A stretch of DNA of 64,000 bases. Origin: an uncultured delta proteobacterium (GTDB lineage Bacteria; Myxococcota_A; UBA9160; SMWR01). Location of the stretch: the NCBI GenBank assembly GCA_963832165.1, contig CAWHTE010000001.1, forward strand, positions 608,001 through 672,000, given 5' to 3'. This document shows, piece by piece, positions 1 through 64,000 of this stretch. The notes beneath the pieces were generated by a model. That model worked only from the letters and a program-made list of their open reading frames with translations. It did no database searches and had not been told where the DNA came from. The translations under genes were made by a program, and so were the position numbers. Every line of letters begins with the position of its first letter. Within the stretch, counting starts at the first letter, position 1.

Positions 1-396
1 ATTCGGCGCTGGGCGATCGCCACGTTCTATCCAGAAGATCCGCCCGTCGAGTTCCTCGACGACGCCGCGGCGCGGCGCGGTCCGTGGGGCGGCATGGTGG
101 CGCCGCGCGACTTCAATCCGTTCGCGTGGACGCGCTGCACGCCGCCCGACACCTATCCATGGATGCGCGGAATGGGCAGCGAGCCCGGGCGTCGCGGGCT
201 CAACGGCGGCCAGCGCAACCGCTACTTCGCACCGATTCGAACCGGAGATGTGATCACCTCCGTGGTCGCGCTCGTCGACGCGTACGAGAAGCAGGGTCGG
301 CTCGGACCGATGCTGTTCCTGATCGACGAGTCGCGCTGGACCAATCAGCGCGGCGAGCTCGTGCGAATCGGCCAGCGCACCACGATCTATCACTAG
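1..396 (+). CDS. MaoC-like (FAS1-type) dehydratase domain protein, 5'-truncated by window edge
   Basis: Frame open from base 1: IRRWAIATFYPEDPP...GPWGGMVAP...LNGGQRNRYFAPIRTGDVIT, a hot-dog dehydratase pattern. Confidence 0.75.
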   Translation: MRRWAIATFYPEDPPVEFLDDAAARRGPWGGMVAPRDFNPFAWTRCTPPDTYPWMRGMGSEPGRRGLNGGQRNRYFAPIRTGDVITSVVALVDAYEKQGRLGPMLFLIDESRWTNQRGELVRIGQRTTIYH

Positions 397-404
397 GTGG
401 TCGC

Positions 405-1681
405 GTGAGCTCTGCTTCGGCGCTCTTCACTCCGCTGCGCCTCGGCCCGATCGAGGTGGCCGGGCGCGTATTCAAGACCGCGACTGCGGAGACGCGCGCG
501 AGCGAGGACGGGTTCGTCACCGACGAGCTCGTCGACGTGTACGAGGAGTGGGCGAGCGGCGGAACGCCGCTGATCATCACGGGCAATCTCTACGTCTCGT
601 CGCAGGGCAAATCGACCTATCGCATGTGCGGCGTCGATGCCGATGACAAGGTCCCGGGTCTCGCGCGGCTTGCCGACGCGGTTCACCGGCACGGCGGGAA
701 GCTCGTCGGGCAGCTCAACCACTGCGGGCGCCAGGTGATCCAGGGGCACACGGGCGTCGAAGATCCGGTCTCGGCCTCGGCGGTATCCGAGCCGACGATG
801 GGTACGCGCCCGCGCGCGCTGCGCGGCGACGAGATTCCGGGAGTGATCGAGGCGTTTGCCTCGGCCGCGGTGCGCTGCCGCGACGCGGGCTTCGACGGCG
901 TGCAGGTGCACCTGGCGCACGGCTACCTCTTGTCCCAGTTCCTCACCGCGCACACCAACCGGCGCACGGACGAGTGGGGGGGCCGCTCGAGAACCGCGCG
1001 CGGCTCGCGCGCGAAGTGGTGCGCGAGGTGCGCCGCCGCGTGGGGCCGGACTGCGCGGTGCTGCTCAAGCTCAACGGCCACGACCGCCTGCCGGGCCGAC
1101 GCGGGCTCGACACCGAGGAGCTCGTAGAGATCGCGCGCTGGCTCGAGACCGATGGCGCGGATGCCGTGGAGGTGAGCAACGGCCACTACGAGTCGGGCTT
1201 CCCGATGATGGCCGGCAGCTTCGACGGCTTCTACCGCGCGCTTGCGGTATACGGCATCGGGCAGTACATGAACGCGCTGCGCCGCACCTCGATGCGCTAT
1301 GCGGGTGGCCTGTTCGACGCGATGTCGCGCCGCCTCTGGCCGGCGCGGGAGGGGTTCAACCTCGACTACGCGCGCCGCTTCAAGCAGGCGCTGCGCATCC
1401 CCGTGATCTGCGTCGGAGGCTTCCACACGCGCACCGCGATCGAGACCGCGCTCGCGTCGGGCGCCGCGGACGCGGTTTCGTGCGCGCGCGCGTTCATCGC
1501 CGACCCGTGGCTGGTCGAGCACCTGCGCACCGGAGTCGCCGGGCCGCGCTGCGACTACTGCAACCTCTGCCTCGCGCACGCGGGAACCGGGCCCGTCGAC
1601 TGCTTCAACCCGGTGGTGCGCGCGCAGAAGGAGAAGCTCCGGGCCGAGAAGCGCGCCGAGCGCGCGGGAGGAATGCGATGA
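405..1681 (+). CDS. NADH:flavin oxidoreductase (Old Yellow Enzyme family), frameshifted at the G-run 976-982
   Basis: LFTPLRLG, QLNHCGRQ, GFDGVQVHLAHGYLLSQFL, NRRTDEWGG, then continuing in another frame as PLENRAR...IPVICVGG...C-terminal CDYCNLC. Confidence 0.85.
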
Positions 1682-2241
1682 GCAGCGAATTGTCGCCGGC
1701 GCAGCAGAAGATGCTGGCGGCCTACGAGTTCCACACGGGCGCCGAGTTCGTCACGCACCGGACCGAGGACGCGATCGCGTCGATGGTCCCGGACCCGTAC
1801 GTCGCGCTGCTGCCCGCGCTGACGGGCGGCAACGGTGTCGTAGAAGTCGAGGACTTCTACGAGCACCACTTCATCTTCAACATGCCGCCCGACATGGAGC
1901 TCGTGCCCGTGAACCGGATCATCGGCGGCGACTACATCGTCGAGGAGAGCGTGTTCCGCTTCACGCACACGGTCGAGCTCGACTGGATGTTGCCCGGCCT
2001 CGCGCCCACGGGGCGTCGCGTCGAGATCGCCGTGGTGTCGATCGTGAGGATGGAGGGCGAGAAGCTCGCCCACGAGCACATCTACTGGGACCAGGGCTCC
2101 GTGCTCGCGCAGCTGGGCCTGCTCGACAGCGATGCACTGCCGGTCGTGGGGGCAGACGGCGCGCGAAAGATCCTCGACCGCAACGTACCGGTGAACGGGC
2201 TCATGAAGCGCCTGCGCGCCGCGAAAGGAGCGAAGCGATGA
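1678..2241 (+). CDS. SnoaL-like / ester cyclase family protein
   Basis: LDWMLPGLAPTGRRVEIAVVSIV...HEHIYWDQGSVLAQLGLLD; ATGA overlap with upstream gene. Confidence 0.8.
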   Translation: MSSELSPAQQKMLAAYEFHTGAEFVTHRTEDAIASMVPDPYVALLPALTGGNGVVEVEDFYEHHFIFNMPPDMELVPVNRIIGGDYIVEESVFRFTHTVELDWMLPGLAPTGRRVEIAVVSIVRMEGEKLAHEHIYWDQGSVLAQLGLLDSDALPVVGADGARKILDRNVPVNGLMKRLRAAKGAKR

Positions 2242-3686
2242 AGGCGAAACCCGATCCGAAGGTGGCGGAGATCCGCCGGCGCCTCGACCACCCGATCGTC
2301 GATGCCGACGCCCACCAGCTCGAGACGGTGCCGGTGCTGCTCGACTACATCCGCGAGGTCGGCGGCAGTGCGATGCCCGAGCGCTTCCTCGCGTTCCTGC
2401 GCCACCAGCGCCGCACGTTCGAGATGAGCTGGGAAGAGCGATACGACACGCGTACCTCGATGCCGGTGTGGTGGCCGATTCCCACCGAGAACACGCTCGA
2501 CCGCGCTACCACGCAGCTGCCCGGCCTGATGTACGACCGGATGGACGAGCTCGGACTCGACTTCAGCATCGTCTACCCGGGGATCGGACTGCAGATCGTG
2601 ACGCTGCCCGGGCTCGCCGACGACGAGCTGCGCCAGGTATGCACGCGCGCGTTCAACCGCTACTACGCCGAAATGTTTCGCGGCTACGCCGACCGGCTCA
2701 CGCCGGTCGGCCTCGTGACGATGAACACGCCGCAGGAGGCCTGCGACACGCTCGAAGACGCCGTGCGCTGCGGGCTGCGAGCCGTGGTGATCGCGGGCGA
2801 CGTGCTGCGGCCGGTGCCGAAGGTGGCGCGCGAGCACCCCGAGCTCGCGAGCCATGTCTGGTACCAGGACTGCTTCGGCATCGACTCGCCCTACGACTAC
2901 GATCCGTTCTGGGCGAAATGCGTCGAGCTCGGCGTGGCGCCGACGTCGCACTCGGGTCCGATCGGCTGGGGCACGCGCCGCTCCGTGTCGCGCCACCAGT
3001 ACAACCAGCTCGGCGGCTTCGCCGAGGGCGGCGAGGCGCTGCTCAAGGCGCTCTGGTTCGGCGGCGTCACGCGCCGCTTCCCGACGCTGAACTTCGGCTT
3101 CCTCGAGGGCGGCGTCGCGTGGGCGGCCAGCACCTACACGCGCATGATCGACCACTGGAGCAAGCGCAACGCCGAGGCGATCCGGAGCCTCGACCCGGCG
3201 CGCCTCGACCAGGCGCTGTTCGCGAAGCTGATCGACGAGTACGGGCACGAGAAGATCCGCGCCTACCGCGATCCGCTGGTCGAGAACTCGCTCTGGGCGC
3301 CGAGCCCGGACGAGCTCGACGACTGGCGCGCGTGCGAGGTGTCGAGCGCGGAAGAGCTCGCCGCGCAGTTCGTGCCGCGCTTCTACTTCGGCTGCGAGGG
3401 CGACGACCGCATGAACGCGCTCGCATTCGACACGGAGCTGAACCCGTTCGGCGCGCGGCTGCGCGCGATGATCGGCTCCGACATCGGCCACTTCGACGTG
3501 GTCGACATGCGCGAGGTGGTCGAGGAGTCGTGGGAGCTCGTCGAGGACGGGCTGATCGACGAGGCCGACTTCAAAGACATCGCATTCGCGAACGCGGTGC
3601 GCCTGCACGGCGGCATGAACCCCGACTTCTTCAAGGGGACGGTCGTCGAGGACGCCGCGGCGCGCGTGCTGCGGGAATCGGCGTAG
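2238..3686 (+). CDS. Amidohydrolase family protein
   Basis: IVDADAH metal motif, FGFLEGG, GSDIGHFD. Confidence 0.85.
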   Translation: MKAKPDPKVAEIRRRLDHPIVDADAHQLETVPVLLDYIREVGGSAMPERFLAFLRHQRRTFEMSWEERYDTRTSMPVWWPIPTENTLDRATTQLPGLMYDRMDELGLDFSIVYPGIGLQIVTLPGLADDELRQVCTRAFNRYYAEMFRGYADRLTPVGLVTMNTPQEACDTLEDAVRCGLRAVVIAGDVLRPVPKVAREHPELASHVWYQDCFGIDSPYDYDPFWAKCVELGVAPTSHSGPIGWGTRRSVSRHQYNQLGGFAEGGEALLKALWFGGVTRRFPTLNFGFLEGGVAWAASTYTRMIDHWSKRNAEAIRSLDPARLDQALFAKLIDEYGHEKIRAYRDPLVENSLWAPSPDELDDWRACEVSSAEELAAQFVPRFYFGCEGDDRMNALAFDTELNPFGARLRAMIGSDIGHFDVVDMREVVEESWELVEDGLIDEADFKDIAFANAVRLHGGMNPDFFKGTVVEDAAARVLRESA

Positions 3687-3729
3687 CGCCCGTTCGAGGG
3701 TTTTCATTCGAGACCCTGATGATTTCGTG

Positions 3730-3759
3730 TTGACATGAGCTGCTGCCCGGGCCTAGGGT
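3730..3759 (+). promoter_or_regulatory. Putative sigma70 promoter (TTGACA-N18-TAGGGT)
   Basis: Consensus -35 at 3730-3735 and TANNNT at 3754-3759 upstream of the 3821 gene. Confidence 0.5.
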
Positions 3760-3820
3760 CGGCCAACGCCCCAAACCCCAGGCTGGCGTGGCGTGCGGAC
3801 GCGCTAGCGCAGGAGATGTC

Positions 3821-6262
3821 ATGCCGGCTCGTCGCCGAAGCTCGTCTTGTTCCACGCTCGCTCTCTCTGCCGCTCTCTGCTCGCTCTTCCTGGGCCTCGC
3901 GCTCGTCGCTGCCGGTCCGGCCAAGGCGGCACCGCCCTTCAAGATCGAGATCCTGTCGAGCGCTCCCCACCGGGTGAGCGGGGGCGATGCGCTCGTGCGC
4001 GTGAGCTTCCCCGATGTCGACGTGCCGGCCGGGATGAGGCTGCTTCGGAACGGCGTCGACGTGACGAGCTCGCTCGAGGTCGTTCCGGGCGCGCTCGTCG
4101 GCGTGGTGAGCGGATTCGTCGTGGGCAACAACCTCCTGCGACTGATGCCCTCGCCGAATGCGAAAAAGCCGGTCGCGACTCTCGCCGTGCGCAACTTCCC
4201 GCAGAGCGGGCCGATCTTCTCGGGTCCGCAGCAGCAGCCGTTCGTCTGCACGACGGCGCGCAGCGGCCTCGGACAGCCGATCATCGACAACCAGGACTCG
4301 TTCGGGATCCGGGTCGCGCAAGAGAACCCGCCCGGTGTCTATCCGAGCGACTCCCGCGGTTATCCGACCGCGGCCGCAACGATCATCGGCTACAGCAAGA
4401 ACTGCGCGGGCAACCGGCGCGTCGAGTATCAGTACCGGACCACGTCGGGCGCGTTCGCGTCGCTTCCGGGCGGTCCGACCGGCCCGCTGCCCGCCAACAT
4501 CGCGATGACCACGACGCTCGACGGCGACACGGTGCCGTACATCGTGCGCTGGGAGCGCGGGACGATCAATCGGTTCATCTACAGCGTGGCGATGCTCGCG
4601 CCCACGACGGAGACGAACCCGAACCAGCCCGACGATTCGCTCTGGAACGGGCGCCTCGTGTTCAGTCTCGAGGGCGGCGTCGCGATCGGGCGCACGCAGG
4701 GCACGATCGGCGGCGGCGCGGCGCTGAATGACATCGTGCTCCGGCTCGGCTACGCGGTGGTGAGCTCGAGCGGTCTGCGCATGAACACCCACTACAACCT
4801 CCAGCTCGGCGGCGAGACGGCGCTGATGCTCAAGGAGCACTTCGTCGAGGACCACGGCGTCCCGCTCTATACCGTCAGCGTCGGCGGCTCGGGCGGCGCG
4901 ATCCAGCAGTACGTGTACGCGCAGAACCATCCGGGTCTGTTCGACGCGGCGATCCCGCAGTACTCCTACTCCGACATGGTCACCCAGACGATCCACGTCG
5001 GGGACTGCGAGCTGCTCGAGCACTACTTCGACGTCACCGATAAAGCCAACACGAAGTGGAAGAACCCCGAGAACCGTCAGGCGATCATGGGGCTCAACGC
5101 GTCGAACTTCCCGAAGAACCTGTCGAGCAGCGAGATCGCGAACTGGAATGGGATCTACGGGCTCTACGCGCTGTTCGGATTCCAGGTGCAGGACAAGGAT
5201 CCGGCATCGCCTGTTCCCGGGCTCACCGAGTGCCGTCAGGGTTGGTTCGGGCTCACGCCGCTCGCGCTGAACCCGACCTTCACGAACGTCCAGGACATCG
5301 ACAAGCTCGCGCAGGGCGTGGCCGGCGTGGAGTGGACCCACTGGGGCGACCTCGTGAACATCTACGGAACCGACGAGACCGGCTTTGCGCGCTCGCCCGC
5401 GGACAACGTCGGCGTGCAGTACGGGCTCACCGCGCTGCGCGACGGCGTGATCACTCCTGCGGAGTTCCTCGATCTGAACGCGAAGGTGGGGAGCTGGAAG
5501 GAGGCCTCGCAGATGGTCGTGGAGGGCTTCCCGTTCGTCGGCGCACCGAGCGCGGCGACCTTCGATCCCTGGAGCCGGCGCAACATGAACCTCTCTCCCG
5601 ACGGCGGGGTGACGCCCGCACCGCGGCGGACCGCAAACCTCGCGGCGATCGCGGCGGCGTACAACTCCGGCATGCGCTTCGACGGCGACCTCGACATCCC
5701 GGTGATCGACTGGCGCCACTATCTCGAAGACGAGCTCGACATGCACCACAGCCACCAGTCGTTCGCCACGCGGCGCCGCCTGGAGCTAGCGGGGAACGCC
5801 GACAACCAGGTGATCTGGTTCACCGATGCGCGACCCGCGGTCGGCTTCGACCAGACGCCCGAGGCGTTCGAAGTGATCGACGAGTGGATGGAGAACCTGC
5901 GCGCGAATCCCGAGCTCGGCGTGGCGGGCAACAAGCCGCCGCGCGCGGTCGACCGCTGCTTCGCCACGAATGGCACCGAGATCGCGGCCGGCGACGACGT
6001 CTGGAGCGGCATCCTCGACGAGGGTCCGCCCGGTGCGTGCACCTCGGTCTTCCCGCTGTACCGCACCACGCGCAGGGTCGCGGGCGGCCCGATCGAGGGC
6101 GGCATCTTCAAATGCGGGCTCCAGCCGGTCGACGCTGCCATCTCTGCGGGCGAGTACGGATCGTGGGAGCCGAGCCCTGCCGAGCAGGCCCGGCTGGAAG
6201 CGATCTTCCCCGAAGGAGTCTGCGACTGGAGCCTGCCGGACGAGGGGCGTCCGGGCGCTTGA
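3821..6262 (+). CDS. Secreted DUF6351-like (tannase-like alpha/beta hydrolase) protein
   Basis: AGGAG RBS, signal peptide ending AKA, LSSAPHRVSGGDALV, VRWERGTINRFIY, GGSGG nucleophile-elbow-like motif, FPEGVCDW. Confidence 0.75.
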   Translation: MPARRRSSSCSTLALSAALCSLFLGLALVAAGPAKAAPPFKIEILSSAPHRVSGGDALVRVSFPDVDVPAGMRLLRNGVDVTSSLEVVPGALVGVVSGFVVGNNLLRLMPSPNAKKPVATLAVRNFPQSGPIFSGPQQQPFVCTTARSGLGQPIIDNQDSFGIRVAQENPPGVYPSDSRGYPTAAATIIGYSKNCAGNRRVEYQYRTTSGAFASLPGGPTGPLPANIAMTTTLDGDTVPYIVRWERGTINRFIYSVAMLAPTTETNPNQPDDSLWNGRLVFSLEGGVAIGRTQGTIGGGAALNDIVLRLGYAVVSSSGLRMNTHYNLQLGGETALMLKEHFVEDHGVPLYTVSVGGSGGAIQQYVYAQNHPGLFDAAIPQYSYSDMVTQTIHVGDCELLEHYFDVTDKANTKWKNPENRQAIMGLNASNFPKNLSSSEIANWNGIYGLYALFGFQVQDKDPASPVPGLTECRQGWFGLTPLALNPTFTNVQDIDKLAQGVAGVEWTHWGDLVNIYGTDETGFARSPADNVGVQYGLTALRDGVITPAEFLDLNAKVGSWKEASQMVVEGFPFVGAPSAATFDPWSRRNMNLSPDGGVTPAPRRTANLAAIAAAYNSGMRFDGDLDIPVIDWRHYLEDELDMHHSHQSFATRRRLELAGNADNQVIWFTDARPAVGFDQTPEAFEVIDEWMENLRANPELGVAGNKPPRAVDRCFATNGTEIAAGDDVWSGILDEGPPGACTSVFPLYRTTRRVAGGPIEGGIFKCGLQPVDAAISAGEYGSWEPSPAEQARLEAIFPEGVCDWSLPDEGRPGA

Positions 6263-6336
6263 GGCGCTGACCGGGACGGTTGCGGCCCGCGCGCGTGTGC
6301 GTGCTCGTGGGGCATGGCGTCGATTAGAATCCGGCC

Positions 6337-7512
6337 ATGCCCTACGCGCACCGCCCCATGCACGACGCCGACGCCCACGTGATGGAGACGGCGGCGATGC
6401 TCCACGAATGCGCGGAGCCCGCCGTGCGTTCCAAGCTGCCGCCGAGCTTCGTCGCGGCGCTCTCGCCGGGCGAAGACGAGCGCCTCGTGTCGCACTTCCG
6501 GGGCAAGCACGCCGATCCGGCCTATCGCAGCGACGACGCCGATCAGATCCTTCTGCGCAAGAACTGGGCTGCGACGGGCTCGTTCCTGAAGGAAGACCGC
6601 CCCCGAGCCCTCGACCTGCTCGGATTCCAGAGCCAGCTCGTCTTCAACACGTTCGTGAACCAGGCGTTGCTCAAGGCCGAACGTGGTGATGATGTGGACT
6701 TCGCGTACGGCTTCGCGCGCGCCCACAACCGCGCGATGCTCGACTTCTGCGCCGTCGACCGCCGCCTGCTCGCGACCTGTTATGTGCCGCTGCGCGACTT
6801 CGCGCGCAGCCGCGCGATCGCGCGCGAGGTGATCGACGCGGGTGCTTCGGCCCTGCTCGTGCCGTCGGGCTGCCCGCGCGGCCACGCCCCGAGCCATCCC
6901 GGATTGTTCCCGGTCTGGGAGCAGGCCGTGGAAGCCGGCCTCCCGATCGTCTTCCACGTCGGCGGCGGGCTGCGCGCGGCCGACGACCGGCTGATCGACC
7001 GCGACTACTTCGAGAACGGCGGACCGCCGATTCCCGACTTCCACGGCGGCGACGAGAACTTCCGCTCCGTCGACTACATGGCGATCCCGACCGCGCCGAT
7101 GCAGACGATCGCCACGCTGATCTTCGACGGCGTGCTCGACCGGTTCCCGACGCTCCGGCTCGGCGTGATCGAGCAGGGCGCGTCGTGGATCCCGAGCTGG
7201 ATGCGCTTCATGGATTCCGCGTTCGAGGCGTTCCGCAAGAACGAGGAGCGCCTCCAGAAGCTCGCGCTGCGCCCGAGCGACTACGTGCGGCGACAGGTGC
7301 GCGCCACTCCGTATCCGGCCGAGGATGTGGGCTGGACCGTCGCCAACGCGGGCGACGAGGTGTGCCTGTTCTCGTCCGACTACCCGCACGTCGAGGGCGG
7401 CCGCAATCCGATCAAGCGCTTCGAAGAGAGCATGACCACGCTCTCCGAGCCGCAGAAGCAGCGCTTCTACGTCGAGAACTTCGCGGACCTGATGGGGAGC
7501 GGCCTGTCCTAG
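6337..7512 (+). CDS. Amidohydrolase family protein
   Basis: HDADAHVME, IVFHVG, IEQGASW, FSSDYPHVEG. Confidence 0.85.
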   Translation: MPYAHRPMHDADAHVMETAAMLHECAEPAVRSKLPPSFVAALSPGEDERLVSHFRGKHADPAYRSDDADQILLRKNWAATGSFLKEDRPRALDLLGFQSQLVFNTFVNQALLKAERGDDVDFAYGFARAHNRAMLDFCAVDRRLLATCYVPLRDFARSRAIAREVIDAGASALLVPSGCPRGHAPSHPGLFPVWEQAVEAGLPIVFHVGGGLRAADDRLIDRDYFENGGPPIPDFHGGDENFRSVDYMAIPTAPMQTIATLIFDGVLDRFPTLRLGVIEQGASWIPSWMRFMDSAFEAFRKNEERLQKLALRPSDYVRRQVRATPYPAEDVGWTVANAGDEVCLFSSDYPHVEGGRNPIKRFEESMTTLSEPQKQRFYVENFADLMGSGLS

Positions 7513-8447
7513 TCGGGCTCTGCTCGCGATCGGGGCGTGAGGCCGTAGACGAGCTCACCGCGCTCGTCGACGTCGTAGTAGCCGAGGCCGTCGCCGACGC
7601 CGATGCCGTCGACGCCCATCGCGACGGCGAACTTGTTCAGGGCGTTGCGCGCGACGTCGAGCACGATCTCGACCACCTGCTCGGCGCTGAAGTGCGCGTG
7701 CGCCGCCGCGACGAGACCGTCCGGGAACGCATCGGGCCGCCACAAGAGCGCGTCGACGAGTCGAAGCGCGACCTTGTGGCGGTCGGCGAGGTCGCTGTCC
7801 TCGTACACGTCGAGCTTGTCGAACAGGGTCTCGTCGCCGCCGGACTCGACCGCGCGCACGTTGCGCAGCGAATTGCAGAACCGACACTGGTGTGCGCGCG
7901 CGCCGCGCAGCCGGATCAGCTCGGTCGTCATCGGATCGAGGGTGGCCAGGCGCGCGATCAGCGGCATCATCGCCTCGAGCGCGGGCCACAGCTTCTCGGG
8001 CGCGGCCGTGGGCTCGGACGGCAATGGGTCGGCGCCGAAGAGCTGAACGAACGCCGCACGCACGCGCAGCTCGAAGTCGATCGCATACAGCGCCTGCGCG
8101 AACGCGGCAGCATCGGCGCCGAGCGCGGCGCGCAGCTCGGCGCGCTGCTCCTCGGAGACCAGAGAGACATCGAGCACGAACTGCTCGGCGAACGCGAGGC
8201 ACGCGCGATCGCGGTCGGAGAAGAGCGGCGAGGAGGGCCACGACGGCAGCGCGTCGAGCTTCTCCGCGTCCGGAGAGATCGAATTCCGAGGCGGCAGATC
8301 GAGGCCAAGCAGCGTGGCGACGCGCGCGCGGGTCAATTCGTAGAGGGCCGGATCGACCGCGGCCTTCGCGCTCGACAGGACGACCTCGAACGCCGCGAAT
8401 GCGTCGGGTGCGATCCCGCGCACGTCGACGGTCGGGGCGGAACTCAT
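7509..8447 (-). CDS. Tandem-domain carboxymuconolactone decarboxylase / AhpD-like protein
   Basis: Two CMD-like repeats (ELTRARVA...FSDRDRACLAFAEQF; ELIRLRGARAHQCRFC); CxxC only in second repeat. Confidence 0.75.
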   Translation of the reverse strand: MSSAPTVDVRGIAPDAFAAFEVVLSSAKAAVDPALYELTRARVATLLGLDLPPRNSISPDAEKLDALPSWPSSPLFSDRDRACLAFAEQFVLDVSLVSEEQRAELRAALGADAAAFAQALYAIDFELRVRAAFVQLFGADPLPSEPTAAPEKLWPALEAMMPLIARLATLDPMTTELIRLRGARAHQCRFCNSLRNVRAVESGGDETLFDKLDVYEDSDLADRHKVALRLVDALLWRPDAFPDGLVAAAHAHFSAEQVVEIVLDVARNALNKFAVAMGVDGIGVGDGLGYYDVDERGELVYGLTPRSRAEPD

Positions 8448-8461
8448 CGCAGCAGTATTGC

Positions 8462-9613
8462 TCAGTCCGTCGCCGACACCACGCAGTCGAGGATGCGCTC
8501 GGCCTCGGCGCGTTGCTGCTCGGCGGCGATCGACTCGCCGGCCTCGAGCCGGGCCGCAAATCGGAAGAATGGCACGAACCCGTCCTCGTCCTGGCAACGC
8601 GCGCGGACCGCGAAGCGCGGGCTGCGCGCGGCTCGCTGCGCCCACCCGTGGCGCACCGCGGCCCAGAACGGCGACGTCGCCTCCCAGTAGGCGTCCGCGG
8701 CCGCGAAGTCGAAGCTCTCGAGCCGCTCGTAGCGATCGACGCCGATCTCGCGTGCGAGGCGCCGCGTCTCGCCCGCCTGATGGCCTTCGCTCGCCTTCGG
8801 CTCGCTGCCCGAAGCTTGCGCGAGCACGAGCTTCTGGTTGTCCTGCTCGTGGACCCAGCCCGTCGGCAGAATCGTGTGCCGGTTGCGTCCCGCGAGCACC
8901 TGATAGTCGCTGCGCACGGTGTGCTCGCGGCGGGGCAGCGGGCGCCAGGCCTCACCGCCCTCCCAGATCGATGCCTCGGCGCTGTGAGTCCAACGACCGA
9001 GCGATCCGTAGCGCGGCGCGTCGTCGACCTGGTACACGGTCTGCGACCAGGCGCCGCGGCGCGCGTCGCGCGGAACGGATCGGGTCTCGAAGCGCTCGTT
9101 CCCCGCGAACACGAGCACGTTGCTGGGCTCGTAGCGCCAGTCCTGACGCCAGTGCTTCTGTACCAGCGGACCGTGCGTTTGCCCGGACTCGTCGATCACG
9201 AACATCACGAGGATGTGCTGAAGGCTCACGAAGTCGGCGCGGTCCTCGATCACGTAGATGCGCTCGGTTCCCCACGATCGGTACGGGCGCGCCGGCGTCG
9301 CGCCGGACGTGAACAGGATCGTCTCCAGGAAGTCGAAGGACGCGCGGTAGTCGCCGGCCATGGCAAGGATCGCCGCGCGGTCGCGCTCGCGCGCGGAGAG
9401 CCCCGGCGCATGGAGCCGCTGCCACGCTTCGGACGGGACGCTCGCGAGCGTCACCTCCGCGCCGTGCGTCGTTCCGCCGCGCGGCTCCATCGGAACTCCG
9501 ACGAACGGCCACGCGAACACATAGGGCCGCCGCTCCGGAGCGGCGGTCGCACAGCCGACTCCGATCGCGACGACCGCGGCGAGCAAGAGCGTCGCGTACC
9601 TGCGCCAGGTCAT
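8462..9613 (-). CDS. DUF6607-like exported protein (probable lipoprotein)
   Basis: Lipobox-like IGVGC; DRAAILAMAGDYRASFDFLET, KHWRQDWRYE, WRPLPRRE, GWVHEQDN. Confidence 0.7.
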   Translation of the reverse strand: MTWRRYATLLLAAVVAIGVGCATAAPERRPYVFAWPFVGVPMEPRGGTTHGAEVTLASVPSEAWQRLHAPGLSARERDRAAILAMAGDYRASFDFLETILFTSGATPARPYRSWGTERIYVIEDRADFVSLQHILVMFVIDESGQTHGPLVQKHWRQDWRYEPSNVLVFAGNERFETRSVPRDARRGAWSQTVYQVDDAPRYGSLGRWTHSAEASIWEGGEAWRPLPRREHTVRSDYQVLAGRNRHTILPTGWVHEQDNQKLVLAQASGSEPKASEGHQAGETRRLAREIGVDRYERLESFDFAAADAYWEATSPFWAAVRHGWAQRAARSPRFAVRARCQDEDGFVPFFRFAARLEAGESIAAEQQRAEAERILDCVVSATD

Positions 9614-9682
9614 GCCCCAACCTTGCGGCGGGAGCGCGATGTCGGCAAGCCATCGAGTCACGGCGCGCCCTACTCTCGTGTC

Positions 9683-11209
9683 ATGCTCTTCGCCGATCTC
9701 GTCGCGACGTCGGCTGCGGTGGCCGCGACGCCGAAGCGCGGCGAGAAGATCGCGCGGCTCGCGGAGCTGGTGCGGCGTCTCGAGCCCGATGAGGTCGCGA
9801 CGGCCGTCGCGTTCCTGTCGGGTGAGCTGCCGAAGGGGCGGATCGGCGTCGGGTGGACGACGATCTCGCGCGCGGTCTCCTCCGGGTCCGCGGCGGCTCC
9901 CGTGCTGTCGATCGGCGACGTCGAACGCGCCCTCGACGAGCTGCTCGCGACGGTCGGCGCCGGCTCGTCGGCCGCGCGATCGCGCCAGATCGAGTCGCTG
10001 TTCGCGCGCGCCACGGCCGCCGAGGTCGACTTCCTCGGGCGCCTGCTCGTGGGTGAGCTGCGCCAGGGCGCGCTCTCCGGCGTGATGAGCGACGCGATCG
10101 CGGTAGCGGCCTCGGTGCGCCCGGCGGCGCTGCGCCGCGCCGCGATGCTCTCGGGCGATCTCGCGATCGCGGCTCGAATCGCGCTGGGCACCGGCGAGTC
10201 CGGCCTCGCCGCAGTGACGCTCGAAGTCGGCAGGCCGGTTCTGCCGATGCTCGCATCGGCGTCGGCGGACCCGGCGTCGGCGATCGCCGAAACGGGCGCA
10301 GCGTCGGTCGAGTGGAAGATCGACGGCGCGCGCATCCAGTTGCATCGGTCGGGCGCGGACGTGCGCATCTTCACGCGCAATCTGAACGACGTCACGGACC
10401 GGCTTCCCGAGGTGGTCGCGATCGCGGCGTCGCTCGACGTCTCGTCCGCGGTGCTCGACGGCGAGGTGCTAGGCCTGTCCGAGGACGAGTCTCCGCGCGC
10501 GTTCCAGGACACGATGAGCCGCTTCGGCGCCGAAGCGGCCGCGGCGGAACTCGGCGCGCTGCGCCCCTTCTTCTTCGATCTGCTCCATCTCGATGGCGAC
10601 CTCGCGATCGATCGCCCGCTGCGCGAGCGCCTGACACTCCTCGATCGCGCGGCAGGGGCGTTCGCCGTGCCCCGGATCGCGACGGCAGACCCAGCCGAGG
10701 CCGAGCGATTCCTGGCCGAAGCGCTCGCGGCGGGACACGAGGGCGTGATGATCAAGGCGCTCGAGAGCGGCTATGAGGCCGGCCGGCGAGGCAAGGCCTG
10801 GCGCAAAGTGAAGCCGGTGCAGACGCTCGACCTCGTCGTGCTCGCGGCCGAGTGGGGACACGGCCGCCGGCGCGGCTGGCTCTCGAATCTCCACCTGGGC
10901 GCGCGCGACCCCGAGAACGGCGGCTGGTTGATGGTCGGCAAGACGTTCAAGGGTCTCTCGGACGAGCTGCTGCGCTGGCAGACCGCGCGGTTCAGAGAGC
11001 TCGCGGAGCGCGAGTCCGACGGAACGGTCTGGGTTCGACCGGAAGTCGTCGTCGAGGTCGCGCTCGACGGAGTGCAGCGCTCGACGCGCTATCCCGGTGG
11101 CGTGGCGCTGCGCTTCGCACGAGTCAAGCGCTACCGACCCGATCGCGAGAGCGCATCGGCGAGCACGATCGACGAAGTGCGCGCGCTGTTGCCCGGCGCG
11201 AGGCGCTGA
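9683..11209 (+). CDS. ligB: ATP-dependent DNA ligase (LigB-type)
   Basis: Motif I EWKIDG, EGVMIK, YEAGRRG..WRKVK, ALRFARV; N-terminal DNA-binding domain. Confidence 0.9.
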   Translation: MLFADLVATSAAVAATPKRGEKIARLAELVRRLEPDEVATAVAFLSGELPKGRIGVGWTTISRAVSSGSAAAPVLSIGDVERALDELLATVGAGSSAARSRQIESLFARATAAEVDFLGRLLVGELRQGALSGVMSDAIAVAASVRPAALRRAAMLSGDLAIAARIALGTGESGLAAVTLEVGRPVLPMLASASADPASAIAETGAASVEWKIDGARIQLHRSGADVRIFTRNLNDVTDRLPEVVAIAASLDVSSAVLDGEVLGLSEDESPRAFQDTMSRFGAEAAAAELGALRPFFFDLLHLDGDLAIDRPLRERLTLLDRAAGAFAVPRIATADPAEAERFLAEALAAGHEGVMIKALESGYEAGRRGKAWRKVKPVQTLDLVVLAAEWGHGRRRGWLSNLHLGARDPENGGWLMVGKTFKGLSDELLRWQTARFRELAERESDGTVWVRPEVVVEVALDGVQRSTRYPGGVALRFARVKRYRPDRESASASTIDEVRALLPGARR

Positions 11210-11307
11210 ACCCGAGCACCGGCTTCGAGCGCTCCCGGCTCGATTTGTAGGTTGCACATGTTTCCACGCGAGCTGCGTCTGGAATCCACTCCGGACGGCG
11301 CGAGTGG

Positions 11308-11322
11308 TGGCATGCGGATTGC
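11308..11322 (+). promoter_or_regulatory. sigma54 -24/-12 promoter
   Basis: TGGCAT-GCGGA-TTGC (GG-N10-GC), 35 nt upstream of the BON gene start. Confidence 0.7.
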
Positions 11323-11356
11323 GTTTTCAGTGTGGGAACGCGATGGGAGGAATGAA

Positions 11357-11956
11357 ATGCCGAGCTATGACCGACCCTATTTCGAGAGCCCGCGCGAGCG
11401 GGAGCGGCGCTATCGAGACCGAGACGCGGATCGCTCCTTCGGCCGGCGCGGATATGGCCGCCGGGATGACGACGACGACCGGGGCTCCTGGATCTCGCGC
11501 GACCGCGGCGATTTCGAGTCCGGGCGGCGGCGGCGCTTCGACGAGTTCGAAGATTGGCAGAGACCCCGCGAGCTCGCGGAATTCGAGCCGAGCGGAGATT
11601 TCGGGCGCTCCCATGCCCGGGCATCGCGGAGCCGCTCGATCGGCCGCGACCGCGATCCGTCGCAGGGCCGCTTCACGGGTCGCGGCCCGAAGGGCTATCA
11701 GCGCTCCGACGAGCGTCTGCGGGAGGACGTTTGCGATCGCTTGACCGTCGATTCCGAAATCGACGCAAGCAACATCGAAGTGTCGGTGCGGGATGGCGAA
11801 GTGACGCTCGACGGCAGCGTGCCCGACCGCTTCATGAAGCGCGCTTCCGAAGACTGCATCGAGAACATCTCCGGCGTGAAACAGGTCCACAACCGCGTGC
11901 GAGTCGAGGCCAACGACGAGGATCGCGCGGAAGTGCGCGATCCGGGCTTCTCGTAG
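11357..11956 (+). CDS. BON domain protein with Arg/Asp-rich disordered N-terminus
   Basis: GGAGG RBS; GRGPKGYQRSDERLREDVCDRL...VTLDGSV...GVKQVHNRVRV. Confidence 0.85.
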   Translation: MPSYDRPYFESPRERERRYRDRDADRSFGRRGYGRRDDDDDRGSWISRDRGDFESGRRRRFDEFEDWQRPRELAEFEPSGDFGRSHARASRSRSIGRDRDPSQGRFTGRGPKGYQRSDERLREDVCDRLTVDSEIDASNIEVSVRDGEVTLDGSVPDRFMKRASEDCIENISGVKQVHNRVRVEANDEDRAEVRDPGFS

Positions 11957-12086
11957 TCTCGGCTCGCCTTCTACGAAGGTGACCTCTTCGGCGCGCGAGA
12001 TCGGACGCCAAGTAGCTTTTCGCCTGCGGCGGTCGCACTATGTTCGGGCCCGTCGGCCCTCGCGACGCCACGAACAGGACACCCGG

Positions 12087-13290
12087 TTGCAATCGCGCGC
12101 TCGATCGCTTGCGGCGGCGTTGATCCCGTTGCTCCTCGCGCAGGCTGTTCTGGCCGTTGCGATGCTCGGCGCGTGGTACGTCTTCCGGAGGAACTTCCCG
12201 GCGCGTTATGCGGCGGTCGAGCAGGTCGTCCTCGAAACGCTGGCTGGGTCCGGACTATCTCGGAGACGGGCGCCCCGCATCAGAGCTCTTGCTCTGTTAT
12301 CCGATGGGGATCGCATTCGATCGCGACGGTGCACTGCTGATCTCCGACCGCGGCCGCGACCGCCGCGGCCGCGTCGTGTGGCGGATCGATTCCGAAGGGA
12401 TCGCCCACATCGTCGCCGGAACCGGGCTGCGAGGCACCGCGGTCGGAGATCGCGCGCTGGAGCTGGACTTCGAGAAGCCCGAGAGCATCGCGGTCGCTCC
12501 CGATGGGAGCTTCTTCCTCTCCGACGGCCAGAACCACGTCGTCTATCGGATCCACCGCGACGGAGCCGCCGAGCGGTTCGCGGGCACAGGCTCGCCGGGC
12601 TACTCCGGCGATGGAGGCCCGGCCCGCGATGCGATGCTCTACCGGCCCGCCGATCTGCGTCTCGACGCGCAAGGCAACCTGTTCATTGCGGACGTCCGCA
12701 ATCACCGCATTCGCGTGGTCGATCCCTCCGGGCGCATAACGACGGTGGCGGGCACCGGCGAGCCGGGCTTCAGCCCCGACGGCACGCCTGCGATCCAGGC
12801 CCGGCTCGACACGCCGTGGGGGATCGGGCTCGACCTCCAGGGTCGATTGTTGATCGGCGACGGCGCGAATCACCGCGTGCGCCGCGTCGAGGACGACGGC
12901 CGACTCGTCACGATTGCGGGCAACGGCCGCCCCGGATTCGACGGCGACGGCGGACCCGCGACGCAAGCCAGTCTGAATTGGCCCGAGGCCCTGTCCGTGG
13001 ATCCGAGCGGGCGGCTGTTCCTCGGAGACGAGAACAACAATTCGGTACGTGTCGTCGACACCGATGGAACAATTTCGACGCTGATGGGCACGGGGTTTCC
13101 CGGCAAGGCGATGATCGGCGGGGTCGCGCAGAGGTCGCCGCTCGACGATCCCGAGAGCGTGCTGCCCACCGCCGACGGTTTGATCGTCGTGGATGGCAAC
13201 AACGGGCGCGTGATCCGCATCGCGAACAATGGAATCATCGAGCTCGTGGCCGGTCGCGGCGAGATCGCGCCGTGCACGCCGATGCGATGA
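12087..13290 (+). CDS. Membrane-anchored NHL-repeat beta-propeller protein, frameshift near 12235 (start uncertain)
   Basis: N-terminal TM segment in one frame; repeated AGTG..GYSGDGGPA and P.GI..D..G.L.I.D..NHR.R units in the next frame. Confidence 0.75.
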
Positions 13291-13315
13291 CGGTGCACCG
13301 GCGCGCGTACCGACG

Positions 13316-14479
13316 TCAGAGCGAGAGCTGGTAGACCTTCGCCGCGTTCTCGTAGAGCAGCTTGCGCTGCACGCGGGGCGCGAGGCCCAGCAGGCTCCGC
13401 TCTTTCGTCTCCTTCACGCCGGGATAGAGGCAGGTGGCGTGCGGGAAGTCCGTCTCGAACATCAGGTTGTCTTCGCCGATCCACTCGATCGCGGGTCCTG
13501 GATTGCTCTCGAACCAGTACGAGCCGTAGATCTGGCGCCGGAAGTACTCCGTCGGGCGCAGCTTCACGTCGTCGACGCCGTTCTCGATGAATTGATAGTC
13601 GAGACTCTCGAGCATGAACGGCAGCCAGCCGATCCCGCTCTCGACCGACACGAACTTGAGTCGCGGGAAGCGGTCGAGCAGGCCGCTCGAGATCAGGTTC
13701 ACGATGCACACGAGGTTGCCCATCTGCGCCATCGTGGAGAGCGCAGCGAACCCGCGCGCGGGCGGGTACTCACCCCAGAGGCGCATCGGCCCGCCGCCGC
13801 TGCCGATGTGGAAGTTGACCGGCACGCCGCGCGCCTGCGCGGCGTCCCAGAGCGGATCCCACCGCGGATCCGCGAGCGGCGGGAGGCCCCACGGCTGTGT
13901 GAAGTCGGTGATCACGATGCCGGTGAGGCCGAGCTCGTCCTGCGCCCGCTCGAGCTCCTTCACCGCGGCAGGTACGTCCCAGATCGGCAGCATCGCCTGC
14001 GGAAGCAGACGTCCGCCGCTCTCCGCCTGCAGGTCACCGCCTGCGTCGTTGTAGGCGGTGACGCAGAACGCGCGGTGCTCGACGTCTTTGATGTTCATCA
14101 CGAGGTTGCCCGCGAAGCCGAGGATGTTCGGGTAGACGATCTGCAGGGTGAGCCCGTGCTCGTCCATGTAGGCGAGCCGAGGCTCCACCTCGATCGCTCC
14201 GGGGTGCACCTCCGCGAAGGTGTCGAACGCGATCCGCGCCATCGTCTTGCTGCCGTCGGGGCGGATCGAGGCGTACCCCACCGCGCCCATCACCTGGCCG
14301 TCCTCGATCACCCACTGCTCGACGCCTGCGTCGTTCTTGCGCACGCGCAGCGCGCGGTCCTTGAGCTTGCCCGGCGCGCGCGACGTCCACAGATCGGGCG
14401 GCTCGGTCCAGTGGGAGTCCACGTCGATCACGGGCATGCGCGCGACGTCGTCCGTCGTCGACGTTCTTTCGTCGGTCAT
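13316..14479 (-). CDS. Amidohydrolase family protein
   Basis: IDVDSHWTEP, VNFHIG, VESGIGW, FETDFPH. Confidence 0.85.
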   Translation of the reverse strand: MTDERTSTTDDVARMPVIDVDSHWTEPPDLWTSRAPGKLKDRALRVRKNDAGVEQWVIEDGQVMGAVGYASIRPDGSKTMARIAFDTFAEVHPGAIEVEPRLAYMDEHGLTLQIVYPNILGFAGNLVMNIKDVEHRAFCVTAYNDAGGDLQAESGGRLLPQAMLPIWDVPAAVKELERAQDELGLTGIVITDFTQPWGLPPLADPRWDPLWDAAQARGVPVNFHIGSGGGPMRLWGEYPPARGFAALSTMAQMGNLVCIVNLISSGLLDRFPRLKFVSVESGIGWLPFMLESLDYQFIENGVDDVKLRPTEYFRRQIYGSYWFESNPGPAIEWIGEDNLMFETDFPHATCLYPGVKETKERSLLGLAPRVQRKLLYENAAKVYQLSL

Positions 14480-14572
14480 GGAGAATTCCTCGTGGGCGTT
14501 GCGGGCCTGTCATTGTAGTTCACATCACCTCGACGCGATGTGGTACATCTGCGAGGTCGCAAAGGAGCCGCG

Positions 14573-15628
14573 ATGATTCTCGAACGACTCGATCCCACCG
14601 CCGACGAGTTTGCGCGCGGCACGGGCTGGGAGCTCAAACCCGAAGGCGCGTGTAAAGCCGAAATCTGCATTCCGCTGCCGAAGGATGCGCGACGACCGGA
14701 TGGGCGCGTCAACGTGTCAGTCATGGCTGACGCGCTCGGCATGGCGATCGTCGCGGACGAGCAGCACGGCCTCTGGTCGCTCGGCCCGATGTCGGGCGGG
14801 CGCGCTCTCGCGACGGCGGTGGTTCCCGAGATCACGCTGCCCGATCGCGACGGGAATCCGTTCCGGCTCGGCTCGCTCAAGGGCACCAAGGTCTTCATGT
14901 GCGCATGGGCGAGCTGGTGAGGCTGCCGCATGGACCTGCCCGTGTGGCAGGCAGTGCGCGAGGAGCTGCGCCCGCTCGGGCTCGAGATCGTTGCGGTCGC
15001 GATGGACACGAACTTCGAAGCGGCGTACCCGTGGATCGACGCCGCGAAGACGACCTATCCGCAGCTGCTCGACGCCGAGCACTCACTCGGCGCGCGGCTC
15101 GGCATCATCAACGTGCCCATGGGCGTCTGGATCGACGAGGAAGGCGTGCTCGTGCGCCCCGCGGAGCCGTGCTTCGCGCCGCGTGAGCGCGGCTTCGGGG
15201 GCATGAAGCTTCCCGAAGACGCGCCCCAGCGCATGAAGGACATGCTCGCGGAGGCGGCCAAGCTCGACGTCGACACGCGCACCTACGCTGCCGCGCTGCG
15301 CGACTGGGTGCGCCTCGGCAGCGAGAGCCGCTACGCGCTTTCGCCCGACGAGGTCGTGCAGCGCTCGGCTCCGCGACCCGTGGAAGTGTCGCTCGCCGCG
15401 GCCAACTTCGAGATGGGGCAGCACCTCCACCGCACGGGCCGTGTCGACGCCGCGCGTCCGTTCTTCCGCGCCGCGCACCGACTCCAGCCCGAGAACTGGA
15501 CCTACAAGCGCCAGGCCTGGAGCATGGTCGACCCGCTCCAGGGCCCCACCGAGCACTACGACAGCGATTGGCTCAGCGACGTGCGGAAGATCGGCGCGCA
15601 GAACTACTACCCGAAGCTCGACATGTGA
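14573..15628 (+). CDS. Thioredoxin-fold (ResA/TlpA-like) selenoprotein with WAxxUGC motif; in-frame TGA at 14918-14920
   Basis: ORFs 14540-14920 and 14930-15628 share a frame: WASW-TGA-GCR-MDLPVWQ; AAGGAG RBS; hairpin 14 nt after the TGA. Confidence 0.85.
14928..14957 (+). promoter_or_regulatory. Candidate bacterial SECIS hairpin
   Basis: CCTGCC-cgtgt-GGCAGG stem-loop (14935-14951) plus GCA/TGC lower pairing just 3' of the UGA. Confidence 0.65.
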
Positions 15629-15640
15629 AACGCGCCGGAG

Positions 15641-16538
15641 CTAGTCGCCGTCCTTCTCGATCTTCACACCGCCGCTGAAGCTCTCGATCGAGATCCGCGC
15701 ATCGCCGTCGCCGACCACGAACGAGAGGGGCCGGCCCGGGCCGTAGTTCGAGCCGTGGCCATTCTCGTCGCCGGTGAGTCGCGACGTGAAGTCCGACTGG
15801 ATGCCGCCGCTGAAGCTCTGCACCTCGAAGCGCGCCGAGGTGCCGCCGGGCAGGCGCAGCTCCACCGGTCCGCTGAAGCTGCGCGCGTTCACCCGCGCTC
15901 CCTTCGCGAGCGAGGATTCGAGCTTGATCTCGCCCGCCATCGTGCGCAGGTCGGCGCGCTCGATCTCCTCGCCCTCCACTTGGATACGGCCGCTCACCGT
16001 CGTGGCCTGCACTTCGCCGCTCACACCCTTGAGCTCGATCTCGCCGTTGAGCGTCTTCGCCACCACCTCGCTGCGCTCGCCCTCGAACTTGATCGGAGCG
16101 TTCATCGTCTCGAGATAGGCCTCCTCCGGGGCGCCCTTCACCTCGATCTCGCCGTTCGCTGCGTGCAGGTCGAGCTCGCCCTCGACACCCTCCGCCTTGA
16201 TCGCGCCGTTGATCGTGCGCGCCGTGATACGGCTCTTCCGCGGCAGCTCGATCTGGATCTCGACTTCGACCGGCTGCTTCCACGCCTGCCAGCTCATGTG
16301 ACGGGGCGCGCAACGATACGCGCCGACGGGACCCCTTCGCGTCGATCTCGCCCTCTGCGCGCACGCGCAGCTCGTTCGTGTCGATCCCGCGCAGCTCGAT
16401 CCGCCCCGACATGATCTCGATGTCCACGCGCACGTCGGGCTCCACTTCGAAGGTCTGTTCGAACGGATCGGCGCGGACGACACCCGCGACCAGACACGAC
16501 GTGCAGATCGCCGATACGACCCACATTCCCCGATTCAT
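15641..16538 (-). CDS. DUF4097-type beta-strand-repeat exported protein, frameshift near 16300
   Basis: Signal peptide; repeated T.NG.I / SG.I motifs; ATGA coupling to the upstream gene. Confidence 0.8.
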
Positions 16539-17143
16539 GACTGCGCCTCCGGATCGCGCGAGCTCGTCCACCACTCGAGCTGCTCGAGCATGTCCGCCTC
16601 GCGGCGATAGGCCTCGGCGAGCAGGAACTGCAGCGCCGCGTTGTTCGGGTGCTCCTGGAACGCGAGGTGGATCTCGGCGATCGAGCGGTCGATCTCGGTG
16701 AGATTCTTCTCGACCGCCGACACCACCTCGGGCGGCAGCTGCGCGCGCCGCTCGTCGAGCAGCGCGAGCAGGTCCTGGCGCATGGCGCCCATGCCATCGC
16801 GATCGCGCAGCGAGTCGGCGATCGCGCGGACCGTGGCCGGATCGTCGAGCGAGGGCGCTCCGCTCAGCCACAGGCCGGTGCCGATCGACGTCGCGAGCAG
16901 GAGCACGGCCGCGGCGGACGCGGCCCACACGGGTACCTGCAATCGCGAGCGCCACACCCGCGCTCGCGCGGGGGCGCCAGCGCCCTGCATCTCGATGCGG
17001 TTGCGGATGCCGAGCCAGAGGTCGCGCTCGGGCTCGATCTCGCGCGGCAGCGTGCGCGCGCGCTCGAGCAGCGCGTCGGTCGCGGCCTGCTCTTCGACCG
17101 TGAGCGGTTTGGGTGCGCGTCGCCAGCGCAGGATGTTCTTCAT
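16535..17143 (-). CDS. Putative single-TM anti-sigma factor
   Basis: LPREIEPERDLWLGIRNRI, one TM helix, C-terminal NLTEIDRSIAEI...PNN; coupled to ECF sigma gene. Confidence 0.7.
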   Translation of the reverse strand: MKNILRWRRAPKPLTVEEQAATDALLERARTLPREIEPERDLWLGIRNRIEMQGAGAPARARVWRSRLQVPVWAASAAAVLLLATSIGTGLWLSGAPSLDDPATVRAIADSLRDRDGMGAMRQDLLALLDERRAQLPPEVVSAVEKNLTEIDRSIAEIHLAFQEHPNNAALQFLLAEAYRREADMLEQLEWWTSSRDPEAQS

Positions 17144-17685
17144 CGAGAGAGCTCCTCTCGCAAGAGCCGGCGCGCGCGGTGCAGGTGGGCCTTCGAGGTT
17201 CCCACCGCGAGGCCCGTCATCTCCGCGATCTCGTCGTGCTTGTAGCCCTCGACGTCGTGCAGCACGAAGATCAGGCGCGCCTGGGGTGACAGATTCGCAA
17301 CCGCGCGCTCGAGGTCGAGGTCGCCGCCCGGCGAGAACGCGGGCACCGCGATCCCGACGTCGTCGGACTCCTGTGCGACGAAGCGCTCTCTCCAGCGGCC
17401 GCGTCGCCGCAGCTCGCCGATCACCACGTTCACGGTCACGCGGTGCAGCCAGGTCGAGAAGGCGCTGTCGCCGCGGTACGTGCCCAGGCGCTCCCACACG
17501 CGCACGAACGTCTCCTGCGTGAGCTCGTCGGCTTCGCTGCGGTCGCGCGCCATGCGTAGACAGAGGGCGTGGACGCGTCCCGTGTGCTGGCGGTAGAGCA
17601 TCTCGAAGGCCTCGACCTCGCCTGCGGCGGCGCGGCGCACGAGTTCGTCGCCACGTTCTGTGCGATCGATGTGCGGCTCGCTCAA
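17140..17685 (-). CDS. ECF RNA polymerase sigma factor
   Basis: AFEMLYRQH, ADELTQETF, FSTWLHRVTVN, region 4 EIAEMTGLAVGTSKAHLHRAR. Confidence 0.95.
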   Translation of the reverse strand: MSEPHIDRTERGDELVRRAAAGEVEAFEMLYRQHTGRVHALCLRMARDRSEADELTQETFVRVWERLGTYRGDSAFSTWLHRVTVNVVIGELRRRGRWRERFVAQESDDVGIAVPAFSPGGDLDLERAVANLSPQARLIFVLHDVEGYKHDEIAEMTGLAVGTSKAHLHRARRLLREELSR

Positions 17686-17727
17686 CGCCGTGTCTCGTTC
17701 GTCCGGGCTCGTCCCGGACCTCTCTAC

Positions 17728-17778
17728 GATGCTCGGATAGCGCCGAAAGGTTTAAACCAAACTAGGGCCGGGGCCGTC
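17728..17778. promoter_or_regulatory. Back-to-back ECF-type promoters sharing palindrome GGTTTAAACC
   Basis: Minus strand AAACC-N16-GCATC toward sigma gene; plus strand AAACC-N15-CCGTC toward the 17810 gene. Confidence 0.5.
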
Positions 17779-17809
17779 AGAGGGGGCGAAATGCTTTTCG
17801 GAGGGCGCG

Positions 17810-18148
17810 ATGACGGAGATCCTGGCTGTTTCGGAGCGGGGGCGCCTCGTGATCGACGCCTGGGCCGGCTCGGTGAACGTGAGCGCTGGCCGCGGCGGGG
17901 CCGTGGGAGTCGCCGTGAGGTGCCGCGGGGTCCTGCCCGCTCCCGCGCTCGAGATCGAGCGCGATGGTGACGACGTCTACGTCGAGGCGCGCAGCACGCC
18001 GCGCCTGCAGTGGCTGCCGCTCTGGGTGTGGCGCCAGGCGCAGATCGAGGTGAGCGTGCCCGCCCGTTATTCGGTGGACGTGGCGACGAGCGGAGGGCGC
18101 GTCGAGATCCACGGCTTCGAGGGCGAGGTGGCGGTGCGGAACGTATAG
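17810..18148 (+). CDS. Small DUF4097-like protein
   Basis: GGAGG RBS; IEVSVPARYSVDVATSGGRVEI resembles DUF4097 repeats. Confidence 0.55.
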   Translation: MTEILAVSERGRLVIDAWAGSVNVSAGRGGAVGVAVRCRGVLPAPALEIERDGDDVYVEARSTPRLQWLPLWVWRQAQIEVSVPARYSVDVATSGGRVEIHGFEGEVAVRNV

Positions 18149-18151
18149 CGA

Positions 18152-19873
18152 TCAGCCCATACCCACCCGCACTTCTCCCGAGCGGTAGACCGCCAGCGGC
18201 GGAGCATCGCTGCGCAGGCCGAGTTCGAAGCGCAGCCCGTCGGGCGCGATGCCCGTGCAGCGAAGGACATGCCGGTGCACACCGCGCTCATGATGCCAGG
18301 CACAGAGCGTGGTGAGATTCGAGTCCTGGTTCGAGCCGCGGTGCGAGCGGAACACGATGTGGTGGCGGTGCAGGTTTCGATACGACGTGCACCCCGGCGC
18401 CGTGCAGCGCCAGCCGTCGCGTTCGAACACCCGGTAGTCGCGGCGGGTGCGTTCATTTGCCCGCCATGTCGCGAGCGCAAGGTCGAGCATTGCCTCGAGC
18501 GCATCGCTTGGGCGGCACGGGCGCCTGCGGATGCGCTCTAGCCGGCGCTGCACGGTAGCGAGCACCGCGCGGAACAGCTGCACCACCTCGGGAACGGCGC
18601 TGAAGAGGAGGCGTTCACTCTCCTTTTCGAGGCGTGCATCGGCACCCGTTTGGAGACCCGCGGGGTCGCGTTCGGCATCGCGCTGCTCCAGGGTCGCTGC
18701 GAGCGCTGGCGGCGTGAATTCGCCCAGCGTGAGCGCGCGCTCCACGTCGTCGCCGAGCCGGCGCGCGGTTACGCGCTGCGTATGGGCGATCCAGTCGCCG
18801 CGGTAGCGCGCCGCTCTGGGCTCGAGGAACAGCGGCACGAGGGCATGGGCCTGCACCCAGATCCGCCCCTCGGCGAAGTCCGCTCGCAGCGGTGCACACA
18901 CGCGCGCCGCGCGCTCGAAGCGCAAGAGTGCCCGCGCGCGGCTCGGCGCCATGCCGAGCCGTTCCTCGGCGTAGGCATCCACGCTGCGGAAGCCGAGGTT
19001 TCGGTGCAGGCCCCACGACACGACGTCGCAGAGCAGCGCCGCGACGCGCGCGTGCCCGCGCGCTTCCATGCGCACCGCACGCTGCAGGCGCCGATCGAGC
19101 TCGAAGGCGTCGGCGGATTCGAGGTCGCGCTCCAGAGCGGCGACGTTTGGATCAGTCGGGAAGGGAACCATCGCTGGCAGCCGTGGAAGGCGGGATCCGC
19201 CTTCGGCACCTGGGGTGCCTTCGGCTTCTCCCGCCCTACGAAGACAAGGTTCCTCCGAAGCTGAACTCTCGATGGGCACCGCTGACAGAACCTTGGCCGC
19301 GAGCACCTCCGCGAATGCGCTGTTCGAGAGCGCGTGACCCGCCACCCGGTTCGCGACCTGCCGCGCGCTCCACCAGCGCGCCCGCGCGCGTGGCGTGACC
19401 CGCAGCACCGCTCTCTGCGTCGAGCGGCTCGCGCGCGCACCGATCCACCACGCGCACCTCGCGCGCGAGCGCACGAGCGGTGAGCGACTTCGCCAACCTT
19501 GAGCCAGTGCTCTTCTCTCTGTCGTTGCCACGCGGCACAAGAGGCGCACTTGGGTCCACCCGATCTCGCCGGTGCGGAATGCGGCATCGAGCACGGGCAG
19601 TCGCGCGAGCGCCCCGCCTACTGCGGCCAGGTCGCGCAGCTCGCGCCCCGAGATCCCCGCGCGCTCGACCGCATAATCTCCGGACCGCGCAAACCCGAGT
19701 CGCTCCCAGCCGCGCACGGCGACCATCCGATCCGCCACGCGCGCGAGCGCGCGCCGCAGCGCCGAAGGAGCGCGCGCTTCGGCAACCAGACGTGTCTCCA
19801 GATCACGCGGCTCGCGCGACCACGCGCGGCGCACCGCAGGCTGCGGCGCAGCGACCGGGGCCACCGCCGACAT
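18152..19873 (-). CDS. DUF222-like / HNH endonuclease protein, with apparent compensating frameshifts at ~19400-19525
   Basis: C-terminal VFERDGWRCTAPGC...LHRHHIVFRSHRGSN...NLTTLCAWHH; two internal W..LGF....YA.ER.G repeats. Confidence 0.8.
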   Translation of the reverse strand: MSAVAPVAAPQPAVRRAWSREPRDLETRLVAEARAPSALRRALARVADRMVAVRGWERLGFARSGDYAVERAGISGRELRDLAAVGGALARLPVLDAAFRTGEIGWTQVRLLCRVATTERRALAQGWRSRSPLVRSRARCAWWIGARASRSTQRAVLRVTPRARARWWSARQVANRVAGHALSNSAFAEVLAAKVLSAVPIESSASEEPCLRRAGEAEGTPGAEGGSRLPRLPAMVPFPTDPNVAALERDLESADAFELDRRLQRAVRMEARGHARVAALLCDVVSWGLHRNLGFRSVDAYAEERLGMAPSRARALLRFERAARVCAPLRADFAEGRIWVQAHALVPLFLEPRAARYRGDWIAHTQRVTARRLGDDVERALTLGEFTPPALAATLEQRDAERDPAGLQTGADARLEKESERLLFSAVPEVVQLFRAVLATVQRRLERIRRRPCRPSDALEAMLDLALATWRANERTRRDYRVFERDGWRCTAPGCTSYRNLHRHHIVFRSHRGSNQDSNLTTLCAWHHERGVHRHVLRCTGIAPDGLRFELGLRSDAPPLAVYRSGEVRVGMG

Positions 19874-20192
19874 CCGAGCACCTCGCTTTCGGGGCGAGGA
19901 CCCGAACCTACGCCGACGGTGTGACGGATGCGGTCATACGCGCCGAGGAATTCGCGTGCGCTCGAATCTCATCGTGTTCGGCGAGCCGCGCGGTCAGGGT
20001 GAACGCCCGGTCTCGAGACCGTCGCCCGCGCATGTCTAACACCGACGGACCTCTGCGCGCACGACTTCGACCCACGCAGTCGCCACGCCGCAATCGATGC
20101 GGCCGATGAACCGCCGACCTGGGCTCGCGCCCGATTCCCGGAGTCGCTTCTCAACGCGATTCCTGGGTCGGGCTCCTAGTCGAGCGCGCGAG

Positions 20193-21674
20193 CTACTGGA
20201 GGTAGCCCAGCGCCCTCAGCTCCTCCACGTACTGCGCGTCGATCTCCGCGGCGGCTGGCGCGCGGGAGAGCGCCCGGCTCTCGGCCAGGCGGCGCTCGAG
20301 GGCTCGAGAGAGCTCCGCCACCATCTCCGGCCGCTCTGCCGCGCGATCGCGTTGCTCGCCCGGATCGGCGGCGAGGTCGAAGAGCTCGACGAAGTCCTCG
20401 GCTCGGTCGCGGCGGAACTTGTACGTGTAGCGCTCGCGGTCGGGATCGGCGTCCAGGTCGACGCGCTGCATGCCGGCGAGCTTCCACACCACGAGCTTCC
20501 ACGCCTGCGTGCGGACGGACGCGAGGTGGTAGGGGTAGTTGGCGAAGCCCGTGAACGCGAAGGTGGCGGAGTCGACTTCGCCCGCGGACGCCGCCGTTCC
20601 CGCCGCGGCTCGCTCCATCTCCGACACCCGAGAACGGCCCTGGATCGCGTGGTCCACACCGACGCCGAGCAGCGCCAGCGCCGTCGGCAGCAGATCGACG
20701 GTGCTCACCGGCGCCTCCACGACGGCGGCGGGGACCCCGGGGCCGGCCATTATCCAGGGCACGCGCAGCAGCTCGTCGTACAGGGTGTGGATGTGATCCA
20801 CCATCCCGTGCTCGTAGAACTCGTCGCCGTGATCCGAGACGACGATCACCACGGTCTTCGCGAGCAGGCCCTGGGCCTCGAGGCGGACCATGAGCTTCCC
20901 GAACAGCTCGTCCACGTAGGCGATCTCGCCGTCGTACTGCGCGATCGCGTGGGCGAGGTCTGCCGGGGATGGCCGCGGCGCGTCGGGCTGGAGCCGCTTG
21001 GTGTCATAGTCGCTCTTGCAGTCGCCGCAGAAGCGGCGATCGTAGGGCGGCGGCGGCTGGTAGGGCTTGTGCACGTTGAAGCCGTGCCAGAGCAGGAAGA
21101 AGGCGTCCTTCGGCTCGCGCTCGGCGAGCCAGCGCTCGAGGCGCGGCCAGGTGTCCTCGAAGTGCCTCCCGTCCGACACGAAGCTGTCGAAACCAGCGTC
21201 GATCCCGGTCTTCCCCGACATCCAGCCGCCGCCGGTGAAGGCCGCCGTGTGGTAGCCGCGCTCGCGCAGGATCTCCGCCAGCGTCCGGTGCTCCTCGGCG
21301 AGCGTCTCGAAGCTGGGATAGGCGACCAGCCCGTGCGCCGGCGGCTCGAGGCCGGTCAGCATGCTCGCGTGGGCGGGGAGCGTCCAGCTCGAGGCGCTCA
21401 CCGCCCGGCGGAACAACGTCCCTCGGGCGGCAAACGCGTCGATCCGCGGCGACGTGTCGCGGGCGTAGCCGTAGCACCCGAGGTGGTCCGCGCGCAGCGT
21501 GTCGATCGAGACGACGACCAGGTTGGTGCCGGAGAGCGTCGGGTCGAGCATCCGCTCCGGTCCGCAGCCCGCCCCCGCACCGGCGAGGCACGCGAGCCCC
21601 GCGATGATCCGGACGCGGCGCCTGCGTGGTCTCGTGAGGGTGCCGAGGGCTGCGTTCACGAATTCGGAGACCAT
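20193..21674 (-). CDS. Sulfatase-like hydrolase (probable lipoprotein)
   Basis: SIDTLRADHLG, SSWTLPAHASMLTG, YDGEIAYVD, VSDHGDEF, ELFDLAADPGE, LRALGY. Confidence 0.85.
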   Translation of the reverse strand: MVSEFVNAALGTLTRPRRRRVRIIAGLACLAGAGAGCGPERMLDPTLSGTNLVVVSIDTLRADHLGCYGYARDTSPRIDAFAARGTLFRRAVSASSWTLPAHASMLTGLEPPAHGLVAYPSFETLAEEHRTLAEILRERGYHTAAFTGGGWMSGKTGIDAGFDSFVSDGRHFEDTWPRLERWLAEREPKDAFFLLWHGFNVHKPYQPPPPYDRRFCGDCKSDYDTKRLQPDAPRPSPADLAHAIAQYDGEIAYVDELFGKLMVRLEAQGLLAKTVVIVVSDHGDEFYEHGMVDHIHTLYDELLRVPWIMAGPGVPAAVVEAPVSTVDLLPTALALLGVGVDHAIQGRSRVSEMERAAAGTAASAGEVDSATFAFTGFANYPYHLASVRTQAWKLVVWKLAGMQRVDLDADPDRERYTYKFRRDRAEDFVELFDLAADPGEQRDRAAERPEMVAELSRALERRLAESRALSRAPAAAEIDAQYVEELRALGYLQ

Positions 21675-21905
21675 GCGCTGGTGGGTATCCTGCAGCTGCT
21701 TCCCGATCGGGGAAGCGCGAGCCAGTGTGGATCGCCGGACCCGACGATGTCCAGACGGATCGCCACGGAACGGGAGGCGCGGGTAGGAAGGGTCGGGGGA
21801 TCACCGTGCCGTCCTGATTGATCATCACCACCTTCACGGCGGCGCTCCCGCCGCGACCGTCGTGGTCGACCCCCAGGATTCCCGGGCAGTCCATGTCGGC
21901 CTCCA

Positions 21906-21975
21906 GGACCGATACGGTCCCCAGAACCCGACATTTCTACTTCCGACATTTCTATTTGGGAGAAACCCGACGTTT
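21906..21975. repeat. Short direct repeats CCGACATTTCTA x2 plus a degenerate copy, preceded by a small hairpin
   Basis: Copies at 21928-21939 and 21943-21954; CCGACGTTT at 21967-21975; GGACCG-ata-CGGTCC at 21906-21920. Confidence 0.7.
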
Positions 21976-21992
21976 GCATTTTGCGTCTACAT

Positions 21993-22130
21993 CGGAAGGT
22001 CCGAGAAGGGAACGTCGCGTCACCTGCCCGCGAAGGGGAGCCTCCAGCGCCGCGTGATCAGCGAGGCGCTCAAGGACCGCGTTCCCGCGAAGGGGAGCAG
22101 TTGACGTAACGATGCTTCTCGGACCTTCCG
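21993..22130. repeat. 138-nt element with perfect 16-bp terminal inverted repeats and an internal 15-bp direct repeat
   Basis: CGGAAGGTCCGAGAAG (21993-22008) / CTTCTCGGACCTTCCG (22115-22130); CCCGCGAAGGGGAGC at 22027-22041 and 22084-22098. Confidence 0.8.
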
Positions 22131-22677
22131 GGAAGCCAGCTTGTTTCGCCTATGCTCCATGCTCATGCTCCAGCGTCGTGACTAACGTGAGTTGCGTCAG
22201 CGGCTACTCATCGAGTCGGTCGAATGGACTTGCGCGGCAAAGGATCAACAAGCAGCAAGCCGTCCCCGGCGTCGTCACGGCTTCATGATGTCCGATCGAA
22301 GCGTGCATCTCGTGGGTGCCAGGCCGGTCAACTGGATTTGAATCCAGTTCGGCGGTCGAACCGGCGCGTTGGACCTTGATGCGGCGTCTCGAGACGCCAC
22401 GAGAGTCGCCCGCGGGTGCCCTGGCTGGGAGCGAGGGGATCGATGCCGCCCGCGCGAGATCGAGGGGCAGCTTCGATGAAATTCGCGGACTTGAGCGAGC
22501 CAGTCTTCCCGAACGAGCGCTGTTCCCCGGCGGCGATCGACTAGCGACGAGATCGCACCTCGGGCCACCTACGGGGACGCGCCAGGATCGCTCAGGCGCG
22601 GCGATCTGCGGGCAGGGCGCGTCCGGGTGGGGTGGGGCACCAAGGCCGTCGGCGCGACTCGCCCGCGGGAACAGCGG

Positions 22678-23562
22678 TTAGTCGCCGGCGATCGTCGCGC
22701 GGCCGTGCTCGATCAGCACGGCACCTTCCTGAGTGACCACGCGGAATAGCACATAGCGATCGCCGCGCGCGTCGCGGCCGAGATCGTCGCCCGTCCAGAT
22801 CTCGGTCGTGAGCGCGTCGCCGTTGTAGCCCGGGCTCGCGAAGCGGCCCGCCAGCGCGCGCAGCCGGTCGGGCGCGCCGCCCGCGACCGCGTGGACGAGC
22901 GCGCGGCCCGCGAAGCCGAGCGTGTTCAAACCCGAGAGGATCGGCGCGCGAAAGCCCGCGCGCGCGGCGACCTCGGCGTCGAGGTGGATCGCGTTCGGGT
23001 CGTTGCCCGCATGGCGCCACAAGAGCGTCTGCACGGGCAGCGTGGAGTAGGTGATGCACAGGTCGGCGGTGCGCGCGGGCACCTCGGCCCGCTCCGCGCG
23101 CGGGCCGCGCTCGCCGCCGAAGCCGCCGTGACCCTTCACGAACAGGCTCGTCGTCGCCGTGAACAGCGGGGCGCCCGTCGCGCGATCGCTCGCGCTCACC
23201 TCGAGCACCACGAGCGCGCCCGAGCCCTTGTCGTAGATCCCAGCGACGCGCGTGCGGGTGTCGACGTCGCCGGAGGGTCCGACCGGCGCGTGCAACACGA
23301 GCGCCTGCTCGCCCTGAACGATCTCGTGGGGCGCGTAGTCGCCGGTTGCGAAGCCGGGGTCGGGCCACGACTCGGCTTCGGCCGCCATCACCCCCGACAA
23401 CACGAACGCGGGATAGACGCGCTGCACCGCGCCCTCGAGCGCGAACTCGGGTGCGTCGAACCCGGCCCCCACCGCGAGCGCGTAGAGCGCGCAGTCGCGC
23501 GGCCGCCACGTGCGGCGCGCCGGCGCAGAATGTGCGCCAATACGGTGGAGATACATCGCCAT
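22678..23562 (-). CDS. Double hot-dog (R)-specific enoyl-CoA hydratase (MaoC/hydratase 2 type)
   Basis: LYALAVGAG, IYDKGSGA, GNDPNAIHLD...AGFRAPILSGL hydratase-2 motif. Confidence 0.85.
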   Translation of the reverse strand: MAMYLHRIGAHSAPARRTWRPRDCALYALAVGAGFDAPEFALEGAVQRVYPAFVLSGVMAAEAESWPDPGFATGDYAPHEIVQGEQALVLHAPVGPSGDVDTRTRVAGIYDKGSGALVVLEVSASDRATGAPLFTATTSLFVKGHGGFGGERGPRAERAEVPARTADLCITYSTLPVQTLLWRHAGNDPNAIHLDAEVAARAGFRAPILSGLNTLGFAGRALVHAVAGGAPDRLRALAGRFASPGYNGDALTTEIWTGDDLGRDARGDRYVLFRVVTQEGAVLIEHGRATIAGD

Positions 23563-23596
23563 GCGGGTTAGAAAGTAGCGGTCGAGAGGGGGCTAT

Positions 23597-23989
23597 ATGC
23601 AGATGGCTGCGACCTTGATGAGTGCGCTGCTCGCGGGGCTGGGCGCGATCGCGGTGTTCCTGCCCGATACGCTGATCGAAATGGGCCGAAACTTCACGAC
23701 GCCCAAAGGCTTGCTGGCCGCCGCCGCCGTGCGCGTCGTATTCGGGGCCTTGCTGATCACGGCGGCCTCGACCTCGCGCGCGCCCAATCTCTTGCGCGTG
23801 TTTGGCGCCCTGATCCTCGTGGCGGGTCTCGCCACGCCGCTGCTCGGCCCCGAGTACGCGCGCGGGCTCCAGGCCGCGGTGAGCGAGCGCGGTGAACTGA
23901 TCCGCGTGGCAGGCACCGTGGCGATCGTGCTCGGCTGCTCGTTCGTCTGGGCGCTGAGTCCCCGAGGCGGCGGGCGTGTATTGCGATGA
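23597..23989 (+). CDS. Hypothetical membrane protein (about 4 TM)
   Basis: Hydrophobic segments; ATGA overlap with the CoA ligase. Confidence 0.6.
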   Translation: MQMAATLMSALLAGLGAIAVFLPDTLIEMGRNFTTPKGLLAAAAVRVVFGALLITAASTSRAPNLLRVFGALILVAGLATPLLGPEYARGLQAAVSERGELIRVAGTVAIVLGCSFVWALSPRGGGRVLR

Positions 23990-25524
23990 TCGACGCGCGC
24001 GGGCTGTGGCCCCTCATCGAGGCGCGCGCCAACGTGTCTCCCGACGCGTTGTGCGCGGTCGACGAGCAAGAGGCCCAGCTCTCGTTCGGCGAGCTGCGCG
24101 CGCGCGCGGAGCGCGTCGCTGCGGCGCTGGCGCAGCGCGGTGTCGGACCCGACGTGCGCGTCTCGTGGCAGCTCCCGACCTGGATCGAGTCGCTCGTGCT
24201 CGTGGCCGCGCTCGCGCGGCTCGGCGCAGTCCAGAACCCGTTGCTGCCGATCTACCGCGAGCGCGAGATCGGCTTCATCGTCCGCGAGGTGCGGCCGCGC
24301 TGGCTCGTGGTGCCGCGCGTGTTCCGGGGCTACGACCACGCCGCGCTCGCGGAGCGCGTGCTCGCGGAGGTCGCGCGCGAGGGCGGACCGCCTTGCTCGC
24401 TGCTCGTCTGCGATCGCGCGCTGCCCGAGGCGGATCCCGCGGCGCTGCCGGTGTTCGCGCCCGCGCCGGACGATCCGTTGCGCTGGATCTTCTACACGTC
24501 GGGCACGACGGCCGATCCGAAGGGGGCCCTGCACAGCGACGAGACGATTGCGGCGGGCTCGCGCGGCGTCGCCGAGCGCTTCGAGCTCGGCCCCGACGAT
24601 CGCTACCCGATCGTGTTTCCGTTCACGCACATCGGCGGCATCGGGATGCTCGTGGTTCAGCTGCTGACCGGCGCCGGCGCGATCCTCGTCGAGCAGTACG
24701 ACGAGGAGAAGACGCCGCCCTTTCTGGGCGCGCATGGTGTGACGCTCGCCGCGGGCGGAACACCGCTCGTGATGCGCTACCTCCAGTATCAGCGTCGCCA
24801 TCCCGAACGGCGCGTGTTCCCGCGCCTGCGCTCGGCGATGGGTGGAGCGGCGCCGAAGCCGCCGCTCTTGCACAGCGAGGTGAAGGCCGAGCTCGGAGGC
24901 GCGGGTGTGGTCTCGGTGTACGGGCTCACGGAGGCGCCGTTCGTCGTCCTGTCGTCGCCCCGCGATCCCGACGATGCGCTCGCGCACTGCGAGGGCCGCG
25001 CTGCGGGCGGTGCCGAGCTGCGCGTCGTCGATGCCGCGGGGCGCGTCTGCGGGCCGGGCGAGGAGGGCGAGATCCGCGTGCGCGGACCGCAGATCTGCCG
25101 CGGCTACCTCGACGGCAAGGTCGAGAGCGAGGCGTTCGACGCCGACGGATTCTTCCGCACCGGAGATCTCGGATCGCTCGACGCGCGGGGCTTCCTGCGC
25201 GTGACGGGACGCCAGAAGGAGATCATCATCCGAAACGGCGAGAACATCTCGGCGAAGGAGATCGAGGATCTGCTCTACGCGCACCCGAAGATCGCGGACG
25301 CCGCGGTGATCGGGCTGCCCGATGAGCGCACGGGCGAGCGCTGCTGTGCGGTGGTCGTCGCGGCGCCGGGTGCGGCGCTCGACCTCGCGGAGGTCGTTCG
25401 CCACTGCGCCGCGGCGGGACTCGCGCGCCAGAAGCTTCCCGAGCAGCTCGAGCTCGTCGACAGCCTGCCGCGCAACGCGAGCGGCAAGGTGATGAAGCAC
25501 GAGCTGCGGCGGAGCTTCGTGTAA
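23986..25524 (+). CDS. Acyl-CoA synthetase (AMP-binding enzyme)
   Basis: YTSGTTADPKG, YGLTE, FFRTGDLG, GRQKEIIIRNGENI, LPRNASGKV. Confidence 0.92.
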   Translation: MIDARGLWPLIEARANVSPDALCAVDEQEAQLSFGELRARAERVAAALAQRGVGPDVRVSWQLPTWIESLVLVAALARLGAVQNPLLPIYREREIGFIVREVRPRWLVVPRVFRGYDHAALAERVLAEVAREGGPPCSLLVCDRALPEADPAALPVFAPAPDDPLRWIFYTSGTTADPKGALHSDETIAAGSRGVAERFELGPDDRYPIVFPFTHIGGIGMLVVQLLTGAGAILVEQYDEEKTPPFLGAHGVTLAAGGTPLVMRYLQYQRRHPERRVFPRLRSAMGGAAPKPPLLHSEVKAELGGAGVVSVYGLTEAPFVVLSSPRDPDDALAHCEGRAAGGAELRVVDAAGRVCGPGEEGEIRVRGPQICRGYLDGKVESEAFDADGFFRTGDLGSLDARGFLRVTGRQKEIIIRNGENISAKEIEDLLYAHPKIADAAVIGLPDERTGERCCAVVVAAPGAALDLAEVVRHCAAAGLARQKLPEQLELVDSLPRNASGKVMKHELRRSFV

Positions 25525-26489
25525 TGCAGCTCTCGTGCTCGTTCCCGCCGGGTCCGCGGGTCGTCGAGTACGCGCGGTTGGCCGAAGAGCTCGGCTACGC
25601 GCGCGTCTGGCTCTACGACTCGCCGCTGCTCTACCCCGACGTGTGGATGACACTCGCGCGGATCGCCGACGCGACACACCGGATCGGGCTCGGGCCCGGG
25701 GTGCTGGTGCCGAGCCTGCGCCACGTCGCGGCGCAGGCCGCCGCGATCGCGACGCTCGAGATGTCGGCGCCCGGGCGCGTCGCCGTGGCGATCGGCACCG
25801 GCTTCACGGGGCGCCGCCTGCTCGGCAAGCCGCCGCTCGCGTGGCGCACGGTGGCCGAGTACGTGCAGACGATCCGCGCGCTGCTGCGCGGTGAGGAGCC
25901 GATCGTCGACGGCGCGCCGCTGCGCCTGCTCCACCCCGACGGCTTCGCGCCCGAGCGCCCGCTCGCGACGCCGATCCTCGTCGCGGCGAACGGACCGCGC
26001 GGCCTCGAGGTGGCGCACACCCATGGCGACGGCGTGCTCGCACTCGCGGAGCCGCCCGCGGGCTTCGCGTGGTGCGCGCTCGCACGTTCGGGCACGCTGC
26101 TCGAGTCCGGCGAGACGCTCGCCTCGCCGCGCGTGTTCGACGCGCTCGCGCCCGCGATCGCGCTCGTCTATCACGCCACCTACGAGAGCGCGGGAGCCGC
26201 GGTCGACCAGCTGCCGGGCGGGCGCGCGTGGCGCGAGGCGGTCGAGCGCGTTCCGGCCGAGCGGCGCCACCTCGTGATCCACGAGGGTCACTGCGTGGCA
26301 GTCCCGCCGCGCGAGCGAGCGCTGCTCGATCCCGCGGTCGGCGCGATGACGTTCACGGGCACGCTCGAAGAGCTGCGCGCGCGCTGGTCCGGGCTCGAGG
26401 CCGCGGGCGCCACCGAGTTTGCGTATGCGCCGGCCGGCCCCGACATCCCGCGCGAGCTGCGCGCGATGGCTCGCGTCGCGGGGCTATAG
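25524..26489 (+). CDS. LLM-class (luciferase-like) flavin-dependent oxidoreductase
   Basis: AEELGYARVWLYDSP, IGLGPGV, GRVAVAIGTG, VAANGPRGL. Confidence 0.88.
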   Translation: MQLSCSFPPGPRVVEYARLAEELGYARVWLYDSPLLYPDVWMTLARIADATHRIGLGPGVLVPSLRHVAAQAAAIATLEMSAPGRVAVAIGTGFTGRRLLGKPPLAWRTVAEYVQTIRALLRGEEPIVDGAPLRLLHPDGFAPERPLATPILVAANGPRGLEVAHTHGDGVLALAEPPAGFAWCALARSGTLLESGETLASPRVFDALAPAIALVYHATYESAGAAVDQLPGGRAWREAVERVPAERRHLVIHEGHCVAVPPRERALLDPAVGAMTFTGTLEELRARWSGLEAAGATEFAYAPAGPDIPRELRAMARVAGL

Positions 26490-26557
26490 ACAGGGCGGGT
26501 GATCGCGAGCCAGAATGCCGGTCGCCGGCTCCATCGCCGGTGGAAGAGGGAGGAGCC

Positions 26558-27193
26558 ATGGCCTTCGTCGATTGGCGCATGCGGGGCATCCAGATCTCGA
26601 ATTGCAACTGCGCGACGGGGTGTCCGTGTCAGTTCAACGCGCTGCCCACGAACGGCAACTGCCGGGCGTACGTGTTCTTCCAGATCGATTCGGGCCACTT
26701 CGGGAAGGTGCGGCTGGATGGGCTGCGCTGGGGCGGTCTGTTCGCGTGGCCCGGCCCGATCCATTTCGGCGAAGGCACGGCGATGGCCGTGATCGACGAG
26801 CGCGCGGACGCCGATCAGCGCGCGGCACTCGAGGCGATCGCGCAGGGCAGGGAGACCGAGCCCGGCTCGCTGGTCACCCAGGTGTTCAGCACGACGATCA
26901 CGAAGGGGCTCCCCACCGTGTTCAAAGCGATCGAGCTCGCGATCGACGAGAATGCCGGCACGGCGCGCGTGCGTGTGCCGGGTCTGATCGAGGGATCGGC
27001 CGAGCCGATCCGGAACCCCGTCACGGGTGAGCCCCATCGCGCGCGCGTCGCGCTGCCGAAGGGCTTCGAGTACCGCGAAGCCGAGTACGTCGCGGGCACC
27101 GCCAAGGCGACCGGCGCGATCGAGCTCGACTTCGAGGGCACGCACGCCCATATCGCGAAGGCGGACTGGGGCACGCGCGGGGTTCTGAACTAA
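26558..27193 (+). CDS. DUF1326 family protein (Cys-rich, likely metal-binding)
   Basis: GGAGG RBS; NCNCATGCPCQF...PTNGNC, WPGPIHFG, IDERA...QRAAL. Confidence 0.8.
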   Translation: MAFVDWRMRGIQISNCNCATGCPCQFNALPTNGNCRAYVFFQIDSGHFGKVRLDGLRWGGLFAWPGPIHFGEGTAMAVIDERADADQRAALEAIAQGRETEPGSLVTQVFSTTITKGLPTVFKAIELAIDENAGTARVRVPGLIEGSAEPIRNPVTGEPHRARVALPKGFEYREAEYVAGTAKATGAIELDFEGTHAHIAKADWGTRGVLN

Positions 27194-27223
27194 CGCGTCG
27201 AGCGCACCCCGAATTCCGGACGC

Positions 27224-27496
27224 CTACTCGCCGAGTCGGCTCGCTCCGGCGGCCATGTCGGCCGACACCTGGCTGCGGACCGCGTCGGTGAGCTTCACGG
27301 GTCGGTCGCCGCCGGACGGGGCGTCGGCGAGTCCCGCCAGCGGGGTCAGATCGGTAGCGAGCGGCGTTTCGCGCTGCGACATCGGCTGGATCGGCGCGAA
27401 CGCGCCGCCGAATGCCTGCTCGAGGCCCTTGGTGTAGATCGTCATCCCGATGTAGAGCGAGATCAGCAGCATCACGAGGCCGAAGGCCCTTCCCAT
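27224..27496 (-). CDS. Small hypothetical protein with N-terminal TM helix
   Basis: GGAGG RBS, hydrophobic N-terminus, fills intergenic gap. Confidence 0.6.
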   Translation of the reverse strand: MGRAFGLVMLLISLYIGMTIYTKGLEQAFGGAFAPIQPMSQRETPLATDLTPLAGLADAPSGGDRPVKLTDAVRSQVSADMAAGASRLGE

Positions 27497-27635
27497 GGCA
27501 CACCTCCATTCACGGTGTGCTCATCGGCCGAACGGGCCGCGCTCCCGACACCCCGGCAACCCGCGCGCAACTCCGCGCCGATCCCGCGGCGGACCACTCG
27601 CTACGCTGGACGTGGCCGTGCGCTGAGGGATCCCG

Positions 27636-28757
27636 GTGAGCGAAACCCACGAGCTGGTGGTGCGAAGTGGCCTCGTCCACGTCGTCGCTGCGTTCGACGT
27701 CGGCCTGTCGGTCGATCTCGCGCGCAGCAAGCAACTGCTTTCCGACCTGACCGAGGTCGCGAGCATCAAGCACAAGGGTCATGCGCCTACGTACTTCCAG
27801 TTCGATCCGCCGCCGCTTCGGATGACCAAGGAGATCGCACCGCTGGAGATCGGGAGCCGCCGCACGAGCCCGAGCGTCGATCTCACCGTCTACGACTTCG
27901 GCGGCCTGTCGGTGAGTCACACCGTGACATTCTCGGGCTCGTTCGAGGAGCTGATCGAGCTCTCGTGCGCGCTGGCCGGCACGGACCTGTTCGTGCGCGA
28001 TTCCCGGCGGCATGCCGCCGATCTGTTGACGGTCATCGAGAGCGCCGTCGATCGCGCGAGCATCGCGCCGGCCTCCGAGGACTACCTGATCTTCGTGCTC
28101 TCGGAGGTCGAGGGGGCCGCGGAAGTCGAGGACTTCTGGACCCGTCTTGCGCCCGCGACCGCGCGCCTGCTGCGGTCGGAGCGCGACCCGCTCGCGGAGC
28201 AGGAGATCGCGGACGCGATGTCGACGCGGATCTCGTTCGGGCGCGACGACGTCGCCGTCCTCGACTGGAGCGCCGCGCTGCTCGTCGATCGCGAGCCCGA
28301 CGACGTTCGGTCCGTGCTCGAGTTCGCGAACCTCCAGCTGCTCGAGGTGCGCTTTCTCGATTCCGCGCTCGATCGCGCGCTCGATCGATCCTACGAAGTG
28401 GTGTCGAAGCCGCGTCGCCTCAGCGCATTCGGTCTCTCCGGGTGGTCGCGCGGCGAGCTCGCCGAGATCGGCAGCTTCGAGGTCGAAGGCGCGATCCTGT
28501 TCGAGCGCGTCGGCAACGCGATCAAGCTCGTCGGCGATCAGTACCTCGCTCGCGTGTACCGCGCCGCTTCGCAGCGCTTCCGCCTCGCCGAATGGAACGC
28601 GGCGATTCTGCGCAAGCTCGAGACGATCGAGAGCCTCTACCGCAAGGTCTCCGACCGCGCGAGCGGAGCGCGCGCCGAGGCGCTCGAGTGGATCATCATC
28701 GCGCTGATCGCGATCGAGGTGATGTTCACGCTCGTGCCGAGCCTGCGGCCGGGCTGA
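27636..28757 (+). CDS. Conserved hypothetical protein, possibly RMD1/DUF155-like, with C-terminal TM
   Basis: LEFANLQLLE, IKLVGDQYLARVY, LEWIIIALIAIE. Confidence 0.6.
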   Translation: MSETHELVVRSGLVHVVAAFDVGLSVDLARSKQLLSDLTEVASIKHKGHAPTYFQFDPPPLRMTKEIAPLEIGSRRTSPSVDLTVYDFGGLSVSHTVTFSGSFEELIELSCALAGTDLFVRDSRRHAADLLTVIESAVDRASIAPASEDYLIFVLSEVEGAAEVEDFWTRLAPATARLLRSERDPLAEQEIADAMSTRISFGRDDVAVLDWSAALLVDREPDDVRSVLEFANLQLLEVRFLDSALDRALDRSYEVVSKPRRLSAFGLSGWSRGELAEIGSFEVEGAILFERVGNAIKLVGDQYLARVYRAASQRFRLAEWNAAILRKLETIESLYRKVSDRASGARAEALEWIIIALIAIEVMFTLVPSLRPG

Positions 28758-28768
28758 TCGGCTCGCGC

Positions 28769-29689
28769 CTAACGCGCGCGCGCGGTGGCGAGCGCCTTGC
28801 GCTCGGGGGCATGCCCCGCGGCGAGGCGTTTCTTGTGGCGGCCGATCTCCTCCGCCATCGAGTCGAGGAAGACGCGCACGCGCCCCGTGGTGCGCAGGTC
28901 CTCGTGGGTGAGCAGCCAGAGACCGGTCTCGAGCGCGGGCTCGGGCGGCCGCAGCTGCACGAGCGCGGGATCCTCGTCGGCGAGGAAGCAGAGCAGGTGG
29001 CCGATCCCGACCCCGGCGCGGATCGCCGCGCGCAGCGTCGTCCCGCTGCTCACGCGGCAGGCGATTCGCGCATCGGGCACTTGTTCGCGCAGCCAGCGCG
29101 CGGACGGGATGTGCGACATCCCATCTTCCCACCCGACCCAGAGATGGGCGGACAGCTCGCTCTCGGCCGGATGATCGTCGAGATAGCGACGCGCCGCGTA
29201 GAGCGCCGACGGCAGCGCGGCGAGTCGGCGGCCGACGAGGCTCGGCGGCGGGCGATCGGTGACGAGCAGCGCGACCTCCGCCTCGCGCATCGCGAGCTCG
29301 GCGGGTTCGGGCGTCGAGAGCAGGTCGACCTCGATATCGGGATAGCGGCGCGTGAACGTGGCGAGCTCGGGCATGAACGCCGTCGCGAGCGCATCGGTGG
29401 TCGCCACGCGCACGCGACCCGACAGGCGCGCGTCGCGGCCGCTCACCTGACGCGAGAGCGCCTCGAACTCGGCCTCGATGCGCCGCGCAGATTCGAGCAT
29501 CTGTGTGCCCTCGGGCGTGAGCACGTAGGCCGCGCCGCTGCGATCGAACAGCCGCACCCCGAGGCCGTGCTCGAGTGCGGCGAGCCGGCGCGACACCGTG
29601 GAATAGCTGACCCCGAGGCCGCGCGCGGCGTCCGCGAGCGAGCCCGCGCGCGCCACGGCGAGAAAGGTGCGCAGGTCGTCCCAGTCCAC
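28769..29689 (-). CDS. LysR-family transcriptional regulator
   Basis: DWDDLRTFLAVARAGSLADAARGLGVSYSTVSRRLAALE HTH; divergent from SDR. Confidence 0.93.
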   Translation of the reverse strand: MDWDDLRTFLAVARAGSLADAARGLGVSYSTVSRRLAALEHGLGVRLFDRSGAAYVLTPEGTQMLESARRIEAEFEALSRQVSGRDARLSGRVRVATTDALATAFMPELATFTRRYPDIEVDLLSTPEPAELAMREAEVALLVTDRPPPSLVGRRLAALPSALYAARRYLDDHPAESELSAHLWVGWEDGMSHIPSARWLREQVPDARIACRVSSGTTLRAAIRAGVGIGHLLCFLADEDPALVQLRPPEPALETGLWLLTHEDLRTTGRVRVFLDSMAEEIGRHKKRLAAGHAPERKALATARAR

Positions 29690-29756
29690 GGGCGGATTCT
29701 CGCACAGACGGCTATTGGTGCCGGCTCGCCAGAGTTGGACCAGGAGGAGCAGCGAA

Positions 29757-30659
29757 ATGGGGATCTGTGAAGGGCGCGTGGTGATCGTGACCGGAGCCGG
29801 GCGCGGGATCGGCCGCGAGCATGCACTCGAGCTCGCGCGCCAGGGCGCGCGCGTCGTGGTGAACGACCTCGGCGCGACGACGGGCGGCGACGGTGCAGAC
29901 GCGAGCCCCGCGCAGGAAGTGGCAGCGGAGGTCCGTCGCCTCGGTGGCGAAGCGATCGTCGATGGGTCGGACGTCGCCGACTTCGAGCAGGCCGCCGGGC
30001 TCGTGAAGGCGGCCGTCGATGCGTTCGGTCGGCTCGACGCCGTGGTGAACAACGCGGGCATCCTGCGCGACCGCATGTTCGCGAACACCTCGATCGAGGA
30101 GTGGGACGCGATCATGCACGTGCACCTGCGCGGGCATTTCTGTGTCAGTCGGCACGCGTGCGCGCACTGGCGCGATCGCTCGAAGGCCGGCGAGCGCGTC
30201 GCGGCGCGGATCGTGAACACGAGCTCGGGCGCGGGTCTCCAGGGCAGCGTCGGCCAGAGCAACTACGCCGCGGCGAAGGCCGGCATCGCCGGGCTCACGC
30301 TCGTGCAGGCGGTGGAGCTGGCGCGCTACGGAGTCACCGCGAACGCGATTGCGCCGTCCGCGCGCACGCGCCTCACCGAGAACGTCTTCCCGGACATGAT
30401 GCGCAAGCCCGAGTCGGGCTTCGACGTGATGGATCCTGCGAACATCGCGCCGCTGGTCGCCTGGCTGTGCAGCGAGGAGTCGGGCGACGTCACGGGCCGC
30501 GTGTTCGAGATCGAGGGCGGAAAGATCAGCGTCGCCGACGGCTGGCGCACCGGCCCCGCGATCGATCGCGGCGGGCGCTGGGACCCCACCGAAGTGGGCG
30601 ACGCCGTGCGCGAGATCATCAGCAAGGCGGTTCCGCCGCAGAAGGTGTTCGGAACCTGA
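29757..30659 (+). CDS. Short-chain dehydrogenase/reductase
   Basis: TGAGRGIG, NNAGILRD, NYAAAK. Confidence 0.93.
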   Translation: MGICEGRVVIVTGAGRGIGREHALELARQGARVVVNDLGATTGGDGADASPAQEVAAEVRRLGGEAIVDGSDVADFEQAAGLVKAAVDAFGRLDAVVNNAGILRDRMFANTSIEEWDAIMHVHLRGHFCVSRHACAHWRDRSKAGERVAARIVNTSSGAGLQGSVGQSNYAAAKAGIAGLTLVQAVELARYGVTANAIAPSARTRLTENVFPDMMRKPESGFDVMDPANIAPLVAWLCSEESGDVTGRVFEIEGGKISVADGWRTGPAIDRGGRWDPTEVGDAVREIISKAVPPQKVFGT

Positions 30660-30917
30660 TCCGCTCGCGCTGCCCGGAAAGGCCGAACGGGGCGGTGCCG
30701 TCGCCAACCCCACGGCACCGTCCCGCTCACTCTGCGCAGCGTCATCCGAGCGGCTTCTCGCTCCGCCGCGCAACCCAGGACTGCGGCCTGACTCGTGTCC
30801 TGGGAATCCGAGCTCCCCGGCGAAGGAAGGCTCGGAGCCACTCTGATCCGGTTCGAAGATCGAATCAAGTAATTTGATCATCGAATCAAGAAAACTCCAT
30901 GACTCGTCCCTGGAGCT

Positions 30918-32048
30918 CTACTCGGGCGATATCGAGCGCAGGACCGCGCGGCGGAACGCTCGGATCACGGGCAGCCGGTCGAGCCACGGCGACGCGTCCG
31001 CGCGCGACGGGTCGCGCGGGTGGGGCGGGCCCGCGTAGCCGCGAGGGATCTGCTCGAACCCCGGGAGGTCGTCGCCGGTGTTGTACTCGAAGCCCGGCAC
31101 GCAGAGGTCGTCGTCGATCGCGACGTCGATCGTGCGCACGCCGAAGCTCGACAGCTCGGTGGTGGTGGCCTGCGGTGGGATGATCCAGACGTGCTGCGGC
31201 CCGGCCATGAACAGGTACTGGATGAGCCGGTTGCGCGAGAGGATCCGGAAGCGGTGCACGGCGCCGCCGTAGAGCGAGCTGTCGAGGACGGTCTGTTCGA
31301 GCACGCCGCGCGAGAAGTCGGGCGCGAAGCCGTTCGCGAAGCGCAGAGAGGCCGGGTCGCCCGCGCGCGCGAAGCCCGCGATCGGACGTCCGCCGTTCAC
31401 GAGGTTGCGCGGGTTCGCGCGCGCACGTCGGCGCGGCGCGGTGAAGCTCGAGTACGCGGCGATCCGATCGTCGGGCGCGCGGCGCAGCACGCGCGCGATC
31501 GCGTCGGGGTCGTAGGGCACGCGCTTCGCGCCGCGGTTCAGGCGCTCGAATGCATCCTGGACCTCGAGCGGGAGGTCGGTCGTGGATTCGTGGGAAGACT
31601 CGATCTCGTAGCCGCCGTCGCGGATCACGCGCGCGTCACCCTTGCCGATCCAGTTCTCGCGCGCCGAGCGCGCGAAGTGCGACGCGCAGCGCCAGATCAG
31701 CGACACGTCCTTGTAGAACAGCCGCGCGTGGATGCGCTCGCATTCTCCCGCGCGCGCGACATAGCCGACGGTGAAGCGCAGGTCTTCGTTCTGTCGCGCC
31801 GCGGAGAGGTAGTAGGTGGTGTCGAACAGGTCGATGCGGAAGCGCGGCACGTAGCCCTGCGCGAGCAGACGCTCCGGGCGTGCATGGTTCGATCCGTCGC
31901 AGCAGAGCAGGGCGCCGCGCGCGATCCGCGCGCGGAACTCGCGCTCGACCGCGCGCGGCGTCAGCGGCGCGAGTTCTGCGCTCGCGGCGACGCGGCGCGG
32001 GATTTCGAGCGGTACGGACGTCCTGCAGACACGACGCGGCGTCGCCAT
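30918..32048 (-). CDS. Hypothetical protein
   Basis: 376-aa ORF with normal composition filling the gap; no family recognised. Confidence 0.65.
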   Translation of the reverse strand: MATPRRVCRTSVPLEIPRRVAASAELAPLTPRAVEREFRARIARGALLCCDGSNHARPERLLAQGYVPRFRIDLFDTTYYLSAARQNEDLRFTVGYVARAGECERIHARLFYKDVSLIWRCASHFARSARENWIGKGDARVIRDGGYEIESSHESTTDLPLEVQDAFERLNRGAKRVPYDPDAIARVLRRAPDDRIAAYSSFTAPRRRARANPRNLVNGGRPIAGFARAGDPASLRFANGFAPDFSRGVLEQTVLDSSLYGGAVHRFRILSRNRLIQYLFMAGPQHVWIIPPQATTTELSSFGVRTIDVAIDDDLCVPGFEYNTGDDLPGFEQIPRGYAGPPHPRDPSRADASPWLDRLPVIRAFRRAVLRSISPE

Positions 32049-32093
32049 CGGGGCGCGATTCTACTACTGTGCGCAGCCTCGCCGGAGGAACTC

Positions 32094-32615
32094 ATGCGCC
32101 TTGCACTCGTGCTTTCACTCGCGCTCGTCGCGTTCGGCTGCTCTGGAGGCAGCGAGGATTCGCAGTCGGCGGGTGAGCCGCCCGCCGCCGCGCCCGAAGC
32201 GAGCCCGGCCCCGTCCGAGGCCCCGCCCGAAGCGAGCCCGGCCGCGCCCGAAGCGGCGCCCGCGGCACCCGGAAGCGTCGGCGAGACGATCACGCTGCCG
32301 AGCGGCGTGAAGATCACCCACCGCGTGTTCGGCTCCGGGCGGAACCCGGCCGCGACCGACCGCGTCACGGTCCACTACCACGGCACGTTCACGGACGGAA
32401 AGGTGTTCGACAGCAACGTCGGCGGCACGCCCGCCACCTTCCCGCTCAACCGCGTGATCGCGTGCTGGACCGAAGGGGTTCAGCTGATCAAGGAGGGCGG
32501 CAAGGCCCAGCTCACCTGCCCGCCGGAGACCGCCTACGGTGAGCGCGGGCAGCCGCCCGTGATCCCGCCCAACGCCACGCTCCAGTTCGAGGTCGAGCTG
32601 GTCAAGGTCATGTAG
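32094..32615 (+). CDS. FKBP-type peptidyl-prolyl isomerase, lipoprotein with Pro/Ala-rich linker
   Basis: Lipobox VAFGC; PEASPA repeats; VTVHYHGTFTDGKVFDS, VIACWTEG, IPPNATLQFEVEL. Confidence 0.92.
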   Translation: MRLALVLSLALVAFGCSGGSEDSQSAGEPPAAAPEASPAPSEAPPEASPAAPEAAPAAPGSVGETITLPSGVKITHRVFGSGRNPAATDRVTVHYHGTFTDGKVFDSNVGGTPATFPLNRVIACWTEGVQLIKEGGKAQLTCPPETAYGERGQPPVIPPNATLQFEVELVKVM

Positions 32616-32641
32616 CCCTGCCCGAGGTCGTCCCGCGCAGG

Positions 32642-32691
32642 AAGATACATACAAGTATATTCTTGCAATCTGGTGTAAGGACGATTAGCCT
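32642..32691 (+). promoter_or_regulatory. sigma70 promoter (TTGCAA-N17-TAGCCT) with adjacent AT-rich imperfect palindrome (probable TetR operator)
   Basis: AAGATACATAC-AA-GTATATTCTT at 32642-32664 overlaps the -35; -10 lies 6 nt before the GTG start. Confidence 0.55.
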
Positions 32692-32697
32692 GGGCTC

Positions 32698-33318
32698 GTG
32701 AGCCAGGCCCCGGATGTCTCCCGACGCGAGCGGCGCAAGCTCGAAGTGCGCGCGCGCATCGTCGCTGCAGGCCTCGAGTTGTTCCGCGCGCGCGGCTTCG
32801 CGGATACCAAGGTTTCCGAGATCTGCGACCGCGCCGACGTCGCGCACAAGACCTTCTTCAATCACTTCCCGTCGAAGCAGGAGCTCGTGCGCGAGATCGC
32901 GCAGCACTCGATCGGGGAGCTCCTGATCGACATCGAGACGGCGCGCAAGGCGGGTGTGAACACGGCGGATCGGCTCGCGCGGTTCTTCGCGGGCATGGCG
33001 CAGCGCAGCCTCGAGGCCGGGCCGATGTTCCGCGAGGTCGTCACCGAGCTCGTGCACGTGGTGCACGAGTCGGCGTCGCGCTCCGAGCAGGCGCGCCGGC
33101 TCCACGACGCGTTCGGCGCGATCGTGGCCGACGGACTCGCGGCCGGCGACGTCACGCGCCGCCACGGCGCGGAGACGCTCACCGAGATGATCATGGGCGC
33201 CTACTACGTGCTCATCTTCAACTACGCCAACCTCGACGACTTCCCGCTCGCAGACCAGGCGGCGGCGGTGGCGCGCTTCCTCGGCGATGCGCTGGCTCCG
33301 TCCGCCGTAGAGGAGTAG
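32698..33318 (+). CDS. TetR/AcrR-family regulator
   Basis: RRERRK..RARIVAAGLELFRARGF..TKVSEICDRADVAHKTFFNHFPSK. Confidence 0.93.
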   Translation: MSQAPDVSRRERRKLEVRARIVAAGLELFRARGFADTKVSEICDRADVAHKTFFNHFPSKQELVREIAQHSIGELLIDIETARKAGVNTADRLARFFAGMAQRSLEAGPMFREVVTELVHVVHESASRSEQARRLHDAFGAIVADGLAAGDVTRRHGAETLTEMIMGAYYVLIFNYANLDDFPLADQAAAVARFLGDALAPSAVEE

Positions 33319-33320
33319 TC

Positions 33321-34298
33321 ATGGCTCGACGCGAAGACCACCACGATCCGCTTCCGATTCCGAACGGCTGGTTCGCAGTTGCGTGGAGCCGCGAGCTGCA
33401 CGCGGGCGACGTGCGGCCGATCCACTACTTCGGCCAGGACATGGTGCTGTTCCGCACGCGCTCGGGTCAGGCGCGCTTGCTCGACGCGTTCTGTCCCCAC
33501 CTGGGCGCCCACATCGGCTACGGCGGCCGCGTGATGGGCGAGACCGTGCGTTGCCCGTTCCACGGCTGGCAGTTCGACGGGACGAACGGTGGCTGCGTGC
33601 ACATCCCCTACTGCGAGAAGATTCCGCCGCGCGCGCAGCTGCGCTCGTGGGACGTGCAGGAGAAGAACGGCATGGTGTTCGTGTGGCACCACGCCGAGGC
33701 CAAGCCGCCCGACTGGGACTTCCCCGTGCTGCCCGAGATCGGACACGACGACTGGTCCGAGCCGCGCACGTTCGAGCTCGAGATGGAGGCGTACGTCCAG
33801 GACACCCACGAGAACAACAACGACCCGGTGCACTTCCAGTACGTGCACGGGATGATGGCGACGCCGCCCTCGGAGATCCGCTACAGCGAGGACAGCACGC
33901 ACTATCGGATCACGAGCACGAGCGAGCAGGTGACGCCGCTCGGCACGTTCCAGATGACGCTCGTGCGCGACTCGTGGGGGCTCGGACTCACGGCGGTGAG
34001 CAGCGTCGGCATTCCCGATGCGGGCCTGCTCATGTACTCGTCGACCACGCCGATCGACGAGACGCGCGTGCACTCGCGCTGGCTGCTCACCGCGACCAAC
34101 AACCTCGTCGACATCGCGGGCGAGGAGTTCATGAAGGGCCTCACGCAGGGCGTGCAGCAGGACATGCCGATCTGGCGCAACAAGGTGCACCGCGCGCGCC
34201 CCGTGCTATGCGAGGCTGACACCTTCCTGGCCGAGTTCCGGAAGTGGGCGCGCCAGTTCTATTGCCAGCCGCCCGCGAGCGAAGGATCGCCGCGGTGA
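33321..34298 (+). CDS. Rieske non-heme iron oxygenase (KshA / sterol desaturase-like)
   Basis: CPHLG...CPFHGW Rieske motif; ENNNDPVHFQYVH iron motif; QDMPIWRNK. Confidence 0.88.
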   Translation: MARREDHHDPLPIPNGWFAVAWSRELHAGDVRPIHYFGQDMVLFRTRSGQARLLDAFCPHLGAHIGYGGRVMGETVRCPFHGWQFDGTNGGCVHIPYCEKIPPRAQLRSWDVQEKNGMVFVWHHAEAKPPDWDFPVLPEIGHDDWSEPRTFELEMEAYVQDTHENNNDPVHFQYVHGMMATPPSEIRYSEDSTHYRITSTSEQVTPLGTFQMTLVRDSWGLGLTAVSSVGIPDAGLLMYSSTTPIDETRVHSRWLLTATNNLVDIAGEEFMKGLTQGVQQDMPIWRNKVHRARPVLCEADTFLAEFRKWARQFYCQPPASEGSPR

Positions 34299-35536
34299 GC
34301 GAGCGCTATCTCGTGATCTCGTCCGACGGGCACGCGGGCCTGCCGCCCGAGCGCTACAAGGACTACCTCGAGAAGAAGTACCACGCCGCGTTCGACGCGG
34401 CGCTGCCGATCCAGATCGCGATGACGAAGGCCGCGGAGCAGCGGTTCTTGATCGCGGACATCAACGCGGAGTGGCGGCTCGGCCGCGAGCGCGCGCTCTC
34501 GGGCGCATGGGATTCCGACGCGCGTCTCGCCGTGATCGACGGCGACGGCGTCGCGGGTGAGATCCTGTTCCCGGACGGGATCACCGAGATGAACGCGCCG
34601 CCGTTCGGCGGCGGCTTCTCGATGCCGGCCGAAGGCGTCGTGCCCGAGCTGCAGTGGGCGGGTTGTCGCGCACACAACCGCTGGATGTCCGAGTTCGTGT
34701 CGATGGCTCCCGAGCGGCGCGTCGGACTCGCGTGCGTGCCCGTGTTCTGGGAGGTCGCGGACGCGGTCGCCGAGATCCGCTGGGCGAAGGAGCACGGCCT
34801 CGGCGGATTGATCTTCCCCGTGCAGTGGGGCTCGCGTCCGCCCTATCACCACCCGCGCTACGACCCGATCTGGGCCGTGTGCGAGGAGCTGGGCCTGCCG
34901 ATCCACTTCCACTCGGGGCCCGCGCCCGTGCAGGACTACTTCGGCCCGATTCCCGCACAGCCCGGCCAGCCCGAGCTGCCCGGCGCGATGGGGATCTACG
35001 TCTCCGAAGTGGTGATGTGGAACGTGCGGCCGCTCACGTTCCTGATCTGGGGCGGCGTCTTCGAGCGCTTCCCGAAGCTCAAGGTCGCGATCACCGAGGG
35101 CACGACGGTCTGGGTGCCGGAGTATCTGACGCTGCTCGACTTCCGCTACGCGGAGAGCCACTACGCGCAGAAGCTCGGCGACTATCGCAGCCACCTCACG
35201 ATGAAGCCGTCCGAGTATTTCGCGCGCAACGTGCGGCTCGGCGCGTCGTGCATGCCGCGCCGCGAGGCGATGCTGCGCCACGAGATCGGGATCGCGCAGA
35301 TCATGTGGGGCAGCGACTTCCCGCATCCGGAAGGCAGCTGGCCCGTGACGCGCGAGCAGATGATCGAGACGTTCCGCGGGCTCCCCGACGCCGAGATCGC
35401 GGCGATGCTCGGCGGCAACGCCGTGGAGTTCTACGGCTTCGACGCCGAGAAGCTCGCGCCGATCGCGGCCCGGATCGGGCCGCGCAGGAGCGATTTCCAG
35501 ACCTCGAATTCCGCCACCCAGGAGGCCTCCGCATGA
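34295..35536 (+). CDS. Amidohydrolase family protein
   Basis: ISSDGHAG, IHFHSG, ITEG, WGSDFPHPEG; GTGA overlap. Confidence 0.87.
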   Translation: MSERYLVISSDGHAGLPPERYKDYLEKKYHAAFDAALPIQIAMTKAAEQRFLIADINAEWRLGRERALSGAWDSDARLAVIDGDGVAGEILFPDGITEMNAPPFGGGFSMPAEGVVPELQWAGCRAHNRWMSEFVSMAPERRVGLACVPVFWEVADAVAEIRWAKEHGLGGLIFPVQWGSRPPYHHPRYDPIWAVCEELGLPIHFHSGPAPVQDYFGPIPAQPGQPELPGAMGIYVSEVVMWNVRPLTFLIWGGVFERFPKLKVAITEGTTVWVPEYLTLLDFRYAESHYAQKLGDYRSHLTMKPSEYFARNVRLGASCMPRREAMLRHEIGIAQIMWGSDFPHPEGSWPVTREQMIETFRGLPDAEIAAMLGGNAVEFYGFDAEKLAPIAARIGPRRSDFQTSNSATQEASA

Positions 35537-36327
35537 CCCGGCTCCGCTACGTGAAGACGCTCGAGCAGGTGAAGAAGGCGCGCGAGAACGACCAGGAGTT
35601 CTTGCAGAGCTCGATGCGCCAGATCCGCGCCGAGTACGAGACCGACGAGAAGATCTACCGCGCGCTCGTGGCGAAGCCGCTGGAGCCGCTCGCGCGGCCG
35701 ACGGTGTGCGTGACGTTCACGGACATCGCGATGCACGTGTCGCCCGAGCGTACGATCACGATCGGTGCGGCGATCTTCGGCGTGAAGGTGGCCTACGACG
35801 GCGTCGAGGGGGTCTCCCTGATCACGATGCCGATGACCACCGAGCAGGCCGTGGTGCCGGGCCGCGAGACCTACGGCGAGGCGAAGAAGATCGCGCAGAT
35901 CGAGCTGCACAAAGACGGCGACCGCGTGCGCGCGTCGGTGTCGCGCATGGGCTTCACCTACCTGTCCGCCGAAGGCGCGATCGGCAAGGAGATCGGCCCG
36001 CGCGAGTTCACGCAGCACGGCTACTGCTTCAAGATGTTCCCGTCGTGCGAGCAACAGAAGCACTTCGACTTCGATCCGCTCCTGATTCGGCTGAACTGGA
36101 TCCAGAAGCACACGGGCTCGTGGGAGCTCGACGGCAAGCTCACGCTCGGCGAGTCGCCGCTCGATCCGGTCGCCGACGTGCCCGTGCGCAAGCTCACGCG
36201 CTTCGAGTACGAGGAGGGGTCCACGCAGAGCAACGGGCGCGTGCTGCGCAGCGTGCCCGAGGAGTGGATGCTGCCGATCCTGCACCAGCGCTACGACGAC
36301 GTGTCGGGCGAAGGGCTCGAGCTCTAA
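35533..36327 (+). CDS. Acetoacetate decarboxylase-like family protein
   Basis: GRETYGEAKK (Schiff-base Lys region), SPLDPVADVPV. Confidence 0.8.
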   Translation: MTRLRYVKTLEQVKKARENDQEFLQSSMRQIRAEYETDEKIYRALVAKPLEPLARPTVCVTFTDIAMHVSPERTITIGAAIFGVKVAYDGVEGVSLITMPMTTEQAVVPGRETYGEAKKIAQIELHKDGDRVRASVSRMGFTYLSAEGAIGKEIGPREFTQHGYCFKMFPSCEQQKHFDFDPLLIRLNWIQKHTGSWELDGKLTLGESPLDPVADVPVRKLTRFEYEEGSTQSNGRVLRSVPEEWMLPILHQRYDDVSGEGLEL

Positions 36328-36328
36328 C

Positions 36329-37210
36329 GTGCGCGAGTTCAAGGGCCGCGTGGCGGTGGTGACGGGTGGCGCGAGCGGAATCGGCCGCGCGATGGCCGGT
36401 GCGTTCGCGCGCGAAGGCATGAAGGTGGTGCTCGCCGACGTCGAGTCGCGCGCGCTCGAGAAGACGTCGGGCGAACTGCGCGCGCTCGGCGCGGAGGTGC
36501 AGAGCGTCGTCACCGACGTCTCGAAGGGCGACGCGGTGCAGACGCTCGCCGACCGCGTGTTCTCGAGCTGGGGCGCGTGCCACATCCTGTGCAACAACGC
36601 GGGCGTGGGCGCGCCGTCGGCGCCGGTCTGGGAGACCACGCCCAACGACTGGGCGTGGATCTACGGCGTGAACGTGATGGGCGTCGTGCACGGCATCCAC
36701 GCGTTCGTTCCGCGCATGCTCGCGTCGGGCGAAGAGGGGCTCGTGATCAACACGTCGTCGGGCGACGGCGGGATCGAGCCGCTGCCCGACCAGGCCGTCT
36801 ACGCGTCGAGCAAGGCCGCCGTGTCGATCATCACCGAGTGCCTCGGCGCACAGCTCGCGGCGCAGAGCGATCTCGTGCGCGCGATGGTGTTCTACCCGTC
36901 GGGCGGGCTGCTCGACACCGGGATCTGGAGCTGCGATCGCAACCGGCCCGCCGAGCTCGCGCGCGAGGTGCCCGTGGCGGGCGAGCCGCAGACGCTCGAG
37001 AAGTTCCGTGCGATGGCCCAGAAGGCCGGCATGGACCTGCCCGTGCAGGACCTCGACGAGCTGGCCCAGCATCTGCTCGGTGACATCCGCGCGGGCCGCT
37101 TCGTATCGATGATCGGCCGCGAGCACGCGGGGCAGACGCTCGAGCAGCGCGCAAAGCGGATCGGCGCGGGTGAGCTGCCGCAGGCGCCGAGCCGCGGGAT
37201 GATGATCTGA
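36329..37210 (+). CDS. Short-chain dehydrogenase/reductase
   Basis: TGGASGIG, NNAGVG, YASSK. Confidence 0.93.
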   Translation: MREFKGRVAVVTGGASGIGRAMAGAFAREGMKVVLADVESRALEKTSGELRALGAEVQSVVTDVSKGDAVQTLADRVFSSWGACHILCNNAGVGAPSAPVWETTPNDWAWIYGVNVMGVVHGIHAFVPRMLASGEEGLVINTSSGDGGIEPLPDQAVYASSKAAVSIITECLGAQLAAQSDLVRAMVFYPSGGLLDTGIWSCDRNRPAELAREVPVAGEPQTLEKFRAMAQKAGMDLPVQDLDELAQHLLGDIRAGRFVSMIGREHAGQTLEQRAKRIGAGELPQAPSRGMMI

Positions 37211-37340
37211 GCCGGGCCGCCACTCCCTGATCCCGGGGGAAAAGTGGGAATTCGTTTCTCCGAGGGAAGCGATTTTCCGGTCTCGCGACCAAGAATGGGC
37301 GTAAGGCGCCGTCTCGTGCCGCCCCGTGCCTTCTCGTGGC

Positions 37341-37355
37341 TGGCATGGGACTTGC
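37341..37355 (+). promoter_or_regulatory. sigma54 -24/-12 promoter
   Basis: TGGCAT-GGGAC-TTGC, about 40 nt upstream of the PEP-CTERM gene. Confidence 0.7.
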
Positions 37356-37395
37356 CTCTCATCTTGCGCAGCGCTGCACTCCTGGGGAGGGATTC

Positions 37396-37890
37396 ATGAA
37401 GTCGATGCTCAGGCTGTTCACGCTCGCGCTGGTCTCGATCGGACTCGCGGCGGGGAGTGCGCACGCGGCGATCCAGCAGTTCACGGTCCCGCTGATCGGG
37501 TCCGAAGAGGTCGCCCCCAACATCGGCGACCCCGACGGATTCGGTACGGCGATCCTGCTGATCGACGACGTCGCGCTCACGATCGACTGGAACATCACCG
37601 TGAACAACATCGACGCGGTGATCGCTGACCACATCCACTCGGGTGCAGCCGGTACGAACGGTCCGGTTGTGGTCGACTTCAGCGGCCAGCTCGTCGGCTC
37701 GGGTCTCGCCGATCCGGATCTGGCGAATGTCCTCGCAAACCCGAGCCTCTTCTACGTGAACGTCCACACCACCGCGCACACGGGTGGCGCGATCCGCGGA
37801 CAGATCCCGGAGCCCGGTCCCGCGCTGCTCGTCGCGATGGGGTTGGTGGGGATCTCGCTGATCCGCCGGCGAGCGCGCACCGCGCGCTAG
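37396..37890 (+). CDS. CHRD-domain protein with PEP-CTERM sorting signal
   Basis: Signal peptide; HIHSGAAGTNGPVV, FYVNVHT...GAIRGQ; IPEP + TM + RRR tail. Confidence 0.88.
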   Translation: MKSMLRLFTLALVSIGLAAGSAHAAIQQFTVPLIGSEEVAPNIGDPDGFGTAILLIDDVALTIDWNITVNNIDAVIADHIHSGAAGTNGPVVVDFSGQLVGSGLADPDLANVLANPSLFYVNVHTTAHTGGAIRGQIPEPGPALLVAMGLVGISLIRRRARTAR

Positions 37891-38745
37891 TCAAGCTCCG
37901 TGCTTGCCGAGGTGGTCGAGCAATAGCGCTGCGAGGCGCTCCGAGGCGTGCTCGGGGATCCAGTGGTCGATGGATTCGAGGATCTCGAAGCGGTAGTCGC
38001 CTAGCACGTAGTCGCGCGTCCACTCCGCGGCTTCGCGGCCGAGCGCGAGGTCGGCCGTGCTCCAGACGTAGAGCGTCGGCACGCGGACCGGCGCGCCGTT
38101 CGGGTCGGCCGGATCCCCCGCGCGGTACCAGTTCAGGAACGCCGTGAGCACCGCGCGGTCGGAGAATGCGGCCACGCACGGCTGCGCCTCCTCCTCGCTG
38201 AGCCCGGCCGCCGCGTAGATCGCGCGCAGTCCCTCGACGCCGCCTCCGAGCCACATGTCCTCGCCCGCGCCCTCGGTGCGGAAGATCGCCATGTAGGCGG
38301 AGCGCTGCGCCTGGTCCGTCGACGGATCGTCGATCGCCCGCCGGAACGCGAGCGGGTGGGGCGTGGAAGCGACGCCGAGCGAGAGGAGCCGCTCCGGGTG
38401 GCGCGCGGCCACCTGCCAGGCCAGTGCGCCGCCCCAGTCGTGCCCGACGAGATGGAACCGCTGCGCACCGAGCGCATCGGCGATGCCGAGCACATCGGAG
38501 ACGAGCGGCTCGGTCGCGTAGGCATCGCGCTCCGCGGGCCGGGCACCCGGTGAGACGCCGCGCAGGTTCGGCGCGACGCAGCGGTAGCCCGCGCGCGCGA
38601 GCGGCGCCACGACCCGCCGCCACGAATGCGCAGTCTGCGGAAAGCCGTGCAAGAGCAGCACCCGATCGCCGCTCTCGGGTCCCGCGCACAGGGCGTCGAA
38701 GTGCCAGCCGTTCGCGGCGAGCCGTGTGGTATCGATCGGCCCCAG
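37891..38745 (-). CDS. Alpha/beta hydrolase (epoxide hydrolase-like); probable CTG start
   Basis: LLHGFP, HLVGHDWGG, LNWYRA, HWIPE; homology-like sequence extends upstream of the GTG at 38661. Confidence 0.85.
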   Translation of the reverse strand: MGPIDTTRLAANGWHFDALCAGPESGDRVLLLHGFPQTAHSWRRVVAPLARAGYRCVAPNLRGVSPGARPAERDAYATEPLVSDVLGIADALGAQRFHLVGHDWGGALAWQVAARHPERLLSLGVASTPHPLAFRRAIDDPSTDQAQRSAYMAIFRTEGAGEDMWLGGGVEGLRAIYAAAGLSEEEAQPCVAAFSDRAVLTAFLNWYRAGDPADPNGAPVRVPTLYVWSTADLALGREAAEWTRDYVLGDYRFEILESIDHWIPEHASERLAALLLDHLGKHGA

Positions 38746-38750
38746 GGCGG

Positions 38751-39251
38751 CTACTCCGCGAGCGCCGCGTCGATCGCGCTGCGCAGCGCCGGGTCGCTCG
38801 GCTCGACGCGCGGGTTGAAGCGCGCCTGGATCGTTCCGTCGCGGCCGACCACGAACTTGGCGAAGTTCCAGACGATGTCGCCCGGGCCGTCCGGCTGCGT
38901 GGACTCACCGGTGAGCCACGCGTAGAGCGGCGCGCGCTTCGCGCCATTCACGTCGATCTTCGAGAACATCGGGAAGCTCACGCCGTAGGTGGTGGCGCAG
39001 AATGACTTCACGTCGGCGTTGCTGCCGGGCTCCTGACCGCCGAACTGATTGCACGGAAAGCCGAGCACCGCGAAGCCGCGGCCCTTCTTCTCTTCGTAGA
39101 GCGTCTGGAGCCCCTGGTAGTGCGGCGTGAGTCCGCACTTCGATGCCACGTTCACCACGAGCAGCACCTGGCCCTTGAAATCGGCGAGCTTCTTCTGCGC
39201 GCCGTCGATCGTCTCGAGCTCGAAATCGTGAATCGTCGTCGCGTTCGACAT
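38751..39251 (-). CDS. Glutathione peroxidase family (Cys-type)
   Basis: VNVASKCGLT, GFPCNQFGGQEPG, WNFAKF. Confidence 0.95.
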   Translation of the reverse strand: MSNATTIHDFELETIDGAQKKLADFKGQVLLVVNVASKCGLTPHYQGLQTLYEEKKGRGFAVLGFPCNQFGGQEPGSNADVKSFCATTYGVSFPMFSKIDVNGAKRAPLYAWLTGESTQPDGPGDIVWNFAKFVVGRDGTIQARFNPRVEPSDPALRSAIDAALAE

Positions 39252-39403
39252 GGACCGTACCTCCGCGGACCGCGAACATACCGCGCTGTCCGCGCTGCCG
39301 GAGCCGGCGCATCACGTTGCCAGAGTTCGCTATTTCGTGACATGATCCGGTGACGCAGCCGCTGTAGCCGTACCGTCAGCTCGCGCACCTCCGGAGATCC
39401 CCC

Positions 39404-40876
39404 ATGTCGACGCTGCTCCGCACGTCCTTTCGCTCTAGCATCGCCCTCTGGCTCGTGGCCGCTCTGGTCACCGCGCTCGCGGGCTGCGGCAGCAGCAGCA
39501 CCACCGTCGCCACGAACACCGGGACGGGCACGGTCGTGGTGGTCGTGGCGGATGCCGCGACCGAGGAGTTCGCACAGATCTGGCTCACCGTGACGAAGGT
39601 CGAGCTGATCGGCGCGCAGGGTCACTTCACGCTCTTCGAGGGCCGGCGCGAGCTCGATCTGCTCTCGATGCGCGACGACGCGCGACTGCTCTCGCTCGGG
39701 CGCGATGTGCCGGCCGGCGATTGGTCGAAGATCCGCCTGCACGTCGAGGACGTCGAGCTGATCCGGCTCGTCGACGAGGATGACGCGGACACGGTCGTGG
39801 ACTGCCCCGAAGACGTGGTGCCCGATCCGGGCTTCGTCTGCGAGTCGATCACGCCGCATGTCGGCGGCAACGGCAAGATCGATCTCAATCCGCGCGGGCC
39901 GATCACCGTGCGCGCGGGCGAGCTCTTGTTCGTTCAGCTCGATCTCGACGCGCAGAAGTCGATCCACATCGTGGAGACCGGCAGCGAGCGCTTCGTGTTC
40001 CGGCCGCTCGTGTTCGTCGATCTGTTCGCGGTGAGCCCGGATCGCCTGGTGCGGATCGAAGGCACGATCGAGGAGATCGATCTCGCCGCGCAGAAGCTGC
40101 TCGTGTGCGGCACGCACCGCGTGTTCCGCGCGGGAGCGCGCCAGGACACGGGTGCGCGCAGCCGCTGCGTCGACGTCCGCGTCGGCCCCGACACGTCGAT
40201 CTTCGACGCCGACGGCGATCCCGCTGCGCTCGCCGATCTCGCGCCGGGCGACGAGATCGCCGCGCTCGGCCGATTCCGCGTCGACACGGGCGAGACGCTC
40301 GTGTTCGACGCGCTGTGGATCCAACAGGGCGGGTTCGACGCGGGCGTCGCGGTGACGGGAACGGTCCTCACCGCGGTGTCGGGTGACGAGTTCACGATCG
40401 CGCCCGACCCCGGCGGTCCGATCTCGTCCGACGAGCTCGACGTGCGCCTGCTCGCCGGGGCCAAGCTGTTCAACCGCGCGGGCGAGTCGCTCTCGCCGGC
40501 CGCCCTGCAGCCCGGGCTGCGCGTGCGCGCGTTCGGCACGCTCGCAGGCACGGAAACACGCCTCGACGCGAGCCTCGTGTTCGTGCGCGAGCGCGCCGAC
40601 CTCGCGCGGCTGCACGGCGAGGTGACGCAGCCGTTCGACTCCGCGGACGGCACACTCGTGATCCAGGCCGTGACCGACACCCAGGTGGGGCCGGAGTGCG
40701 TGGCGCTCGAATCGGGTGACGGCGTGTTCCGGATCACCGACTCGGGCGAGCTCCAGCTCGCGGAGCGCATCGAGGCGTCGGACCTGCGCGTGGGCGATGA
40801 AGTGGACGTGTTCGGGCAGCCTGCGGATCCGTGCTTCGACGCCGACACGCTGATCTCGTTCGGCGCAGGCGGCTAG
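39404..40876 (+). CDS. Lipoprotein with DUF4382-like and DUF5666-like domains
   Basis: Lipobox LAGC; LDLL...KIRL...LDLDAQKSI; repeated L..GD.V...G beta units. Confidence 0.65.
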   Translation: MSTLLRTSFRSSIALWLVAALVTALAGCGSSSTTVATNTGTGTVVVVVADAATEEFAQIWLTVTKVELIGAQGHFTLFEGRRELDLLSMRDDARLLSLGRDVPAGDWSKIRLHVEDVELIRLVDEDDADTVVDCPEDVVPDPGFVCESITPHVGGNGKIDLNPRGPITVRAGELLFVQLDLDAQKSIHIVETGSERFVFRPLVFVDLFAVSPDRLVRIEGTIEEIDLAAQKLLVCGTHRVFRAGARQDTGARSRCVDVRVGPDTSIFDADGDPAALADLAPGDEIAALGRFRVDTGETLVFDALWIQQGGFDAGVAVTGTVLTAVSGDEFTIAPDPGGPISSDELDVRLLAGAKLFNRAGESLSPAALQPGLRVRAFGTLAGTETRLDASLVFVRERADLARLHGEVTQPFDSADGTLVIQAVTDTQVGPECVALESGDGVFRITDSGELQLAERIEASDLRVGDEVDVFGQPADPCFDADTLISFGAGG

Positions 40877-41247
40877 TGCAGGGCGTGCGGGCCGTGCTCC
40901 GTCGTGTCGCGCTGACCGGGCTCGCGCTGCTCGCCGCGGTCCCGGCGCTCGCGGGTGAGATCTCCGGGAGCGAGCTGGCGACCCTCGCGCGCTGCATCTC
41001 CGAGAGCGGCGCCCTGTTCTACGGTGCGCACTGGTGTCCCTATTGCCGCGTGCAGAAGGAGTACTTCGGCGCGTCCGCCGACCTGCTTCCCTACGTCGAA
41101 TGCTACGACGGTCGCAAGGCGGACGGGATCAACGCGCTGTGCGGCGACGAGGGCATCAAGACGTTCCCGACCTGGAGATTCCCCGATGGTCGCGTTGTGA
41201 CCGGTGCCCGCTCACCGAGCCAGCTCGCCGCCGACTCGGGCTGCTGA
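40876..41247 (+). CDS. Exported thioredoxin-like protein (resembles VKOR-associated Trx domain)
   Basis: Signal peptide; FYGAHWCPYCRVQKEYFG, YVEC, GIKTFPTW. Confidence 0.8.
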   Translation: MQGVRAVLRRVALTGLALLAAVPALAGEISGSELATLARCISESGALFYGAHWCPYCRVQKEYFGASADLLPYVECYDGRKADGINALCGDEGIKTFPTWRFPDGRVVTGARSPSQLAADSGC

Positions 41248-41252
41248 GATCG

Positions 41253-42702
41253 CTAGACGTAGCGATCGCTCACGTGCGCGATCGCCCCGGGCGCGAGGTC
41301 CTTCCAGGGCGGCACGGGCGCGAGCAGCTTCGCGAGCGCGCGCGCGGTCTCCTCGAACTCCTGCTCACCGTTGGTCGCCGCCGCCGCGAGGCGTGCATCG
41401 CTCGGGAAGATGTCGAGGAAGTTGGGTGCGCGCCGGAAGTTCACGTGCAGGTCCCAGAATGCGCGGTCGCGGTCGGCCGTCGCCGACGCCACGCGCAAGA
41501 GCGGCAGCAGGAGCGCATTCGAGCCGCGCGGCTTGCCGATCGCGTCGAGTGCGAGGATCGCCGTGTGCCGCGTTCCGATCCGCCCCGCCTCGATCGCTTC
41601 CCACGCATAACGCGCCGGGATCAGCGAAGAGAGCGCGCCGTCCACGAGCCCCGAGAGCGAGTGGCGCTCGAAGATCCGCTCGAGCACCTGCGCGCCCTCC
41701 AAGTCCTCGGGCTCGAGGTCGTACGAGAGCACGCCCGGGATCGCCGCGGAGAAGCCCGCGGCGTCGAGCGCGGCGAGCCGCCGGGTCTCGGGATCGGCGC
41801 CGAAGATGATCGGCACGAGCACCTGGCGGCTCATCGCGAGCGAGACGAGCGGACCCACGAGCCGTGCGAGCGCAGCGCGCGGGAGCTTCTCGAGTGCCGC
41901 TCGCGCTGTGCAGCTCGAGGTCGACCATGCGCGCGAACGATTCGCTCGGCTCCGAGAGCGCGCCGGGCCCGAGGCCCGTGGCGAGCAGGTCCACCGGCAG
42001 CGGCAGATCACCGAGGCTCTGCTGGCGGCCGTCGACTTCGAAGAGCTCGCCGAGCGCGCTGCGCAGGTCGAGTCTCAGTGCGCCGGGCAGGCCGAAGCGC
42101 GCGCGCGCAGGCGCGCGGAATGCGCCGCGTTCTCGCAGGCGACGCACGTCGGCGAGCAGCTCGGGGAGATGGAACTCGGAGCTGCGCGCGCGAATCACCG
42201 CGAGGATCGATCCGACGCTGCAGCCCGCGAGGTAGCTCGGCACGAGGCCCAGCTGATGGAGGCGCTCGAGCGCGCCCAGGAACACGTAGCCCGAGCCCGC
42301 GGCGCCGCCGAGCACGAGCGCGAGGCGTTTGTTCGAGAGCTCGGCGTCGAGCCCGCTCTCGCTCGCGAGATCGGCTTCGAAGATCCGCCGGCGCGCCTCG
42401 GCGATCAGCGCCACCACCTTGGGCAGGCGTGCGGCGAGCCGCGCCGCGTCGATCTGCGCGGGCTCGGTCGGCAGCACCGGCGCGAGCAGCTGCAGCAGAC
42501 GCAGGCGCAGCGAGCCGATCCGGTCGACCAGCTCGTCGGGCTCACCGCCGAGCGACGAGAGCTGCGCGAGGCGCAGCGCGTGGCGCAGCAGCGCGAGCTC
42601 GCGCTCGGGCAGGAAGCGCGGATCCGCGGCGAGTCGCCGCGCGAGCGCGATCTCCCCGCGCCGGAACGGCCGGAACTCGTCGAGGAAGATCCGCGCATCC
42701 AT
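41253..42702 (-). CDS. Patatin-like phospholipase, frameshift near 41895
   Basis: LVLGGAAGSG, GCSVG nucleophile, FSAAIPG and LVDGA in downstream frame. Confidence 0.8.
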
Positions 42703-42713
42703 GCGCTTTGCTC

Positions 42714-43517
42714 CTAGGGTTCGAACTCTCCCGTGAAGCGGATGTTCTGGCGCGCGAGCCCATCGACGACCACTTCGACGCCGCCGCTGCGCACCATCCA
42801 TTCGAGGCGGTGGTCGCGGTACTCGCGCTTGAACAGGCCCTTCTCGAGCAGGTCCGCGACCTGTCCCATTCCGCCGCTCGCTCCGGAGAGGAAGGCGCCG
42901 GCTTCGGACGCCGTCTGTGCAACCGCAGGGCGCTCGTTCGCGCGCGCAAGCCATGCGTCGAGCCGGCTGCCCGGCTCGGGCCCGAGGCCGAAGCCGCGCG
43001 AGCCGTTCAGATACGGCACCACGGAGAGGTCGGCGCGGCCGAAGCGCTCCCCATCGAACCAGGCTCGCTCGCCGAGCTGGGACTCGAGCCAGCGGCGCCA
43101 CGCCGCGGTCTGCGCCGCGGCGCGTTCGCCGAGGGTGCGCGCGAGATCGCCCTTCGCGCGCCCGAAGAAGTGGATCTCGCCGAGGCCCCAGTTGATCGCC
43201 TCGTAATGCGTATCCATCGCTTCCTCGATCATGCGCGAGCGCGCGCGCTCGGCGGGCGACTTCGGCAGGAGCGGCGGGTCGGGCCAGCGCTCTTCGAGAT
43301 AGTCGAGGATGATCGTCGAGTCGAACACGCGCACGTCGCCGTCCACGAGCGCGGGCACCTCGCCGCGCGGGCTCGCGTCGAGGAACGCCTGCTCGAGGCC
43401 CGCGCCCGCGCCGACGCCCACGGGCAGCCGCGCTTCGAACGGGAGCTCCTTCTCGCGCAGCGCGATCTTGCACTTCTGCGCGTAGGGCGAGAGCGGGTGA
43501 TCGAAGAGCAGCAGCAT
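42714..43517 (-). CDS. Glutathione S-transferase family protein
   Basis: HPLSPYAQK, SPRGEVPAL, FDSTIILDYLEE. Confidence 0.92.
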   Translation of the reverse strand: MLLLFDHPLSPYAQKCKIALREKELPFEARLPVGVGAGAGLEQAFLDASPRGEVPALVDGDVRVFDSTIILDYLEERWPDPPLLPKSPAERARSRMIEEAMDTHYEAINWGLGEIHFFGRAKGDLARTLGERAAAQTAAWRRWLESQLGERAWFDGERFGRADLSVVPYLNGSRGFGLGPEPGSRLDAWLARANERPAVAQTASEAGAFLSGASGGMGQVADLLEKGLFKREYRDHRLEWMVRSGGVEVVVDGLARQNIRFTGEFEP

Positions 43518-44467
43518 CAGGCGCCCTGATCCAGATACTCGGAGAGCCCGTATCCGACGCGGTCACCGTCGAGCACGTACTCGGTCATGCCCTCGCCGAT
43601 GTGCGTGTGCTTTCCGGCACGGCGGTTGCGCAGCGGAATGAACCCGCGGACCCGGCCCTCGAGACGGTGCTGGGTTCCGCCCGCGAGCGTCACCTCCGCA
43701 CGCAGGGCGCGGTGGTAGTTGGTGCCGGGCTCGTAGTCGGTCTCGATCTTCACCTCGGTGATGCGCTCGATCTCGAGTCCGCGCTGGACCACGCCGCCGA
43801 CGCGGTCGCCGACCTTCGAGATCACCAGCCCGAGATCGTCGCCGAAATTGCAGGTGATCCAGCGGTAGTCCGGCGTCGACTGCCAGTAGCGCGGACCCCA
43901 CGAGTGGTCGCGCAGGCCGTGGCCGCGGATCGCGATCGGCGCCTCGCCTTCGATCTCGATCTCACCCGAGACGCGCATGTGTTGCTCGTAGTGGGCGCGC
44001 GCGAAGTCGTTGCCGTCGCCGGGCTTGCCGACGTGGCCATAGATCGGTCCGACACCTTCGTGAACGAGATCGATGCGCAGCCGGCGGTGCGGGTTCTCGG
44101 TGAACGCGGCGCGCGGATCCTTCATCGCGCGCGGATCGGCCAGATACACCGCCGAGCCCTGGTACAGCGTGCGCAGCCGCTCTCCGGGCACGAGCACCTC
44201 GACGGAGAGCCCGCCCGCATCGAACCGGTCGTTCGAGGTGATCTCGGGGCGCTTGAAATTGAACAGCGCCGAGCCGTCCGCGTTGTAGACGATCACGGTC
44301 ATCTCCGCGTAGCGTTCGTTCGCGCGGTTGCCGATGCGCACGAAGCCGCCGCGGTTCTGGGTGCGGTCGAAGAAGTTGAAGTAGACCGACTCGTTGAAGT
44401 TCGGCTCGGGCCCGAGCGGGTGGGTGTAGTCGTCCTCGGGCTTCACGTTGCCGACGATTCTTGCCAT
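43517..44467 (-). CDS. Conserved hypothetical protein (tocopherol-cyclase/lipocalin-like beta fold suspected)
   Basis: FNESVYFNF, HYEQ, GLRDHSWGPRYW, GYGLSEY. Confidence 0.65.
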   Translation of the reverse strand: MARIVGNVKPEDDYTHPLGPEPNFNESVYFNFFDRTQNRGGFVRIGNRANERYAEMTVIVYNADGSALFNFKRPEITSNDRFDAGGLSVEVLVPGERLRTLYQGSAVYLADPRAMKDPRAAFTENPHRRLRIDLVHEGVGPIYGHVGKPGDGNDFARAHYEQHMRVSGEIEIEGEAPIAIRGHGLRDHSWGPRYWQSTPDYRWITCNFGDDLGLVISKVGDRVGGVVQRGLEIERITEVKIETDYEPGTNYHRALRAEVTLAGGTQHRLEGRVRGFIPLRNRRAGKHTHIGEGMTEYVLDGDRVGYGLSEYLDQGA

Positions 44468-44505
44468 GGCGGTCGCCTCCTGGTTTCCACGCTAGCACTC
44501 GACGG

Positions 44506-45444
44506 TCAGGAATAACGCCGGAAGCGCGGCAACATAGGAGCGAGGAGCTCCCTGCCGATGTAGCGCCAGCGCCGGCGCATCCAGAAGCGCGGGATCACCC
44601 AGAGCGATCGGAGCTTCTCCCATGCGCCGATCGGGGCCCTGCGCACCGCGCCGAGCTGATCGCGCAGCAGCGACAGCTCCGGGAAATAGAATCGGTGTCC
44701 GGCTCGCGAGGGATCGAACCAGATCGCGACCTCTTCCTGCGTGGTGTTCGCCTTGCGCGACATCCCGGAGTGGATCCGGCGGTGGAAATGGTGACCCGGC
44801 AGCTCCCAGAACTCGCCGAGCAGGGCCAGCTCGCCCATCAGCACGTAGTCGGAGTTTGCGTAGGCTCCGTGGAGGCGGGTCCTGAGCAGCGGAGCGGTGC
44901 GGAACAGCCCGAACAGCACGTTCGCATAGCGCATCTTGCGCGCGATGTGGGCGTAGCGCGCATGCGGCCGCAAGCCGCGTGTATCCAGGTTCTCTTGCGC
45001 GCGCCGCGTCACCGCACCGTGCTCGTCGATGAACGTGGTTCCCGTGAGCACGAGGATGACCGACGGTGCGGCGCGATCGAGCGCCTCCACGCAGGTTCGC
45101 AGATGCGTGGGCTCGCAGAGGTCGTCATGGGTGGTCCAGCGGAAGTATTCGCCGCGCGCGAGCAGAGGGAGGCGGCTGAAGTTCCACGATCCACCGCGGT
45201 TTTCGGACTCGCGCAGGTAGCGGATCCGCGCATCGAAGGCCGCGTACTCGCGGCAGATCGCCTCGGTGTCGTCCGTCGAGCCGTTGTCCGAGATGATCAG
45301 CTCGAAGTCCGCGAAGTCCTGGGCGAGCAGGGACTCGAGGGACTCGCGCAGGTAGGCCGCTCCGTTGTAGACGGGCAGGCCAACACTCACGCGGGGAATG
45401 CGCTCGGCACCCGCCAGCGACGCGACAGCTCGTTCGGGCATCAA
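44506..45444 (-). CDS. Glycosyltransferase family 2
   Basis: VSVGLPVYNG, ISDNGSTDDT, HDD. Confidence 0.92.
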   Translation of the reverse strand: MMPERAVASLAGAERIPRVSVGLPVYNGAAYLRESLESLLAQDFADFELIISDNGSTDDTEAICREYAAFDARIRYLRESENRGGSWNFSRLPLLARGEYFRWTTHDDLCEPTHLRTCVEALDRAAPSVILVLTGTTFIDEHGAVTRRAQENLDTRGLRPHARYAHIARKMRYANVLFGLFRTAPLLRTRLHGAYANSDYVLMGELALLGEFWELPGHHFHRRIHSGMSRKANTTQEEVAIWFDPSRAGHRFYFPELSLLRDQLGAVRRAPIGAWEKLRSLWVIPRFWMRRRWRYIGRELLAPMLPRFRRYS

Positions 45445-45571
45445 ATCAGCTCTGTATTCCCGGCCCTACGCATTCTACGGCGATTGAGAGTGGCCGAACA
45501 CGCCCCTCAGGTGATACGGCCGGAAAGCCGATGACAACGGCCTGCAACAGCGGGAGTCGAATCGTAGAGCC

Positions 45572-45751
45572 ATGCGGTACGACACGGTGGAGTTCGACCA
45601 TCCGGATGGGTCCCACAAAACCCTCCAGCCCAGCGAATTCGAGGCGCTGCCGCTGCTCGAGCGCGTGCAGTGGCTTTCCCAGGGCCGTTTCCGCTTCCTG
45701 AAAGGTGGGGTCAAGGTCCCTGCCTACCAAGCGCTGAAGCCGGAGCGCTGA
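45572..45751 (+). CDS. Unannotated 59-aa small protein (below ORF-track cutoff)
   Basis: MRYDTVEFDHPDGSHKTLQPSEFEALPLLERVQWLSQGRFRFLKGGVKVPAYQALKPER*; TGATG overlap with next gene; GC-rich third positions. Confidence 0.7.
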   Translation: MRYDTVEFDHPDGSHKTLQPSEFEALPLLERVQWLSQGRFRFLKGGVKVPAYQALKPER

Positions 45752-46401
45752 TGCGCGGCTCCCGAGCGCTCCTGTACGGCGCGGCGCTGCTCTGGATCGC
45801 AGCCGCCGTGGGCGGCTCGCTGTACATCTTCTTCTACGAGAGCCGGCCCGCTCCGGCGACCGCGGTGGCGCAGGTCTGGCCCGAGCAGGCCGGAATCGCG
45901 CGCCATGCGGATGGCTTCCAGCTCGTGATGGCGGTGCACCCGAAGTGCCCGTGCACGCGCGCGAGCGTGGCGGAGCTCAACAAGCTGATGCTGGCCTCGG
46001 GATCGCGCGTACACGCGATCGCGCTCGTGACCAAGCCCTTCGAGCTGCCCGATCTCTGGTCGGAGAGCGACGTCACCGCGCGCTTGCGCGAGATCCCGAA
46101 CGTCGAGGTGGTGCGCGACCTCGGCGGCGCGAAGTCGAGCGCGTTCGGTGCGCAGAACTCCGGGCAGACCCTGCTCTACGACGCCTCGGGCCAGCTCGTG
46201 TTCGAGGGCGGAATCACCGCGTTTCGCGGGCACGAGGGTCCGAGCGTCGGCGGCGAGATGATCGCGCAGATCGTGGCCGGCCATCCGGCGCCGCGCGCTC
46301 ACACCAAGGTGTTCGGCTGTTCGTTGAAGGACAAGTTCTGTCCCGCACGCGGGACATCGGGCGAGGAACACGACCATGGACACGATGGCAATGACGTCTG
46401 A
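45751..46401 (+). CDS. RedB-like membrane-anchored thioredoxin-like protein
   Basis: TM then HPKCPCTRAS, FGAQNSGQ.LLYD..G.LVFEGGIT..RGHEG, VFGCSL. Confidence 0.7.
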   Translation: MRGSRALLYGAALLWIAAAVGGSLYIFFYESRPAPATAVAQVWPEQAGIARHADGFQLVMAVHPKCPCTRASVAELNKLMLASGSRVHAIALVTKPFELPDLWSESDVTARLREIPNVEVVRDLGGAKSSAFGAQNSGQTLLYDASGQLVFEGGITAFRGHEGPSVGGEMIAQIVAGHPAPRAHTKVFGCSLKDKFCPARGTSGEEHDHGHDGNDV

Positions 46402-47083
46402 GGAAACGGAACGGACCGAGCAGGTCTACCAGGAAGAGCTCTCCACACAGCGCGTCCGACTCGACCGGATTTTCGCGAAGCTCATGATGATCCAGTGGGC
46501 CTTCGCGATCGGGCTCGCGCTCGTGTACTCGCCCTACGCCTGGGAGGGCAAGCAGAGCGCCATCCACGCCCACGTCTACCTCGCCGTGCTCATGGGCGCC
46601 GGGCTCACGCTCCTGCCGCTCGTGATGGTGCGCCAGATGCCGGGCAGCGTGCGCTCGCGCCACGTGATCGCGATCAGCCAGATGCTCTGGTCCGCGCTGC
46701 TGATCCACTTGACCGGCGGGCGGATCGAGACGCACTTCCACGTGTTCGGCTCGCTGGCCTGGCTGGCGTTCTACCTCGACTGGCGGATCCTCGTGACCGC
46801 GACCGTGGTCGTGGCGGGAGAACACTTCCTGCGCGGCGTCTTCTATCCCGAGTCGGTCTACGGCATCGCCAACCCGGAGTGGTGGCGCTTCCTCGAGCAC
46901 GCGTTCTGGGTCGCGTTCGAGGACGTGATCCTGTTGATCGCGTGCCACAACGGCCTGCGCAGCCTGCGCGACGGCGCGCAGCGTCAGGCCCAGCTCGAGG
47001 CGCTCTCCGAGAGCGAGCAGAACAAGGCCGTCGCGCTCGAGATGCTGATCACGGAGATGAAGGCGCGCGGAAGCCAGGCGTAG
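46376..47083 (+). CDS. Stand-alone multi-TM sensor domain (as in RedB-associated kinases) with no kinase domain
   Basis: LLIHLTGGRIETHFHVFGSLA, WRFLEHAFWVAFED; stops after a short coiled coil. Confidence 0.7.
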   Translation: MDTMAMTSEETERTEQVYQEELSTQRVRLDRIFAKLMMIQWAFAIGLALVYSPYAWEGKQSAIHAHVYLAVLMGAGLTLLPLVMVRQMPGSVRSRHVIAISQMLWSALLIHLTGGRIETHFHVFGSLAWLAFYLDWRILVTATVVVAGEHFLRGVFYPESVYGIANPEWWRFLEHAFWVAFEDVILLIACHNGLRSLRDGAQRQAQLEALSESEQNKAVALEMLITEMKARGSQA

Positions 47084-47137
47084 TCCGAAGCGATTTCGCC
47101 GACACGGCCTCGACCCACCGGGGTACGCTCTGCTCCG

Positions 47138-48621
47138 GTGAGAGTCGAGATCGGGATCTGTCTCGCGGTCCTGGCGTTCATCGCCGGGCTGATCCACGCG
47201 CCGGGCGCGCGTTCCGATTTCAGCTAGGACGACTATGACTTCGTGCTGAACAACACGGCGATCCGGTACCCGAACAGCGCGCTCGCCTCCTTCGCGCAGC
47301 CGTTCCCGCCGCACCAGCCCGACCGCGGCCTCTACCGCCCGGTCACGAATCTCAGCTATGCGCTGGACCATCAGCTCTTCCAGCTCGACGCGCGCGGCTT
47401 CCACTGGACCAACGTCGCGCTCTACGTCGTCGTCGTGTGGCTCGTGTTCGCCCTCGCGCGCTGGCACGATTCCTCTGCGGGCTTCGCGTTCGCAGCCGCG
47501 GCTCTGTTCGCGGCCCATCCCGTCCACTGCGAGGCCGTCGACAGCGTGACCGGGCGCAGCGAGCTTCTCGCAGCGGCCTTCGCGCTCCTCTCGATCCTGG
47601 CCTTCGCCGCCGCAATGCCGCGCGGCGGTACGGCTCGCTCGGTAAGCGCACGCGCGATCTGGGTCGTGCTTTCGGCTCTCGCGTACGGCGCGGCCGCCTT
47701 TTCGAAGGAGGTCGGTGCGTTCGTGCCGGCCGTGCTGGCCGTCTGCTTCCTGTGTTTCGGCCGGGTGCCCGGAGAGAGCGCCGCGAGCTGGGTCCGGCGC
47801 GGTGCGGTGTGGCTCGCGCCCTGCCTCGCGGTGGGGCTCGCGTACCTTCTGGCGAGGTGGAACGCGTTGGGCGGGCTCGCGCCCGACGCCGGCATACTCG
47901 ACTCGCAGAGCACCGCGTTTCGGATCCACACGATCGGCATGTCGTGGATCCAGTACCTGCGACTGCTCGTCGCGCCGACGACGCTCCACGTCGACTACTA
48001 CTGGTGGCCAGTTCTTCCAGAAGCCGCGCGAGACGCTCGTCTGGGCGCTCGCCGGCTGCGCACTGCTCGCGATCACGCTCGCTGCGCTCGCCGCGTTGGT
48101 CCTGCGCGAGCTTCGCAGCTCCCGGGGCCACGGCGCCGGGCAGATCGCCTTGTGCGCTCTCTCGTTCGTGGTCTTCCTGTTCCCGGTCATGCACGTCCTG
48201 CCCACGATCGGCTGGATGTCCGAGCGCTATCTCTTCCTGCCCTCGATCGGGTTCTGCGTGCTCGTCGCGCTCGCCGTTCGCGAGGGAATGCGCCGCTGGG
48301 TTCCTTCGCCCCGCGCGCGGCTCGCGGCGTCGAGCATCGGGCTCGCGGTTGCCGTCGGGGCCGGCGGTTGGCGAAGCCATCAGCGCGCGCTCGAGTGGCG
48401 CGACGAGCAGAAGCTCTGGCAGGTCGAGGACGCCGCGCTGCCGAACGACGCTCGCATCCTCTCGAGTCTCTCCCACGCCTACGCGAAACGCGGGCGGATC
48501 GGCGTGGCCTGGGACGCCCTCGAGCGCGCTCGCGGCGCCGAGCCGCGCATGGACGCGCCTCGATCGCATGCTCGATTCGATCGAGCGCCTGCTGCGCGAC
48601 GCGCGCGAGCGATCGCGCTAG
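47138..48621 (+). pseudogene. TMTC/GT-C-like membrane glycosyltransferase with TPR tail; in-frame TAG and two frameshifts
   Basis: FS*DD...N, YRPVT.LSY.LD, FHWTN, FAAHPVH.EAV..V.GR, SKE, SERYLFLPS, W.DE..LW; TAG 47225-47227, shifts near 48000 and 48550. Confidence 0.7.
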
Positions 48622-49265
48622 GGGACGATCGACGCGAGCAGGGCCTGCATCTGGCCGATCGGCCAGGACAGGATCGGTGCGCCGAGCCACACGATCGCGA
48701 TCAGCGTTCCCGCGAGCACCCAGTCTCCGCCGCGCAGGAACGCGCGCCAGGCCGGCTCGAGGCGCGCGGGCAGCCACGCCTCGAGCACGCGGCTGCCGTC
48801 GAGCGGCGGCACGGGCAGCGCGTTCAGGATCGCGAGCGAGAAATTCAGCACCGCGATCGTCTCGAGCAGCGCGCGCACGGCGCTTCCCGGCTCGACCGTC
48901 GCGGGCGCGCCCGCGACGAGTGCGAAGAGGACCGAGACCGCGGCGAGCGTGAGCGCGAGGTTCGAGGCGGGGCCGGCGGCTGCCGTGATCGCGAGGCCCG
49001 TGCGCATCGACACGCCGCGGTGGAACCGCGTGGGGTTGATCGGCACGGGCTTCGCCCATCCGAATGGAACGCCCAGCAGCGGCAGGAGCAGCGTGCCGAC
49101 GGGATCGATGTGCGCGAGCGGATCGAGCGTCATGCGGCCCAGGCGTGCGGCCGTGTCGTCGCCGAGTCGCCACGCCGACCACGCGTGCGCCCACTCGTGC
49201 ACCGCGAGCGAGAGCCACAGCGCGATCAGCCAGACCAGGCGCGACGCGAGATCTGCTTCGCTCAC
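48618..49265 (-). CDS. Site-2 protease (peptidase M50)
   Basis: HEWAH, GRMTLDPLAHIDP, GWAKPVP, AAAGPASN, NALPVPPLDG. Confidence 0.93.
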   Translation of the reverse strand: MSEADLASRLVWLIALWLSLAVHEWAHAWSAWRLGDDTAARLGRMTLDPLAHIDPVGTLLLPLLGVPFGWAKPVPINPTRFHRGVSMRTGLAITAAAGPASNLALTLAAVSVLFALVAGAPATVEPGSAVRALLETIAVLNFSLAILNALPVPPLDGSRVLEAWLPARLEPAWRAFLRGGDWVLAGTLIAIVWLGAPILSWPIGQMQALLASIVP

Positions 49266-49277
49266 GAGCGCGAGCTC

Positions 49278-50618
49278 CTAACGCCTCGCCTGCAGCGCGT
49301 GGAGGTCGGGGCGCAGATCAGCGGGCGCGATCGGTCGATGGTCTTCGCTCACCTTCGGCTCGCTGCGCGACTCGGTTCCGTCCAGCGCCTCGAGGGTCTT
49401 GATCGAGCGCTTGAGCACGATCGTCTCGGCGCCGTCGTCGCTGCTGCGCACCTTCAAGAACGCGGCGTCCGCCCACACGAGCTCGCCCTCGACGATCGTG
49501 CCCTCGTCGAGCGTGAGTCGCACGCGCGCGCGACCGGTCGGCTGGCTGAGCTGGGTGGTCGACTCGATCAGCAATGCATCGATGTGATCGAAGCGCCGGG
49601 TGGCGTGGCTGCGCGGATCGAGCGCGCGCTCGAAGTCGGTGCGCTCGATGCGCGGATCCGCGTCGGCGGCGCGGCTGCGCCGCACTGCGAGGATCCCGGC
49701 CTCGTTGACGAGGCCCTCGAGCTCGGCGCCGCTCATGCCCTCGGTGCGCGAGGCGATGTCCTCCAGCGACACATCGGCCGCGAGCGGCATGGTCGCGGCG
49801 TGGATCGCCAGCACCTCGCGCCGCGCATCGGCGCAGAGCGGCGGCACGGCGATGCGCCGGTCGAAGCGACCCGGGCGCAAGAGCGCAGCGTCGAGTACGT
49901 CACTGCGGTTGGTCGCCGCGATCACGACCACGCGCGCGCCGCGCTCGAAGCCGTCGAGCGAGACGAGCAGCTGGTTCAGCGTGTGCTCGCGCTCGTCGTT
50001 CACGAGCCCGATCCCCGAGCCGCGGCGACGGCCGATCGCGTCGAGCTCGTCGATGAACAGGATCGCCGGCGCGTGCTTTGCCGCGAGCTCGAAGGTGTCG
50101 CGCATGCGCGAGGCGCCGACTCCCACGAACATCTCCACGAACTCGGAGGCCGAGACGGACAGGAAGTGCGCGCGCGTCTCGCCCGCGACGGCGCGCGCGA
50201 GCAGCGTCTTGCCGCAGCCGGGCGGTCCCTCGAGCAGCACGCCGCGCGGCAGCCGCACGCCGGCGCGCTCCCAGACTTCCGGGTTCTTCAGGAAGTCGAT
50301 CAGGTCGGCGAGCTGCGCCTTCGCCTCTTCGCAGCCGCCGACACTCGCGAACGTCACGCCGGGCGATTCCGTGACCAGTCGCGCACGGCTCTTGCGCAGC
50401 TCGAGTGCGTTCGCGGTGCCGCCGCCCGCCTTGCGCAGCACCCAGACCAGCACGCCGAGCCCGATTGCGATCGGCACCAGCACCCAGATCGCGCGCACGA
50501 GCGGGCTCCCGGGGTCGCTGCCCTCGCCCCCTCCGGAGAGGAGCTGGAACCCGATCAGCAGCGCGATCACGAGCGCGGTCCACACCGCGAGCGTGCGCAG
50601 CTTGCTTCCGGACTGCAT
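49278..50618 (-). CDS. Membrane-anchored FtsH-like AAA+ ATPase without M41 protease domain; C-terminal Sm/Hfq-like domain
   Basis: 2 TM; GPPGCGKT, EMFVGVG pore loop, FIDELD, ATNR..LD.ALLRPGRFDR; no HEXXH; tail VRLTLDEGTIVEGELVWADAAFLKV...IVLKRSIKTL. Confidence 0.85.
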   Translation of the reverse strand: MQSGSKLRTLAVWTALVIALLIGFQLLSGGGEGSDPGSPLVRAIWVLVPIAIGLGVLVWVLRKAGGGTANALELRKSRARLVTESPGVTFASVGGCEEAKAQLADLIDFLKNPEVWERAGVRLPRGVLLEGPPGCGKTLLARAVAGETRAHFLSVSASEFVEMFVGVGASRMRDTFELAAKHAPAILFIDELDAIGRRRGSGIGLVNDEREHTLNQLLVSLDGFERGARVVVIAATNRSDVLDAALLRPGRFDRRIAVPPLCADARREVLAIHAATMPLAADVSLEDIASRTEGMSGAELEGLVNEAGILAVRRSRAADADPRIERTDFERALDPRSHATRRFDHIDALLIESTTQLSQPTGRARVRLTLDEGTIVEGELVWADAAFLKVRSSDDGAETIVLKRSIKTLEALDGTESRSEPKVSEDHRPIAPADLRPDLHALQARR

Positions 50619-50728
50619 GCCTGCCTCCTCGGGGGCCCGGAGCTTCATCGGTCGATCGCGGAGCGAGCTGGATCACAGCGCTACAGCGCCGTGCTCCGAT
50701 ACAATCCCGCGCCGTGAGAGGACCCCGC

Positions 50729-53700
50729 GTGTCGACCGCCGCGATCGGCGCAATCGCGTTCCTGGCGGCCGCAATCGGTTTCGCCGCGCCCGCAGGTGCC
50801 CAGGGGTTGGCGCTGCCGGGGGCCGAACCCGTCCCCGCTGCCGAGCAGAATCAGCTCGACGACCTGCGCGCGGAGGCCGCGCGCTTCGAGGCGCACGCGT
50901 CGGAGTGGAAGGCGAAGGGCGCCGAGTACGAAGACGGGGCGCGCCGCGCACCCGCGGAGCTCGCGGCGATCGAGGCCGAGATCGTGCGCGGCAAGCGAGC
51001 GCTGCCCGCAGAGGTCCCCGCGGACGCTCCGCTCGACCAGCTCGAGGTGCTCGAGATCGGTGCGCAGCAGGACGCGGCGCTCGCGCAGCGCGAGCAGAGC
51101 GAGTTCGAGACCGAGCGCGAGCGCCTCGCACTGCGCCGCCGCGAGCTGCCCGCGGTGCTCGCGGAAGCCAAGAAGCGGCTCGCAGAATCCCCCGCACCCG
51201 CGCCAGCGGTCCAGCAGGAAGGCGCGGCGGTCGACGCAGTACGGCAGCGCGTCGCCGAGCAGCGCCGCGCTGCGTTCGAGAGCGAGGTGCGCGCGCTCGA
51301 GCAGGAGCTCGCGACGCACGAGGTGCGCGCGCGGCTGATCGAAGCGAAGGCCGCGCGCGCGGAGCAGCGCGCGCAGCAGCAGCAGGCCGGTCTGGCCGCG
51401 ATCCAGCGCGTGATCTCCGAGCGGCGACAGGCCGAGGCGAGGAGCGCGATCGAGAGCGCGCTCGACTCGATCGACGCCGCCGCGACACTGGCTCCCGAAG
51501 CGCGCGACGAAGTGCGCCGGCTCGCCGAGCAGAACGCCGAGCTCGCGCGCGGGCGCACGGGCGAGCAGGGTGTGATCCAGTCGATCGACAGCGTCTCGCG
51601 CAAGCTCGCGAGCGTCAATCGCCGACTCACCGAGGTCGACGCCGATCTCGAACGGCTGTCGCACAAGCTCGCCGCAGATGGACTCACGCGCTCGCTCGGG
51701 ATGGTGCTGCTCAAGGCGCGCTCACAGGCGCCCGACGTCGGCAAGACGCGGCGCTTCATGCGGATCCGCCAGCAGGAGATCGCGGCCGTGCAGGTGCGCG
51801 TGGAAGAGCTGCGCGATCAGCTCTCCAAGTTCAAGAACATCGACTCCGCGGTCGCGACTGCGATCAAGAGCTTCCCGGGTGGGGTCGGGGAGGCCGACCG
51901 CCCGCAGCTCGAGAATCTGCTGCGCGACCTGCTCGAGACCCGGCGCGAGCACCTCGGCGCACTGCTGCGCGACTACGAGCAGTACTTCCAGGTGCTCGTC
52001 GACTACGACACGAGCCAGCAGCAGCTGGTCCAGAAGACGGAAGACCTGCTGCACTTCATCGATCAGCGCATCCTCTGGGTGCCTAGCAGCGGGGCGGTGC
52101 AGGCGAAGACGTTCCGCGACGGGGTCGATGCGCTGAGCTGGCTCGGAGAGCCCCTCCACTGGATCCGCCTGGGACGCGCGCTGATCGATGCGTTCTTCGC
52201 GGCGCCGCTCTTGAACGTCGCCGCCGCGCTGGTGTTCGCGGGAGCGTTCGCGCTGCGCCCGGCGATGCGGCGCCGATTGCACGAGGTGGCCGAGCAGGCG
52301 CGCCGGCCGACGCAGATCTCCATCTTCCCGACGCTCCAGGCGCTCGCGATCTCGCTCGTGCTGGCGCCGTGGGGCGCGGCACTGATCGCCTATCTGGGCT
52401 GGCGCGTATCGCTCTCGGCCGAAGCGACGCCGTTCGTGCGCAGCGTGGCGCAGGGACTGATCGGAGCGGCCGTCGTCTGGCTCTCGCTCGAGATCCCCCG
52501 CCAGGTGGTGCGCCGCGACGGCGTCGCCGAGGCGCACTTCGCGTGGCCCGCCGACGCGGTGGCATCGCTTCATCGTCAGATTCGCTGGCTGATCACGATC
52601 GCGGTGCCGCTCGCGTTCGTGATTCAGGTATTCGAGATGCGCGGCGTGGTCGCGTGGCGCGAGTCGGTGGGCCGCGCTGCGCTGATCGCGCTGCTCGGCG
52701 TGGTGGCGGTGTTCACGCATCGCGTGGTGCGCGAAGAGGGCGCGATCCCCGCAATTCTGCGCAGCTCCACGCGGACCGGAATGCGCCCCTGGGTCGGGCG
52801 CGCCGTCCACTTTGCGGCGGTCGTGTTTCCGATCGGACTCGCCGCCGCGGCCGCGCGCGGCTACAGCTGGACGGCCCTCCAGCTCGCGGCTCGCTATCAC
52901 CTGACGCTCGTCTTCCTGTTCCTTTTGCTCGCGAGCGCTGCACCTCGCGCTGCGCTGGAGCCTGCTCGCGCACCGCCGGCTGGCCTTCGACCAGTGGCGC
53001 GCCGCGCGCGAAGCCGAGCGCGCGGAAGCCGCCAGCGCGGAAGAGACGGGCGAGCGCACCGTGGTGCCCGAGCCCGAGCTCGACCTCGGCGACGTGGATG
53101 CGCAGACGCGTCGTCTGGTCTCCACCTCTGCGGTGGTCGCGATGCTGCTCGGGCTCTGGGTGCTCTGGGCCGACTTCGTGCCGGCGCTCCGCGTGCTCGA
53201 CGAGGTGGAGCTCTGGACCACCACCCAGTCGCAGGTGGTCGAGATCGCCGCGCCGGACGGCACTCGCTCGTCCCACACCGAGCAGCGGCTGGTGCCGATC
53301 ACGCTCGCGAGCGTGCTCGCGGCCGCCGTGGTCGCGTTCATGACGATCGCCGTGGCGCGCAATCTCGCCGGACTGCTCGAGGTCTCGCTGTTCCGGCGCT
53401 GGGAGCCCGGACCCGGCGAGCGCTATGCGATCACTTCGATCGCGCGCTATGCGGTCAGCCTGCTCGGCGGCGTGCTCGCGTTCAACGCGATTGGAGTGGG
53501 CTGGTCGAAAGTCCAGTGGCTCGTGGCTGCGGTGGGTCTCGGGCTCGGCTTCGGCCTCCAGGAGATCTTCGCGAATTTCGTCTCGGGGCTGATCATCCTG
53601 TTCGAGCGGCCGATTCGCGTCGGCGACACGGTGACCGTGGGCACCACGAGCGGGACCGTGGCTCGGATCCGGATCCGCGCCACCTGGATCACCCAGTTCG

Positions 53701-54101
53701 ACCGCAAGGAGCTCGTCGTGCCGAACAAGGAGTTCGTCACGAGCCAGCTCGTGAACTGGACGCTCTCGGACACCGTGCTGCGCGTCGACATCCCCGTGAG
53801 CATCGCCTACGGCGCGGATGTGGACGCCGCGCTGAGCGAGCTGATCGCGCTGGCGCAGGCGAACGAGCACGTGCTCGAAGATCCGAAGCCGCGCGCGCTG
53901 TTCCTGGGCTTCGGCGCGAACACGATGAACCTCGAGCTGCGCGTCTACAGCCCCGACGTCGAGCACACGCTGCCGATCCGACACGATCTGCACCTGGCGA
54001 TCGAGCGCGCGTTCAGCGCCGCGGGGATTCCATTCACTCCGCCCCCGGCGCCGGCGGCGCCTCCGGCTCCCCCCGCGCCGAGTCCGAAGCCGGCGCGCTG
54101 A
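50729..54101 (+). CDS. Large MscS-family mechanosensitive channel (MscK/KefA-like), frameshift near 52935
   Basis: Signal peptide, long coiled coil, ILWVPS, multiple TMs, GLGFGLQEIFANFVSGLIILFERPIRVGD, VPNKEF. Confidence 0.88.
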
Positions 54102-54122
54102 GTCGTGACTCAGCCGCGTCCA

Positions 54123-54905
54123 TCACTGCCCGCGGAACACCGGCGGTCGGCGCTCCGCCATGGCGGCGACGCCCTCGCGGAAGTCGGCGGTGTGCTGCAG
54201 GCGTTCCTGCTCCGCGCGCTCGCGCTTGGTCGCGGCGCGGATCTCCTCGGCGAGACCGCCGCGCATGGTGTCGCGGATCGAGGCGACCGCGAGCGGGCCC
54301 GACGCGGCGATCTCGGCCGCGAACGCGCGCGCTTCCTCGCGCACGCGCGCGAGCGGCACGAGCCGATCGACGAGCCCGATCGCGAGCGCGCGCTCTCCGT
54401 CGATCCGCGCGCCGGTGTAGAGCAGCTCGAGCGCGCGCTGCTGGCCGATCGCGCGCGGCAGCGTCACCGAGAGACCGAAGCCGTGGTGGAAGCCGAGGCG
54501 CGCGAAGTTGGCGGAGAAGCGCGCGTCGGGCACCGCGACGCGGAAGTCGGGCCACAGCGCGAGGCCGAGACCGCCGCCGATCGCGGCTCCCTGCACCGCC
54601 GCCACGACCGGCGTGCGCGTGGCGAACAGCCGCACTGCCTCGTCGTAGAGGTGCTGGCCGACGGCGTGCAGACCCGGCTGCTCGGTTGTGGCGAAGTTGG
54701 CGCCCGCGCAGAAGTGCTTGCCTTCGGAGGCGAGCACCGCCGCACGGCAGCGCGGTTCGGCGTCGAGCGCCTCGAACGCGTCGGCGAGCAATCCGATCAG
54801 CGTCTGATCGAAGAAATTGTTCGGCGCGCGCCGGATCTCGGCGATCGCGACGAAGTCGTCTCCGAGGTCCACCGAGATGTCTCCGAAGCGCCCGAACTCA
54901 GCCAC
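54123..54905 (-). CDS. Enoyl-CoA hydratase/isomerase family
   Basis: HFCAGANF, VQGAAIGGGLGLAL, DFREGVAA. Confidence 0.92.
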   Translation of the reverse strand: MAEFGRFGDISVDLGDDFVAIAEIRRAPNNFFDQTLIGLLADAFEALDAEPRCRAAVLASEGKHFCAGANFATTEQPGLHAVGQHLYDEAVRLFATRTPVVAAVQGAAIGGGLGLALWPDFRVAVPDARFSANFARLGFHHGFGLSVTLPRAIGQQRALELLYTGARIDGERALAIGLVDRLVPLARVREEARAFAAEIAASGPLAVASIRDTMRGGLAEEIRAATKRERAEQERLQHTADFREGVAAMAERRPPVFRGQ

Positions 54906-54917
54906 ACGAACCTCCGT

Positions 54918-56096
54918 TCAACGCGGTAATCCGACCAGATTGCGCGCGATGATCACGCGCTGCACCTGGCCGGTGCCCTCGACGATGTCCATCGCCTTGA
55001 CGTCGCGATAGAGCTTCTCGATCAGGTGATCGCCGCGCGCGCCCGTGGCGCCGAGCAGCTCCATGCCGAGCGCCGTCGCCTCCTGCGCGACGCCCGCCGC
55101 GAGCGCCTTCGCCATCGACGCCTCGGTGACGTTGGGGCGCTCGCGATCGGCGAGCCAGCCCGCGCGCAGGCACACCAGGCGCGCCATGCGCAGCTTGCGC
55201 GCCATCGCCTCGAGCCGGTCGCGCACGCGCACGCGATCCAGGAGCTCGTTCTCGCGCGCGAACGCGAGCGCCTCGTCGAGCGCCGCGCGCCCCATGCCGA
55301 CCGCGTTCGCGGCGATGATCGGCCGCCCCGCGTTGAACGTGCGCATCGCGGTCTTGAAGCCGGCCGACGATTCGTAGCGCGCCTCGCCGCCGAGCAGATT
55401 CGCTGCGGGCACGCGGCAATCGGAGAGCGTGAACGAGGTCGACTCGTACGCCTTGAGTCCCATCTTCTTCTCGATCTTCCACCCGCCGAGTCCGGGCGTG
55501 CCGCGCTCGACGAAGAACGAGCGCTGTGCGCCGCGTCCGCGCTCGGCGCCGACCACCGCCTGCACGAGGATCCAGTCGGCGCGCGAAGCGCCGCCGATGA
55601 AGCACTTCGCGCCGTTAAGGACCCAACTGTCGCCGTCCACGCGCGCGGACGTCGCGATCGCAGCGGCGTCGGAGCCCGCGCCCGGCTCCGTCATGGCGAA
55701 GCACGCCCAGCGCGGCCGGTCGAGCTCGAGGAAGGGTCCGAGGTACTTCTGCTTCTGCTCCTCGGTTCCCATCGCGAGCACGTTCGTCTCGGGCAGGCCC
55801 GGGCCCGGATCGGCGACCGTGACCCCGCGGTCCCAGTAGGCGAGCTCTTCGAGCAGGAGCAACGTCTCGACGACGCTCGTCGGCTCGCGCGGCTCATGCT
55901 TCGCGCCCGCGGGACCCGGCCAGCGCGTGCGCCCACCCCCGCGCTCGATGAACTTCGCGAAGTACGGGTGATCGACGGGAAGCGGCGCCGAGAGCCGGTC
56001 GGCTTCGAGGCCGGCGGGGCGCATCGCCGAGCGGCCCCACTCGCGCGCGTCGGCGAGACGCTCGCGCGTGCGCTCGGTGATCCTGAAATCGATCAT
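54918..56096 (-). CDS. Acyl-CoA dehydrogenase (catalytic-type subunit)
   Basis: FAMTEPGAGSD, LNGAKCFI, EKLYRDVK.MDIVEGTGQVQR. Confidence 0.92.
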   Translation of the reverse strand: MIDFRITERTRERLADAREWGRSAMRPAGLEADRLSAPLPVDHPYFAKFIERGGGRTRWPGPAGAKHEPREPTSVVETLLLLEELAYWDRGVTVADPGPGLPETNVLAMGTEEQKQKYLGPFLELDRPRWACFAMTEPGAGSDAAAIATSARVDGDSWVLNGAKCFIGGASRADWILVQAVVGAERGRGAQRSFFVERGTPGLGGWKIEKKMGLKAYESTSFTLSDCRVPAANLLGGEARYESSAGFKTAMRTFNAGRPIIAANAVGMGRAALDEALAFARENELLDRVRVRDRLEAMARKLRMARLVCLRAGWLADRERPNVTEASMAKALAAGVAQEATALGMELLGATGARGDHLIEKLYRDVKAMDIVEGTGQVQRVIIARNLVGLPR

Positions 56097-57163
56097 GCGA
56101 GCTCCAAGGCGAGGCCGGGGCTGTCGCAGAGCTCGCGACCGGCATCCTCGATCGCGGCGTCGAACCCGCCGAGCCAGAGCCCGAGCGCGCGCGACTCGCG
56201 CATGGCTTTCTCCATCGGATAATCGGCCATGAATCCGTGACCGCCGAGGATCTGCACGCCGCTCGGTCCGATCAGGCGCGACGCCTCTATGCACTGTGCG
56301 AATGCAGCGGCCGCTGGACCCGCGCAGGGCAGGCCCGAGTCGACGCGCCAGGCGGCCTCGTGCACGAGCAGGCGCGCGCCGTCGAGCGCCATCTGCATGT
56401 CGGCGATCAGGAACGCGAGCGCCTGATGGTGCGCGATCGGGCGGCCGAACGCGTGGCGCTGGAGCGCATAACCGCGCGAGAAGTCGCACGCGTCGCGCAG
56501 CACCCCGAGCAGCAGCGACGCGGCGTAGAGGCGCGCACGCGCGCGGGCGCGCGCGGCGCCGATGGGGCTCGACGCCCGCGCCGCGATCGGCGCAGACTCG
56601 AGGCGCAGCGAGCACGCCCCCGCGGCGCGCAGACCCGACCCCGGCAGCGCGCGCACGTCGATCGCCTCACGCACGAGCAGGAGCTCGTCACCCGCGAGCG
56701 CGACGACCACGTCCGCGCGCGAGGCCGGCAGCCATGCGACCTCGGCATCCACGCGCGCGCCGTCGGCCGAGATCTGGAGCTCGCCTCCGTCGATCCAGGC
56801 CGCGCGCGCGCCCGGGGCAGAGAGCGCTCCGAGGAACTGCGAGAGCAGCGCGTCGTCGCCGATCTCGAGCACGCCGTAGAGCGCGGGTCCGAACGGGTCG
56901 AGCGCGAGAGCGGCGCCCGCATCGGCGGCCGCGAGCTCCTCGTTCACCGTCGCGCGCGCGAGCGCGCCGAGCCCGGCGCCGTCGCGCGCGATCGGCAGCT
57001 CGAGTCCCGCGAGCCCGACCGCCGCGTAGGCGTCGCGCACCGGCTGCGCCACCGCGCGGGCGGCCTCGGCTTCGCGCAGCCGCGGGCGCAGCTGTTCCTG
57101 CGCGAGCTTGCGCGCCGTGTCGGCGAGCAGCGAGAGCTCGTCGCCGGGGTCGAAGTCCAACAC
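56093..57163 (-). CDS. Acyl-CoA dehydrogenase-like (degenerate partner subunit)
   Basis: RHAFGRPIAHHQ, VQILGGHGF...YPMEK; lacks TEPxxGSD and the C-terminal Glu. Confidence 0.85.
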   Translation of the reverse strand: MLDFDPGDELSLLADTARKLAQEQLRPRLREAEAARAVAQPVRDAYAAVGLAGLELPIARDGAGLGALARATVNEELAAADAGAALALDPFGPALYGVLEIGDDALLSQFLGALSAPGARAAWIDGGELQISADGARVDAEVAWLPASRADVVVALAGDELLLVREAIDVRALPGSGLRAAGACSLRLESAPIAARASSPIGAARARARARLYAASLLLGVLRDACDFSRGYALQRHAFGRPIAHHQALAFLIADMQMALDGARLLVHEAAWRVDSGLPCAGPAAAAFAQCIEASRLIGPSGVQILGGHGFMADYPMEKAMRESRALGLWLGGFDAAIEDAGRELCDSPGLALELA

Positions 57164-57226
57164 GCGAACACCTTACCGCGGCGCCACCGCGCGCGCCCCG
57201 ATACGATGTCCGCGGAGGGGGGAGTG

Positions 57227-58822
57227 ATGATCGGCGCTCGCGGGCGCTGCGCCGCGCTGCTCGCGCTGCTCGCGGTGGCCTACGTCGCGGTGTTCGTACC
57301 GCCGAACCGCACCGGCAGCGCAGACGTGAACATGCTCGGCGTGTTCCAGGTCGACGAGTTCGCGCAGTACCACGTGCTGTGGCGCATGACGGATCCCGCG
57401 GAGTCGGTGGGCGACGCTCTGCACCAGTTCGTCGCCTACGACTACTACTCGTACGGGTTCCCGTTCTTCGCCGGAAGCGCACTGACATTCTGGCCGCTGC
57501 GCCAGGCCTACACGAGCGCCGGCGAGCCCGGCCTCACGCGCGCGAGCATGCTCCTGCTGCGCGAGCTCTCGCCGCTGCTCGACGCGCTCTCGATCCTGAT
57601 CCTCGTCGCGCTGTGGACCGGCTTCCGCTCGACGCCGCACGCGGTGGGGCTGTTCGTGTTTCTCGCTGCGCTACCCGCCGTGGTGGCCGACTGCATGTGG
57701 TGGCACCCCGACGCATGGGTGACGTTCTTCGTCGTGGTCACGATCGCGGCGCTCGTGCGCGATCGGCGGCGGCTCGGCCGCTGGTTCTACGCCGCGGCGA
57801 TCGCGTGCGGGCTCGCCACGGCGACCAAGCTCGTGGGCCTGTGGTTCTTCGCCGCGGTCGCGCTGCATCTCGTGCGCGCGCTGCCGGAGCGCTCGTGGCG
57901 GGGCGTGGTGCTGCACGGCGCGGGATTCGCGGTGCTCATGGCCATCTCGATCATCGCGGCGAGCCCGATGCTCTTCGTGCCGGGTGAGTGGGAGAAGATC
58001 CTGGCGATCCAGGGTCCGATGCAGTCGATCATCGCCTTCGGCTGGGGGGAGCGCAGCAGCGCGGGACTCGCCGCGTGGGTTCCCACGCTGCGCAGCGGCT
58101 TCGGCGGGGCAATCGCACTGCTGACGTTCGGGTCCCTGGGCGTCGCGGCGATCTGGCGCGACCGGGAGCGGCGCGACCTCGCCGTGACGATCCTCGCGTT
58201 CGCGCTTCCGCTCTGCACGTACGTGATCTTCGTCGTCGCCTATCAGGGCGAGCGCTATCTGCTGCCCGCGCTGCTGCCGCTCGCCTCGTGCGCGGGGAGC
58301 GAGGTCTGGCTGCGCGCGCTGCGCAGTGCGTCGGCGCCGCGCGCCGCGCGCCTGGCGAGCGCCGCGGTGGCGCTCGCGCTGGGCAGCGCGCTCGTGCAGT
58401 TCGTGCCCGTCGATCTGCGCCGCTACCGCGAGGTGCTCGCGCGCGAGGGCGAGAGCGCGTCGCTCGCGTTCTACGCTCGGCTCGAACGCGACGTGCTCGC
58501 CGCGCTGCCCGCAGACGCCCAGCTGCGGATCCTGCGCACCGCCTACGCCTACGTGCCGCCCGATCCGCGCTTCGAGGTGCATCTGCGCTGGGGCGGGTTC
58601 GAGCTCGGCGATCTGTCCACGGCCAATCCCGACCTCGTGCTCGTGCGCCGCGAGGACCTCGACCGCTACGCCGATCCGACCTTCTTCGAGCGCAGCAACG
58701 ACCCCGAGCGCGCCCGGCGCATGTACGCGTTCTACAGCGCGGCCGCGAGCGATGCGCTGCCGGGCTACCGGCGCCTGATCGAGGACGACTTCGCGCTCGC
58801 GTTCGGGCGCGCCGCGAACTAG
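57227..58822 (+). CDS. Polytopic membrane protein, GT-C (ArnT/PMT-like) glycosyltransferase candidate
   Basis: Loop DE after TM1, HPD, GLATATKL, ERYLLP, many TMs. Confidence 0.6.
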   Translation: MIGARGRCAALLALLAVAYVAVFVPPNRTGSADVNMLGVFQVDEFAQYHVLWRMTDPAESVGDALHQFVAYDYYSYGFPFFAGSALTFWPLRQAYTSAGEPGLTRASMLLLRELSPLLDALSILILVALWTGFRSTPHAVGLFVFLAALPAVVADCMWWHPDAWVTFFVVVTIAALVRDRRRLGRWFYAAAIACGLATATKLVGLWFFAAVALHLVRALPERSWRGVVLHGAGFAVLMAISIIAASPMLFVPGEWEKILAIQGPMQSIIAFGWGERSSAGLAAWVPTLRSGFGGAIALLTFGSLGVAAIWRDRERRDLAVTILAFALPLCTYVIFVVAYQGERYLLPALLPLASCAGSEVWLRALRSASAPRAARLASAAVALALGSALVQFVPVDLRRYREVLAREGESASLAFYARLERDVLAALPADAQLRILRTAYAYVPPDPRFEVHLRWGGFELGDLSTANPDLVLVRREDLDRYADPTFFERSNDPERARRMYAFYSAAASDALPGYRRLIEDDFALAFGRAAN

Positions 58823-59430
58823 GCGCGCGTTGCGACGCCGCGGTACATCTGGGCCACCAGGCCCGGGCCCTTGGCGCGGAAGCGGTCGAGCGAGGTCAGC
58901 TCGAAGCCCACGTCCGCGACCAGGCGGTCGATCGGGCGGTTGATGTTGCAGCCGTCGCTGATCCGCCTCCAGAGCGGGTTCACGCGGTCCTGCCAGCGAG
59001 CGGTGCTCTCGCGCTCGGCCTTGCCGTGCTCGATGAACAGGTAGCGGCCGCCGGGCTTGAGCACGCGGCGCATCTCGCGCAGCGCCCCGGAGGCATCGGG
59101 GATCGAACAGAGCGTCCAGGTGGTGAGCACGCAGTCGAAGCGACCGGCGTCGAACGGCAGCGCGCCGTCGGCGGGCAGCGCGGTCCGGATCACCGGGAAC
59201 CGGGCCTCGGCTACGCGCGCATCCACGGCCGCGACGCCCTCGGTCACGAGCGGATCGAGGCCCGTCACCGATTTCACCGACGACGGGTAGAGGGCCAGGT
59301 TGCGACCCGTGCCGAAGCCCACCTCGAGCACCTCACCTTCGGCCAGGCCGACGGTCTCGGGGCGCATGTGGTCCATGAATCCCATGATCCAGTCCTGAAA
59401 GCGGGGCTTGATGAAGTCGCGCAGAGCCAT
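58819..59430 (-). CDS. Class I SAM-dependent methyltransferase
   Basis: VLEVGFGTG, LPFDAGRFD, RVLKPGG, GCNINR. Confidence 0.92.
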   Translation of the reverse strand: MALRDFIKPRFQDWIMGFMDHMRPETVGLAEGEVLEVGFGTGRNLALYPSSVKSVTGLDPLVTEGVAAVDARVAEARFPVIRTALPADGALPFDAGRFDCVLTTWTLCSIPDASGALREMRRVLKPGGRYLFIEHGKAERESTARWQDRVNPLWRRISDGCNINRPIDRLVADVGFELTSLDRFRAKGPGLVAQMYRGVATRA

Positions 59431-59497
59431 GGGGCACCTCGGAGGGGAGTCGTGTGAGTGCACTCTACCCCAAGGAGATCAGCCCGATGAATTTCAC

Positions 59498-59537
59498 TTG
59501 ACGGGTAATAGTTAACGATGTAGTTAACTATATACCC
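59498..59537 (+). promoter_or_regulatory. Promoter/operator: TTGACG -35 and perfect 9-6-9 inverted repeat (probable ArsR operator)
   Basis: ATAGTTAAC-gatgta-GTTAACTAT at 59508-59531, flanked by GGGTA/TACCC, upstream of an operon with an ArsR gene. Confidence 0.75.
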
Positions 59538-59552
59538 ACCCCGGAGGACCCG

Positions 59553-60002
59553 ATGGCCGACCAACCCCGACGCGCACCCCAGGTGATCGTTCCCTACCTC
59601 GCCTATGACGACGCTCCCGCCGCGATCGCGTTCCTATGCGCGGCATTCGGATTCGAGGAGACCTATCGCCTCGAGATGCCCGATGGTCGGATCGGGCACG
59701 CCGAGCTCAGCTACCGCGGCAACGCACTCATGCTCGCGTCGTCGTATCCGGAGCTCGGGTTCGCGAGCCCAGCCAAGCTGCCGAGCGTGCCGAGCCAGGT
59801 GCACATCGACGTCGAGGACGTGGACGCACACTGCGTTGCCGCGCGCGCGGCCGGGGCAACGATCGCCTCCGAGCCGCACGACGCGCCGCACGGCGACCGC
59901 GAGTACCGCGCCGTCGACCCGGAGGGCCACCGCTGGAATTTCTCCACGCGTCTGCGCGAAATGACGCCTGCCGAGATCCGCGCAGCCTACGGGACCGCGT
60001 AG
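59553..60002 (+). CDS. VOC/glyoxalase family protein
   Basis: PYLAYDDAPAAIAFL..AFGF, HAEL, DPEGHRW. Confidence 0.9.
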   Translation: MADQPRRAPQVIVPYLAYDDAPAAIAFLCAAFGFEETYRLEMPDGRIGHAELSYRGNALMLASSYPELGFASPAKLPSVPSQVHIDVEDVDAHCVAARAAGATIASEPHDAPHGDREYRAVDPEGHRWNFSTRLREMTPAEIRAAYGTA

Positions 60003-60004
60003 CG

Positions 60005-60352
60005 ATGGCCGAGGCCGCGCTCGATCGAACGCTCGCTGCGCTCGCGGATCCCACCCGTCGGCGCGTGGTCGAGCTGCTGCGCCGGCAGCCGCGGCGCGCC
60101 GGCGAGCTCGCCGAGGCGTTCGGCGTGAGCCCGCCCGCGATGAGCCGACACCTGCGCGTGTTGCGGACCCGCGGGCTCGTGGAGGAGGAGCGCGAGGACG
60201 GCGATGCGCGCTGCCGCGTCTACCGGCTGCGGCCCGAGCCGTTCCGCGATCTCGCGTCGTGGCTCGCCGAGGTCGAGGCGTTCTGGAGCGATCAGCTCGG
60301 CGCGTTCAAGCGCCACGCCGAGCGCGCGCAGCGCAAGGGCGGCCGCCGTTGA
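60005..60352 (+). CDS. ArsR/SmtB-family regulator
   Basis: ALADPTRRRVVELL, SPPAMSRHLRVL..GLV. Confidence 0.92.
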   Translation: MAEAALDRTLAALADPTRRRVVELLRRQPRRAGELAEAFGVSPPAMSRHLRVLRTRGLVEEEREDGDARCRVYRLRPEPFRDLASWLAEVEAFWSDQLGAFKRHAERAQRKGGRR

Positions 60353-60846
60353 TCGCCGGAGACGCGGTGCTTGTGACGTCGCGCGTGGAGGTCGATCCGG
60401 ACACCGCGTTTCGCGTGTTCACCGACGAGGTCGACGCCTGGTGGCGCGGCGGTCCGCGCTTCCGCTGGTATCCGGAGCGCGGCGGCACGCTGCGCTTCGA
60501 GGCGAAGGAGGGCGGGCGCTTCCTCGAGGAGTACCCGAGCGGCGAGAGCTTCGAGGTCGGCAGGATCCGCGTCTGGGATCCGCCGCGCCGGCTCGTGTTC
60601 GGGTTTCGCGCGCGCAACTTCGCGCCCGGCGAGGACACCGAGGTGGAGGTGCGCTTCGACGCGCACGGTGAGGCCACCGACGTGACGATCGAGCACCGCG
60701 GCTTCGCCGCGCTGCGCGCCGACCACCCGGCGCGCCACGGCATGGATTCCAACGCGTTCACGAACATGATGGGCGTCTTCTGGGCCGACCTGATCACCGC
60801 CGCGCGGCGCCATGTCGCCGCGCGTCGATCGGAGGAGAGGCGATGA
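60349..60846 (+). CDS. SRPBCC (AHSA1-like) domain protein
   Basis: AFRVFT...WW, WDPPRRLVF, TEVEVRF, IEHRGF; TTG start overlapping ArsR stop. Confidence 0.85.
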   Translation: MIAGDAVLVTSRVEVDPDTAFRVFTDEVDAWWRGGPRFRWYPERGGTLRFEAKEGGRFLEEYPSGESFEVGRIRVWDPPRRLVFGFRARNFAPGEDTEVEVRFDAHGEATDVTIEHRGFAALRADHPARHGMDSNAFTNMMGVFWADLITAARRHVAARRSEERR

Positions 60847-61241
60847 GCGACGACAAGGGATTCGATCTCGAAACGACCTATCTCGTGCTGGCCGACGGAC
60901 CCGAAGCGCGCCGCATCGAAGTGGGGCCCGACTTCTGGCAGACGATCGACCAGCGCGGCGATCTCGCAGGCCGGATGGTCGCGATCTTCCGCTACGAGGC
61001 GGACTGGAACAATTGGGAGATGCATCCCGACGGCGACGAGATCGTGATGCTGCTCTCGGGCGCCATCGATCTCGTGCTCGAGGAAGCAGGCGGCGAGCGC
61101 ACCGTGGAGCTGCGCGATCGCAGCACGGTGATCGTCCCGCGCGGCATCTGGCACACGGCGAACGCCCGCGGTCCGAGCGAGGCGCTCCACATCACGCGCG
61201 GTGCCGGCACGAGGCACCGACGGCGCGCTGCGGACCGCTAG
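60843..61241 (+). CDS. Cupin domain protein
   Basis: WEMHPDGDE, VPRGIWHTA. Confidence 0.88.
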   Translation: MSDDKGFDLETTYLVLADGPEARRIEVGPDFWQTIDQRGDLAGRMVAIFRYEADWNNWEMHPDGDEIVMLLSGAIDLVLEEAGGERTVELRDRSTVIVPRGIWHTANARGPSEALHITRGAGTRHRRRAADR

Positions 61242-61308
61242 CGCGTCTCGCGAAAATGGTTACGCGCGCGGAGCGGAACCGCGCGCGCGCTGCTTCGGAA
61301 GCCGGGGC

Positions 61309-61343
61309 GAGAAAGGCCGTGCTCGGCGGGCACGAGCACGGCC
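61309..61343 (-). terminator. Probable intrinsic terminator
   Basis: Perfect 11-bp stem GGCCGTGCTCG / CGAGCACGGCC with 7-nt loop, followed by TTTCT on minus strand. Confidence 0.55.
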
Positions 61344-61453
61344 CCGAAATCAGGTCAGCGCAAAACCCAGCTGAAGAACCAGATCCGCAGGAGCTCGGAT
61401 TCGAGATTGTTGTGCGCGATGGTGCGGCCACCGCGCTCCGCTTTTCCCGTTGA
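61309..61453 (-). ncRNA. Candidate sigma54-dependent small RNA (~140 nt)
   Basis: Lies between a sigma54 motif and a terminator hairpin; several stem-loops; no credible ORF. Confidence 0.45.
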
Positions 61454-61463
61454 TAGAGGCGCA

Positions 61464-61480
61464 AGCATGCCGCGTGCCAA
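61464..61480 (-). promoter_or_regulatory. sigma54 -24/-12 promoter
   Basis: Minus strand TTGGCAC-GCGGC-ATGCT (GG-N10-GC) with AT-rich upstream region. Confidence 0.65.
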
Positions 61481-61646
61481 AAGCTTGGCAGCGCGGATTT
61501 CCTCAATGAGGATGGGCTAGTGCGTCACCTTACGACGATCCAGGCTTCCCTGAACTGAGGAACGAGTGTTCCTCAATCGGGCAGAACGGGATGAAAAAAA
61601 TGGAAACATTTGTATCTCGAACGACAGTTGGGGCTCCGCGCGCCGA

Positions 61647-62039
61647 TCACTCGCGGGGCGACGCGTGCTCGAGCACGCGAGCGCGCTGCGCTCTCGCATC
61701 GCGCAGCGGCTCGCTGCGCAGCGCGTGAACCTCGCGCGCGTCGAAGTGTGGGCTCGGCTCCACACCGGACATTTCGCGCATCACCCAGTTGAGCAGCGCG
61801 GCGAGCCGGGTGTCGTCGAGCGACGACTGCGCGACGCCGGGCACGCGCACGAGATACGCGCGTCCCTCCGCGGTCGCGAGGAACGAGGAGAGCCCCGTGA
61901 GCGGAGGAACGACGTCGGGCACGCCCGCGCCGCCTCCCTGATGGCACCCCGAGCAATGCAGCAGGTAGTCCTCGTCGGGCAGCGGAGCGGCGCCCGCGGC
62001 GGCGGCCGCGCAGAGGACGAGCGCGGCGGCGCGCTTCAT
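61647..62039 (-). CDS. Small monoheme c-type cytochrome
   Basis: Signal peptide, CSGCH heme motif, GRAYLVRVPGV; ATGA overlap with mauA. Confidence 0.85.
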   Translation of the reverse strand: MKRAAALVLCAAAAAGAAPLPDEDYLLHCSGCHQGGGAGVPDVVPPLTGLSSFLATAEGRAYLVRVPGVAQSSLDDTRLAALLNWVMREMSGVEPSPHFDAREVHALRSEPLRDARAQRARVLEHASPRE

Positions 62040-62584
62040 CGCTCCGGCTGCGGCTCGGTGGCCTGGCCGACCACGATCGCTACGGAGCAGTGATACACGA
62101 GCGACTTTGCCGTCGTGCACCAGTTGATGTCGTTGTTGCGGACCCAGTGGTAGTCGGGTCGCTCTCCCTCGTTGCGGTTGCAGCCGCAGCGCCCGCACCA
62201 TCCCTTCCCGCAGCAGTCGTTGTACGAGATGATGTAATCCTTGCCATCGGCCGGATTGCGACAGGTGCCGACCCAGCTGACCGGCGACATCTCGGATCCG
62301 GGCGGGCACGCCGAGGCGGAACCACCGCAGCACGCGCACGCGAAGCCGTCGATCGCGCAGTGCCGCCAGTACTCACAGCTCGTCTGGTCTCCTTCCGGGC
62401 CGGTGATCGGCTCGTCGGGCGTGGGCACGCGCGGGCTGTCCGCCGCGCCGCGCGCGACCGGCAGGAGCGGCACGGCCGCAGCTCCGATCAGCAGTCCACC
62501 CAGCCGCGCGAGGAAGGTGCGGCGTCCCACGCGGCGCGCGAGTCCGCGCACCGCGCGCTCGATCTGCGCGTCGAGGTCGGTCAC
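62036..62584 (-). CDS. mauA: TTQ-dependent amine dehydrogenase light chain
   Basis: Tat motif RRTFL; CEYWRHCAIDG..C.CCGG, SWVGTC, YNDCCG, NDINWC (both TTQ Trp positions). Confidence 0.95.
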   Translation of the reverse strand: MTDLDAQIERAVRGLARRVGRRTFLARLGGLLIGAAAVPLLPVARGAADSPRVPTPDEPITGPEGDQTSCEYWRHCAIDGFACACCGGSASACPPGSEMSPVSWVGTCRNPADGKDYIISYNDCCGKGWCGRCGCNRNEGERPDYHWVRNNDINWCTTAKSLVYHCSVAIVVGQATEPQPER

Positions 62585-63216
62585 GTGGTGCTTCCTCCCG
62601 CGTCGGGTCGCAGCTCACCCGCGCGAAGCGTGCGCGCGAGGTGGGCCTGGATCGTGGGCGCGCCGAGCCGCTCGGCTTCGAACAGGCTCTCGACGTGCTC
62701 GCGCGTGTTCACGAGGCCCTTCGCGCGCACGGTGCCGGCGGCGTCGATCAGCACCGCGTAGGGAAGCTTCGCCACTTCGAAGCGCAGCCCGAGCTCGCGC
62801 GAGAGGACGTAGCTCGCCGGATCGAGGCGCTGCTCGCGCGCGAACGCGGTGTGCTCGGCGAGGTCGCCGTCGCTCGCGTAGACGAGGCGCACGCGATCCT
62901 CACCGGCCACGACGCGTTGCAGGGTCGGCAGCAGGGTCTTGCACATCGGACAGGTCGGCGACCCGAAGAACAAGAGCGTGCTGCGCCCGGCCTCGTCCGC
63001 ACCGCCGATCCGGATCGACGCGCCGGACAACGCGGGCGCGAGCAGCACGGGCGCGGGCTCGCCCGCGGCGGGTCCGCGTGCGATCGCGAGTGCGCCGAGA
63101 GGCGCGAGGCGTTCGTGCAGCACGCCGAGCTGCCGCGCGAGCGCCGCGACGACGCCTGCGAGCACCACCACGAGCAGCCAGAGCAGGGCATTCGAAACGA
63201 GCAGGGCGTCCATCAT
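62581..63216 (-). CDS. mauD: Methylamine dehydrogenase accessory protein MauD
   Basis: LARQLGVLHERLAPLGAL, SPTCPMCK, KLPYAVL, KGLVNTREHVESL. Confidence 0.93.
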   Translation of the reverse strand: MMDALLVSNALLWLLVVVLAGVVAALARQLGVLHERLAPLGALAIARGPAAGEPAPVLLAPALSGASIRIGGADEAGRSTLLFFGSPTCPMCKTLLPTLQRVVAGEDRVRLVYASDGDLAEHTAFAREQRLDPASYVLSRELGLRFEVAKLPYAVLIDAAGTVRAKGLVNTREHVESLFEAERLGAPTIQAHLARTLRAGELRPDAGGSTT

Positions 63217-63737
63217 GCCGACCTCCCGAGGCGCGCCGCGCTGAACGCGAGCGATTGCGCGGCGATCCACACGAACGAGAGCGCGGCCGCGCACGCGGCC
63301 ACCGAGAGCGCATCGATCCAGACCAGCTCGCGGCTCGACACGGGAAGCGCGGCGGGGAGCGCGACCGCTGCGAGCAATGCGTTGCGCAGGAGCAGGCCGT
63401 GCGAGAGCGGTTGCGGGTGTGCGGAGCAGCCGCAGTCGATCTCGCGTCGACCGCGCGCGAGGTTGATCGCGATCGCGCCCGAGTAGAGCGCGAGCAGCGA
63501 CGCGGCGGCGGCGCTCGCGCCGACTGCGCTCGCGGGCCAGAGGAGACCGAGCGCCACGGCGGTTTCGCACGCGGCGAACGCGCACGCGATCGCGGGCACG
63601 AGGGCGCTCGGCACGAGGCGATGCGCTGCGACGGCTTCCGAGAACCCGCGCAGATCGCGCCATTTGTGGAGCGCGGCGGCGGCGAACACGCCCGCCAGCA
63701 CGAGGCGCGCCACCCATGCGGCGATCGGGTCGATCAT
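63213..63737 (-). CDS. mauE: Methylamine utilisation membrane protein MauE
   Basis: AALHK, INLARGRREIDCGC, LLRN; position between mauB and mauD. Confidence 0.9.
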   Translation of the reverse strand: MIDPIAAWVARLVLAGVFAAAALHKWRDLRGFSEAVAAHRLVPSALVPAIACAFAACETAVALGLLWPASAVGASAAAASLLALYSGAIAINLARGRREIDCGCSAHPQPLSHGLLLRNALLAAVALPAALPVSSRELVWIDALSVAACAAALSFVWIAAQSLAFSAARLGRSA

Positions 63738-63738
63738 C

Positions 63739-64000
63739 TCAATGCACTCCCATCGTGGGGCCCGCAATCCCGACCTCGTCGATGTTGCGCAGGTGCTCGC
63801 CCGTGCGCGCGTCGAGCACCACGACCACACCGACCTCGGCGTTGCGCACGAACAGCAGCGGCGCCGCATCCTGGGTCACCAGCAGCGAGTGCGCTCCGTC
63901 GCTCGAGATCCAGCGCTGGAGACTCCGGTGGAACCAGCCGCCCGAGGTGACACCGAGCCGCGGAGCGACGTAGGCGGTCATGAAGCTCGGAAGCGCGAAG
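63739..64000 (-). CDS. mauB: Amine dehydrogenase heavy chain, C-terminal part (truncated by window edge)
   Basis: VTQDAAPLLF...VLDARTGEHLRNI propeller C-terminus; gene order B-E-D-A. Confidence 0.7.
   Translation of the reverse strand, partial: FALPSFMTAYVAPRLGVTSGGWFHRSLQRWISSDGAHSLLVTQDAAPLLFVRNAEVGVVVVLDARTGEHLRNIDEVGIAGPTMGVH

Follow-up and report, generated by a model that had tools for sequence, protein, structure and literature searches.

Locus organization and sequence integrity

The window analyzed here, a stretch of 64,000 nucleotides from an uncultured delta proteobacterium, carries on its minus strand a gene for an FtsH-derived AAA+ ATPase that ends in an Hfq-like Sm domain (AAA-Sm), followed by a gene for a small M50 (site-2) protease. 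The AAA-Sm open reading frame starts at an ATG at 50618, which is preceded by GAGGAGG. The GTG start of the M50 gene, the zinc motifs of which are intact, lies 12 nt after the TAG of the ATPase gene, as had been noticed at the outset, and a promoter and terminator scan returned no sites. The features are as follows:

49278..50618, minus strand: FtsH-derived AAA+ ATPase gene with C-terminal Hfq-like Sm domain; 446 amino acids, alternative ATG at 50648
50538..50594, minus strand: transmembrane (TM) helix 1, residues 9-27
50436..50492, minus strand: TM helix 2, residues 43-61
50205..50228, minus strand: Walker A GPPGCGKT, residues 131-138; in 79/79 relatives, by selection, as the relatives were chosen on this motif
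50121..50129, minus strand: pore loop 1 FVG, residues 164-166; first residue aromatic in 74/79 relatives
50046..50063, minus strand: Walker B ILFIDE, residues 186-191; in 79/79 relatives
49857..49916, minus strand: second region of homology (SRH) with arginine fingers, residues 235-254; in 78/79 relatives
49383..49592, minus strand: predicted Hfq-related Sm domain, residues ~343-412; helix and five-stranded bent sheet
49281..49382, minus strand: C-terminal tail, residues 413-446, low-confidence
49336..49370, no strand assigned: 35-bp interspersed (REP-like) repeat, in frame inside the C-terminal tail of the AAA-Sm gene
49266..49277, minus strand: spacer of 12 nt between the AAA-Sm TAG and the M50 GTG
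48618..49265, minus strand: M50 (site-2) gene for a PDZ-less intramembrane zinc protease; 215 amino acids, GTG start, four hydrophobic segments
49185..49199, minus strand: M50 zinc motif HEWAH, residues 23-27; H23, E24, and H27 invariant in 24/24 rows
48795..48824, minus strand: M50 third-ligand motif NALPVPPLDG, residues 148-157; in each of the 23 distinct linked M50s that were listed

The initial annotation had raised the concern that an indel might conceal an M41 protease domain, and this was rejected on three grounds. The GC3 phase is unchanged from 48550 to 50600, yet shifts in both flanking genes; short Logan contigs show 4 gap-free differences in 151 nt of the Sm region and 0 differences over 160 nt of the stop/start junction; and the C-terminal ending is the same in all relatives. 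Because 79 distinct full-length relatives have the same architecture, an assembly error is ruled out. In-frame read-through from AAA-Sm into the M50 gene, which here lies in frame behind a single TAG, was dropped since the M50 gene is in another frame at most loci. The REP-like repeat has 77 copies genome-wide at no more than 4 mismatches, and its insertion, which is visible in the alignment, accounts for the ~12 extra tail residues of this AAA-Sm copy.

The FtsH-derived ATPase

The two TM helices and the intact FtsH-type AAA module (Walker A and B, FVG, and SRH) that had been read from the sequence were all found again, with an SRH of the form ATNR..LD.ALLRPGRFD. The protein matches the FtsH model TIGR01241 with an E value of 2.7e-117, covering profile positions 109-399 of 598 only and scoring 393 bits versus a cut-off of 600. 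It is 48-53% identical to the three FtsHs of the same genome, and the best Foldseek matches of AAA-Sm are FtsH. The absence of a HEXXH/M41 domain was likewise upheld, as M41 models including PF01434 gave no match to the AAA-Sm protein and HExxH occurs in 0/79 distinct full-length relatives, while the motor motifs are kept (Walker B in all 79, SRH in 78, and an aromatic pore loop in 74). The loop between the helices spans only ~15 amino acids here, and the FtsH_ext periplasmic domain is retained in many relatives. From these motifs we infer that AAA-Sm would form an ATP-hydrolyzing hexamer. A candidate assignment to the anti-phage IetA/IteA defense system was rejected (107 bits against a cut-off of 510; M50 protein without a PADLOC match).

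Canonical FtsH is kept in all 6 carrier genomes checked, with 2-3 copies per carrier. AAA-Sm might be a protease-dead partner of canonical FtsH, as a subunit or a sink, that joins it by means of the TM helices and AAA domain, like plastid FtsHi, and brings the M50 protein to it as an adaptor. Mixed complexes are reported for FtsHi proteins (PMC9020784, available part), YqgP is described as an FtsH adaptor (PMC7231995, available part), and the N-terminus of P0132/P0146 is close to that of a canonical acidobacterial FtsH (P0149). However, the AAA domains of AAA-Sm form a separate, diverged group, split from 12 FtsHs with a support of 99 in a quick tree, whose root was not placed because the single outgroup has a long branch. 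In addition, the pairing of FtsH subunits is described as needing the protease domain (PMC9020784, available part), which AAA-Sm lacks, and we consider such co-assembly unlikely.

The Hfq-like Sm domain

The C-terminal region has the sequence given for it at the outset, and the Sm/Hfq-like character first proposed for it was recovered by profile and structure searches alike. The region matches PF21979 (Hfq_1) with an E value of 2.5e-5 and 24.7-25.0 bits, below the gathering cut-off of 27, which is passed by the relatives P0131 and P0104; a precomputed PF21979 match exists for 3/32 homologues, and 10/10 tails of alignment A2 match the model. It also matches the cyanobacterial Hfq-related model NF047718 (E 3e-4), and among solved structures its best match is Hfq of Anabaena (3hfn, E 0.0014). 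An AF2 model of the tail (pLDDT 83.6) shows an N-terminal helix and a bent five-stranded antiparallel sheet, that is, an Sm fold and not the non-Sm or disordered region that had been held out as the opposite outcome. With this model, Hfq appears in every row listed by Foldseek, and Hfq entries take 7 of the top 8 rows of VIA with Z 6.9-7.3, although the top Z of 7.3 is middling, as a biotin-ligase domain reaches 6.6. A search of the ESM Atlas with the tail matched nothing usable, and hhalign of the tail profile with one single E. coli Hfq sequence gave a probability of 3.5%, an uninformative result. Residues ~343-412 are predicted by modeling to have the Hfq/Sm fold, and the profile matches place the domain in the cyanobacterial Hfq class.

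Across the family, G378 and W382 are invariant and K389, K403, and D347 near-invariant; a DxW-type motif closes the tail in 35/79 relatives, and the tail is shortened in others. Several false tail matches (L009, L010, L031, L071-L073, P0135, and P0137) were left out, and the counts also exclude P0133, which has a frame break, and loci that were duplicates (L012, L013, L015, and re-fetches). Sm domains are not bound to form rings, as MscS illustrates (PMC3710371, available part). Eight ATPase-less proteins consisting of a membrane anchor and an Sm domain (TM+Sm) were found, and in five the anchor has two TM helices; a scan of 101 + 14 genomes for such loci gave only matches to the FtsH N-terminus.

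One of the two initial readings was a membrane-tethered ATPase with an Sm ring by which it acts on RNA or RNPs. In this case AAA-Sm would bind and remodel them, with the M50 protein as its regulator or partner; the Sm fold on which the reading was built stands, but the RNA role is weakened. We take the RNA-contact positions of E. coli Hfq to be Q8, F39, F42, K56, and H57 on the proximal face, Y25, I30, and K31 on the distal face, and R16, R17, and R19 on the rim. Among these only K56 is retained in the AAA-Sm family, in which Q8 is replaced by D (98%), Y25 by T (62%), and F39 by A (82%), while K31, F42, and H57 are variable; the comparison of helix positions is less certain because of a 5-residue insertion. 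Proline is frequent (59%) at the position equivalent to Y55, and the mean net charge of the domain is -2.4 versus +2 for E. coli Hfq.

Besides the fold itself, the conserved basic residues (K/R at the K56 equivalent in 99%, K389 in 97%, and R367 in 77%) speak for RNA. So do the PF17209 search, which gave no match and thus no other Hfq in this 89%-complete genome, and the tail profile, which also picks up a basic standalone Hfq-like protein with H57 retained in 66%. On the other hand, the proximal, distal, and rim positions are mostly replaced in a net acidic domain, the nearest Hfq class is described as lacking the RNA-binding residues and having very low RNA affinity (PMC10989914, available part), FVG is a polypeptide-gripping motif (PMC9020784, available part), and the sole conserved neighbor is a protease. 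Because the Sm domain belongs with the cyanobacterial class, which reportedly binds an ATPase and not RNA, has lost most contact residues, and is acidic, the case for RNA binding is weak, and we regard the RNA/RNP reading as quite unlikely.

The M50 protease and its linkage to AAA-Sm

The M50 protein matches PF02163 (E 2.6e-12) and scores 18.5 bits against the RseP-type site-2 protease (S2P) model TIGR00054, for which the cut-off is 147.55. A PDZ search in the protein gave no match, and small PDZ-less M50 proteins are presumably YwhC-like. Other PDZ-less M50/S2Ps (PF02163; M. jannaschii S2P, PDB 3b4r) share the HExxH and NxxPxxxxDG motifs and the membrane-embedded character, and the protein should thus cleave within the membrane; what sets the linked subgroup apart from other small M50s is its tie to the AAA-Sm gene. 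A class I tRNA-synthetase domain (PF00579) is the fusion partner in three out of 11 long M50 relatives, and the fusions seen in close relatives involve PF00579 or TPR domains. An AAA-M50 fusion was found neither in 111 tail matches nor in the 11 long M50 relatives, which is a weak test. The M50s of the pairs from Myxococcota, Acidobacteria, and Planctomycetota belong to one clade with a support of 100; the linked M50s alone form no supported clade (support 8), and two unlinked M50s group among them.

An M50 gene follows AAA-Sm in 25/27 loci, namely 23/25 distinct genome loci and 2/2 metagenome loci (one with AAA-Sm and M50, one with a cut tail and M50). In the 23 genome loci it lies on the same strand at a spacing of about -6 to +66 nt, and all linked M50s with complete sequence have the zinc motifs. 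The loci without an M50 neighbor are L007 and L008; genome G422, which may be incomplete, has no M50 match whatsoever. As a control, M50 or Sm was found in 0/15 canonical ftsH loci within the fetched flanks. Homologues unlinked to M50, which the initial annotation had named as contrary evidence, are the exception. Among 41 relatives a close member of the M50 group occurs only in the 4 AAA-Sm genomes, which match that group partly by construction, and the best match in the other 37 has an E value of 1.4e-29. The AAA, Sm, and TM distances correlate with those of M50 (Spearman 0.43, 0.33, and 0.41, respectively; 24 pairs), which shows co-inheritance only and is no sign of contact.

The linkage could be an inherited accident around a decaying ftsH copy, as AAA-Sm is patchily spread (17 true matches in 401 genomes of a phylum sample) and related loci are non-independent. 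Against this, the pair, found in records whose titles name Myxococcota, Acidobacteria, and Planctomycetota, is retained at 45-80% ATPase identity with motifs intact and in neighborhoods that are otherwise unrelated, so that accident and decay are largely refuted and, in our view, highly improbable. The patchy spread suggests instead an accessory role in stress or quality control.

The neighborhoods also bear on whether AAA-Sm is a translocation or assembly motor of an envelope structure, comparable to Ycf2-FtsHi or PilB-Hfq, with the M50 protein as a processing peptidase. Cyanobacterial Hfq binds the pilus ATPase PilB and affects secretion (PMC8092324, available part), and FtsH-like motors without a protease are assumed to drive protein movement in plastids (PMC9020784, available part). 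Nevertheless, the surroundings of the pair in 26 loci show no recurrent gene for a channel, a pilus, or secretion, which makes an envelope motor very unlikely.

No third conserved gene was found across the 26 wider loci either. This fits a further possibility, namely that AAA-Sm is itself the M50 substrate and that a cut in its anchor frees a soluble ATPase-Sm or a bare Sm ring as a regulator by regulated intramembrane proteolysis. The one-to-one translational coupling, the existence of ATPase-less TM+Sm proteins (five with two TM helices), and a periplasmic domain free to vary from a full FtsH_ext to a ~15-residue loop are in line with it. Two observations count against it: RseP-type S2Ps are described as usually cutting single-pass N-in substrates (PMC12067869, available part), whereas here the second of two helices would be cut, and the membrane-facing motor features (pore loop and linker) are strongly conserved. 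We hold self-cleavage to be rather unlikely.

A possible ATP-driven cleavage and extraction module

Since the Sm domain replaces the protease domain and the M50 gene adjoins in nearly all loci, AAA-Sm and M50 are likely one joint machine. Gene context and analogy give about an even chance that this machine is an ATP-driven module for the cleavage and extraction of membrane proteins. The ATPase would be a membrane-anchored hexamer whose FVG loops take hold of a membrane substrate at a cytoplasmic segment. S2P substrates are described as bound in extended form, which requires helix destabilization (PMC12067869, available part); pulling might unwind or shift the substrate TM helix so that the M50 protein can cut it, and/or the motor might extract M50-cut fragments. 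The products would be released or passed to other proteases, a handover proposed because the host retains canonical FtsH.

The six Sm domains may serve as a rigid collar below the ATPase ring, a structural stand-in for the lost M41 disc, and also as a protein-docking face, as for cyanobacterial Hfq on the PilB ATPase; a purely structural collar is questioned by the ATPase-less TM+Sm proteins, which keep the Sm domain without a motor. In FtsH the substrate is described as entering between membrane and ATPase ring and leaving into the protease disc below (PMC7949044 and PMC9020784, available parts). As the Sm domain holds this exit position and the M50 active site is intramembrane, M50 would act before or during pulling. 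Of the "split FtsH" initially envisaged, in which the unfoldase feeds the M50 protease, the partnership is thus favored, though not in the form of a literal split FtsH.

It is possible, though we lean against it, that the Hfq-like ring, an RNA-chaperone fold put to a new use on a protease-less FtsH motor, docks specific clients and motor pulling gates the M50 cut, which would define a new class of membrane machine. Regulated intramembrane proteolysis would then be under ATP control and proceed without a site-1 protease, and the ATPase-less anchor+Sm proteins would be pared-down versions of this kind, with an adaptor or inhibitor role. It raises the question of whether motor force may stand in for the site-1 cut by which S2P cleavage is usually licensed.

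Relation to known systems

AAA-Sm shares with FtsH (TIGR01241; PDB 2ce7 and 2dhr; E. coli FtsH) the two TM helices, the AAA module with FVG and SRH, and, in many relatives, the FtsH_ext domain, but has Sm in place of M41 and a coupled M50 gene downstream. Plastid FtsHi and Ycf2-FtsHi are likewise FtsH-derived ATPases without protease activity; FtsHi1, 2, 4, and 5 have lost the HEXXH of the protease domain, and the available part of PMC9020784 describes neither an Sm domain nor an M50 partner for them. Cyanobacterial Hfq (PF21979 and NF047718; PDB 3hfn and 3hfo) resembles the AAA-Sm tail in its G-x-x-x-W-x-D strand, its loss of RNA-contact residues, and its tie to a hexameric ATPase at the membrane. 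However, cyanobacterial Hfq stands alone and binds PilB in trans, whereas here an FtsH-type motor carries the Sm domain as a fusion. The domain also has a conserved N-terminal helix of its own (DxxLxES..Q) and in this copy stays below the Pfam cut-off. AAA-Sm would be a second case, after cyanobacterial Hfq-PilB, of an Hfq fold that acts on a hexameric ATPase and not on RNA, with the association made permanent by the fusion.

Intramembrane proteases and AAA motors are reported to act on membrane proteins in YqgP-FtsH of B. subtilis (PMC7231995, available part) and in eukaryotic RHBDL4-p97 (PMC9437926, available part). Those are rhomboid serine proteases with a degrading FtsH or proteasome, in contrast to the M50 protease, protease-less motor, and dedicated gene pair found here. 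The AAA-Sm + M50 architecture, which would join a bacterial AAA+ motor to a site-2 protease, was not found described in the literature searched, which included only some subscription papers, and a supplementary table may mention it. The AAA-Sm proteins are hidden by their annotation as "cell division protease FtsH". The size of the two-gene cassette permits its expression in a laboratory strain.

An FtsH-type motor encoded beside an intramembrane protease

The window encodes an FtsH-derived membrane ATPase with a C-terminal Hfq-like Sm domain (AAA-Sm) and, directly downstream, a site-2 intramembrane zinc protease (M50). Judged from their sequences, the two genes form a real and conserved pair, for which no published characterization was found. 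They were read as follows:

49278-50618, minus strand, AAA-Sm, ORF of 446 aa (ORF reading)
48618-49265, minus strand, M50 protease, ORF of 215 aa, starting 12 nt past the AAA-Sm stop

AAA-Sm has two TM helices and an FtsH-type AAA module, and the initial annotation was right that the protein lacks an M41 domain. TIGR01241 matches the window protein with E 2.7e-117, confined to profile positions 109-399 of 598, and none of the M41 models matches in a profile search. The tail as query retrieved 31 further proteins; every one has an AAA domain, and M41 is absent from them all. Relatives pooled from several searches comprise 85 full-length sequences with 79 distinct tails; Walker A served as the selection rule for this set, in which Walker B (79/79), the SRH (78/79), and an aromatic pore loop (74/79) are kept and HExxH is found in 0/79. 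In a quick tree, whose root is unsure, a 99* branch separates 38 AAA-Sm domains from 12 canonical FtsHs. Three canonical ftsH genes are kept in the window's genome and two or three in five other carriers; that AAA-Sm serves as a partner subunit of FtsH is considered unlikely. In one of the three (G000:C3:45623-46187, in the window's genome) the M41 domain is spread over two frames, which is likely another assembly frame shift.

The M50 protease carries the motifs HEWAH and NALPVPPLDG, no PDZ domain was found in it, and among solved structures the M. jannaschii S2P comes closest to it. Three database proteins (P0167, P0168, and P0171) are close relatives joined to a class I tRNA-synthetase domain (PF00579).

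An assembly artefact was ruled out by the uniform GC3 phase, gapless independent contigs, and relatives of the same architecture. The phase is uniform over the whole pair, although both adjoining genes show assembly frame shifts, and short contigs from other runs align gap-free to the gene junction and to the Sm region, so that the indel hiding an M41 domain, which had been envisaged initially, was not seen. A 35-bp interspersed REP-like repeat (window 49336-49370 and 8778-8812; 77 genome copies with <=4 mismatches) lies in frame within the tail at 49336-49370, where it adds ~12 residues; this stretch alone is common to many soil contigs.

Linkage and distribution

An M50 gene follows AAA-Sm on the same strand, at about -6 to +66 nt, in 23/25 distinct genome loci and in 2/2 metagenome loci (one being a cut tail only), thus in 25/27 loci in total. 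The flanks fetched for canonical ftsH loci contain neither M50 nor Sm (0/15). The linkage expected from the initial annotation is therefore kept among homologues, and accidental linkage appears extremely improbable. These loci come partly from related genomes and are not independent counts, for which reason no P value is given. An adjoining M50 is missing at L007 and L008; in the genome of L008 (G423) an M50 belonging to the same clade is present but unlinked, and the M50 search in that of L007 (G422) gave no match. AAA-Sm is missing from 37 of 41 relatives, and these 37 genomes contain no close member of the pair's M50 group (best E 1.4e-29). No third gene recurs beside the pair in 26 wider loci.

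The distribution of AAA-Sm is patchy. The own-phylum sample of 401 genomes yielded 18 matches, of which 17 are true and one is false; the seed genome is the only carrier among the top matches listed for the Acidobacteriota sample and in the Planctomycetota sample (301 genomes).

The neighbors of the window's pair are a divergent MscK-like mechanosensitive channel gene (~50730-54101, plus strand, frame shift near 52900), which at the same-genus locus L001 likewise adjoins the region of the pair, and a gene for a multi-TM membrane protein, convergent with M50 and running toward its stop (~47243-48621, plus strand, GC3 phase shift near 47950). Pfam gave no match for two pieces of the latter, whose product, by eye, we take to resemble TMTC-type glycosyltransferases. 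In two same-genus genomes (L001:1113-3980 and L002:3-2182) the pair is closely preceded by a common gene cluster, presumably poly-gamma-glutamate-like by eye, which is missing from the window's locus.

An Hfq-type tail with few RNA-contact residues

Sequence profiles and the predicted fold together identify the tail as an Hfq-type Sm domain, as initially proposed. Residues 364-409 match PF21979 Hfq_1 with E 2.5e-5 and 24.7 bits, below the cut-off of 27, and NF047718 with E 3e-4, and the AF2 model (pLDDT 83.6) has one helix and five strands. With this model, Foldseek gave Hfq in every row listed (best E 2.5e-3, none at E 0.001), and VIA-align gave Hfq entries in 7/8 top rows (Z 6.9-7.3, rmsd 2.0-4.7, 56-68 aligned), Z values that are middling, as a biotin-ligase domain reaches 6.6. 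In the PDB the tail profile matched only Sm proteins, in three entries: Anabaena Hfq (E 0.0014), and Caulobacter Hfq and an LSM-domain protein (E 0.04 each).

The suggestion that a membrane-tethered ATPase acts on RNA or RNPs fared less well. We take Q8, Y25, K31, F39, F42, K56, and H57 of E. coli Hfq to be RNA-contact residues. In the 79 aligned tails, where the register of the helix is less certain than that of the strands, Q8 is replaced by D (98%), Y25 by T (62%), and F39 by A (82%), K31, F42, and H57 are variable, and K56 alone persists (K/R 99%). The net charge averages -2.4 in the tails and is -4 in the window protein, versus +2 in E. coli Hfq. G378, W382, and K389 are fixed in the family; the pattern recurs in standalone acidobacterial proteins, and its G and W in Anabaena Hfq. 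PMC10989914 describes cyanobacterial Hfq, without the RNA-binding residues, as a motility regulator with very weak RNA affinity, and PMC8092324 reports co-precipitation with the PilB ATPase. According to PMC3710371, Sm domains are found in non-RNA proteins as well and need not make the ring contacts. RNA binding by the tail seems unlikely. Conserved basic residues that remain in the tail, and the failure to find another Hfq in the window's 89%-complete genome, would favor an RNA or RNP remodeller; set against the replaced contacts, the acidic tails, and the cyanobacterial precedent, this reading is improbable.

Possible mode of action

The 'split FtsH' proposed initially stands as regards the gene pairing of AAA and M50, and not as regards threading: with the Sm domain where FtsH has its disc and the M50 site within the membrane, the motor cannot feed M50 as FtsH feeds M41. 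S2P substrates are bound extended and need helix destabilization (PMC12067869). Taken together, these points suggest a motor that would unwind or shift a TM substrate for M50 and, alongside or instead, extract the products, with the Sm domains forming a collar and docking face, a model to which we give about even chances. YqgP-FtsH (PMC7231995) and RHBDL4-p97 (PMC9437926) offer working analogues. The pair would be most similar in working to such intramembrane-protease and AAA systems, built from different parts: AAA-Sm lacks the M41 of FtsH, its tail the RNA residues of canonical Hfq, and the partner M50 the PDZ of RseP. A literature search found no description of this architecture. That AAA-Sm is itself the M50 substrate is rather doubtful, and a translocation motor is very improbable.

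The motor and M50 model leaves unexplained eight database proteins (P0106, P0131, P0147, P0132, P0146, P0122, P0124, and P0104) in which an FtsH-like anchor is joined directly to the same Sm domain and the AAA domain is missing. Five have two TM helices, P0106 matches FtsH_ext, and the starts of P0132 and P0146 resemble a canonical acidobacterial FtsH; the eight include at least two anchor types. All are singletons, five seen to come from short contigs, and they could be either genuine adaptors or products of decay.

Standalone relatives of the tail

The tail profile matches 202/351 genomes of the Acidobacteriota sample, a tally that takes in the unpublished genomes G448, G473, and G576; G448 also gives one row of the residue-comparison group, and no other claim draws on these three genomes. 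Of 30 loci fetched, 29 encode standalone small proteins and one is the seed AAA-Sm; all five small proteins scanned exceed the PF21979 cut-off. These mostly single-copy Hfq-related genes (L034-L063, e.g., L063:1239-1679) encode basic proteins with an NRKLIRP-type N-terminal motif and a G-x-x-E-W-Y-D strand, and H57 is kept in 66%.

Follow-up and report, generated by a model that had tools for sequence, protein, structure and literature searches.

The window, i.e. the whole stretch of DNA analysed here, comprises 64,000 nt of the source genome G000 (G000:C1:608001-672000), whose assembly is 89% complete, whose GC content is ca 0.70, and whose genes were called with a purpose-built hexamer model. 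We examine a gap of 405 nt between convergent cupin and cytochrome c genes, which contains every feature of the original prediction of a structured small RNA behind a sigma54 promoter. The cytochrome c gene is the last gene of a TTQ amine dehydrogenase operon, and the corresponding cluster (61647-64000, minus strand) encodes the light chain (PF02975), MauE, a thioredoxin-like protein and the cytochrome c. On the other side lies a VOC-ArsR-AHSA1-cupin cassette (59553-61241, plus strand), divergent from a methyltransferase gene. The first three genes of this cassette are kept in five of six congeners and are missing at that place in G004. The features of the locus are as follows.

60843..61241, plus strand: cupin gene (PF07883), convergent, the downstream flank of the element
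61253..61287, minus strand: second hairpin, 9 bp with a U4 tail, from the fold; one RNA contig (X20) ends at 61250
61306..61454, minus strand: candidate small RNA, ca 148 nt to the first terminator, from RNA-library contigs and the G004 homolog; ends predicted
61309..61343, minus strand: 11-bp terminator-like hairpin (stem 61343-61315) with a weak U tail; 11 of 11 pairs kept in G004
61374-61355, minus strand: TCAGC/GCTGA hairpin, from the sequence
61365..61371, minus strand: another invariant block, of 7 nt, unchanged in G004 at 7 of 7 positions
61400-61383, minus strand: ATCCG/CGGAT hairpin, from the sequence
61384..61395, minus strand: invariant 12-nt block with CUCCU (anti-Shine-Dalgarno-like), 12 of 12 identical in G004; candidate seed
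61413-61407, minus strand: ACAACAA linker, from the sequence
61414..61436, minus strand: 5' stem-loop SL1, pair probabilities 0.95-1.0, with 8 of 8 pairs formed by each copy
61355-61468, minus strand: TetR-like stretch, with a frame resembling the TetR C-terminus of another family (L215:860-1615)
61463..61480, minus strand: predicted sigma54 -24/-12 promoter, from the sequence motif; rpoN in the genome; kept in G004
61557..61574, no strand: perfect 7-bp inverted repeat, ca 110 nt upstream of +1, core kept in G004
61600..61623, plus strand: likely 5' stub of a PMT/ArnT-type glycosyltransferase gene, divergent and otherwise deleted, aligning to the gene start in G004
61647..62018, minus strand: cytochrome c gene (PF00034, weak, E 7e-4), the upstream flank of the element

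The promoter motif, the hairpins, the ACAACAA stretch, the 11-bp stem and the convergent flanks are thus all found at their predicted places on the minus strand. That the RNA itself would be read from this strand follows from the promoter and the U tails.

At 61480-61463 the -24/-12 spacing is correct, and both rpoN and activator genes are present in the genome. With the usual spacing between the -24/-12 element and the start of transcription, the predicted +1 falls at ca 61453-61454. A relaxed form of the motif occurs 37 times genome-wide compared to 41 times for a reversed control pattern, and because the control is about as frequent, this count alone is uninformative. The intergenic share, which is 26 of 37 for the motif class and 3 of 41 for the reversed control (Fisher p 5e-9), exceeds chance. 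Among the genes behind such sites are those of an ammonium transporter, a pilin and a sigma factor, besides several for small DUF proteins, and all eight that were scanned had Pfam matches. The site considered here has the lowest upstream GC of all 37 copies (0.50 over 150 nt) and belongs to a set of seven intergenic sites that are followed by a convergent called gene. The AT-rich upstream region of the original prediction is therefore present; for the IHF consensus, no match with fewer than three mismatches was found. In G004, 16 of the 18 promoter columns are identical, compared to only 3 of the 13 adjoining ones.

G000 has 26 PF00158 matches, of which 18 are strong enhancer-binding-protein genes; none lies within the window, and the nearest on the same contig is ca 178 kb away. 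Such a protein may bind the inverted repeat at 61557-61574. Its core occurs five times in the genome, and among the 26 intergenic sigma54 sites it is found within 170 nt at this one only. A reading of the palindrome as a LexA box was dropped, since a recA/lexA-like called neighbour is found at none of 15 intergenic core copies. Two tandem copies of the core lie at G000:C11:3028 and 3043, upstream of a fragmented gene which we take to resemble an error-prone polymerase subunit.

Several other sigma54-type sites deserve mention in their own right. Small-protein genes behind such sites (C1:485478, C1:578580, C3:24047, C3:9686 and C4:427020) encode DUF1328, DUF3309, DUF4142, DUF6496 and cyclase-like proteins, which recall general-stress genes and hint at a sigma54 stress regulon. 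Further intergenic sites with a convergent next gene are found at G000:C2:484987, C7:581830, C7:954244 and C7:1026554, and some of these may precede small genes missed by the gene caller. A second candidate orphan RNA is located at G000:C7:691303 (plus strand) and L125 (G005:C85:1191-1207, minus strand), where a sigma54-type site is followed by ca 200 nt without a called gene; the region is visibly conserved between G000 and G005, and has no Rfam match at gathering level and no credible one at E<=1. A 245-nt intergenic region in G004 (L170:2348-2593, on G004:C10) is 80% identical to its ortholog on G000:C7, with an exact run of 58 nt, and constitutes a candidate structured RNA behind a sigma54-like site in G004, with no credible Rfam match. 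Between a sigma54-type site and a pilin gene there is a conserved leader of ca 120 nt (G000:C3:276534-276680, and L109 in G005), also with no Rfam match at gathering level. Elsewhere, at G000:C2:102245-105563, near-identical short stretches recur at a spacing of ca 813-828 nt, suggesting a tandem repeat in a long gene or an array.

We now turn to the body of the RNA. The GGTG/CACC hairpin of the original prediction (61432-61421) is one register of the longer hairpin SL1 (61436-61414). The fold of the whole 152-nt RNA has a z-score of -1.59 relative to shuffled sequences, 13 of 200 of which fold equally well, and a second z-score reported for the element is -1.1. In the predicted folds of both copies the 5' end pairs with the 3' tail, and in the G004 fold the two invariant blocks are able to pair with each other. 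SL1 and the terminator stem have their pairs kept in G004, where the ATCCG and TCAGC hairpins are preserved in part only, and the fold energy is only modestly better than that of shuffles. Similarly, the stem of the proposed terminator is fully kept, but its U tail is weak, the terminator scan did not call it, and the RNA contigs described below run past it. The hairpin at 61253-61287 is likely a back-up terminator, as judged from its predicted fold; it is absent from G004, where the sequence differs.

The sole BLAST homolog of the element is found on G004:C152, with 70% identity over ca 315 nt (E 3e-25). At E<=1e-5, three of 225 class genomes give a match, namely G000, G004 and, through a TetR gene, G194. 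The element is present in two of the seven genomes of the genus, several of which are incomplete, and was not found in two congeners of 95% and 99% completeness. We consider it to be conserved in one sister species and likely lineage-restricted.

What is kept in G004 is the promoter, the upstream palindrome, the 5' hairpin, the CUCCU block and the terminator stem. The identity is 19/23 in SL1, 26/29 in the terminator and 5/19 in the ACAACAA linker. The linker is the least conserved part, so that a role like that of the CA motifs of CrcZ finds no support. SL1 and the terminator together retain 19 of 19 pairs, two of them through double changes (in a comparison of two sequences only): one U-A to G-C in SL1, and one U-A to C-G in the terminator. 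Paired columns differ in 4 of 38 cases, all within the compensated pairs, and unpaired ones in 45 of 116 (p 0.001), the stems having been chosen from these same sequences. The covariation proposed as a check is thus seen as two compensated pairs, but with two independent sequences it lacks significance, as 144 of 500 shuffles score equally high. It is important to note that the overall identity of 0.70 is no evidence of selection, because of 24 syntenic intergenic regions (median 0.60; 20 of ca 270 G004 contigs) 8 reach it as well, and four-fold sites of the neighbouring genes are 72% identical between the two genomes.

As to the genomic context, the G004 copy is flanked by a divergent glycosyltransferase gene (PF13231) and by a co-directional methyltransferase-acyl-CoA dehydrogenase operon, which begins ca 70 nt past the terminator on the same strand. 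The full glycosyltransferase gene has no match in G000, where the likely stub amounts to eight codons. In G002, on the other hand, the cupin and cytochrome c genes are ca 30 nt apart and the element is absent. Both flanks have thus changed while promoter, body and terminator stayed together, which means that the hairpin does not act only as the terminator of the amine dehydrogenase (mau) operon; this, together with a lack of conservation, had been named as an outcome that would overturn the prediction.

Covariance-model, pattern and synteny searches gave no homologs beyond G004. A first covariance model (R1), in which two helices were mis-registered, was a weak search with matches in 4 of 44 genomes; its match in G058 was rejected as antisense to a coding gene. 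A second model (R2) matched 17 of 151 order genomes at E<=0.01, with scores of 204-208 bits for G000 and G004. The 15 further matches were rejected, as they reach at most 23.5 bits and resemble coding sequence; a loose motif of the promoter type occurs at 1 of 19 loci. A pattern scan of genome contigs returned 40 loci, among which only the G004 contig itself scored; the corresponding metagenome scan gave one locus, identical to G004 across the overlap, and the two loci from the viral scan were rejected because both lack the remaining features. No match was found in plasmid and phage sequences, no further copy beside 27 methyltransferase and 30 glycosyltransferase loci, and no homolog at the sigma54 sites of G001 and G005 (27 of 27 inspected). 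Within 2 kb around the element, Rfam gave six weak matches, none of them on the element; for 231 nt it gave ten sub-threshold matches at E<=10, none credible and RF01812 not among them. The proposed Infernal/Rfam check therefore agrees with an undescribed RNA.

Evidence of expression comes from public soil data. A query of 1,301 nt led to 20 runs, each with a small share, of which two are recorded as RNA, one is guessed to be RNA and 17 are DNA. The contigs of the three RNA runs, from three studies, and of one of the 17 DNA runs were placed on 60600-62300. Each RNA run yielded exactly one long near-identical contig, among six, six and seven pieces placed: X10 at 61293-61435 with 0 differences and a loose end matching on to ca 61442, X13 at 61295-61442 with 5 differences, and X20 at 61250-61436 with 5 differences and one gap. 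The remaining pieces are matches of 18-93 nt in contigs that mostly continue unlike the locus. A discrete piece of RNA from the element is thus present in soil RNA libraries at the contig level, in all three runs, and the lack of a discrete transcript, which was to speak against the prediction, is not what is observed. Assuming uniform placement, the chance of all three contigs covering the pre-specified 61309-61435 is 1.5e-5.

The contigs have a depth of only 3-4 and carry no strand, true ends or level. Their upstream edges lie 11-18 nt inside the predicted +1, and that of X20 (61436) coincides with the 5' start of SL1. Downstream, all three extend 12-56 nt beyond the first hairpin, X20 to just past the second one, which places the 3' end of the RNA somewhere between 61306 and 61253. 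The five listed variant places all fall outside SL1 and the invariant blocks; an X13 variant at 61340 (depth 3.2) breaks one terminator pair. No RNA contig covers 61455-61625, with the promoter, in the three runs, and none of the long near-identical contigs lies on the flanking genes, the cytochrome c gene included, although missing cover does not alone prove silence. In the single DNA run, which was two-thirds read, an exact contig lies elsewhere, at 61527-61677. The small shares in the other 16 DNA runs do not bear on habitat.

The absence of a credible open reading frame, also part of the prediction, stands: all six frames of both copies have coding scores below the 5th percentile of genes. 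The open minus-strand frame across the region spans 37 codons and has its ATG inside the -12 element; in G004 it shifts and lacks a start codon ahead of the terminator. In 15 of 29 residues this frame agrees with the C-terminal part of a G194 TetR protein (DNA E 7e-6), and a TetR C-terminal profile of 29 members, built without G194, places it at the top of 19,560 intergenic segments, with an E of 0.1 and for a family chosen post hoc; the G004 copy is not listed by this profile.

On this basis, 61454-61306 is very probably a stand-alone small non-coding RNA gene. That such a gene comes together with its own sigma54 promoter is probable, and provided that the RNA is real, its transcription from this promoter is highly probable. 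The view of the element as an undescribed regulatory small RNA is supported, sigma54 dependence being predicted from the promoter motif and the regulatory role being presumed.

How does the element compare with known small RNAs? CrcZ has a sigma54-type promoter, and CrcZ and Qrr work through Hfq; AbcR1/2 and 6C, considered below, have promoters of a type other than sigma54. The gammaproteobacterial CrcZ, Qrr, NrsZ and GlmY share with the element a sigma54-type promoter and their own terminator. The element differs from them in that Hfq was not found in the genome, the CA-rich motif is not conserved, and no Rfam family matches. An Hfq-sequestering RNA like CrcZ is not indicated, as there is a single CA-rich motif; nor is a sponge of the CsrB/RsmZ type, as the RNA has only three GGA motifs and CsrA was not found; nor a 6S or Y RNA, as no model matches and no Ro60 was found. 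A 6S RNA was not found anywhere in G000, where the 6S search may be insensitive.

The closest parallel is Pxr of Myxococcus xanthus (RF01812), which is intergenic, has a predicted sigma54 promoter and multiple stem-loops, and acts in a host without Hfq (PMC5568312, PMC5684412, PMC11928866). The element shares these traits and the phylum, no Hfq having been found here either, but it is longer (ca 148 vs 108 nt), has no activator gene nearby whereas Pxr lies downstream of nla19/pxrR, and occurs in two species only while Pxr is conserved across several genera. The RF01812 covariance model has no match at E<=1 in G000, and identity with Pxr is excluded by this model and by synteny. Dv_sRNA2 of Desulfovibrio vulgaris is an expressed orphan small RNA, the target of a response regulator and located downstream of the regulator gene (PMC3333781). 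In outline it parallels the element, a presumably regulator-driven orphan RNA, but it adjoins its regulator gene. Finally, AbcR1/2 of Sinorhizobium and 6C of Mycobacterium have anti-Shine-Dalgarno or C/U-rich seeds, and 6C is reported to work without RNA chaperones (PMC8844928, PMC6486639). The element likewise has an invariant run of a few pyrimidines that could pair with ribosome-binding sites, but differs in having no Rfam match and a candidate seed that is partly paired in the predicted folds. A description of the element itself was not found in the literature searched.

The best reading, by analogy, would be a Pxr-like, chaperone-independent base-pairing RNA that forms a new family of a known kind. 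It would be transcribed from its own sigma54 promoter, presumably by way of a distant activator binding the palindrome at ca -110. The resulting discrete RNA is seen at the contig level, and the 5' hairpin and the terminator hairpin, with the two compensated pairs in their support, would shield its ends. The CUCCU block would then pair with ribosome-binding sites of the GCAGGAG type and repress mRNAs independently of Hfq, CsrA and ProQ; these proteins and Ro60 were not found in the 89%-complete genome. Judged from the sequence, such pairing may be the single most likely mechanism, which we hold only tentatively, with protein binding next. The block is the longest invariant one outside the stems, and the complement of one of its 8-mers occurs near 37 of 4,922 starts, with ca 17 expected from gene interiors, as any anti-Shine-Dalgarno word would do. 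A ribosome-binding site with the complement, that of the DUF1328 gene, is present in both G000 and G004. The target duplex energies are no better than those of six shuffled seeds (best -32.6 vs -29.5 to -34.8), and the two predicted folds disagree on the accessibility of the block.

With the same promoter, the RNA could instead serve a protein as a structured scaffold or decoy, the invariant blocks being protein-binding or tertiary elements. The target signal that does not exceed shuffles, the predicted pairing of 5' end and 3' tail in both copies, the possible pairing of the invariant blocks in G004 and the apparent abundance of the RNA in soil would all fit this option. We nevertheless find it doubtful, as the candidate partners CsrA, Hfq, ProQ and Ro60 were not found in the 89%-complete assembly, the ACAACAA stretch is not conserved, no 6S or other Rfam model matches, and the distribution is too narrow for a housekeeping RNA. 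It is improbable that there is no independent gene at all and that the contigs stem from the terminator of the amine dehydrogenase mRNA or from a stable 3' remnant of its decay. The element does lie downstream of that operon on the same strand, and a hairpin-protected fragment would yield the same contigs, including the edge of X20 at the first base of SL1. However, the promoter is kept in G004 although the upstream gene there is divergent, the operon ends without the element in G002, and the cytochrome c gene has no high-identity RNA contig.

Even less probable is a 5' leader (attenuator or riboswitch) that has been orphaned in G000. The methyltransferase operon of G004 follows the terminator closely and in the same direction, and the contigs pass the terminator; but in five other congeners and in G000 the methyltransferase gene is preceded by the divergent VOC-ArsR cassette, because of which the G004 layout is likely a derived deletion. 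In addition, the next gene in G000 is convergent and no Rfam cis-element matches. About as improbable as the operon fragment is that the element is a short mRNA, or what is left of a TetR-family gene at its 3' end, shared merely through the closeness of the two species. It is suggested by the resemblance to the G194 protein, by the first rank in the profile search and by the least negative coding score of that frame (-0.03). Against it stand the profile E of only 0.1 for a family picked after the match, the unlisted G004 copy, the ATG within the -12 box, and the frame shift and missing start codon in G004; a neutral remnant would also leave the discrete RNA and the compensated stems unexplained. 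We regard as unlikely, too, a combined scenario of a young, abundant soil RNA whose promoter and body arose from a TetR-family 3' end and which now regulates translation without Hfq, CsrA, ProQ or Ro60. In that scenario the -12 box would overlap a Met-Leu codon pair, and the element would have outlasted the loss or replacement of the genes on either side. OxyS is a precedent for the protein-coding origin of a small RNA (PMC8825220).

With the stand-alone small RNA as the preferred reading, the finding adds an expressed, undescribed small RNA to an uncultured lineage of Myxococcota, a phylum for which only Pxr turned up in our literature search. To specialists this will be plausible rather than startling. 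It also means that public metatranscriptomes can reveal the small RNA of an organism that is rare in soil even though they do not show the neighbouring mRNAs. If the RNA pairs with mRNAs, it would be a further instance, of interest for myxobacteria, of small RNA action without a known chaperone.
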